Of a stretch of 32,000 nt of DNA, positions 1 to 32,000 are shown piece by piece (positions within the stretch are counted from its first letter, which is position 1; each line of letters opens with the position of its first letter). The translations under genes and the position numbers were made by a program. Source of the DNA: Candidatus Heimdallarchaeota archaeon B3_Heim (GTDB lineage Archaea; Asgardarchaeota; Heimdallarchaeia; Hodarchaeales; Hodarchaeaceae); assembly GCA_003144275.1 (NCBI GenBank), contig NJBF01000001.1, positions 60,001 to 92,000 on the forward strand, written 5' to 3'. The notes beneath the pieces were generated by a model. The model had not been told where the DNA came from, ran no database searches, and was given only the letters and a program-made list of their open reading frames with translations.

Positions 1-491
1 AATCGAATATATTTTATTAAACGAAATTTGATGTCTTTTAGCCAAAATATTCTGTAAAGCTAGTTGTCCCATCTAGCATATTTTCTTTGCTTCCCGATAC
101 TGGTTCAATCATTTTTTGCAACTATATATTTTCTAGCAATTTTTTTTGCCAAAAAATACATTCACAATGGAGTTAATAATTATGCCTATAATAGAATATT
201 TTAGGCATTCTTGAAATATATTAACAAATATTGAATGACTGATCTTTATTATATAACTGAAAGCTTCTAAGGCTTTGTTTCTAATATAGCTATAACATAT
301 TTTTTTAGGCATATATTCTCAGATTTTCTGGAGATTGAATTTAAACAGAAATTTTTTCAAAGATCTTTAGTTACTTAAGTCTCGATATGAATTTAGTCAC
401 CAACATTGGTTATTACACTTCTATAATTTTTTTCAAATTTTCACTGAAAAAAAGATCTAGTGCAGATGAGGCGTACGCCTTTTAATGTCTG

Positions 492-695
492 TTATATAAA
501 AAAAGATTCATCACCTATTCTCATCAATTTCTTATAACGTGAATCTTTCTTTATATTATTTAAGTCAGGATCATCCTTTGCTTCGTCTTTTACTTTATGA
601 TTTAATTCAATTGCCTTAGTTAGACAATCGATACTTTCCTCAATTTTCTTCTGCAATGCAGTGCAACATGCAAGATTATACCAACTCATATACAC
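492..695 (-). pseudogene. C-terminal fragment of a TPR protein
   Basis: WYNLACCTALQKKIEESIDCLTKAIELN followed by AKDDPDLNNIK is a typical last TPR plus cap; TPR-like residues (SLYDKAI) continue in frame upstream of the GTG with no earlier start codon. Confidence 0.6.
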
Positions 696-745
696 TACAT
701 CCTTAAAGATTGCTTTATCATATAGGGAAATTAATGAAGAATGAT

Positions 746-1459
746 CTACGTGATGTTTAAAAGTCTCTTTAAGTTTGTAATGTTCTTTTCATCCTTAATT
801 AAACGTGGTGGAATACTTCTTTGAATTGATCCAGAAATACCCAATAATGTCTCCATATCTGGTGAAACTGTATGATATATTCTACCTATCTTATTCAATT
901 TGGGTTTGCTGATAAGAACAGCTTCTTCTAGTAGTCGACTGTTCCCTTTTTTACCTATCACGATAATAAGATCTTTGGAATGATGGCTTCTCTTGATATG
1001 GGCATTATTAGAAAAAAGTTTGTGATGACTCTTAGCAACACTTCTATTTGTTTGACTAAAATCAATGACTTTATCAACTGTGAAATAACCAATTATATAC
1101 AGCGCTTCTTTGTACTTGTTGGTCTTGTAAGGTGTTAAACCTGCATAAAAAACGAGTAAATCATTCTCAATTAGATTCACTAAATAATTCCTTTTAGAAG
1201 TTGGATCACCATAAGTGAATGTTTCGAATTCTGGATCAAAATGGAATTTTCTAGATGCAACTTTTTTGGGAAGATAATCTGACAGAAATTTACCAGACCT
1301 TCCTATAGTGGTTATAAAAGTTCGATTTTCAGCTGATTCTTTTTTTTCAGAAATTGGAATGTATTCAAATGATCCATCATTAAAAATTGGGGCTAAAGCT
1401 CCATCAGTACCCTTGTCAATCCCGATTCTAAGGAGCATAGCCTTCACGGAGTAATCCAC
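746..1459 (-). CDS. Nucleotide modification-associated domain 3 (Nmad3)-like protein
   Basis: LLRIGIDKG..GALAPIFNDGSFEYIPISE, HFDPEFETFTYGD, DLLVFYAGL, LYIIGYFTV and NNAH match my recollection of the Nmad3 family; true start may be the ATG of MLLRIG (~1438). Confidence 0.75.
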   Translation of the reverse strand: MDYSVKAMLLRIGIDKGTDGALAPIFNDGSFEYIPISEKKESAENRTFITTIGRSGKFLSDYLPKKVASRKFHFDPEFETFTYGDPTSKRNYLVNLIENDLLVFYAGLTPYKTNKYKEALYIIGYFTVDKVIDFSQTNRSVAKSHHKLFSNNAHIKRSHHSKDLIIVIGKKGNSRLLEEAVLISKPKLNKIGRIYHTVSPDMETLLGISGSIQRSIPPRLIKDEKNITNLKRLLNIT

Positions 1460-2133
1460 CTTTTACAATCTTTCTTCTGAAAAACACAGGTGTTTCCTCG
1501 TAAAACCTTGCATGTCTTTCGTTTTTTTGGATTTTGCTTGTCAAGTCTTTTTATATTGCTTATGCATTCATCAATAATGTTTTCATGTCCCTTGAAATGA
1601 GTTAAAATCTTATCAGAAACAGAAGACGATATTTTCTTGTGACGGACGCGTTTATATGTATCTGTTACCATTTCCAGAGGTAGAGAATCTTCAAAAGAGA
1701 ACAAGTAAGTCTTTCCCTTCAAAGCATAATGAGAAGAACAGTTAATAAAATCTTCTTTCACTATATATCCGACAATGTACCTATTTTTGTAGTAATTCTT
1801 TAGATTTTTGTTCCTACACATTGTAAAAAGGAATAAGTACTTCTCATTGCTTCTTAAAAGTGGAAGAATGTTTTTATCCTGATAACAGGGATAAATATAG
1901 TTTTCAGCTCCAATCTCGATATGTGGTTCGGTTTTATGACCTTCTCCCTGTTCATTCAATACATCTCTAACAGGTAAATCCGAGGAAGGAGAATGATAGA
2001 AAAATTGGAGTCGTCCTTTTTCTTCAAGATTAGTTATCAAATTAAAGTCATCTTCAGGTTTCCTTTTCCTTAACGGTTTTGATCTTCCATTTGAACATTT
2101 TTTCTTGGTTTTAGTTCTGCAGGGCATTTTCAA
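1444..2133 (-). CDS. Hypothetical Cys-rich protein, probably distantly related to Nmad2/Nmad3
   Basis: 229-aa ORF abutting the Nmad3 gene; EPHIE and YLFLFT...RYIVGYIV parallel the Nmad3 motifs; C-terminal Cys cluster. Confidence 0.5.
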   Translation of the reverse strand: MKMPCRTKTKKKCSNGRSKPLRKRKPEDDFNLITNLEEKGRLQFFYHSPSSDLPVRDVLNEQGEGHKTEPHIEIGAENYIYPCYQDKNILPLLRSNEKYLFLFTMCRNKNLKNYYKNRYIVGYIVKEDFINCSSHYALKGKTYLFSFEDSLPLEMVTDTYKRVRHKKISSSVSDKILTHFKGHENIIDECISNIKRLDKQNPKKRKTCKVLRGNTCVFQKKDCKRWITP

Positions 2134-2175
2134 TCAGCATATATCGATATTTAATCTCTTTTTAATTAAGAATCT

Positions 2176-2481
2176 TCACAGATATACATTTAATACCCGT
2201 TTTTTCTTAATGTGATCATCTGGCAAATTTTTTAAGAGTGATTCAAGCAATTGGATTAGCGTATTAATAATTGAATCATCAATACTTGTTTTGTGGATAT
2301 AGTAAGAATCTAAAGAAGTGAAAACTGTAGAGAGCAATTTATTATATTCCCAAAGAGTATTTTTCATGTTCACAGGATAATTTTTCACATCATCAAATTT
2401 TGAACCCTTCCAAGATAATTGAGAAGGTTTTCCAGTAGTTACTGCAATTTTACAAAGCTTTTCTACTATTTCAGAATCCAA
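2176..2481 (-). CDS. Hypothetical protein, possibly a gene fragment
   Basis: 101-aa TTG-start ORF co-oriented within the cluster; no recognisable motif. Confidence 0.35.
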   Translation of the reverse strand: MDSEIVEKLCKIAVTTGKPSQLSWKGSKFDDVKNYPVNMKNTLWEYNKLLSTVFTSLDSYYIHKTSIDDSIINTLIQLLESLLKNLPDDHIKKKRVLNVYL

Positions 2482-2631
2482 ATCAAACCCCTTTTTCCCA
2501 TTAATGAAATTGATTATATTTCAGTTGTTAATGATTTAATTTATTTATCATTCTACTCTCTAGACCTGTAAAACTTGTTTCAATGCAGATAATTATTACA
2601 TCTCATTAATTTAAGAAGGATTATATCATTT

Positions 2632-3567
2632 TTATGGAGTTTTATATCTCAGAAAAAGAGGTCTCCATTTCCCTTTTACTTTATCATCTAGAATTCGGGG
2701 TGGCTTATCTCGCCATAAGAAATGAGGAACATTATTACTACATCTATCGGGGAAAACAACAATTGATTGAGAATTATTAAAACCAAGGGCACATTTTTTG
2801 TTTCCATATTTTTGGACAAATTCTTTTACATTCTTTAATTCCTCATCCTTAAAAAAAGATAATAATTTTGAATTATCGTCTAATTCCTTAAAAGAAATCA
2901 CATTAACAAAGTTCCTTTTAAAATTTGATTTTATATTCTTTATTCCTTGTTTATAACCATATAATGTAATAATATATATTTTCACCTTTAATCTATTTCC
3001 AATACCTCTTTTATTTATGAGGTCAGTCAGATAGGTTTTTATTTGATTACCTGATCCAATAGAATCTTCAATGAAAAAAATAGAATCATTCTCTTGAAGT
3101 TTAGTTTTCTCATCAAATTGTCTATAATCTAAATCACAATTCCCACTAATATAATTTAGAAGAAGATCTCCACTCTTGAGTTTTTCACCCTTTTTTATAA
3201 TTCCGAGTAGTGGTTTCTCGTTCTTTTTTTCCTTATTCATTATATTTTCTATCTGAATCACTGCATCTTGACAATAATCCCATATCTCCCTTCTATGTAA
3301 TATTATTAATCGTTCGATGACGTCTAAAGCAGTATCTTGTTCAGTAAATGGGAATAACTTGATAAAAAGCGAGAGTTGACCACGATAAACTCCTTGGTAT
3401 GCAGAAATTTCATAAATCCTATCTGCAATTTTATCTGTTTGATCTCGGTGTCGAAAATACTTTAATGCTCTTAACATTTCCTCAGAAGTGTTCTGTTGTT
3501 GTCGATGGGTTGGCAATAAACTCCCTCCTAGGATAACATTGATACTAACTTTTTCTTTGTAGGCCAT
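2632..3567 (-). CDS. Phosphoribosyltransferase-like protein (conflict-system PRTase-CE type)
   Basis: PRPP-binding-loop motif IFFIEDSIGSGNQ; C-terminal LGFNNSQSIVVF..CSNNVPHFLW and WRPLF.R are typical of this subgroup. Confidence 0.7.
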   Translation of the reverse strand: MAYKEKVSINVILGGSLLPTHRQQQNTSEEMLRALKYFRHRDQTDKIADRIYEISAYQGVYRGQLSLFIKLFPFTEQDTALDVIERLIILHRREIWDYCQDAVIQIENIMNKEKKNEKPLLGIIKKGEKLKSGDLLLNYISGNCDLDYRQFDEKTKLQENDSIFFIEDSIGSGNQIKTYLTDLINKRGIGNRLKVKIYIITLYGYKQGIKNIKSNFKRNFVNVISFKELDDNSKLLSFFKDEELKNVKEFVQKYGNKKCALGFNNSQSIVVFPDRCSNNVPHFLWRDKPPRILDDKVKGKWRPLFLRYKTP

Positions 3568-5126
3568 TCATCTAACATTTCTCTTGACTTATCTGTCAGA
3601 TTTACAAAAACTATTTTTCCTAATCCATCAGTCACAATTCCGTGATTTATTACTGTTTGTTTGTCAATAGGAATTAATTGTTCAATTATTTTATCCAAAT
3701 CAGAAATGTTAATCTTTATTTCAATAAAGAGTTTTCTCTCTTCATCTACATTGAGAATTATGTCATAACCCGATTTTTCTATAGATATTGAATCTTTTCC
3801 CCATCCTGAATTTTCTAAAGATTCTATCACTGACTCTCTAAGGATTTTCTCTGATTCTTGTTTGGAAATATTGAATATAATATTATCTTCTAGTTCAAGG
3901 ATTTTGTTGTAGTCGAGAGCTGTGGAACTTTCAATTTTCTGTAAGAAAAAAGGAGGGATTGGAATTAAAATTTCGCGAAGATCTGTTATGTTAATCTGTT
4001 TAACAAAACCTTTAGCAACACGTTCTAATTGTGGGAAAAATAATTTATCAGCCAAATTACTTACTAAATAACTATACAAATATCTCGATTCTACCTTTTT
4101 ACTTTTTATTACATAAAAACTGTTTGAAGCAAACGCTGGACAATCAACTTCATTTATTAAAACTATTTTCCTAAAATCAAATCCACGAGGTATTAGAATA
4201 TCTCCTGGAATAAGTTTTTGTTTTTCCAGATCTAAATGAAACCATTTTTTCTCTCTTTTTGTAAAATTAAGATCTACATAATCAGTGATATTATGAATTT
4301 TGTGATTATGAACATTCCTAGGTCTAACATAGCCGTATTTACCGTCAGTTAGTAAGTACTTCTTTGGACAGAATAAACCAAATTTGATATTCGCCATTTC
4401 GCCTAATTTTATGGTAGTATAAGTTGCTAGCTCCTCTTCTAGCCTATTATACGTTGGATGGTAATAACTTGGGTCAAAAATTTCATTTTTAATCCTTCTA
4501 GATGTAATAAAAATTCCAGGATCCTCAATCTTTTTATCGGATAAAATTGAATTTAATGAAATTTCTAACTCATTCAAGCTGGATACAATAGAGAATTGTG
4601 TTTTGTTTCCTTTATCTGATAGTATAATAATTGATAAATTGATAAAACTCTCCTTATGGAACTCGATTTTTGGATATGACACTATTCCGTTGACACAATA
4701 ATCGTTATTGATTTTTTGTCTTATTGGTTCTGTACTTTTTAACAGGAGTAGACTTTGAGGAACAATAAACAATAATTTACCTTTGAATTGATAATTTTTA
4801 ATTTTATCAAATGATTCTGCTAGTTGTTTTACTTCCTGTCTTGATATTCTACGAAACCAATATTCATGGGGATATGGATATATAATTATTATATCAAATT
4901 CTTCTCTAATACTTGAATATCTTTGAGTCGCTTTATCCTTCTGTCTTAAAAAATCACTAAGTCTGGGAAGTCTCTGAACTGGAATCCCATAAAGAAGTCC
5001 AATATTCATTTCCGCGTAATCAGAGATACTTGAAGTAATTCTTTCAGTAAAATCATCAAAAAATAGCTTTAATCTAGCAACTGCTTTTTCTAATTCCTTC
5101 ATTATATCCCCTTCAGATATTTCCAA
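3528..5126 (-). CDS. Restriction-modification-like fusion: degenerate N6-MTase C-terminal half + target recognition domain + HsdR_N-type PD-(D/E)xK domain
   Basis: FDIIIIYPYP, GKLLFIVPQSLL and IRQKI (MTase-like); FDPSYY, KLGEMA, PGDILI and YLYSYL (HsdS TRD-like); YDIIL..FIEIK..GIVTDG (HsdR_N-like). Confidence 0.65.
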   Translation of the reverse strand: MEISEGDIMKELEKAVARLKLFFDDFTERITSSISDYAEMNIGLLYGIPVQRLPRLSDFLRQKDKATQRYSSIREEFDIIIIYPYPHEYWFRRISRQEVKQLAESFDKIKNYQFKGKLLFIVPQSLLLLKSTEPIRQKINNDYCVNGIVSYPKIEFHKESFINLSIIILSDKGNKTQFSIVSSLNELEISLNSILSDKKIEDPGIFITSRRIKNEIFDPSYYHPTYNRLEEELATYTTIKLGEMANIKFGLFCPKKYLLTDGKYGYVRPRNVHNHKIHNITDYVDLNFTKREKKWFHLDLEKQKLIPGDILIPRGFDFRKIVLINEVDCPAFASNSFYVIKSKKVESRYLYSYLVSNLADKLFFPQLERVAKGFVKQINITDLREILIPIPPFFLQKIESSTALDYNKILELEDNIIFNISKQESEKILRESVIESLENSGWGKDSISIEKSGYDIILNVDEERKLFIEIKINISDLDKIIEQLIPIDKQTVINHGIVTDGLGKIVFVNLTDKSREMLDEWPTKKKLVSMLS

Positions 5127-5231
5127 TATTAATGCAATCTACTAAAAAAATTCTTCCTATAATAGACTATTCTAGATATTTTTTAATTATCAGAGAAAAA
5201 TGCAAAATACTGTATACGAGAGATTTATATT

Positions 5232-6011
5232 ATGAGCGAATCAAAAGGAAGAGACCAACATGATGATGAGCTGCAAAAGCTAAAAGATACATATATGCTT
5301 ATCAGTCTATTTTCGATTACAGTTGGTAATTTTGCCAAACTTGATTATTTTAGAATGTTTGAAGGTTTCGACAGGTTAGAACAACTTACAGACTCATTAC
5401 CGATCATTTCAATTCCTGATTCAATTCCTGAAGAACATAAAAGGCCATTGTTGATATATCGATTAAAGAAAAACCAACCAAAATTATCTGACCTCACAAC
5501 ACTAATCCGTTCTGCGGTTTCAATAACCGATTTAGGCCGTAAATTATGGTTGAATTCAACAAACAACTTAATTCAATCGTACCTCGATTATTTTGAGCTT
5601 GTCTTTGAGAATTTGGTGGAGCCAATTGTTAAACAGCTTGGCCCTGAAGTACCAAAATATCATTATAAACATAGTTATCAATTTCAAATTAATTGGGTTC
5701 AACAGTGGTTTAAGAAACATAACTTAGATCAGAGTTTGGGGTTATTTATTGAAAAGCTAAATGGATACTTACGTAATGCTTTTGTTCACAATATTTATTA
5801 CGTAACAAAAGAGAGTATAATTTATTTTGCCTACAATCCCAAGACTAAGGAACTTAAAGAGTGTGTATTATCACTCAAAGATTTTGGAAACGATATTGCT
5901 ATTATCATGTTATCTAAACTTGCTTTTTATGTAGTATGTGGATTGAGATTTTTAGAAGTAACCCCTGAGGAACTACGAGAAAACCTAAAGAGAAAGGAAG
6001 AAGAAAATTGA
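5232..6011 (+). CDS. Putative HEPN-domain protein (possible RNase toxin)
   Basis: Helical 259-aa protein with an Rx4H motif (LRNAFVH, 5769-5789) in its C-terminal third. Confidence 0.45.
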   Translation: MSESKGRDQHDDELQKLKDTYMLISLFSITVGNFAKLDYFRMFEGFDRLEQLTDSLPIISIPDSIPEEHKRPLLIYRLKKNQPKLSDLTTLIRSAVSITDLGRKLWLNSTNNLIQSYLDYFELVFENLVEPIVKQLGPEVPKYHYKHSYQFQINWVQQWFKKHNLDQSLGLFIEKLNGYLRNAFVHNIYYVTKESIIYFAYNPKTKELKECVLSLKDFGNDIAIIMLSKLAFYVVCGLRFLEVTPEELRENLKRKEEEN

Positions 6012-6150
6012 AATTCGAATTAAAAATGCTATCAAATCTTTTCAAAAATCAAAATTATCTATCTAGATCAGTATTATCACTGAATCGTATAACGCTGGTT
6101 AATTCGCATACATTGCATAATATCAAAAATAAATTCGATCTTAAAGACAT

Positions 6151-6704
6151 TTATTTTGCTAGCTTACGGTATAAAGGTTTAAGCGCATCCAAAGTTACCT
6201 TCCCAATAGCAATTAATTGTCTTAATGAGACTCTAAAATTTCCTACTATGAAAACGGAAGATGAGTTTAATGCTAACTCCGTTGGCCTTTTTGCATTCCC
6301 GACATGAACACCTCCTTTTACATGTGCTTCATACTTTATTATATCTTTAACCGTTAATATTTCACTTCTAATTTTCATTATTGGTGTGGATAAAAATTCA
6401 TCTATTTTAACGTCTTTAAAGACGTTAGGTGTTCGGGAAGAGGGAGGATACAAACCATCTGTACACTCCAAAAGTCAGGTTCAGGAAATCCTAGAATTTT
6501 GTAATTACGGATTCCTATTCTGAATGTGATATGTAATCTTAATCTTTTGTTTGTTTTATGTATTAAGGCTTCCAATAGGAAAAGTCTAAGAATTGCAGAT
6601 GTTTTTAGAATTTTGTAAGCATCTTTTGAGGAAATATAATTCTCTAAATCCTCATAGTTCCTTTTAAAAATATATTCTTCTTCAATAAGCCTTAATTTTC
6701 TCAC
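6151..6704 (-). pseudogene. Frameshifted hypothetical gene (two ORF-track pieces form one gene)
   Basis: Piece 1 ...PEPDFWSVQ joins piece 2 DGLYPP... if one base is restored near 6460; the joined product ends ...TVKDIIKYEAHVKGGVH... Confidence 0.55.
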
Positions 6705-6854
6705 TTTCCTTTCAATATCTTCTTAATTGTATGAACGATTCAGTATTATTCTTGACACGAACAGATTCTTATTAATCTCAGGGAAAGCTAAAGTTAGATT
6801 TAAAAGGACTCTTTTCGAGTTTATACTTGATGATATTCATGAGATGAAGACTAT

Positions 6855-7391
6855 ATGAAGATCACTGTTCCAGATAAGATTAAAATGACTAATATTCCAC
6901 TTATGGGGATCACAGAAGCGGATATTCTTAAGACGATCCAAACACCTGAATCCAAAGAACGATTCCTACATATGGGATTACAGTTAGAATTCCATTTGAA
7001 GAATATCAGAAAGGGTTATTTACTTGTAGTGACCAGAAATGAAGGTCAGGATATATCAGTAAGTGAGGTCTATCTCATTAAAAGAGTTTTTATACAGCAA
7101 CTTAATACTAAAAATCCGATACAAGTGTTAGAAAGCTTTATTGACAGATTTGGCCTTGAAATTCGTATCGACCGTGAAACTGACAAATTCTTTATAAAAA
7201 AAGCCGTTCCTTTGTCACCAAGTGTTGATCCTACCCGAGCAGTAACTATAATTAATCCAGGCAATCATGAATTTTGGCTTTGTCAATATATCCAAATAAA
7301 CCGAAGTGGTAACTACTTGGTACTTCAAGTAGCAATAGTTTATTGTATAGATATTACAAAATACAAACAATGGATTAGAGAAATGGGTTAA
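6855..7391 (+). CDS. Hypothetical protein
   Basis: 178-aa ATG ORF, co-oriented and 33 nt upstream of the DUF4365 gene. Confidence 0.55.
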   Translation: MKITVPDKIKMTNIPLMGITEADILKTIQTPESKERFLHMGLQLEFHLKNIRKGYLLVVTRNEGQDISVSEVYLIKRVFIQQLNTKNPIQVLESFIDRFGLEIRIDRETDKFFIKKAVPLSPSVDPTRAVTIINPGNHEFWLCQYIQINRSGNYLVLQVAIVYCIDITKYKQWIREMG

Positions 7392-7424
7392 ATTTGTTGG
7401 AAGATTTATGCAGGGAGTGATTCA

Positions 7425-8090
7425 ATGTTTACTGATAAAGATCGTACAGAACGTGAAGGCGTTAATTTTGTAGCCCAGATTGTTAATGAAATGGGTTCAA
7501 TATGGAGGGAAACAACACAAATAGATATTGGAATAGATGGTGAAATAGAATTAGTAGAAGGGAGAAAATCATCTGGATTTTATTATTTTATTCAAATTAA
7601 ATCAGGTGAAAGTTATTTTAAAAATAGGAGTGAAGTCGGCTTTTCCTTTTTCCCTCAAAAAAAGCACATAGAATACTGGAGAAAATTACCACTCCCTGTG
7701 TTAATTATTATTTATTCCCCAAAAAGAAAAAAGGCTTATTGGAATGTTTTTCAACGTTTTTCTTCTGATAAATCAATCCATTTCTCATGGAAGAGCGTTT
7801 TTAATAAAAACACTAAAGAAATTCTCATTAAAAATTATCAAAAAACTGACGCATGGCATAAATATCAAAAGAAGACTAATTTAATCTCCGATATGGAATT
7901 AACGGTATTTAATGCGAAAATATCTTGTATGCAGATTTTAAGTCAACTTCTCCCAGAACCAATACGAGATAAGAGACAGCCCAGCTCTGCTCAAGTAGAA
8001 TCATTCATTTATAGTTTTAATGAGATTTTTAATTTCAAAACGATTAATCTACGAATTATTACATCTGCAGACCTAAAATTTGATAAATAA
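7425..8090 (+). CDS. DUF4365-domain (PD-(D/E)xK-like) protein, probably prematurely terminated
   Basis: TEREGVNFV...WRE..QIDIGIDGEIE...IQIKSGESYF signature; the frame stays open after the TAA to 8432. Confidence 0.75.
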   Translation: MFTDKDRTEREGVNFVAQIVNEMGSIWRETTQIDIGIDGEIELVEGRKSSGFYYFIQIKSGESYFKNRSEVGFSFFPQKKHIEYWRKLPLPVLIIIYSPKRKKAYWNVFQRFSSDKSIHFSWKSVFNKNTKEILIKNYQKTDAWHKYQKKTNLISDMELTVFNAKISCMQILSQLLPEPIRDKRQPSSAQVESFIYSFNEIFNFKTINLRIITSADLKFDK

Positions 8091-8722
8091 TTCGAGTTTT
8101 CTAAGGGAGAAGGGCATACAACGGTTAATATACATGACATCCCGTTTATTCTAGAAAAAGGCAGGGTTTATGCTCTCCTGCATTGGTTTTCGTTTTACAG
8201 GATGCTATTATTCCTCTTTGGTCTCAAACCTGAAGTTGAAATAGAATATTATTCGGGATTGATGGATGGAAAGGAAATAAATATCTTATATGGACAAGTT
8301 GTATACAAAATAGAGATTGTTAAACCGAGTATTAAATTTAATAAACTTATTCCAACAGGGATACAAAGAGGGAAAGTTAAAATATCTGTTATTACTGATA
8401 ATTTTAAAATCGGTGCTTATGATAAAGCTTAGTTCAGTTTTTAATAAAAAATTTTATCACATATCAGTAATTGATAGCTCAGTGAAGAAACGCAAATTTA
8501 ACGACACTTTTCTAGGGTTACACTTTACGAAAGAGATGTTTATCGTTGGTTAATGAACACTTTTCCTTTTCTAGGCGCTAACTTAGATGAAGCGGACGGA
8601 TTCGCTGGTAATTCTGATTACATTAACTAATACCTCCCAAATGATTATCACTTTTGGTAGCATGGAAAAAAGATTATGTTCCGCTGTATATTAAAAAAAC
8701 ATAATTTCTGATATATGATATT

Positions 8723-9874
8723 TTATTGTAAATACAATTGATCCTCCCATGTAGATATTTTATCAGAACCTCCCTCTTTCGTCTTCTTATCAGAAAACTG
8801 TATAAAACAAGGAGAAGGGGTGATTCGACCAATAATTAATGCATTACCTTGATTGAACTCTTTTGCTTTATCGATGAAATGAGAAGGAACATAACTAAAA
8901 GTATCTTTGATTACATCTAAATTGGTATTACTTGCCATTTGGAGTAGTATTAAATTACCACATTGAGTTAATATATGTTCGTGAATCTTTGAGGGTATTT
9001 GAGATGATATTATCATATAGATTCCATATTTACGCCCTTCTCCTGCAATCAATTTACCATATTCAAGAGTAGATTCATTACCAAACTTTTTAGGTTTATT
9101 AGGAAAAAGATGATGAGCTTCATCTACAACTATAAATGTAGGTTTGTTGTTTATCTCTTTTTTGGAATGTTGACGCCAAACTTCCTTAAGTATCTTATTT
9201 GCTACCAAATTCCTTTCTTTATAGTTAAAATAAGATAGATCTATAATCGAGTTTCCTTCATGAGAGATTAAATCATTTATACTTGTACCGCTAGACATAA
9301 AAAGTAGTGATTCATGAATTTTAGATCTTTTCATACGAGTTGTTAATATTGGGTTAACACCTGTGAAAATATTTATTATTTGTTCAACACTTGGATTATT
9401 TCGTTTATTAAAAATTTTGAACGCTGTATTTAGATCCTCGAAGAGTTTTGTGTCTATTATTGGATCAATTTCTAATAGTTCTGCAGCATCAGATACTTCA
9501 AGATCTTGAAACTTCAAAGAAAGTGAATTTTTGATCCGTGAATCATTAGAAACTATATTAAGTTCTTTTGTTTCATTACGAAGATGAAATCTATGAAATT
9601 CATCTGAATCCAAAACTCTGAAATTGAGTGATGAATGAATATAATTGGAAAAATTCTTCTTACAACGCCTCTCAACTATTTTAATTTGTTCAGTATCAGA
9701 GTCAAAGCTCGAATCACTCTTATCTATCAAAATCTTGAGTTTTGTTTCAAAAAGGAAATGCTGATCTTTATCTAAAAATCCTAAAAGCAGGTCAAAAAGA
9801 ATTTCTTTGCTTTTATCTTCTAAATGATAAGTTGAGTAAGAAAAAGAAATATTTAATTTATGCCTATTTTTCAT
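8723..9874 (-). CDS. HerA/FtsK-family ATPase-like protein lacking Walker A
   Basis: Walker B FIVVDEAHHLFP, EGRKYG, SQIPSKI, TQCGNLI and EGGSD; no GxxGxGK[ST] in the ORF. Confidence 0.7.
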   Translation of the reverse strand: MKNRHKLNISFSYSTYHLEDKSKEILFDLLLGFLDKDQHFLFETKLKILIDKSDSSFDSDTEQIKIVERRCKKNFSNYIHSSLNFRVLDSDEFHRFHLRNETKELNIVSNDSRIKNSLSLKFQDLEVSDAAELLEIDPIIDTKLFEDLNTAFKIFNKRNNPSVEQIINIFTGVNPILTTRMKRSKIHESLLFMSSGTSINDLISHEGNSIIDLSYFNYKERNLVANKILKEVWRQHSKKEINNKPTFIVVDEAHHLFPNKPKKFGNESTLEYGKLIAGEGRKYGIYMIISSQIPSKIHEHILTQCGNLILLQMASNTNLDVIKDTFSYVPSHFIDKAKEFNQGNALIIGRITPSPCFIQFSDKKTKEGGSDKISTWEDQLYLQ

Positions 9875-9977
9875 ATATCAAGTATATTCCAATCTCATCT
9901 TTAGATAAATTGTGCAGAACGAGTAAATAGTAATTAAAAAGGCTATTGATCCTTAACTATTCTCCAGGTGTTATGAT

Positions 9978-11489
9978 TTGGTAAATGACTTAATTTCGAC
10001 TCTTGAAATGTCTATCGCTGATGTAAATGCAGATTATCTTGGAGTAAAAAGAATAATTTTGATGGAAAACGCTGGAAGGGGGTTAGCTGAATTTATATGG
10101 GAAATTTGTAACGAAAAATATTGTTCATCTATCGTTATTATTGCAGGGAAAGGCGGGAATGGGGGCGATGGGATGGTTGCAGCACGTCATCTCGCCAATA
10201 AAGCTAAAGTTTCTCTTTATTTAGTAGGGGCAAAAGAGGATATCAAGAAAGATTCAACCCGAAAAAATTGGAAGATTCTAGAGAATCTATCACATTCTAT
10301 TAACGTAAAGGAAGTAAGCGATCCTGTAGATTTAAATAAAATAAATATCAGTAAAAAAACAATAATTGTTGATGCACTATTTGGAACTGGAGTTCGTGGA
10401 GAAATTACTGGTCATTATTCCAAAGTTATCTCCTATATTAATTCATGCGAAACGAAAGGGGCTATTATAATATGTGTTGACACACCCTCTGGAATCAATC
10501 CGAATACTGGTCAAAAAGCCAATATTTTCGTTAAAGGTCATTATACAGCAGTTTTTCATAAACAGAAACAAGGTTTAACAGCAGAGAATTCAGGCAAAAT
10601 TAAGGTCATTTCAATTGGAATTCCTCCAGAAGCAGAATTTATTGTTGGTCCTGGAGATCTTTTGGCGCTTTCTAATAAAAAGAAATGGGTGAAAAAAGGA
10701 GATCAAGGAAAAATACTCGTCATAGGGGGAAATGAAAAATATTCTGGAGCCCCAGCTCTAGCAGCTATGGGGGCCCTACAAGCAGGTTCAGATTTAGTGA
10801 CAATAATTGCTCCTAAACACGTTTCACATGCTATTCGTTCCTACACTCCAGAGTTTATAGTCGATAGCTATCCATCCTCCCACCTAACAACTGAATCACT
10901 ACCTTTTCAACAAATGAAAGAAACTGATTCAATAGTACTAGGGCCCGGATTAGGACGTCATCCTGATACGCAAAAAGCAGTAGATAAAATTCTTAAATTC
11001 ACAAAAACACATGATATTCCATTAGTTATAGATGCAGATGCATTACATCTTATTAACCGATCTCAATTGTACTCAAAGGTTATTCTTACACCTCATGCGG
11101 GAGAGTTTGCAGTTCTAACTGGAATCACCTTACCTTCTGGTTTTTCTTCATTTTCAGAGAGATTAAATGCAGTATTAAAAGCAACTAAAGATTCTCCCGC
11201 GGTATGGCTAGTTAAGGGGCCATGGGATATCATATCTCGTTCTGAGAAGTATAAGATTAATAAATCTGGTGTACCTGAAATGTCACGTGGGGGTACTGGA
11301 GATATTCTTGCAGGTTTAACCGCAGGATTTGCAACCAAAACAAAAAATCTTTTCTATGCAGCCACGATTTCGGCATTTATTAACGGGAAAGCTGGGGAAC
11401 TTTCTCGTAGGGATTTTTCCACATCAAATTTGCTAACAAAAATACCCGAAGCACTGCAATCTAGTTGGAATTTTATCTCTGAAGATTAG
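9978..11489 (+). CDS. nnr: Bifunctional NAD(P)H-hydrate epimerase/dehydratase
   Basis: LMENAG, GKGGNGGDG, VDALFGTG, D.PSG; YSGAP, GPGLG, VIDADAL, TPHAGEF, GGTGDILAG. Confidence 0.95.
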   Translation: MVNDLISTLEMSIADVNADYLGVKRIILMENAGRGLAEFIWEICNEKYCSSIVIIAGKGGNGGDGMVAARHLANKAKVSLYLVGAKEDIKKDSTRKNWKILENLSHSINVKEVSDPVDLNKINISKKTIIVDALFGTGVRGEITGHYSKVISYINSCETKGAIIICVDTPSGINPNTGQKANIFVKGHYTAVFHKQKQGLTAENSGKIKVISIGIPPEAEFIVGPGDLLALSNKKKWVKKGDQGKILVIGGNEKYSGAPALAAMGALQAGSDLVTIIAPKHVSHAIRSYTPEFIVDSYPSSHLTTESLPFQQMKETDSIVLGPGLGRHPDTQKAVDKILKFTKTHDIPLVIDADALHLINRSQLYSKVILTPHAGEFAVLTGITLPSGFSSFSERLNAVLKATKDSPAVWLVKGPWDIISRSEKYKINKSGVPEMSRGGTGDILAGLTAGFATKTKNLFYAATISAFINGKAGELSRRDFSTSNLLTKIPEALQSSWNFISED

Positions 11490-12118
11490 TTCGAGAACTG
11501 CAAACTATCTGCTTCGAAAGCATCAATTTCCTCAAGAATTCCATATATTTTGTGGATCGATTGGTAAACATATTCTTCCTTTTTTGCACCCGTGCATACC
11601 AATTTTCCTGATTGGAAGAGAAGAAGTACTACTTTTGGTTCTTGCATTCGGTAAATTAGACCTGGAAACTGCTCAGGCTCATACATAGAATGCTCTAATA
11701 AGAGGGCCGCTAATTCAAGATTAATTCTCTTTCCAAGGGTTCCTGATGCAACAATATTCTGAACAGTTATTGTAGCTTCATGTTTCACATTGTGCCCTGC
11801 TTGCCGTAATAGTTCAGAAATGACCTCAACAGCTTCCTGGATCATTTCTACTGATTTAGCACCAGTTACAACAAGTTTTCCAGAAGAAAAAACCAGTATT
11901 GAGACTTTAGGTTTTTTGATCTTGACTACGACACCTGGAAACTGCTCAGGAATGTAAGAAACTTGGACATCTCCGGGGGGACGGCTTGCAGCTCTTTCGA
12001 GCTTAATTTTACATCGTAAATCTACTGAAGCGACTACATTTTGAACTTCAGCAAATAAATCATCTTTATTTGACTCATCTGACATGAAAATCACCATGGT
12101 AATAAAATTAAGAGCCAC
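11486..12118 (-). CDS. tbp: TATA-box binding protein
   Basis: Two repeats NVVAS/NIVAS...PEQFPG...F.SGKLV.TGAK; the real start is probably the internal ATG (MSDESN). Confidence 0.97.
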   Translation of the reverse strand: MALNFITMVIFMSDESNKDDLFAEVQNVVASVDLRCKIKLERAASRPPGDVQVSYIPEQFPGVVVKIKKPKVSILVFSSGKLVVTGAKSVEMIQEAVEVISELLRQAGHNVKHEATITVQNIVASGTLGKRINLELAALLLEHSMYEPEQFPGLIYRMQEPKVVLLLFQSGKLVCTGAKKEEYVYQSIHKIYGILEEIDAFEADSLQFSN

Positions 12119-12198
12119 AATACTTTGTGAAGAAAAATTAAGGGAAAATCTATTCTTCTAAGATTATATACAGACCCTTCTACTTAGAAAAAACTAAA

Positions 12199-12225
12199 CT
12201 TATAAGCATTTATAAGGTTTATAAG
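12199..12225. promoter_or_regulatory. Three tandem TTATAAG TATA-like boxes upstream of tbp
   Basis: cTTATAAGcatTTATAAGgtTTATAAG, copies starting at 12200, 12210 and 12219. Confidence 0.35.
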
Positions 12226-12523
12226 CTAAGTTCAATTTTTTTCTGGAAAGTTTCCGAATGAATGCTTGGTAAACTGACTTTCCTATATTGAAACTAGGTT
12301 ATTAATTTTCAAATGATATGAATTATTACTTTAAATATTCTCTGTTGGTAAAATTATAGATACAAATAGATTTTCTAAAGAACAGCTTGTTTATAGAAAA
12401 AGACTTAGGAGATCAGGAGATCCTTCCTGTAGATTTCAATACTCAGAGAAATTTTCTTCCGATTTTAGCAAAAATACCTAAGAAATCGATTTCTTTTCCA
12501 ATACTTATTTAAAAGCCTATCCA

Positions 12524-12533
12524 TTATATAAAA
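12524..12533 (+). promoter_or_regulatory. Candidate TATA box for tfb
   Basis: TTATATAAAA about 35-40 nt upstream of the TTG start, with a GGAGG ribosome-binding motif at 12552-12556. Confidence 0.4.
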
Positions 12534-12566
12534 CCCATTCGAGGTTTCAACTGGAGGGCAAGTTGT

Positions 12567-13505
12567 TTGACGCCACCTGAACAAAAATGTCCCGAATGCG
12601 GTAGTAACGATATTGTAATGGACATGACAAAAGGCACTTCAATTTGTGCATCATGTGGACTTGTTATAGATTTACAAATCGATTTAGGTCCAGAGTGGCG
12701 AGCTTATAATTCAACTGAACTTCAAGAACGCGCTCGAGCAGGAGGCCCCATCACTCCGCTTAAAGCGGAAATGGGTTTACGAACTCAAATCGGAAATATT
12801 AGAAAAGATATTTCAGGAAGGACTCTTCCATTTTCTTCACAAACTAAGTATAGACGGCTTTCTCGAATTGATAACCGAACAAGAAAATCAGAAATCAGAA
12901 ATTTACGCTTTGCCTTAAAGGAATTAAAACGAATTAAAAGTCAACTTGAACTACCAGAAGATGTGGCTGAAATGGGAGCCATGATATATCGTAAAGCACT
13001 GAAAAAAAACCTAATTCGCGGGCGTTCGATTGATGGGATGATCGCAGCCAGTTTGTACCTTGCCTGTCGAAAAAAGAAACTCCCCCAAACATTAAAAGAT
13101 ATCGCTTCAGTATCTAATATCTCTTCCAAAGAATTAGGCAGATGTATAAGAATTATTCTTCAAAAATTAGATTTAAAAGTTAGTCCAAGCGATTATTCCG
13201 CGTTGGTTCATCGTCTTGGAATTAGTCTTCGTGTTACCATGAGAGCTCGTCGACAGGCCGTAAAAATATTAAATATTGCGCGATTACGAGGAGCTACGGT
13301 TGGTAAAAATCCAATGAGCCTAGCAGCTGCATCACTATATATCGCAACTATACAAACTGGTGAGCGCCGTACACAACAAGAAATCGCTACGGCCGCCAAA
13401 ATTACTCCTGTTACAATCAGAAATCGTTTCAAAGAATTAGTAAAGATTATTGATGCTGAGTCGTCGAAGGATGGTCATGATCCTCTTCAATCTTTACTTG
13501 TTTAG
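12567..13505 (+). CDS. tfb: Transcription initiation factor IIB (TFB)
   Basis: Zn ribbon CPECG...CASCG, B-reader GPEWRAY, two cyclin folds (LIRGRS, GKNPMSLAAASLY, RTQQEIA..A.ITPVTIRNR). Confidence 0.97.
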   Translation: MTPPEQKCPECGSNDIVMDMTKGTSICASCGLVIDLQIDLGPEWRAYNSTELQERARAGGPITPLKAEMGLRTQIGNIRKDISGRTLPFSSQTKYRRLSRIDNRTRKSEIRNLRFALKELKRIKSQLELPEDVAEMGAMIYRKALKKNLIRGRSIDGMIAASLYLACRKKKLPQTLKDIASVSNISSKELGRCIRIILQKLDLKVSPSDYSALVHRLGISLRVTMRARRQAVKILNIARLRGATVGKNPMSLAAASLYIATIQTGERRTQQEIATAAKITPVTIRNRFKELVKIIDAESSKDGHDPLQSLLV

Positions 13506-13527
13506 AAGGATAAAATAGAATACGATT

Positions 13528-14229
13528 TTATGATACATCTTCAACCGAAGATACTATTCCATCCTTAATGTGGAAGATTCTATTTGCCTCTTTTGCAATA
13601 TTGGAATCGTGAGTAACAAGAATCAAGGTTTGATTTTCAGTTTTATTTACTTCTTTCAGCAAACTCAATACAGATTGTCCCGATTCCGTATCCAAATCTC
13701 CAGTAGGCTCATCAGCTAATAATATTGTTGGCTTGTTGGCAAGGGAACGCGCGATTGCGACTCTTTGACGTTCTCCTCCACTTAACTCATCTGGTTTATG
13801 ATCTTTGCGCCTCAACAGATCCACTTTTTCGAGTAATTCTGTTGCTCTTTTCACGCGTTTATCCTTTGGTATTCCTGCTATTAACATTGGTAATTCGACG
13901 TTTTCTAATGCCGTCAGGACGGGAAGTAAATTATAAAACTGAAATATAAATCCTACACTTTTTCGTCTAATTTCTGTAAGTTGTTGTTCGCTTGCTCTAG
14001 AGATATCGCTTCCTTCAAGTAAAACTTGTCCAGAGGACGGATTATCTAATGAACCAATAATATTGAGAAGGGTTGTCTTCCCACAGCCGCTAGGACCCAT
14101 TATGGAGATCATCTCTCCCCTGTTTATTTTCATATTAATACCTCTCAAAGCATCGACCCTCACTTCTCCTAAGATGTAAGATTTCCTTAGATTTCTACAT
14201 TCAACAACTATATCTTGACCTGATGCCAT
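13528..14229 (-). CDS. ABC transporter ATP-binding protein (LolD/MacB-like)
   Basis: GPSGCGKTT, LSGGERQRVAIAR, LLADEPTG, LVTHD. Confidence 0.92.
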   Translation of the reverse strand: MASGQDIVVECRNLRKSYILGEVRVDALRGINMKINRGEMISIMGPSGCGKTTLLNIIGSLDNPSSGQVLLEGSDISRASEQQLTEIRRKSVGFIFQFYNLLPVLTALENVELPMLIAGIPKDKRVKRATELLEKVDLLRRKDHKPDELSGGERQRVAIARSLANKPTILLADEPTGDLDTESGQSVLSLLKEVNKTENQTLILVTHDSNIAKEANRIFHIKDGIVSSVEDVS

Positions 14230-14477
14230 TTAAACCGCCTTCAACTACTTTTTTAATTCAAATAATATTGTACAGTAGATTAATTGGTCAAGGGAGCGAT
14301 TCAATTACGAGTTATTAACATTTTTATGAAGGAAAGAAATTTATTATCTCGTTACAACCAAATTCCTACGATCTGACAATTCAAGTCATCATATAATAAG
14401 TATTGAAAACTTGTCGTTAGAATAAGGGCTTATCGGGGTAAAAACTTTATAAAAAAACAAGAGAGACTTTTCTTTTA

Positions 14478-14915
14478 ATGACAAAAATTGATTCGACAGT
14501 AGAAAAATTACTAGAAAGACCAATGGCAAAAAATATCATGAAACTACTTGCTGACGAGGATCTTTCCATACCTCAAATAGTAAAAAAAATGCAGAGCTCA
14601 GATATTCAAACAATTGTTGCGTTTTTTGCTGAATTACAGCATTTTGGACTAATCGAACTAACTGATCTATCTTCGAGAAAATCAGTAGAAAATAAACAAG
14701 AAAAATCTCAGAATTTACTTGATTTTGAAATTTTAGCTCCAAGAGCGACTCAGTTCCCTCCATTAGGAATTTCTGTTAAGGAATATAATCTGCTATGGGA
14801 TGATTTTTCAAGAGATAATGGTCAAATCAACCTTCAACAGCTAGAAAACTTAACTTTTACCGTTCCTAGCAATTTAAAACATCTTTTTAAAACTGAAAAG
14901 CCAAGCAATATTTAG
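14478..14915 (+). CDS. Winged-helix/HTH-domain protein
   Basis: N-terminal KNIMKLLADEDLSIPQIVKKM...FFAELQHFGLIE has ArsR-like wHTH spacing. Confidence 0.5.
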   Translation: MTKIDSTVEKLLERPMAKNIMKLLADEDLSIPQIVKKMQSSDIQTIVAFFAELQHFGLIELTDLSSRKSVENKQEKSQNLLDFEILAPRATQFPPLGISVKEYNLLWDDFSRDNGQINLQQLENLTFTVPSNLKHLFKTEKPSNI

Positions 14916-15081
14916 GAATAATCGAAATTATTCCCCTATTAGTATTTCTGATAGATGAAACTCATCTCTTCATGAAGGAAATTAAGAAAAGTTTTTCACT
15001 ATTAGTTAATTTAGCTCCTAACGGCATTAAATTTTTACTCTTTCAATCTTGGGGTTAATCTTGATATATAAAAGGAAATAA

Positions 15082-16737
15082 ATGATAATGTTCAGACAAA
15101 ACGCTGTTTTAAATGATTTTGTGAACTTTCTAAAAGCGCGTGGTAGATTTCGAGATATTGAATTTATCGATAATAGTGTTCATGCGACTCCACGAATTCC
15201 AGATTTTCCTTCGATTATATTTTATATTGAAGAAACACGTTCTGAACCAAAACAACAACTATACGTTCTTGAAATCCATGGTAATGAATCGAGTGTCATG
15301 AATCGGGAAATTCGAGAATTTTTTAGTCTGAATAAATTGAATGTTCAGAAAATTCGCTCGAAATTTCATTTGAAAACGGATACTGAGGATGGTATCATTT
15401 GTGAAGTTACAGGAATTGGTTCCTCATTTGATTCTTTTTCTGACCAAATGCAAGAATTATTTAGTACCGCTCAAGTAGTACTAGAAAAAACACAAAAAAC
15501 CTTATTTTTTGGTTCAGAATCAGAAAAAAAGGAAATTATCAAGCCTAAAAGACCATCACAGATATCAAATTTATCAAAAATTATAACCAAACAAAATGAA
15601 CCTACAATTTCACCAGTAATGCCTGCTATTAGATCCAAACCTTCTCCTGAAACAACTACAACAAATTCTGAGCGGATGAAACATTCTCCTGTTAAGAATG
15701 AAATGGAAAATTCAACATCAACCGAACGCCCAACGGACGACCCCCGATCAGTTGAGGAAACCAATACACCCCGAGACATTGTCTATATTGAGAAAGAAGG
15801 AGAAAATTTTAATGAGGAAGATTTGTTTAAACCACCACCTACTAGAGAGATCAAATCCGTCCCCGATAATCAGGATCCTGAAGGGGATTCATTTCGGATG
15901 GAACCTCCCGATAAATCTTACTCGAACGATGTCGTCCCATATTTAAAACAAACAACTGGATTATTTAGAAAGGATAACTGGGAAGAAGATCTTCCAACAG
16001 AAATAGAGATGGAAATCCTAGACCGTACCTTCGCTCGAATAAAGCATCGAACAAAACCTGAAATCTTAGCTAAGGATTTAGATATCCCAATAGAGGAAGC
16101 AGAGAAACATTTGAGGAATTTAATCTCTAAAGGACTTCTCAGAACTCAAGTTGGTTGGTTTATTATAAAGAAGAGCCATTTGCCTTTCTTTAAGAAGACT
16201 TTTTCAGATTCAAATCGAAAAAAGAAAAAGAAAAAATCTCCTCGAATCTCTCGGACTGGTGAAGGTCTCACTTCAGAAGAAATAGCAACGATAAAAGCAA
16301 TTAAATCAAGGCCAAATCTGAAGGCGCAATCAAACTTGTTAACTCGTCCAACTGGATTAAAACAGAGCATTTTAAAGGAAGTTTTACGAAATTTAGTAGA
16401 CAAAGGAATCCTTAGAGTGTCCTATGGATGGTACATTCTTAAAGATAAACATATTTTAGAACAAAAGAGAGGAAGTCTAAGTTCAGATACTTCCACTCCT
16501 CCAACACCTGATTTAAAGATCCCGAAGGGGTTTAAACTTTCAGATTCAGAAATCCAGGTCATTCAGGCATTATTACAACGCCCTCAATATAAAGCACAAT
16601 CAAATCTCCTAACCTCTGAAGTCAAATTATCAAAAGACCAGATTAAACAAGTTCTTAGAGACCTTGTAGAAAAGGATATCTGTAAGGTAACTTATGGATG
16701 GTACACTTTAAAGAATCCTGACCATTTCTTAACATAA
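15082..16737 (+). CDS. Protein with N-terminal globular domain, disordered linker and three tandem winged-helix repeats
   Basis: Three ~60-aa repeats ending LRNLISKGLLRTQVGWFI / LRNLVDKGILRVSYGWYI / LRDLVEKDICKVTYGWYT. Confidence 0.65.
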   Translation: MIMFRQNAVLNDFVNFLKARGRFRDIEFIDNSVHATPRIPDFPSIIFYIEETRSEPKQQLYVLEIHGNESSVMNREIREFFSLNKLNVQKIRSKFHLKTDTEDGIICEVTGIGSSFDSFSDQMQELFSTAQVVLEKTQKTLFFGSESEKKEIIKPKRPSQISNLSKIITKQNEPTISPVMPAIRSKPSPETTTTNSERMKHSPVKNEMENSTSTERPTDDPRSVEETNTPRDIVYIEKEGENFNEEDLFKPPPTREIKSVPDNQDPEGDSFRMEPPDKSYSNDVVPYLKQTTGLFRKDNWEEDLPTEIEMEILDRTFARIKHRTKPEILAKDLDIPIEEAEKHLRNLISKGLLRTQVGWFIIKKSHLPFFKKTFSDSNRKKKKKKSPRISRTGEGLTSEEIATIKAIKSRPNLKAQSNLLTRPTGLKQSILKEVLRNLVDKGILRVSYGWYILKDKHILEQKRGSLSSDTSTPPTPDLKIPKGFKLSDSEIQVIQALLQRPQYKAQSNLLTSEVKLSKDQIKQVLRDLVEKDICKVTYGWYTLKNPDHFLT

Positions 16738-16970
16738 GAAGAAGTGATTATTCAACCTGAAGGACTGTACTAGTAAGAAGATTAACTTTCTGATCTTCTT
16801 TGTGTTGTATGCTAGCCATGTTATTCGATAAACGAAAAACAATTGTTTTAATGATCTGTTCTTTTTGGATAATTGGTTTACCTATCAAAATTCTCTCAGC
16901 ATACAAAATAAAATATAAATTCACACACCAACGATCATAATTAGAGATAGAGGAATGGAAGTGCTCTGAA

Positions 16971-17744
16971 ATGACTAGTAATACTGAATTATCTAAAGAT
17001 CCTACTGAACAGCAATCAAAAGAGGAGAATATTCCATTAAAAACAGAAAATACCCCCTCTCCAAAACGTTTTCATAATGATAAATTAATGATTTCAACTC
17101 TACTGATTGCAACTCTTATAACAATTCTTATTTACACGGTTCCAGATTGGGTTTTTTTGGAAATACCAACACGTAATATTATAAGTGAAATACTTGCCTT
17201 TATCGGAATTGAAAATATACTAATACCAAACTTGGATCCACAATACAGTTCAGTAATTCCAGATTTTTTAAGAGGTGGAGAATTTCCCTTTCTTGAAGCA
17301 ACCACACAAACGCCAGGAATTCACATTCCATCTACAAATGGCGATTATTGGATAGTTAAAGCATGTACAGGTATGCAAGCAGGAGGATTGCTCTTAGCTA
17401 TCATCATGATCACTGAAGCTACCTGGAAAGCTAAGATACGCGCAAGTACTGCATTCTTCATTGCATTATTTATAGGAAACACATTACGAATCACATTCCA
17501 TCTCTGGTGTGTATCATTCTTAGTTACGCAATTCAATATGGATTCTGAAACGGCATTTTATTGGGCCCATGATGTTTCATCCAAAGTAATTGGTTTTTTT
17601 GGTACCATCTTCTTTGCTTTACTCATTGAAAAAATGGATGTTCCTATCATTGATCAGTTTGCAGATTGGCTTGACTGGATGTGGTGGAGATTGGAAAACG
17701 GTTTCTTATTTTTCAAAGGATTGATCGTATCTGATAACAATTAA
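16971..17744 (+). CDS. Exosortase/archaeosortase-family transpeptidase
   Basis: Multi-TM protein with Cys (IVKACTG), Arg (GNTLRI) and His (YWAHD) in the expected order. Confidence 0.75.
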   Translation: MTSNTELSKDPTEQQSKEENIPLKTENTPSPKRFHNDKLMISTLLIATLITILIYTVPDWVFLEIPTRNIISEILAFIGIENILIPNLDPQYSSVIPDFLRGGEFPFLEATTQTPGIHIPSTNGDYWIVKACTGMQAGGLLLAIIMITEATWKAKIRASTAFFIALFIGNTLRITFHLWCVSFLVTQFNMDSETAFYWAHDVSSKVIGFFGTIFFALLIEKMDVPIIDQFADWLDWMWWRLENGFLFFKGLIVSDNN

Positions 17745-17966
17745 CATTTCCAGTCGTAAAAAAATTGAACTAATTGAAGTATATTTTACATTCGGATTTT
17801 TTTTAGCTTGATTTTAATTTGTATTTTCTTCTATTTTGGTTTGGGAAATTTCAGTTATCTCTCATAGATAGTAATCCCGATGTAAAACTTCTTAAGTAAA
17901 TCTGGATTGAGATTACTTGTAACGTTGATCAAATCAATCTAGGCATTTATGACAGGAGCTTAGAAT

Positions 17967-18143
17967 ATGAGTGTTAGAAAACAAAAAAAACGTGATGATT
18001 CTCCGATGCCTGCCACTGGCGCAGGATTAATTAGGTTTTATTCCGAATCGGATTCACCAGGGTTAAAAATCGGCCCTTATTGGACTGTTGGAATAGCGAT
18101 CGCATTTGTAGGACTAATTCTTATCCTAAATTTATTCCAATAA
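17967..18143 (+). CDS. secG: Preprotein translocase subunit Sec61beta/SecG (58 aa; absent from the ORF track)
   Basis: Hand translation MSVRKQKKRDDSPMPATGAGLIRFYSESDSPGLKIGPYWTVGIAIAFVGLILILNLFQ; AGL.RF motif plus C-terminal TM helix; AGGAG upstream. Confidence 0.87.
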   Translation: MSVRKQKKRDDSPMPATGAGLIRFYSESDSPGLKIGPYWTVGIAIAFVGLILILNLFQ

Positions 18144-18208
18144 CAACAGATAATACATTTTTTGTCGAGTTTCTTTCTACATAATTCTTTAAACTAACCA
18201 AATAAAAT

Positions 18209-19111
18209 ATGAATTGGCTGAATATAATGAAAGACAAGATTCCCCTTTCTGAGATAATGACTAAAAAAGATGATCTTGTTACAATGAGAATTCCTGGTAA
18301 CAGAGATTTATTAATTGAAGCCATTCGTAAAACAGGTTTAAGTGTCTATCCTGTTCTGAGAAAAGAATCAGATGAATTAGTAGGAATTGTATCTAGATCA
18401 GATTTATTCAGAAATCCAGATGAAACACAATTATCCTTACTTATGAAAAGAGACGTTATCACATTAAAGTCAAGTAACTATGTAATTGATGCTGCAAGGA
18501 TTTATGAGGAAAATGTTTTCCAGAGAATTCCCATAGTCGATGATAATGATGATAAAATCTTAATAGGCTTAATCGCACGAAATGATATTATTAAGAAAGT
18601 AGTCCTTAAAGCTAAAATTCAATTGGACGTTAAAAACTACTTTAATCCAAATGTTACAACAATATGGGAACAAACACCAGTGAATATCGCAGCGATGATC
18701 CTTCGTGTTAGCCATCAAAAGGGACTTCCTGTTCTAAATGAATCTGGTATGACAGGAATTATTTCGCAGAATGATTTTCTCAAAGTAGCAGAAATATTAG
18801 ATTCCCAAAGTACAAGTCGGACAGGTCATGGTGCTGAAAATGATGCTTCATCTTGGGATAGTGAATCTATTTTGATTATTGGTTCCAAAACTCTCACTCT
18901 TCCACGTAACATGAAAGTATGTGATATTATGGAAAGAAATGTCGAAGTATGTTATACTGGAACCACTATTCATGAAGTTACTAAGAAAATGGTTCAGAAA
19001 AATCTTGATCAGATGCCTGTGGTAAATGTAAGTGGCGAAATCTTAGGAATAATCAATACTCGGGATATAATTCGAGCGTATGTTCACGGGTATGACAAAA
19101 TAAAAAGTTGA
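18209..19111 (+). CDS. CBS-domain protein (four CBS domains)
   Basis: Repeated P(V/I)V/L...LVG(I)(V/I)SR.D units: YPVL..LVGIVSRSD, RIPIVD..LIGLIARND, GLPVL..GIISQND, QMPVV..LGIINTRD. Confidence 0.9.
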   Translation: MNWLNIMKDKIPLSEIMTKKDDLVTMRIPGNRDLLIEAIRKTGLSVYPVLRKESDELVGIVSRSDLFRNPDETQLSLLMKRDVITLKSSNYVIDAARIYEENVFQRIPIVDDNDDKILIGLIARNDIIKKVVLKAKIQLDVKNYFNPNVTTIWEQTPVNIAAMILRVSHQKGLPVLNESGMTGIISQNDFLKVAEILDSQSTSRTGHGAENDASSWDSESILIIGSKTLTLPRNMKVCDIMERNVEVCYTGTTIHEVTKKMVQKNLDQMPVVNVSGEILGIINTRDIIRAYVHGYDKIKS

Positions 19112-19208
19112 TTTTTCTAATTAACTAAATATGGTGAGATTTGACCAGTACTAATATCTACTTTCATCTCAAACCAAAAATCACAATTACTGAAGTTAGA
19201 GGTTTATT

Positions 19209-20039
19209 ATGCCTATTCGTAGATCAATCGCTATACCTGATTCCGCAGTAAGTGATAATAGCGACATACGTTCTAAAACTGAAAAGCTCTTTCAGTTAAG
19301 CCGAATGGCAGCAATTTTTCAAGTCCAGAATATCCTAATATACCATAACCCTCTATTAACACCCGCTCGTGCGAATCGTGAAAGAAGAATTATCACACGA
19401 ATATTAGAATATATTGAATGTCCCCAATATTTACGTAAACGATTGTTTCCCCTATCACGAGACACTGTGGCGGTTGGAATACTTTCCCCTTTAGCAATTC
19501 CTCATCATGCGAAAACTCGTGACTTAAAACCTAATGAAATTCGAGAAGCTGCCATTTTTTTGAATCAAAATCGTGTTGTGGCTGATGTAGGTGGTATAGA
19601 ACTCCTAGAGGTCGAGGGATGGAAAAAATCCTTGAAAGAGAAAACGGTTCGTGTCACAGTAAAAATAATTAAAGCCAATGGAAAATTTAAAGCTTCTATA
19701 TTAGCTAATCATCCAATAGAAGAATATTGGGGATATACAGTTAGTTCGTATCAACAACCATTAAGTAAGGTTTTATTAAACAGATCTGAATACAAAATTG
19801 CTACATCCAGAACGTGTGAACGATTTTCTTCATTCAGACGAAAGCTAGATCTCAAAAGAGATCTGCTAATTGCCTTTGGAGGACCTTACAGTGGAATTCC
19901 AAAAATACTGAAGTCAGAAGGGAAAAAAACAAGTGATGTCTTCGACACTTGTGTTAATATTTTAGATAATTATGGAACACGTTCTTTGAGACTAGAAGAA
20001 GCAATGATGATCATGTTTAGTCGTCTAGAGAATGATTAA
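19209..20039 (+). CDS. SPOUT-family RNA methyltransferase (DUF171/MTH1/SPOUT1 type)
   Basis: SIAIPDS, R.AAIFQV, LEYIECPQYLRKRLFP, GIL.PL.IPHH, YWGY.V, FGGP..G, GTRSLRLEEA. Confidence 0.87.
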   Translation: MPIRRSIAIPDSAVSDNSDIRSKTEKLFQLSRMAAIFQVQNILIYHNPLLTPARANRERRIITRILEYIECPQYLRKRLFPLSRDTVAVGILSPLAIPHHAKTRDLKPNEIREAAIFLNQNRVVADVGGIELLEVEGWKKSLKEKTVRVTVKIIKANGKFKASILANHPIEEYWGYTVSSYQQPLSKVLLNRSEYKIATSRTCERFSSFRRKLDLKRDLLIAFGGPYSGIPKILKSEGKKTSDVFDTCVNILDNYGTRSLRLEEAMMIMFSRLEND

Positions 20040-20140
20040 TTCAATGAATTGCTATCGAATATCATTCCCGAAATCTTTAAATTTCCTTCTTATTTGATTT
20101 AAACCCGTATGTAAATTGTGTACAATATCCTGACTATACT

Positions 20141-20255
20141 GCGGGGGTTCCCTAGCCAGGTCAACGGGGACAGACTCAAGGTCTACTCTCTTTACGAAGT
20201 AGAGGAAGAGATCTGTTAGTGTAGACTTTCGTGAGTTCAAATCTCACCCCCCGCA
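20141..20255 (+). tRNA. tRNA-Leu(CAA) with ~30-nt intron at position 37/38 (about 20181-20210)
   Basis: Acceptor GCGGGGG/CCCCCGC-A, anticodon stem ACAGA/TCTGT with loop CT-CAA-G|A, variable arm AGT-GTAG-ACT, T arm GTGAG-TTCAAAT-CTCAC. Confidence 0.93.
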
Positions 20256-20411
20256 CTATAGTGAAAGAATGTTTCAATAGACGATAAGAGTAACTCCGAA
20301 ATCTCCTTAAACTAAGACATTCGGGAATTAGTCATAATTTCCAGAGAGAAGAAGCAAATAATATATTTTGTGCAATAAAATTCAAAACCCAGCCAATTTA
20401 GAGGTATCTAA

Positions 20412-21056
20412 ATGAGTACGGAAGAAATAATTCCAGGAATTACACCAACTCGTATGCAGTTGCTTGAACTTAATCAGAGATTGGAGCTAGCAACAAAAGG
20501 ATATAAACTACTTAGTGAAAAACTTGAGGCCTTAACTGGGGAACTTCTCACGTCAGTAAATGTCTATAAGGAGCGAAGAGAAAAAGCACTTGAAAAAACA
20601 AAACTCGCCCAAGATGAGTACAGAAAATTGGAGCTACAGATTGGAACAACCGAATTAAGAGGAGTTGTTTCAAATTTCAAACAGGTTTACCATTTAGAGA
20701 GCAAAAAACGAAGCTTAATGGGTATTTCCGTTCCTATGTTTCATCTTGTTGTTCCTGAATCTGAAAACACAAACATCGCCTCTTATTCGTTGAAACGAAC
20801 ATCAGCCAAATTTGATGAAAATTTGTTTTTGTTCAAAGAAAGTCTTCAAGCAATAATTCAATTATCAGAGGTACAATCAACTATTTCACGTTTGGCAAAA
20901 GAAATTATTGAAACTAAGAGACGAGTTAACGCTCTGAACTACATAATAATTCCAAGGATCGAGGCTACGGTCAAATGGATTAGATTAACATTAGCCGAAC
21001 GTGAGAGAGAGTCTTTTGTAAGATTAAAAAAAGTAAAGAAGAAAATATCTGGATAG
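20412..21056 (+). CDS. atpD: A/V-type ATP synthase subunit D
   Basis: PTRMQLL, GYKLLSEK, RSLMGISVP, TKRRVNALNYIIIP, L.ERERESFVRLK. Confidence 0.93.
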   Translation: MSTEEIIPGITPTRMQLLELNQRLELATKGYKLLSEKLEALTGELLTSVNVYKERREKALEKTKLAQDEYRKLELQIGTTELRGVVSNFKQVYHLESKKRSLMGISVPMFHLVVPESENTNIASYSLKRTSAKFDENLFLFKESLQAIIQLSEVQSTISRLAKEIIETKRRVNALNYIIIPRIEATVKWIRLTLAERERESFVRLKKVKKKISG

Positions 21057-21065
21057 AACTTATTT

Positions 21066-21812
21066 TTATTCTCTTCTAATTCTTCCTCTCCTAGGACCAG
21101 TTCTACGAGCGGCAATTAAACCGACTTTTCGTCCTGGGGGAGCATTTCTAGAAACTGTTGTAGGTTGTCCAGGTCCCTGATGAGCACCGCCACCAAAGGG
21201 GTGTGAAACAATATTCATGGCTACTCCACGCACTACAGGGAACGCTTTGTGGCCTTTTGCCCTCATAAAAGATCTCTTTAATCCAGCTTTTAAAAACGGA
21301 CGATCAGGTCTACCACCAGCAGAAATGACCCCAATCATGGCGCGGGCATTCTTATGAACTTGCCTTGAGTATTTTGAAGGTAGTTGGATAGTTGGTCCTG
21401 ACTTAGATTGACCACGAACTTGACCGTGTGTCCCTGACGCGCGACAAAGTGCTCCTCCATCACCAGGTCGCATTTCTATATTACAGATCCATATACCCTC
21501 TGGAATTTTGTGAGCTGGAACAATATTTCCTACTTCTAGCTCTGCGTCTTCACCTTGTTCGCATTTTTGCCCCACATGGACTCCTTCTGGTGCAGGAAGA
21601 AGGCATTCATCACCATCTTCATATCGAACGAGCATCAATGGAAGACCTCGACCCATCTCATGGATGAAATCGACTATTGTAAATTCAATTTTGCCTGTTG
21701 ATTCATTATCCTTGATAGGTAAATACCGTGCTTTACCTCTTCTTCTATGCGACAATGCACGAAAAACTGGCGATCCACGTCCACGTCTTTGTACTAGTAT
21801 TCTTTTTCCCAA
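21066..21812 (-). CDS. rpl2: 50S ribosomal protein uL2
   Basis: MGKRILVQRRGRG, RASGT, VRGVAMN..HPFGGG, PPGRKVGLIAARRTG. Confidence 0.98.
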   Translation of the reverse strand: MGKRILVQRRGRGSPVFRALSHRRRGKARYLPIKDNESTGKIEFTIVDFIHEMGRGLPLMLVRYEDGDECLLPAPEGVHVGQKCEQGEDAELEVGNIVPAHKIPEGIWICNIEMRPGDGGALCRASGTHGQVRGQSKSGPTIQLPSKYSRQVHKNARAMIGVISAGGRPDRPFLKAGLKRSFMRAKGHKAFPVVRGVAMNIVSHPFGGGAHQGPGQPTTVSRNAPPGRKVGLIAARRTGPRRGRIRRE

Positions 21813-21825
21813 TCATGTCACCTAC

Positions 21826-22101
21826 TTAAATAATTCCAACTTCTGTTGCGAGATCTAAAGCACTATTCTCCGGCACTAGTTTAATGAATGCTTTTTTCGT
21901 ACCTTGTGGTGTAATAAGAGTATTAACTTTCACTACAGAGACCTTATAGAGTGATTCGAAAGCATTCTTGATTTGATGTTTTGTTGCACGCCGATCAACA
22001 ATGAAAACAAGAGCATTTTCGTTGATGTTATCCATTTTGTTAAATGCAGATTCTGTGATAAGCGGATATTTAATAATATCATGGGGATGATTGAATTTCA
22101 T
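21826..22101 (-). CDS. rpl23: 50S ribosomal protein uL23
   Basis: IIKYPLITE, LVFIVD.RATK.QIK, VNTLITP.G.KKAFIKL. Confidence 0.97.
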   Translation of the reverse strand: MKFNHPHDIIKYPLITESAFNKMDNINENALVFIVDRRATKHQIKNAFESLYKVSVVKVNTLITPQGTKKAFIKLVPENSALDLATEVGII

Positions 22102-22135
22102 TTTACTCCAACCTGGGTTTGTTAGTTTTACTAAA

Positions 22136-22930
22136 TTAGTTGTTCTCCAATTTTTTCAGGTAATCAATAGCGGATTTCGTCCATATTGTAAGTCGTCCTG
22201 CATGTGTTCCAGGAGCAAGATGTTCAGTATTAAGTTGATCAATAAATACAACATCAACACCAGCAATATTTCTAGCTGCTTGGAGTATTCCACTGTCATT
22301 TGCTACTACTAACAACACCGATTTACCATTCTTATATTTTCTTCCACGCCGTTTACCCTTTCCTGCACGTACATGAGAATTTCTACGTTTTGCTTTTGCT
22401 AAATCGTATGATAATCCTAAACTTTTGAATGCTGTATGAACATCTTTGGTTTTCTTTAATGACTCAAGATCATCAGTAACGATGAGAGGTAAATAATTTA
22501 CTTCCTCTATAATGTGTCCCCGTGATTCAACAAGGACTGGATCAGATGTAGCCGCGATAGCTGAATTTTTTGCTAATTTCCGCTCTTTCTTATTAACTTT
22601 CTCAGAGAAATTTTGATTGGCTTCTGGTGGATGGGTACGTCTCCCACCAACTGCAAATGGTATCAAAGCTGCACGACTTGCTGAGTGAGTTCGAGAACCT
22701 TTTACACGTGGAACTCTAGCCGCACCACGTCCTGTTCCCCAGCTTTCTGCCGACGTACGTTTTCCAGCTCTAGGATCGACACCATAAGGAATCTGTCTAT
22801 TTCGACGGCTTGCTAGGACAGCTCTCTTTATTAAATCGGGACGAAATGACGTTTGAAAAACTTCAGCTAGTTGTATCTTTTCAACTTCTTTTCCTTCAAT
22901 GTCAAAGACTGGTACCTTTGTAGATTTCAT
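22136..22930 (-). CDS. rpl4: 50S ribosomal protein uL4
   Basis: RPDLIKRAV, TSAESWGTGRG.ARVPR, VGGRR.HPP, RAGKGK.RGR, LAPG.HAGRLTIWT. Confidence 0.98.
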   Translation of the reverse strand: MKSTKVPVFDIEGKEVEKIQLAEVFQTSFRPDLIKRAVLASRRNRQIPYGVDPRAGKRTSAESWGTGRGAARVPRVKGSRTHSASRAALIPFAVGGRRTHPPEANQNFSEKVNKKERKLAKNSAIAATSDPVLVESRGHIIEEVNYLPLIVTDDLESLKKTKDVHTAFKSLGLSYDLAKAKRRNSHVRAGKGKRRGRKYKNGKSVLLVVANDSGILQAARNIAGVDVVFIDQLNTEHLAPGTHAGRLTIWTKSAIDYLKKLENN

Positions 22931-22956
22931 ATATTAAACCCAACTTTATTCTTTCA

Positions 22957-23955
22957 CTAGTTTTTCGCAGCAGTGCTGATATAAGTAATTTGTAAATCCT
23001 CAATATCGACAGGTTTCAATCTTATTGGATCTCTTAATCGTATCAATCTTTTTGCAGGACCAGGAACGCTTCCATGGATTAAACAATGACGAGATACTCT
23101 GCCATAGCGTTTAAATCCATTAGAAGGTGTAACTTCCTCACCATCTTCTCCAATTTTTAATATCTGCTTATTATACTCAGTTCTGGTGAAATATCCTAAT
23201 TGACCAGCCCGAGGTACGGTCCACATAACTCTAGCGGGATGCCATGGTCCTATACACCCAACAACTCTTCGGCCTTTTCGAGTTTTTCTAGGTAAGATTT
23301 TAATACCATGTCTTTTAACAGGCCCTGCAAATCCTTTCCCTTTTGTAGCTGCATTCACATCTACGAAATCACTCGTATTGTACACATCGTCTAATGATAT
23401 TTTTTGATCCAATATCTTTGTTGCGTAATCAAATGCTTCAGCAACAGAACCCCCAACTTTAATTTCAATTATATCTGGTTTTTTCTGAGCAAGTCCTGCT
23501 TGTCGTGGGAGTGTGTGTGCGAGTACTCTAACTTCAGCGACTTCATTCAGTGATTGCTTCTCCAAACTGATAGCCTGTTTTTTATTTTGCTTGCTTTTAG
23601 GGACTTGCAATCTTAATCCAAGGTCTTTTTCAATTTTCTCGCCCCAAATTTGGGTACGAACTTTTACTTGGTCCGTTACGGGATCTTTAGAGTAAGTCCT
23701 AATACTAAAAATGCCAATAGGAGGTGTTTCAATCACAGTTACTGGAACAAATTGCTCTTGTTTATAATATGGAGATCGTCGATCTGTATTAATCATTGCA
23801 ATATGTGTCATTCCAGCTTTGTAACCAGCAAAACCTAATAATCTTGACTCAGTAGATGATGTCCAAGTTCTTATACGAGATGTGTGACGAGTTGTTTTCT
23901 TTCGTCGATATCCCAGAGATCCTCTATGTGGTGCATGTTTTTTTCTGTGACCCAA
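22957..23955 (-). CDS. rpl3: 50S ribosomal protein uL3
   Basis: HAP.RGSLG, GFAGYKAGMTH, TKGKGF.GPVKRHG, RAGQLGY..RTEYNK. Confidence 0.98.
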   Translation of the reverse strand: MGHRKKHAPHRGSLGYRRKKTTRHTSRIRTWTSSTESRLLGFAGYKAGMTHIAMINTDRRSPYYKQEQFVPVTVIETPPIGIFSIRTYSKDPVTDQVKVRTQIWGEKIEKDLGLRLQVPKSKQNKKQAISLEKQSLNEVAEVRVLAHTLPRQAGLAQKKPDIIEIKVGGSVAEAFDYATKILDQKISLDDVYNTSDFVDVNAATKGKGFAGPVKRHGIKILPRKTRKGRRVVGCIGPWHPARVMWTVPRAGQLGYFTRTEYNKQILKIGEDGEEVTPSNGFKRYGRVSRHCLIHGSVPGPAKRLIRLRDPIRLKPVDIEDLQITYISTAAKN

Positions 23956-24382
23956 AGTTTACGCTCTCCTATCTCTTGATAAGTTTGAATTTTCCTCAAT
24001 TGAGGATCGTATATGTTTGTAAAAACTAATACACGTCCACTTCTTGCTTTTTCGTTGGGGTTTTTTTGTTTTTGTTTTTACCAAGTGTTGTTTACTCTAT
24101 TTCTTGTTAGGATTTAAGGATAGAAAATCACTTGGAAGGTAAATGGTCAATAACAATACAAAATAGAACCAGAAAAAATTGAATTTTCCACTTGTTTTCA
24201 GAAAAAGATCCAGATTAAAAATTATCAGACTAATTAATAATTTGGATCTTTAGATCTTTTATTCTTTGGTTGTATTTATTTTAAAAAATAATTCCCAATA
24301 TGTATGAAATGAAGAGAAATTATCAAAGGATCAGAATTTATGTCTGAAATCACATTTCTCATTTAGAAAAAATAAACAAGTC

Positions 24383-25030
24383 ATGGAATTAGGAAAATTG
24401 ACCATAGAACCAACAGCCAAAGACGATATGCCTCCATCCTTATCATTTGACATGTCAATGCCTCAACTAGTAGTAGAAAAGCCATTAGCATCAGAGATTT
24501 TTGAAAACGGGTATTTTGGTCATTGGACATCAGATAATACGCTCTGCTTAGATCCTGAAGAAATCTTATTGCTTCTTGATAGAGGGAGAATAGTCTTAAA
24601 ATTGAGTGAATCTGATGAAAATATTGCATCTGAGGATCTAGTTATTCATTTTACAAATCTAAATCCAAATTTTTGGAGTCGCTATTTGGTGTATAAGGAT
24701 TTACGAAATCGTGGTTATGTGGTAAGCATTGGAACTCGGATTACAGCACCATTTAGAATATATTCAAGAGGGGGAAAACCTGGGGAATCTGCGAGTAAAA
24801 CAGTTATTTATCCTATTCCTGAAGGTGAAGATGTTAATCTTGACCTTCTTGATCAAATCGTAAAACAAGCAAAAATTGATAGAAAAAAGTTATTGCTATC
24901 TGTAATAGACAGGTTAGGTGATGTAACTTACTATCAAGCCTCCCAACTAGAACTAGAATATAACAATTTAGAATATGAGTTTAGGGACGAAATTTCTCCT
25001 CCTAACAATAGTGAGAATGGTGAAGAATAA
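24383..25030 (+). CDS. endA: tRNA-splicing endonuclease-like subunit (EndA family), possibly non-catalytic
   Basis: GYFG...LDPEEILLL N-domain; YLVYKDLRNRGYVV, FRIY, RKKLLLSVID and VTYY C-domain; catalytic His not found. Confidence 0.8.
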   Translation: MELGKLTIEPTAKDDMPPSLSFDMSMPQLVVEKPLASEIFENGYFGHWTSDNTLCLDPEEILLLLDRGRIVLKLSESDENIASEDLVIHFTNLNPNFWSRYLVYKDLRNRGYVVSIGTRITAPFRIYSRGGKPGESASKTVIYPIPEGEDVNLDLLDQIVKQAKIDRKKLLLSVIDRLGDVTYYQASQLELEYNNLEYEFRDEISPPNNSENGEE

Positions 25031-26898
25031 TGGATGGGAGATTTATTTTTGAATCTGAGGATAATCGTTATGTTCCTGATACCTCTGTGGTCATAAACGG
25101 AGGATTAAAAAAACTACTCGTCGATGACAGGATAGAGCCTGGTTCTACTATCACCATTCCGATTGCGCTTCTTGCCGAACTTGAAAATCAAGCGAATCTG
25201 GGAGAGAGAGTTGGTTTAATAGGTCTGGAACAATTAAAGTCTATTAGAGCTACATGTGAACAAAAACAAATTTCTTTTACCATGGGGGGAAGAAAACCTC
25301 GTCAATTCGAATTAGGGGAAATTGATGCCTTAATACGTGAATTGGCATGGAAGGAAGGTGGAACTCTGATTACTTCTGACAATATTCAAAATTTGAGTGC
25401 TCAATCAATGGGTGTTAAAACCCTATTTATTGAGTCAAGAACTCTAATACAGTATGATAAGCGATTGAAGATTGATCAGTACTTTGATAATGAAACTATG
25501 AGTATTCATATAAAACAAGGGACAAATGTATTTGTGAAGAAGGGCATACCAGGTACCGTTAAGTTTATACAATTCTCCTCCGAAATAATCACGAAAGAAG
25601 TAATTATTAATTATGCTGATGAGATTCTTGAGAAGGCAGCTTACTTTCCAGATACTTTTATTGAAATTGACAGAAAAACATCAACCATTGTCCAATATGA
25701 AGACAGACGGATTGTAATAACTCGTCCTCCATTTTCTGATGGTTGGGAAATTACTGCCGTTCGACCATTGAAACGAATGTCGTTAGAAGAGTATGGCCTT
25801 TCATCCCGTTTAAACCAACGTCTTGAAGAAAAGGCAGAAGGGATTTTGGTCGCAGGAAGTCCTGGAGCAGGAAAAACAACTTTCACACGTGCTTTAGCTC
25901 TTTTTTATTCTGATAAAGGAAAAATCATTAAGACTATTGAATCTCCGAGAGATTTAGATCTCAAAGTAGAAATTACCCAATATTCAAAGAACTTCGGTAC
26001 CCACTCCGAAATTCATGATATTCTGTTATTATCTAGACCAGATTATACCATTTTTGATGAAATTCGTGATCGTGACGATTTCCGTTTGTACACAGATCTA
26101 CGTTTATCTGGAATTGGGTTAATAGGAGTTATTCACTCCAGTACAGCGATAGATGCAATACAAAGATTTATTGGGAAACTTGAATTAGGAATAATTCCTA
26201 GTGTCCTTGATACGATAATATATATCGATTCTGGTCAAATACAGACCATTTTGGACGTAAAGATGACGGTAAAGGTTCCTTCAGGGTTAGTTGAGAGTGA
26301 CCTTGCTCGACCAGTAATTGAAGTGAGAGATTTCTTAACTGGAAGTGTAGTATATGAAATGTACACATTTGGAGAACAAACAGTTGTAATACCTTTGCAA
26401 AATACTGATTATACTACAAAAGAAGTCAAACCTGAACGTTTATCTGAGATAAAAAGTATCGTAGAACAATATACAAGCCAATCGGTTGAAATTGTTCCTA
26501 AAGATAGATATGGGCATCGTTTCGAAATACACGCACATAAAGAAGATATACCTATTGTGATTGGGCAAAAAGGAGTCACAATTAAGAAGTTAGAACGAAT
26601 CCTCAATGTTAAACTTGATGTGAATAAATCTCATAACTTGCATAGTACTGGTTTAGGCCGCCTAACGCGTCAAAATATTGCTTTTCACAAACGTACCATT
26701 ACCATTAGTTTTCCTAAACGAATTAAAAACCGAGAAATTCGTTTCTTTTTTCAAGAATCTGATGATTCCTCCCCTGTCGAATTTTTTACAGCCACTACAT
26801 CTAAATCAGGAAAAATTAAGCTCGCAACCAATAGTGAAATTGGGGAAATCTTCCAGAAGGCTTTCAAAGATGAAAACCTATCTTTACACTGGAAATGA
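25030..26898 (+). CDS. PINA-type ATPase (PIN domain + P-loop ATPase + KH domain)
   Basis: VPDTSVVI and ELENQAN (PIN); GSPGAGKTTF, IESPRDL and FDEIR (ATPase); IVIGQKG.TIKKLE (KH). Confidence 0.9.
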   Translation: MDGRFIFESEDNRYVPDTSVVINGGLKKLLVDDRIEPGSTITIPIALLAELENQANLGERVGLIGLEQLKSIRATCEQKQISFTMGGRKPRQFELGEIDALIRELAWKEGGTLITSDNIQNLSAQSMGVKTLFIESRTLIQYDKRLKIDQYFDNETMSIHIKQGTNVFVKKGIPGTVKFIQFSSEIITKEVIINYADEILEKAAYFPDTFIEIDRKTSTIVQYEDRRIVITRPPFSDGWEITAVRPLKRMSLEEYGLSSRLNQRLEEKAEGILVAGSPGAGKTTFTRALALFYSDKGKIIKTIESPRDLDLKVEITQYSKNFGTHSEIHDILLLSRPDYTIFDEIRDRDDFRLYTDLRLSGIGLIGVIHSSTAIDAIQRFIGKLELGIIPSVLDTIIYIDSGQIQTILDVKMTVKVPSGLVESDLARPVIEVRDFLTGSVVYEMYTFGEQTVVIPLQNTDYTTKEVKPERLSEIKSIVEQYTSQSVEIVPKDRYGHRFEIHAHKEDIPIVIGQKGVTIKKLERILNVKLDVNKSHNLHSTGLGRLTRQNIAFHKRTITISFPKRIKNREIRFFFQESDDSSPVEFFTATTSKSGKIKLATNSEIGEIFQKAFKDENLSLHWK

Positions 26899-26945
26899 AT
26901 CTTAAAGAATGAAAAAAGAAGTTTTCCCTCTCACCTTTCTAATTC

Positions 26946-28625
26946 TTATTCTTCTTTGAAAATTTCTCTTAGACGACGGAGTTCTTTCAGCATTTCACCC
27001 CGTAATTCTGCGATGCTGGTGGACCTTGCATCAGCGATCAAATCGAGAGGAGAATCACTTGCTTGTCCAGTAGGCATTACAGGTTCAGGTACTGTCGGTG
27101 ATGGGGGAGGAACACTTGCTGAAGGCATTGGGGGGGAAGTCACGGGAGGAGTGGATGGTGGGGGAGGAGGAGAGGTTGGAAGGCCAACAGGTTGAGATTG
27201 TACTGACGGCACTTTTGGAATCGCTTTTGGTGAAGGTGTTTCACCCAATACAGAATCAAATAGAGCACCAACCTTATCAGCTTCTGGAGTCCCAGGTTTT
27301 GCCTTTCGAAGGCTACCAATTTTTGTTTTGTAAGATTTGATTCGTCCTTCATAGTGCTTTACTAATGATTCATACACTCTAGGTCGAAACTTATCATCCC
27401 TTAAAGCTTCTTTGAACTGGTTTATTAGGTTACTTTCATTCTTACTCAATATGTCGAGATATGTGACCATTTCCGTTGGAGTAGTTTTTAAATCAAGGAA
27501 AGAATCGGTAGAAATATCTGATGTCTGGAAATCCCCACTAACTTCTTCTGTCTCGAAGTAAAGTACTGAAGTAATGAAAATCATTGAAACTAATGAGAAC
27601 ATTGTTCCGTACATAAACATTACATCCCACGAGTAACCCAAGAAAGTATAGTCTAGATTTGACAAATTGAGCAATTCTTGTACTTGGGAAGATGATGATA
27701 AAACAAGCATAAATGACATTAATGCCATAAAAAATCCGATTAGTAATGTTAGGAACCAAACTAGTTTTAATTTATCTAAAATACCACTAAATTTTCTCGA
27801 ACTGGAAAGAAAAGCCGCAGTTGAGAGCAATAATAAGCTTCCAAATGAATACAACACATACCATTCAGTATCAAGAACCAAACTTGATTCAAGTATATCA
27901 ATACGAATAAGAAGTGAAAGAAGAACTATTACAAATCCAATCACAACTCCAATTAGCCAGAGTATCCTTGTATTGTCGAGAAAACTTCGAAAACGTTGAC
28001 TAGCGGATATTAATGAGGGAAAAACACCTAAAATTAGGAATATACCACCACTCAAAAATAGAACATCCCACGAAGTACCTCCAATTAGTGGTATCGCTGT
28101 GAGTAAATCATCGATGTAATGGCCATATGCCAACATAGACGCTATTTCTAGAATCAATCCTATCGCTATTAGGGATAAATATAGAAATTTGAGATTCCAT
28201 AAGCGTTCACGATCACGAACACCAAATAATAGTGGTAATAAACTCACACAGAAGACTACACCAGAAAGAATGAAGTAATCAAACCAAATGGTAATTTCTG
28301 TGTCAATCGCAGTTACAAAACCACCATAAACTAACAATGAATAAATAATGCCTAAAATACTGATACTGAATAAGAGTATTAAATGAGGATATATCTTCTT
28401 TACACTCATTTTCCCTCTGGCATCCATCACTGACAATGAAGGTAAAGCCGTTATGATTGTCAAGTAAAAGCCGAAAGCAAATAAGATTTTATAATCTAGA
28501 CCTATCAGCAATCTATCTGCTGAAGCTACGCCAGAATAGTAGAAAAAACCTAGTACAATGCTGAAAATACCAATTACTGTAAGTGTGAGAAGTCCTCTTG
28601 ACGTTTTTACAAATGTTTCTCTCAA
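26946..28625 (-). CDS. Polytopic membrane protein (about 10-11 TM) with cytosolic coiled segment, polyproline tract and terminal amphipathic helix
   Basis: Repeated hydrophobic spans over the first ~355 aa, then PTSPPPPPSTPP... and SIAELRGEMLKELRRLREIFKEE; TTG start with AAGGAG upstream. Confidence 0.72.
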   Translation of the reverse strand: MRETFVKTSRGLLTLTVIGIFSIVLGFFYYSGVASADRLLIGLDYKILFAFGFYLTIITALPSLSVMDARGKMSVKKIYPHLILLFSISILGIIYSLLVYGGFVTAIDTEITIWFDYFILSGVVFCVSLLPLLFGVRDRERLWNLKFLYLSLIAIGLILEIASMLAYGHYIDDLLTAIPLIGGTSWDVLFLSGGIFLILGVFPSLISASQRFRSFLDNTRILWLIGVVIGFVIVLLSLLIRIDILESSLVLDTEWYVLYSFGSLLLLSTAAFLSSSRKFSGILDKLKLVWFLTLLIGFFMALMSFMLVLSSSSQVQELLNLSNLDYTFLGYSWDVMFMYGTMFSLVSMIFITSVLYFETEEVSGDFQTSDISTDSFLDLKTTPTEMVTYLDILSKNESNLINQFKEALRDDKFRPRVYESLVKHYEGRIKSYKTKIGSLRKAKPGTPEADKVGALFDSVLGETPSPKAIPKVPSVQSQPVGLPTSPPPPPSTPPVTSPPMPSASVPPPSPTVPEPVMPTGQASDSPLDLIADARSTSIAELRGEMLKELRRLREIFKEE

Positions 28626-29140
28626 AAAATAAATCTCCTTATCACAAGTTCAGATAAATCTGTTTAGGAATAAGTCTAATACCTACTAATATAAGTCTAG
28701 TCTTATATCAAATATTGTTGCTTTGCCGACAAAAAGTCAGTATTTAGAATAATTTCAAGAATTTCGACTCCTTCTTGAGTAAATGAAGCATTTTTCGATT
28801 TATACCGACAAGGAATTATCCTCGCAAAAACTACTATCAAGATAACTAATAAAATTACAATTTTAAACATAAGGAAATAGTTTTTTGACCAAATTATTAA
28901 ATAGATCTAATATTAAGGCTTTTAATAAATTAGATTTTTATGTTATCAGAGGTTTTTTAGGAAATATATCAAACTTCAAGAAAAGATCAAAAGACAATAT
29001 TAGAATTTCAGAAAAATGATGGAAAACTTCATCCTAGAGTTTAGTAACTCCAGAAAAGCATATTAAGAGTATGCAGATATCAAAAGATATGATAAGAACG
29101 ATATAATCTAATAAGGACTAATTAGAACCCGAATTAAATA

Positions 29141-29257
29141 GCCGGGGTATTCTAGTCCGGCAGGAAGCATGCCTGGAAATATCATGATAAGGATTCATCC
29201 TTTCAACTATAAAGCATGTGCTCTTTGAGCTCGAGAGTTCAAATCTCTCCCCCGGCG
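29141..29257 (+). tRNA. tRNA-Ser(GGA) with ~34-nt intron at position 37/38 (about 29179-29212)
   Basis: Acceptor GCCGGGG/CCCCGGC-G, anticodon stem CATGC/GCATG with loop CT-GGA-A|A, variable arm GCTC-TTT-GAGC, T arm GAGAG-TTCAAAT-CTCTC. Confidence 0.92.
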
Positions 29258-29558
29258 CTTAATTCTGAATATTTCAGCCATCTAGATGTAATAATTATAA
29301 ATTGAAGATATTTACAGCAATTATTAGGAAATCTTCTATTTGAAAATCTCCTTTCAGAAGTTGGAGGAAACCGTTGAGTTCACCTGCATCAAATCTCGCA
29401 AAAAGCCACAATCTAATGAAATCGCGATATGTTCGTAACCATAATATAGGGTATTCAAACTCCTTTTCAACCAGAGGAGAATAGCAAAACGGATAACCCC
29501 TTAAAGTGTTTGATGTTCAAACTATTCATTATTAAACAAATATTAGTAGGAATGAATT

Positions 29559-30008
29559 TTGGAGTATAATCACCAATTAAGGATTGCAGGAGCCGATTGT
29601 CCAGGAAATTGGCTTGTAGCTCATGCTATTACCAAGATACGTGGAGTAGGCTACCGTCTTGCTACTCAGATTTGCCATAAAGCTGAAATCGATCCTGAAA
29701 TGCGATGTGGGTTCTTAACTGAAGACGAAGTTCAGTTAATAGAGGATGTTATTACAAATTGCTCCGCCTTCGATATCCCCGCATGGATGTTAAACCGTCA
29801 GAAGGATATTGAATCAGGTGAAGATTTGCATATAATAAGTAACGATTTAATTGATATAATTAGGCTTGATATTGAACGAGAGAAAAAGACCCGATCTTAT
29901 AGAGGAATTCGACACTACTTGGGTCTCCCTGTCCGTGGACAGAGAACAAAAACCTCTGGCCGTGGTGGAACCACGATAGGAGTGTCAAAAAAGAAAGTAA
30001 AGCAATAA
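29559..30008 (+). CDS. rps13: 30S ribosomal protein uS13
   Basis: ITKIRGVG, IPAWMLNRQKD, SYRGIRH..GLPVRGQRTK. Confidence 0.97.
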   Translation: MEYNHQLRIAGADCPGNWLVAHAITKIRGVGYRLATQICHKAEIDPEMRCGFLTEDEVQLIEDVITNCSAFDIPAWMLNRQKDIESGEDLHIISNDLIDIIRLDIEREKKTRSYRGIRHYLGLPVRGQRTKTSGRGGTTIGVSKKKVKQ

Positions 30009-30009
30009 G

Positions 30010-30576
30010 GTGAATAAAATGGGAGATCCTAGAAAATTAAGAAAAAAACTTGAAGGTCCTCGCCATCCATTCAATAAAACACGTATTGAAGAAGAAATGC
30101 AGTATATGGGGCGGTTTGGGCTCAGAAATAAAAAAGAAATTTGGAAGGCTCAAACAATTCTTCGCAAATATAGATCAAGAGCTCGTGCATCTCTTGCTTT
30201 ACCAGAGTCCCAAAGAGAAACAGAAAGAAATAATCTAGTTAAGAAATTATTTCGTATGGGAATTATGGCAAACGAAGAGGGATTGACTGATGATGTTCTT
30301 TCTCTGAATGTAGAACAATTTTTAAAACGAAGATTACAATCTATTGTTCACGAACTCGGTTTAGCGAATACTCCTTGGCAAGCTCGACAAATGATTTGCC
30401 ATGGACACATTGCACTTGAAGGCCGAAAAGTTACTGCTCCTAGTTATCATGTGAAACGTGGTGAGGAAGAATCAATAACTTTTTCTCCAAGTTCTCCCTA
30501 TAATGATTCTGCACATCCAGCTTTGAGTGTACCCGCTTCAAGAGCTGTTAGACCTCCCCCCTCGGAGGAAAATTAA
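30010..30576 (+). CDS. rps4: 30S ribosomal protein uS4
   Basis: MGDPRK (likely start 30019), FGLRNKKEIW, RRLQSIV, QARQMICHGHI. Confidence 0.97.
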   Translation: MNKMGDPRKLRKKLEGPRHPFNKTRIEEEMQYMGRFGLRNKKEIWKAQTILRKYRSRARASLALPESQRETERNNLVKKLFRMGIMANEEGLTDDVLSLNVEQFLKRRLQSIVHELGLANTPWQARQMICHGHIALEGRKVTAPSYHVKRGEEESITFSPSSPYNDSAHPALSVPASRAVRPPPSEEN

Positions 30577-30604
30577 TCATTTTTGAACAAGTTGGTTATT
30601 AAAT

Positions 30605-31006
30605 ATGTCTAAAGCAAATAAAAATCCTTCTACTGGAGTTGCTCATATCTTAAGCTCTTATAATAATACAATAATAACTTTGACTGATATGACTGGCGCT
30701 GAAACCATTGCTAAATCTTCTGGCGGACAAGTTGTTCGTGCAGATCGCAACCAATCATCTCCTTATGCCGCAATGAAAGTTGGACATGAAATAGCTAGAG
30801 CTGCTAAAGAAAAAGGGATAAGGAAAATTGTGGTCAAAGTTAGAGCCCCTGGAGGTTCTGGTGCACGAAATCCTGGCCCAGGTGCTCAAGCAGCTATACG
30901 AGCCATTGCACGTTCCGGATTGCAAATCACACGAATTGAAGAAGTAACACCCATCCCTCACGATAGTACAAGACAACGTGGTGGAAGACGTGGACGTCGT
31001 GTATAA
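30605..31006 (+). CDS. rps11: 30S ribosomal protein uS11
   Basis: [47 protein letters not shown]. Confidence 0.98.
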
Positions 31007-31098
31007 GGTAAGAAAAAGCTGTTAGGTATTTTTTCTCCAAGTCTGTTAGGAAATTGAGCTGAAGATTTTTCTCCTCAGGAATTCTTTCAACTCGGAAC

Positions 31099-32000
31099 TC
31101 AAACTTTCTTCCAAGATGAGGGATAAGTTTCTTTTTCCATAAAAACAGCAATGGGTTTCGCACATATCCCATTTTTTAAATCCGCAATTTTTTTGCTTGT
31201 CAATATACTTCTTCCAAAAGCTACTAGTTCTCCTTTCATTGTAAGGATCGCCAGTAAAGAATTCTTATCAATATTTCTTGTGAACTGAATTATACCAGGA
31301 AGAGTTAGCTGGGCACCGTGACAAATTGCATCAACGGCTGAATCCCGTATGAATATTTTAGGTAAATGAACACAAATCGCTTCTATGGGTTGAATTATTT
31401 CACGAATTAGACTTTCATCGTCATTTTCATTATAATAATACCACGCATCAGTCAAATCTTGTAAAGTTCTACTCATATTTTCAGTAAATGGTCCTGTATG
31501 AGTACGTCTTAATTCATGCATATGTGCCCCAGTGCCTAGAATTAACCCAATATCATGACAAAGCTTACGAATATAAGTCCCTGCTTCACATTTAATTCTC
31601 AGTAAGGAATATTGAGATTCAAGATGTTCAACAAGCTCGAGTGAATAGATCTTTCTTACGCGTAATTGCCTTTTAACATTACTTCTAAGTGGAGGAGTTT
31701 GATAAATTTTCCCTCGAAATATTTCAAGTACTTTTTCTACCTCATTCTGTGTTCTAGGTTCATGAAGTTTCATAATGCAAATGTACTGCTTACCTGCAGG
31801 TAGTAATACTTGAAGTGATCGAGTTGCGCGACCAAGGGCGATAGGTAAGCATCCTGTGACGGCAGGATCAAGTGTACCACCATGACCGGCCCTTTTAATC
31901 CCTAGGATATGTTTTACCCACGCTGTAACTTCATGAGAGGTGGGATTCGCAGGTTTATCAAGATTTATTATCCCTAGTTTTAGAAGTTCTGCAATACTCC
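31099..32000 (-). CDS. cbf5: H/ACA pseudouridine synthase Cbf5 (5' end beyond window)
   Basis: The frame continues past 31773 to the window edge: GIINLDKPANPTSHEV..W...GHGGTLDPAVTG; also GTYIRKLC, ELRRT and PUA SAVDAICHGA. Confidence 0.96.
   Translation of the reverse strand, partial: SIAELLKLGIINLDKPANPTSHEVTAWVKHILGIKRAGHGGTLDPAVTGCLPIALGRATRSLQVLLPAGKQYICIMKLHEPRTQNEVEKVLEIFRGKIYQTPPLRSNVKRQLRVRKIYSLELVEHLESQYSLLRIKCEAGTYIRKLCHDIGLILGTGAHMHELRRTHTGPFTENMSRTLQDLTDAWYYYNENDDESLIREIIQPIEAICVHLPKIFIRDSAVDAICHGAQLTLPGIIQFTRNIDKNSLLAILTMKGELVAFGRSILTSKKIADLKNGICAKPIAVFMEKETYPSSWKKV

Follow-up and report, generated by a model that had tools for sequence, protein, structure and literature searches.

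An acquired island in a Heimdallarchaeal genome probably carries two independent two-gene modules, one of them a candidate antivirus pair

RESULTS

In a 32,000-nucleotide stretch of a Candidatus Heimdallarchaeota genome (the window), five co-oriented minus-strand open reading frames had been proposed as a single defense or DNA modification system. We find instead that the cluster probably consists of two independent, translationally coupled two-gene modules and an orphan open reading frame (ORF), all carried on an acquired island (Table 1). In module A, a protein derived from restriction-modification (RM) components (P0001) would read DNA and a PRTase-CE protein (P0002) would act as its effector. 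Module B, Nmad3 with a Cys-rich partner, is a separate, widespread, and mobile pair. We assign module A to a rare, unnamed candidate antivirus family, in which a DNA sensor/nuclease of RM origin would work with an effector that can be exchanged.

Table 1. Coordinates of the island features within the window
Feature	Position	Strand	Details
Module A gene 1, P0001	3528..5126	-	probable start ATG 5102, 524 aa; Methylase_S + NOV_C (Pfam)
Gamma-class N6-adenine methyltransferase remnant	4422..4904	-	P0001 residues ~75-235; BLAST, fold matches
Single target-recognition domain (TRD)	3879..4421	-	P0001 residues 236-416; PF01420 3.4e-08
PD-(D/E)xK nuclease domain	3531..3869	-	P0001 residues 420-532; NOV_C, fold matches
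Module A gene 2, P0002, PRTase-CE	2632..3567	-	311 aa; PF24390 1.1e-30
Orphan 101-aa ORF (P0003)	2176..2481	-	TTG start; between modules A and B
Module B gene 1, Cys-rich Nmad3 partner	1444..2127	-	227 aa from ATG 2127; 143 homologues
Module B gene 2, Nmad3	746..1447	-	233 aa from GTG 1447; PF18754 7.3e-27
Right copy of imperfect direct repeat bounding the island	9813..9829	.	comparison with empty sites in sister genomes

All five reading frames were present as first described (3528-5126, 2632-3567, 2176-2481, 1444-2133, and 746-1459), and all lie within a 9.88-kb insertion of low GC content (30.3%, versus 36.1% in the rest of the window). The flanks of this island are contiguous in three sister genomes: G063 (95% nucleotide identity), G060, and G061. 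An imperfect direct repeat of 15 to 17 nt bounds the insertion, with its left copy 65 to 79 nt before the start of the window. No catalogued system was matched in the island, and the view of the initial annotation that no named system fits this combination of genes held against PADLOC 2023 and NCBIfam 2026.

Module A pairs a dead methylase/TRD/nuclease protein with a PRTase-CE that has an intact PRPP loop

P0001 had been described as methyltransferase-like. This is borne out for the rear half of the enzyme only, the SAM-binding and catalytic motifs having been lost. BLAST aligned residues 116 to 392 with the rear methyltransferase half and TRD of a 758-aa N6_Mtase plus Methylase_S protein. In the predicted structure (pLDDT 76; residues 1 to 75 helical at low confidence), residues 70 to 399 matched M.TaqI and CamA (Z 12.2 for each), and the fold search also returned BpuSI. 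However, SAM-binding motif I is missing, and in place of (D/N)PP(Y/F), motif IV has YPYP, which is unconserved across the family. PF02384 does not match P0001, though it matches 20 other genes of the same genome. Given the absence of motif I and the YPYP at motif IV, an active gamma-class N6-adenine methyltransferase or type IIG enzyme was ruled out.

The TRD and nuclease calls were both upheld. For the TRD, PF01420 scored 34.3 bits (cutoff, 22), PADLOC type I specificity models matched the same region, and fold matches included Esub1 (Z 16.3) and HsdS 1yf2 (Z 12.7). P0001 is nonetheless not a type I HsdS, since it has one TRD only and hsdM and hsdR are absent from the island. Its match to the MADS subunit MAD5 (NF047740) was confined to the TRD and reached 20.9 bits against a cutoff of 400, and this assignment was rejected. 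Searched alone, the C-terminal piece matched NOV_C at 23.5 bits (cutoff, 22.1). Its best fold match was the HsdR fragment 3h1t (Z 10.6, with 109 residues superposed at an rmsd of 3.1), with BsaXI (Z 8.3) and Hjc (Z 7.7) among the further matches. Residues D455, E469, and K471, encoded within 3714-3767, form an intact D-ExK motif on a restriction-endonuclease-like fold, as is characteristic of the PD-(D/E)xK superfamily. We detected no second TRD like that of P0001 in the genome, nor any self-protection mechanism for module A.

The P0002 gene overlaps that of P0001 by 40 nt, as first reported (3528-3567), and ATG 3567 is the sole ATG, GTG, or TTG among its first 16 codons. The PRTase assignment was confirmed by PF24390 (107.8 bits; cutoff, 27), by PADLOC PRTase_III-A (6.8e-25), and by atlas neighbors that were PRTase-CE throughout. 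The PRPP loop is intact (FFIEDSIGSGNQ, residues 164 to 175, at 3043-3078; the Retron-Eco11 counterpart is VVILTDTIGSGNQ [PMC12746101]), and a G-x14-SNNxP motif lies at 2725-2784. In contrast, the DS-32 PRTase-like antiphage protein (NF053875) was rejected as an identity for P0002, at 29.8 bits against the NCBIfam cutoff of 250. Neither the metagenome scan nor a search of 399 further Asgard genomes turned up a relative of P0002.

P0001-family genes abut a variable downstream partner

The P0001 family is rare: in a set of 1.84 billion representative proteins, ~30 clusters of comparable length belong to it. Across these clusters the truncated architecture is kept at 21 to 31% identity, with intact frames and a conserved nuclease motif (D455 and E469 at least 90% conserved). 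One family locus, L098, carries a split copy. Nearly all family genes are directly abutted by a gene downstream. This gene usually encodes a coiled-coil "B" protein, which begins -50 to +2 nt after the P0001-family gene in 20 of 21 metagenome loci. Active N6_Mtase-TRD fusions of 758 aa end in a segment of ~270 aa that is homologous to B (hhalign, 99.8%; E, 4.8e-30), so that gene fusion connects the TRD module with its partner. P0001, P0250, and P0251 form one clade (support, 100/99), although the position of P0001 in the tree is less secure because its branch is long (2.17). The partners abutting P0250 and P0251 are DUF6602 and HNH proteins. DUF6602 is RmuC-like and is present in the validated defense gene Damona (bioRxiv 10.1101/2024.07.02.601686). 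Partners within the clade are HNH, DUF6602, and PRTase-CE, the last only in the window, where the pair follows the two-gene pattern of the family: a co-oriented downstream partner, here overlapping.

The lost methyltransferase motifs and the long branch could also indicate decaying cargo, that is, a type IIG or type I enzyme degraded to the point of having no present function. We consider this highly unlikely, given that ~30 clusters share the truncated architecture with its nuclease motif and frames preserved; genuine decay is illustrated by the split copy at L098.

Since P0001 retains its nuclease motif, a separate effector may be unnecessary. With D-ExK intact, P0001 might be a self-sufficient, solitary restriction-type nuclease, possibly modification dependent, and PRTase-CE a single-gene effector that acts on its own and just happens to lie next to it. 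The many other contexts of PRTase-CE are compatible with such independence: a Shigella plasmid carries it beside a reverse transcriptase, in Rhizobium it lies near SIR2, and it is also fused to TOPRIM, HD, or wHTH domains. However, the 40-nt overlap lacks an alternative start codon, and two observations speak for joint action of the P0001-family gene and its downstream neighbor: the partner abuts throughout the family, and B is fused to methylase-TRD proteins. Furthermore, the Eco11 PRTase effector is nontoxic when expressed alone; its toxicity appears only upon sensing of a phage helicase by the retron complex (PMC12746101). Two unconnected neighbors are thus an unlikely explanation, if the least unlikely of the alternatives to the sensor-effector pair.

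Two overlapping genes on a mobile island could likewise form a toxin-antitoxin or addiction pair, with one protein toxic and the other keeping it in check, that stabilizes the island and has no antivirus role, and partners do hold retron PRTase effectors inactive (PMC12746101). Against this, plain addiction needs no sequence-reading TRD, and in the sister clade the partner position is occupied by nucleases of a kind common in defense; we rate an addiction pair as very improbable.

The two halves of the cluster do not travel together

Relatives of P0001, P0002, or the 101-aa ORF were found within 8 kb at 0 of 69 Nmad3 genome loci. At seven further sites encoding the Cys-rich partner (Nmad3 lies beside it at six), no PRTase or TRD family was present among the called genes. 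Conversely, Nmad3, the Cys-rich partner, or PRTase appeared at 0 of ~24 P0001-family loci. The most similar Nmad pair (87 to 89% identity) instead has a gene for an Mrr_cat nuclease upstream.

These patterns bear on the initial proposal of one five-gene system that attaches or reads a PRPP-derived or other nonmethyl DNA base modification. Co-orientation, close spacing, and arrival inside one island speak for it, as do the EVE/ASCH-like predicted folds of Nmad3 and its partner, which would suit modified-base reading. However, the two halves are never together elsewhere, the orphan ORF is separated by 150 nt from the stop codon of the PRTase gene and by 48 nt from the following ATG, and the halves differ slightly in GC content (33% versus 29 to 30%). 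No glycosylase, transferase to DNA, or protective enzyme was identified, and no evidence was found for a PRPP-derived modification. The initial annotation had named a failure of the genes to co-occur in other genomes as grounds for abandoning the unit; because the five genes are never found together at other loci (69 + 7 + ~24), the five-gene unit is refuted by that test, and we give it the lowest probability of all readings. The alternative suggestion of that annotation, a DNA-sensing nuclease combined with a nucleotide-depleting effector, survives for the first two genes but not for the set of five.

The orphan ORF itself had no match in Pfam, PADLOC, NCBIfam, or PHROG and no relatives among the fetched loci. 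It could tie modules A and B into one transcript.

Module B couples Nmad3 to an unnamed Cys-rich family

Of the "two Nmad-type proteins" proposed initially, one was substantiated. Nmad3 matches PF18754 at 95 bits (cutoff, 27) and is 59 to 68% identical to 20 aligned homologues annotated as Nmad3. More than 2,000 homologues exist; the 120 listed are mostly ~60% identical, with many polar residues invariant. Because Nmad3 homologues begin at MKAM, we placed its start at GTG 1447-1445, where a 4-nt GTGA overlap is shared with the stop codon of the upstream partner. The 1444-1459 overlap described earlier thus applies to the longest ORF, and 4 nt of it remain from the homologue-based start.

The other protein (229 aa as first called) lacks any Pfam Nmad match. 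None of the 143 homologues in its family carries a Pfam domain, and for the protein and 20 relatives there was no Pfam match at E ≤ 10, Nmad models included. The family has conserved Cys residues and a HKTEPHIEIGAENY block. It lies immediately upstream of Nmad3 (4-nt overlap to 5-nt gap) at L001, L111, L112, L113, and L109, settings that include several unrelated ones, and occupies the position of Nmad2. Profile comparison by hhalign showed no similarity to Nmad3 or Nmad2 (probability, 1% and 0.3%); identification as Nmad2 (PF18753) was rejected on the latter value, obtained against three Nmad2 proteins, and on the absence of a Pfam match. The predicted fold of the Cys-rich partner has EVE/Nmad3-like neighbors at marginal TM scores (0.41 to 0.66). 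In these models, Nmad3 and its partner resemble PUA/EVE-type readers of modified bases.

DISCUSSION

We propose that P0001 retains those parts of a gamma-class N6-adenine methyltransferase that form its scaffold for reading DNA, namely the rear catalytic half and one TRD. This dead methylase/TRD would read foreign DNA by its sequence or modification state, whereupon the C-terminal PD-(D/E)xK nuclease, apparently active, may cut DNA or signal. The gene downstream of a P0001-family member would encode an exchangeable effector, here a retron-type PRTase-CE. By analogy to Retron-Eco11, whose activated PRTase effector lowers PRPP by about 50% (PMC12746101), P0002, presumably bound by P0001, would consume PRPP and abort infection, and a defense phenotype would follow. 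Counting against this explanation, the pairing of P0001 with PRTase-CE is a single instance, with a PRTase partner in no other family member.

A broader reading is possible, though we advance it tentatively. The P0001 family may constitute undescribed RM-derived immune sensors in which the dead methyltransferase/TRD reads DNA and licenses any of several interchangeable effectors, namely B (R-x4-H), HNH, a DUF6602 nuclease, or a PRTase-CE that consumes PRPP. In that case, the pair in the window would be the first Asgard PRTase-CE abortive-infection module, operating free of a retron. To our knowledge, almost nothing in Asgard archaeal immunity has been tested. If module A works as proposed, parts of restriction-modification systems have been recycled, with a nonmethylating methylase retained for reading DNA and coupled to varied killing or starving devices. 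Retron-type PRTase effectors could then be driven by a protein sensor without reverse transcriptase or msDNA, in Asgard archaea. With two genes in about 2.5 kb, this small, compact family lends itself to direct testing. The Nmad3 pair beside module A is a separate cassette, in which the partner comes from an alternative family that has no name.

Among known systems, P0002 is most readily compared to the effector of the type III-A retron Retron-Eco11 (PMC12746101). Both are PRTase-CE proteins, and P0002 matches the PADLOC PRTase_III-A models and keeps the Eco11 motifs (PRPP loop xxxxEDSIGSGNQ and G-x14-(P/S)NNxP). Unlike in type III-A retrons, neither Pfam nor PADLOC revealed a reverse transcriptase ORF within 1-10000. 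Rfam gave no match there at E ≤ 0.1, retron msr/msd RNAs being poorly covered by that database. P0002 also has no fused or recognizable wHTH, its partner is instead a dead-methylase/TRD/nuclease protein, and the host is archaeal.

P0001 is like M.TaqI, CamA, BpuSI, and HsdS in its rear-methylase and TRD fold (Z ~12) and like HsdR 3h1t in its nuclease fold. It differs from such gamma-class enzymes and type IIG or type I parts in having a C-terminal nuclease, a single TRD, no motor, and no cognate methylase that shares its TRD. The 758-aa fusions P0247 to P0249 (N6_Mtase, Methylase_S, and B) are 27% identical to P0001 over the rear methylase half and TRD. In contrast to P0001, they retain an active-looking methylase (PF02384 and PF05175) and have no PD-(D/E)xK domain; in the window, PRTase-CE takes the place of B. 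The two nearest relatives of P0001 have as partners the domains of Damona (DUF6602) and of HNH restriction-type nucleases. Both are absent from the window and are relevant only as evidence of a partner slot that holds effectors.

Finally, module B may be compared with the Nmad2-Nmad3 cassette (PF18753 and PF18754). Its partner is a sequence family apart from Nmad2, with no Pfam model and no profile similarity to it. However, both cassettes place a tightly coupled, Cys-containing partner upstream of Nmad3, both occur in mobile, variable contexts, and both have PUA/EVE-like predicted folds.

RESULTS

The initial annotation read five co-oriented genes at 746-5126 as one candidate defense or DNA modification system. 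All five ORFs are present on the minus strand across this interval (see table), and they do not belong together. Relatives of P0001, P0002, or P0003 were found within 8 kb of Nmad3 (the product of P0005) in 0 of 69 genome loci. In ~24 loci encoding P0001 family members, we detected neither Nmad3, nor its partner (encoded here by P0004), nor a phosphoribosyltransferase (PRTase), even at an E value of ≤10. Neighborhood conservation gave the same answer: the closest relative of the Nmad3 pair (87 to 89% identity) carries an Mrr_cat nuclease gene upstream rather than a PRTase gene or the 101-aa ORF. That ORF, P0003, had no match in any library or fetched locus. We therefore treat P0001-P0002 (module A) and P0004-P0005 (module B) separately. 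Of the two overlaps first described, that at 3528-3567 (40 nt, P0001/P0002) is robust because the P0002 start is the sole ATG, GTG, or TTG within its first 16 codons. That at 1444-1459 (16 nt, P0004/P0005), however, exists for the longest ORF only: P0005 homologs begin at MKAM, which places the start at a GTG codon and leaves a GTGA overlap with the P0004 stop codon.

Features of the island and of the genes discussed (window positions)
Feature	Position	Strand	Remarks
P0005	746-1459 (longest ORF); 746-1447 (from start GTG 1447-1445)	-	Nmad3
P0004	1444-2133 (longest ORF); 1444-2127 (from probable true start ATG 2127)	-	Cys-rich partner
P0003	2176-2481	-	ORF, 101 aa
P0002	2632-3567	-	ORF, start ATG 3567; PRTase-CE
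P0001	3528-5126	-	ORF; probable true start ATG 5102
Orphan, 259 aa	5232-6011	+	Divergent from P0001; overlaps the next gene; no library match
Orphan, 99 aa	6008-6307	+	Divergent from P0001; no library match
Orphan, 178 aa	6855-7391	+	Upstream of the DUF4365 gene
DUF4365 protein	7425-8090	+	97 bits
HerA/FtsK/terminase-like ATPase, 383 aa	8723-9874	-
Island	-79 to 9829 (C57:59921-69829)		9.88 kb; absent from three sister genomes

P0001 consists of three parts: an N6-adenine methyltransferase domain reduced to its rear half, one target recognition domain (TRD; residues 236 to 416, PF01420, 34.3 bits), and a C-terminal PD-(D/E)xK domain (NOV_C, 23.5 bits versus 22.1 with the C-terminal piece scanned alone) in which D455, E469, and K471 are present; this nuclease motif is conserved in the family. 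By BLAST, residues 116 to 392 aligned with residues 171 to 430 of a 758-aa N6_Mtase plus Methylase_S protein. Since the single-sequence fold was unusable (pLDDT 31), we took an alignment-based model built from 31 relatives (pLDDT 76, with low confidence for residues 1 to 92). Foldseek matched this model to CamA, M.BseCI, M.TaqI, and BpuSI. By region, residues 70 to 399 resembled M.TaqI and CamA (Z 12.2), residues 227 to 400 resembled TRD structures (Z up to 16.3), and residues 420 to 532 resembled the HsdR nuclease fragment 3h1t (Z 10.6). These matches bear out the original MTase-like/TRD/nuclease call, with only the rear half of the methylase represented. The strand at the expected motif IV reads FDIIIIYPYP, at a position that varies among relatives, and the 75 residues ahead of it are predicted by the model to be helical, which would leave no room for motifs I to III. 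The motif losses and the model thus indicate that the methylase remnant is dead. PF02384 matched at least 20 other genes on many contigs of the window's own genome, P0001 not among them; by these N6_Mtase matches the genome carries an unusual abundance of restriction-modification-type genes. When we searched the same genome for a methylase with the TRD of P0001, the query matched P0001 alone at an E value of ≤1.

Exhaustive search yielded 212 matches to P0001, with ~30 representative clusters sharing its length and three-part layout; word-based search gave almost nothing. In 20 of 21 metagenome loci with downstream DNA present, the family member was followed at -50 to +2 nt by a gene for a 298- to 330-aa protein, here called B; the exception (L099) has B 1.8 kb farther downstream. 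At another locus (L098:5884-7400), two ORFs of 413 aa and 98 aa together make up the family member, with B still downstream, and this copy is probably frameshifted and decaying. Searches of B against Pfam, PADLOC, NCBIfam, and the PDB returned nothing beyond coiled-coil noise. B contains the invariant blocks ELCRAxENEF and YRNPxAHP, the latter an R-x4-H pattern that may be likened to that of HEPN domains. By hhalign (99.8%, E value of 4.8e-30, 259 columns), B shows homology with the last ~270 residues of the active-looking 758-aa methylase-TRD proteins; in these, the TRD module and B thus form a single polypeptide. This fusion is the best evidence that the two genes work together. The fused proteins (P0247 to P0249 and many matches of 730 to 765 aa) form a single-chain family of N6_Mtase, TRD, and coiled-coil/B domain, whose C-terminal domain lacks a Pfam model and carries a conserved R-x4-H motif of the FRNRAAHP type.

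In a maximum-likelihood tree, P0001 grouped with its nearest relatives, P0250 and P0251 (support 100/99), on a long branch of its own. P0250 abuts a gene encoding a DUF6602 protein and P0251 abuts an HNH nuclease gene, so that with the PRTase-CE gene next to P0001, the three members of one clade have three different partners. DUF6602 has been described as RmuC-like and is the domain of Damona, a validated single-gene defense (bioRxiv 10.1101/2024.07.02.601686). At least two of the three partner types are known defense effector types. Full-length family members occurred in 2 of 400 Asgard genomes, namely the window's own and one of the same genus with the HNH version. P0251 is found in the latter (G068) as well as on a contig of GCA_030589605.1 (JAUUVJ01). 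Four family loci adjoin type I restriction-modification genes. A TRD shared between family members and the neighboring HsdS was considered and rejected, as identity was 21 to 26% in adjacent and cross-locus pairs alike. One main-branch member, from Butyrivibrio, is annotated merely as "restriction endonuclease subunit S." Matches of 480 aa in Asgard genomes G300 to G303 were not counted as family members: the family model aligns with them only over the stretch of methylase and TRD, starting near their residue 170, and they resemble ordinary methylase-TRD proteins followed by another gene. Viral contigs contained no relative of the main branch, and plasmid and phage collections contained no match for protein P0262.

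The PRTase assignment of P0002 held up: it is a PRTase-CE (PF24390, 1.1e-30; PADLOC PRTase_III-A, 6.8e-25) that keeps both the PRPP loop FFIEDSIGSGNQ and the G-x14-SNNxP motif. Both have counterparts in the motif pair reported for the Retron-Eco11 effector, activation of which lowers PRPP by ~50% (PMC12746101). Neither a reverse transcriptase ORF nor an RNA family match was found in window positions 1 to 10000. P0002 had no relatives in 399 other Asgard genomes save one weak partial match, none in the metagenome scan, and none in a PDB sequence search; plasmid matches were distant and half-length only. Cofolding of P0002 with P0001 (alignment A3) scored 0.52, 0.00, and 0.00 in a run without controls, which weighs neither way on binding.

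Of the "two Nmad-type proteins" of the initial annotation, P0005 is indeed Nmad3 (95 bits), but P0004 has no detectable sequence relation to Nmad3 or Nmad2 in clean hhalign tests. P0005 has >2,000 homologs; among the 120 listed, identity is mostly ~60% and many polar residues are invariant. The unnamed P0004 family comprises 143 proteins with conserved cysteines. An apparent jackhmmer link from P0004 to all Nmad3 proteins was rejected, the clean comparison being negative and the profile contaminated by a hybrid ORF. This 300-aa ORF (P0214, L071:787-1689), a natural hybrid or else a deletion fusion, resembles the Cys-rich family toward its N terminus and Nmad3 residues 112 to 236 toward its C terminus. 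In the Atlas, the models of P0004 and Nmad3 have structural neighbors in common at TM 0.41 to 0.66, including EVE, ASCH, and Nmad2-containing clusters, and such a domain fused to NucS_C, TIR, PLD, HNH, GIY-YIG, or PD-(D/E)xK. At these TM values, the modeled likeness in fold may serve only as a lead. Neither protein had a match in PDB sequence searches.

A P0004 family gene immediately precedes Nmad3 at loci that are otherwise unrelated, the spacing ranging between a 4-nt overlap and a 5-nt gap; the neighbors there are an integrase together with a Rep gene, a transposase, a group II intron, or an unknown 1,422-aa protein. At one archaeal locus, two ORFs directly before Nmad3 look like parts of a split copy of it, and on one Promethearchaeia contig the gene is present with no Nmad3 called beside it. 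At other loci, Nmad2 occupies the position of P0004 next to Nmad3. In one Hodarchaeota MAG, Nmad3 is divergent from a true Nmad2 (L069:4162-4776, minus strand, and 4942-5219, plus strand); a different contig of the same MAG (L079) encodes module A in its HNH version. In ~50 Methanobacteriaceae species or loci, Nmad3 stands without Nmad2 or the Cys-rich partner among nonconserved neighbors, which suggests that it is able to work by itself. Viral contigs contained no relative of this Nmad3 group. Module B is an Nmad3 cassette, and its unnamed alternative partner family is a new element.

Both modules lie on an island. A look for public sequencing runs covering the region turned up none, nor any source of RNA. 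In three sister genomes (G060, G061, and G063), the sequence found 65 nt ahead of the window start is continuous with window position 9813, and the G063 flanks are 95% identical to those of the window. Island GC content is 30.3%, whereas the remainder of the window has 36.1%. An imperfect 15- to 17-nt direct repeat bounds the island (left, TTATCCTATATAATA; right, TTATCTTCTAAATGATA), and the unoccupied site of G063 has the sequence TTATCCTATATGATA. No integrase was recognized within it. Besides several orphan genes, the island encodes a protein with DUF4365, the N-terminal domain of the integron cassette defense gene Divona (bioRxiv 10.1101/2024.07.02.601686), and an ATPase. The ATPase matches anti-phage HerA models over their C-terminal ~140 residues only; it also matches PHROG terminase, Zot, and FtsK-like families and might translocate DNA for the island itself.

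DISCUSSION

On balance, we lean toward a reading of two modules in which module A is a sensor/nuclease and effector pair. Foreign DNA would be read by the dead methylase and TRD of P0001, whose nuclease would then cut or signal, and the downstream partner would act as effector. In this window the effector would be P0002, draining PRPP as in Retron-Eco11; this specific mechanism, drawn by analogy, is tentative and on present evidence rather doubtful. The main weaknesses of the module A reading are that the pairing of a P0001 family member with PRTase-CE was seen only once and that we found no self-protection mechanism, such as a protecting methylase, in the genome.

The initial annotation knew of no named system with this combination, and our searches agree: PADLOC and NCBIfam gave matches at the level of components (TRD and PRTase) and none to a catalogued system. 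Type IIG and type I parts resemble module A in fold, but module A has neither an active methylase nor a motor. Retron III-A is alike in its effector, whereas module A has no reverse transcriptase. Module A lacks the defining features of each of these systems.

Follow-up and report, generated by a model that had tools for sequence, protein, structure and literature searches.

P0001, a protein of 559 residues encoded in the 32,000-nucleotide stretch of Candidatus Heimdallarchaeota archaeon B3_Heim DNA that was analysed (hereafter the window), is a member of a pan-Asgard group of proteins characterised by a helical hairpin, a proline-rich arm and an end helix. All the features of this group are present in it: the C-terminal motif, the disordered Pro-rich arm and the homologous hairpin. 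Its membrane part probably serves as an anchor that presents the end helix, as a docking helix, to a conserved cytosolic partner. No description of a module composed of these three elements was found in the literature searched.

Asgard archaea are equipped with actin, profilin, gelsolin and ESCRT. In the literature searched, no factor is named that links any of them to the membrane, nor any nucleation or elongation factor. A peptide of ~21 residues, near-unchanged across the phylum, carried on a flexible arm and often anchored in the membrane, would be a ready-made bait for a conserved hub of cell organisation. Knowing the partner would show whether such membrane tethers are of actin-type or of ESCRT-type ancestry. 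Even with a mundane partner, the protein family would still define a short linear motif specific to Asgard archaea and a five-repeat membrane domain, both of them new.

The gene and its locus

The gene occupies positions 26946..28625 of the window, on the minus strand, as do all the features of the protein given below. It opens with a TTG start codon (28625-28623) and closes with a stop codon at 26946-26948. A Shine-Dalgarno-like AAGGAG (28635..28640, minus strand), read off the sequence, is located 9 nt ahead of the start. The encoded protein has four parts, namely 10 transmembrane (TM) helices, a cytoplasmic helical hairpin, a Pro/Ser/Thr-rich arm and a C-terminus of 35 aa.

The genes around it are archaeal housekeeping genes. 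Those for S13, S4 and S11 are found upstream, in divergent orientation. Downstream, and convergent, are the genes for a PIN-ATPase-KH protein (PINA) and a tRNA-intron endonuclease homologue (EndA), followed by L3 and L4. This order, with the 559-aa gene between S13-S4-S11 and PINA-EndA, is conserved in two relatives at a protein identity of only 41-43%.

A word-indexed search of 5.8 billion proteins returned ~40 full-length relatives. Those with an organism name all come from Hodarchaeales, Heimdall-type or other Asgard metagenome-assembled genomes (MAGs), the closest named ones being Hodarchaeales. The first-pass annotation, made from the sequence alone, had inferred an Asgard host, and this was therefore right.

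The membrane domain

In the AlphaFold2 (AF2) model of the protein, built on 22 relatives, residues 1-362 (27540..28625) form ten membrane helices, which are confidently predicted, with pLDDT mostly of 80-92. The multi-TM N-terminus proposed earlier is thereby confirmed, and it resolves into five tandem 2-TM repeats of ~70 aa each: u1 (28410-28625), u2 (28203-28409), u3 (27990-28202), u4 (27783-27989) and u5 (27540-27782). The units are mutually related, with hhalign probabilities of 60-97% between repeats, and the neighbouring pairs u2-u3, u3-u4 and u4-u5 all reach 92-97%.

In terms of topology, 15 Lys and Arg residues are counted in the loops with a predicted cytoplasmic location, versus 1 in the opposite loops. 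The protein is therefore oriented N-in/C-in, and its whole tail is cytoplasmic. As for the identity of the domain, no Pfam family was assigned to it, with the whole protein and both halves searched. Neither Foldseek against the PDB nor an ESM Atlas search by shape yielded a meaningful fold match.

The hairpin and the proline-rich arm

Residues ~380-445 (27291..27488) form a cytoplasmic helical hairpin in the AF2 model, which corresponds to the helical segment noticed in the first-pass annotation. Its turn carries the invariant pattern FK.A.R.DKFRPRV and is identical in all 22 aligned relatives. Homologous hairpins occur in the single-TM and in the distant 10-TM proteins with this tail, aligned by hhalign over 65 columns in register at a probability of 94% (E 1.2e-7). 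What is conserved as a unit is thus the hairpin together with the arm and the end helix, and in the 559-aa protein this unit is joined to a large membrane domain. A wide structure search with the hairpin returned generic helical hairpins and designed helical repeats only (Z 8-9.6), and matches to PDB sequences were all at noise level.

The arm, rich in Pro, Ser and Thr, spans residues 462-524 (27054..27242) and is predicted to be disordered by pLDDT below 50; values of this kind extend over residues 443-530 in the AF2 model. It has 63 aa, with 37% Pro and 67% Pro, Ser, Thr or Ala. The Pro-rich tract singled out earlier lies within it, at residues 482-509 (27099-27182). The tract is present as claimed, but polyproline runs are not conserved: the longest run has 3-6 residues, and at least 5 in only 7 of the 22 relatives.

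Across these same 22 relatives the composition of the arm is conserved, with 32-46% Pro and 65-83% Pro, Ser, Thr or Ala. Its length varies between 62 and 90 aa, and its sequence is not alignable. The arm thus behaves as a flexible spacer, and not as a series of profilin sites that is kept among the relatives.

The C-terminal end helix

The end helix comprises residues 525-559 (26949..27053), with a pan-Asgard core at 536-556. The terminus highlighted in the first-pass annotation, RGEMLKELRRLREI, corresponds to residues 542-555 (26961-27002), and its conservation proved to be complete: the last 35 residues are identical in 22 of 22 aligned relatives, at overall identities of 41-93%. AF2 predicts one continuous helix of 33 residues (526-558), with pLDDT of only 56-70.

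The conservation pattern was scored on 24 diverse tails, that of the 559-aa protein and 23 others. L541 and M545 are invariant, and R542, E548, L549 and R551 are each conserved in at least 92%. Variation is limited to heptad positions c and f, and a hydrophobic 3-4 spacing (3-4-4-3-4) reaches right to the end. With only c and f varying and the other positions conserved, the pattern is, as read from the aligned tails, the signature of a continuous helix that would be buried on most of its sides, either within a groove or as part of a bundle.

A membrane-targeting amphipathic helix was also considered and rejected. The net charge of the tail is zero and its two Glu residues are fixed, which argues against a helix that binds membranes. 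In a search of PDB sequences with the tail, the sole match was a designed toroid repeat.

Distribution of the module across Asgard archaea

Exhaustive searching of 1.84 billion cluster representatives with HMMER recovered further 10-TM proteins, which are 25-33% identical in the membrane part. These have longer arms with many GPP and PPMPP repeats, followed by a 24-residue core of the end helix that is kept despite the low identity elsewhere. The search also returned P0069, a soluble protein of 344 residues with three tandem copies of the motif. The B3_Heim genome itself has a second carrier, a soluble protein of 257 residues (contig C70:345-1118).

Of 301 Asgard genomes sampled throughout the phylum, 147 contain the motif by tail profile; the 559-aa protein scores 69.8 bits against tail profile A2 (E 8e-19). 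The motif in the profile matches is always at the extreme C-terminus, directly after a Pro-rich arm. The heads of the carriers differ, and consist of ten TM helices, of one TM helix with the hairpin, of a soluble N-terminal helix, or of the type seen in the C70 protein. Most genomes outside the B3_Heim genus contain a single strong tail carrier.

In 5.8 billion proteins, the tail profile matched 348 at E<=1. Among the 120 matches listed, every one with an organism name is from Asgard archaea, including an Odinarchaeum protein, and none of the 120 has a Pfam domain. A motif equally common in lineages lacking actin would have spoken against the first-pass reading; among the named ones of these 120 it is confined to Asgard archaea.

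Members of the group are so far unnamed, such as OdinLCB4_007640 and hypothetical proteins of Hodarchaeales, Heimdall, Thor, Loki and Sif MAGs. The 559-aa protein shares with them the same motif and arm and, in the membrane forms, a homologous hairpin. It differs in its head, which is the 10-TM five-repeat domain and not a single TM helix or a soluble coil. This head is found in Hodarchaeales and a few related lineages.

Some families gave few matches or none. In family f11 the motif was detected by profile A2 in 1 of 76 genomes, and by A5 only as a weak match (E 0.0026) in one of two genomes. No genome with the motif was found by profile search in f24 (0 of 7) or f21 (0 of 5). Actin, Vps4/MIT and EAP30 are near-universal in the phylum, including the families where the motif was not found, and for this reason the phyletic comparison singles out none of the three. 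The families f11, f24 and f21 have actin, Vps4 and EAP30, so the docked partner does not universally need the motif.

A proposed docking helix at the membrane

The analysis shows the anatomy and topology of the protein, its conservation, the re-use of the cassette as a module and its confinement to Asgard archaea; docking, and the identity of the partner, are inferred. In the mechanism that we favour, the polytopic anchor, whose five 2-TM repeats leave both termini in the cytoplasm, carries the cassette made of the hairpin, a Pro-rich arm of 60-90 residues and the end helix. The end helix would be a short docking peptide, a continuous amphipathic helix with about two thirds of its surface buried, and would bind a groove of a conserved soluble Asgard protein. 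Docking would hold or capture this partner at the membrane, the arm giving it reach. The tail could also be regulatory and not a recruiter.

In terms of the partner, an actin-family protein is a tentative candidate. An ESCRT component, either the MIT domain of Vps4 or an ESCRT-II-family paralogue, is a slightly less likely one; these two lead the candidates at nearly equal odds. Another tail, through self-association, would be a surprise. The rest of our expectation falls on something else, not yet considered.

Self-association would make the end helix an oligomerisation coil, with tails that bundle together and cluster their carriers, a caveat already attached to this helix in the first-pass annotation. 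VASP, for example, has a C-terminal tetramerisation coil. The hydrophobic spacing and the conservation of positions a, d, e and g are compatible with such a coil, and the three tandem copies of P0069 could form a bundle. Against this, the invariant E548 sits in a core position, and in many carriers an N-terminal coil or hairpin distinct from the tail is already present. Coils of homo-oligomers would also seldom be this constant across a phylum. Furthermore, the presence of only one strong carrier in most genomes outside the B3_Heim genus argues for an external partner over tail-to-tail pairing of paralogues. We consider an oligomerisation coil improbable, and a docking helix for another protein remains the preferred reading.

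Comparison with WH2 motifs, actin and profilin

The original proposal was a tether that gathers profilin-actin through its Pro tract and binds G-actin through a WH2-like terminal helix, the whole being a membrane-tethered actin assembly factor with the logic of WASP and VASP. Several of its elements hold, namely the membrane anchor, the cytoplasmic Pro-rich arm, the conserved terminal helix and the Asgard context. The WH2 identity and a conserved polyproline do not, and as a whole this proposal appears doubtful.

The likeness to systems that combine WH2 with a proline region (WASP/WAVE/WIP, and the GAB region of Ena/VASP) lies in the order of the parts, with a Pro-rich segment followed by a short amphipathic terminal helix that bears three hydrophobic residues near the C-terminus. 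Here these are M545, L546 and L549, conserved in 20-24 of the 24 tails. Tandem copies are possible, as those of P0069 recall tandem WH2 arrays, and the lineage has actin; the B3_Heim genome was found to contain one, as supposed, at contig C100:11318-12424. The GPP and PPMPP repeats also make the arms of the distant 10-TM relatives much more FH1/VASP-like. The limitation of the motif to Asgard archaea, among the named ones of the 120 matches listed, is consistent with an actin partner as well.

Kinship with WH2, on the other hand, is not detectable. The Pfam WH2 model (PF02205) gave no match for residues 370-559 even at E<=10, and its six-frame scan of the genome returned nothing at the locus and one noise match elsewhere (E 2.3). 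No WH2 chain was matched by the tail among PDB sequences. The L-basic-basic-T/V pattern (LKK[TV]) is conserved in neither of its two candidate registers across the 24 tails. In the register 549-552 the tail reads L-x-R-L, with the second residue free; in the register 555-558, two hydrophobic residues are followed by variable ones.

A WH2 motif ends its helix with a small residue, whereas the tail has Leu or Ile there, at L552, in 24 of 24 sequences. The 3-4 spacing continues past this site to the end, AF2 predicts a single 33-residue helix without the break, and ~21 residues are conserved on most of its faces. The tail is not a member of the WH2 family, and may, by analogy, work like such a motif.

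As for profilin, the polyproline binding invoked in the first-pass annotation has indeed been published, and is weak: one Heimdall profilin binds polyproline with a KD of 0.3-3.3 mM, and several others do not bind it (PMC8410842). This favours the proposal in kind, but affinities in the millimolar range count against it, as do the polyproline runs of the arm, which are not conserved. The Pfam profilin model had no match in the B3_Heim genome, nor in any control genome, and is uninformative.

A further possibility is that the end helix is an Asgard-specific peptide which binds an actin-family protein and is unrelated to WH2 in sequence. Together with the arm, it would make the protein a membrane-anchored factor for actin assembly or attachment. 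Between families the tail is 55-71% conserved, nearer to actin (73-84%) than to MIT (27-35% identity), which may point to a very conserved partner. Family f11, however, keeps an actin that is 73% identical and is without the motif, bar the matches given above. We hold this version to be unlikely too.

Comparison with ESCRT-III termini and CdvA

The ESCRT machinery offers another set of partners. The C-terminal half of the tail would then be a MIM1-type helix for the MIT domain of Vps4, or the tail would engage a winged-helix protein of the ESCRT-II family, and the protein would be a CdvA-like recruiter or an ESCRT client. We would not expect this to be the case, although several observations point to it.

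In the B3_Heim genome the ESCRT-III (Snf7) genes adjoin Vps4, whose MIT domain spans residues 1-80, on contig C10, and the ESCRT-III protein of Vps2/24/46 type ends in a helix of the form hydrophobic-x-x-E-L-x-x-(L/I)-K. The extreme C-termini read LQKELEKIK in B3_Heim, LEAELEGLK in family f3 and LEKELNRLK in family f14. In the literature, C-termini of this kind are described as MIM1-like and as binding the MIT domain of Vps4 (PMC7240154).

Residues 545-553 of the tail (M-x-x-E-L-x-x-L-R) fit this pattern, with hydrophobic residues at i, i+4 and i+7, then a basic residue, and Glu at i+3. Of the 2951 long ORFs of the genome, only 11 show the pattern within their last 25 residues, including ESCRT-III and both tail carriers. 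The position is also alike, since MIM1 of the ESCRT-III proteins Vps2/24/46 (CHMP1-3 class) is found at the extreme C-terminus after a flexible linker. At the level of short motifs, the resemblance of the tail to MIM1 is equally good as that to WH2.

Other observations speak against this link. The eukaryotic MIM1 consensus, (D/E)xxLxxRLxxL(K/R), is not matched by the tail as a regular expression; the Asgard variant with Glu at i+3 is. The tail does not belong to an ESCRT-III protein, as no Snf7 domain was found by Pfam in the 559-aa protein, and its conserved stretch is twice as long as MIM1. Its profile scores ESCRT-III termini only at noise level. Furthermore, the tail is far more conserved than the MIT domain, and also than genuine ESCRT-III termini, which vary from one family to the next. 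Vps4 is retained in families f11 and f24, where the motif is missing but for the f11 matches given above.

CdvA of Thermoproteota, a membrane-binding recruiter of ESCRT-III, shares with the 559-aa protein the attachment to the membrane, a hairpin or coil, a flexible linker and a short conserved C-terminal peptide. Superposition of the hairpin on the filament subunit of S. islandicus CdvA gives a Z of 8.9, which is within the range of generic hairpins; hairpins of CdvA and ESCRT-I are among the fold matches, and these are generic as well. The Pfam CdvA coiled-coil model (PF18822) matched the hairpin of one out of ten relatives, below the cut-off (E 4e-5). It had no match in the 559-aa protein or its locus, and returned noise only in a scan of the genome. 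The PRC barrel of CdvA was not found in the protein. Asgard ESCRT-III is not known to have the winged helix that the peptide of CdvA binds.

Gene neighbourhoods of tail carriers

The neighbourhoods of the carriers point both ways, to an actin paralogue and to an ESCRT-II-family paralogue. In four Loki-type genomes of three genera, an actin paralogue is encoded 0.5-2 kb downstream of a soluble coiled-coil carrier, with both on one strand, in support of an actin partner. This paralogue is 44% identical to the main actin, and a PIG-L-family gene stands between it and the carrier in 3 of the 4 genomes.

On the ESCRT side, the single-TM carrier of family f4, which is of the same class as B3_Heim, is the closest relative of the cassette of the 559-aa protein. 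An EAP30-family (ESCRT-II-type) paralogue is located directly upstream of it in three genomes of two genera. Individually these associations carry little weight, since the genomes that share each of them are related.

Within 1.5 kb of 30 actin loci and 30 Vps4 loci, no motif-bearing ORF was found, except for a weak match on an ESCRT-III terminus. The neighbourhoods of P0069 and P0063 contained nothing telling. Lastly, a gene for ribose-5-phosphate isomerase is located directly downstream of the single-TM carrier in representatives of families f3, f4, f9 and f19.

Architecture and genomic context of the 10-TM tail protein

The protein encoded at 26946-28625 of the window (reverse strand, 559 aa) joins a 10-TM domain to a helical hairpin, a Pro-rich arm and a conserved end helix, the tail. 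In the HMMER search of 1.84 billion cluster representatives, the relatives P0049, P0052, P0061 and P0066 (370-383 aa) carry the 10-TM domain and lack the hairpin, arm and tail, so the membrane domain also occurs alone. This genome has one copy of the 10-TM tail protein, whereas several genomes of the same genus carry a tandem pair of paralogues spaced by about 2.2 kb (G208, contig C38, 21688-24037; G217, contig C1, 1329869-1332183; G136, contig C8, 82821-85195; G262, contig C169; G214, contig C152).

The gene is adjoined by a pair encoding a tRNA-intron endonuclease homologue (24383-25030) and a protein with PIN, secretion-type ATPase and KH parts (25030-26898), an arrangement that is conserved in relatives. 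Within the pair, the start of the second gene coincides with the end of the first. The approximately 930 bases between the 10-TM tail gene and the S13 gene (28626-29558) hold no ORF of 100 aa, and ARAGORN found no tRNA in the entire window.

Other carriers of the end helix

A second carrier in the same genome, conserved within the genus, is a soluble protein of 257 aa on contig C70 (345-1118, reverse strand; 348-1118 in locus L004). Its tail is 46% identical to that of the 559-aa protein. The tail is preceded by a long Pro-rich arm and, at the N-terminus, by a domain of about 100 aa that has no annotation.

The soluble protein P0069 (344 aa; locus L123, 6001-7035; NCBI MAG GCA_048885365.1) contains three copies of the motif in tandem, one about every 41 residues, and its C-terminal part beyond them is helical. 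This triple-motif type is on record as a single copy.

Gene neighbours of other carriers

In Loki-type genomes, a soluble end-helix protein, a PIG-L-family deacetylase and an actin paralogue follow one another on the same strand as a conserved string of genes (L130, L131, L132 and L049, from G008, G030, G019 and G147), with the deacetylase absent from the G008 version. Single-TM carriers (L050, L129 and contig C207 of G036, family f4; L038, L051, L054, L127, L128) have ribose-5-phosphate isomerase A directly downstream in four Asgard families, and in f4 a divergent EAP30 (ESCRT-II family) paralogue directly upstream. Soluble carriers adjoin Rce1-like CAAX protease genes in two families and an ICMT-type methyltransferase gene in one (L047, L048, L053). 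In eukaryotes, these two enzyme types process prenylated proteins.

ESCRT-III-like C-termini

Lastly, two adjacent genes on contig C19 of the same genome (148-1510, reverse strand) encode proteins (221 and 234 aa) that each have a C-terminal helix with hydrophobic-x-x-E-L/I-x-x-I-K, matching the pattern of the ESCRT-III termini.
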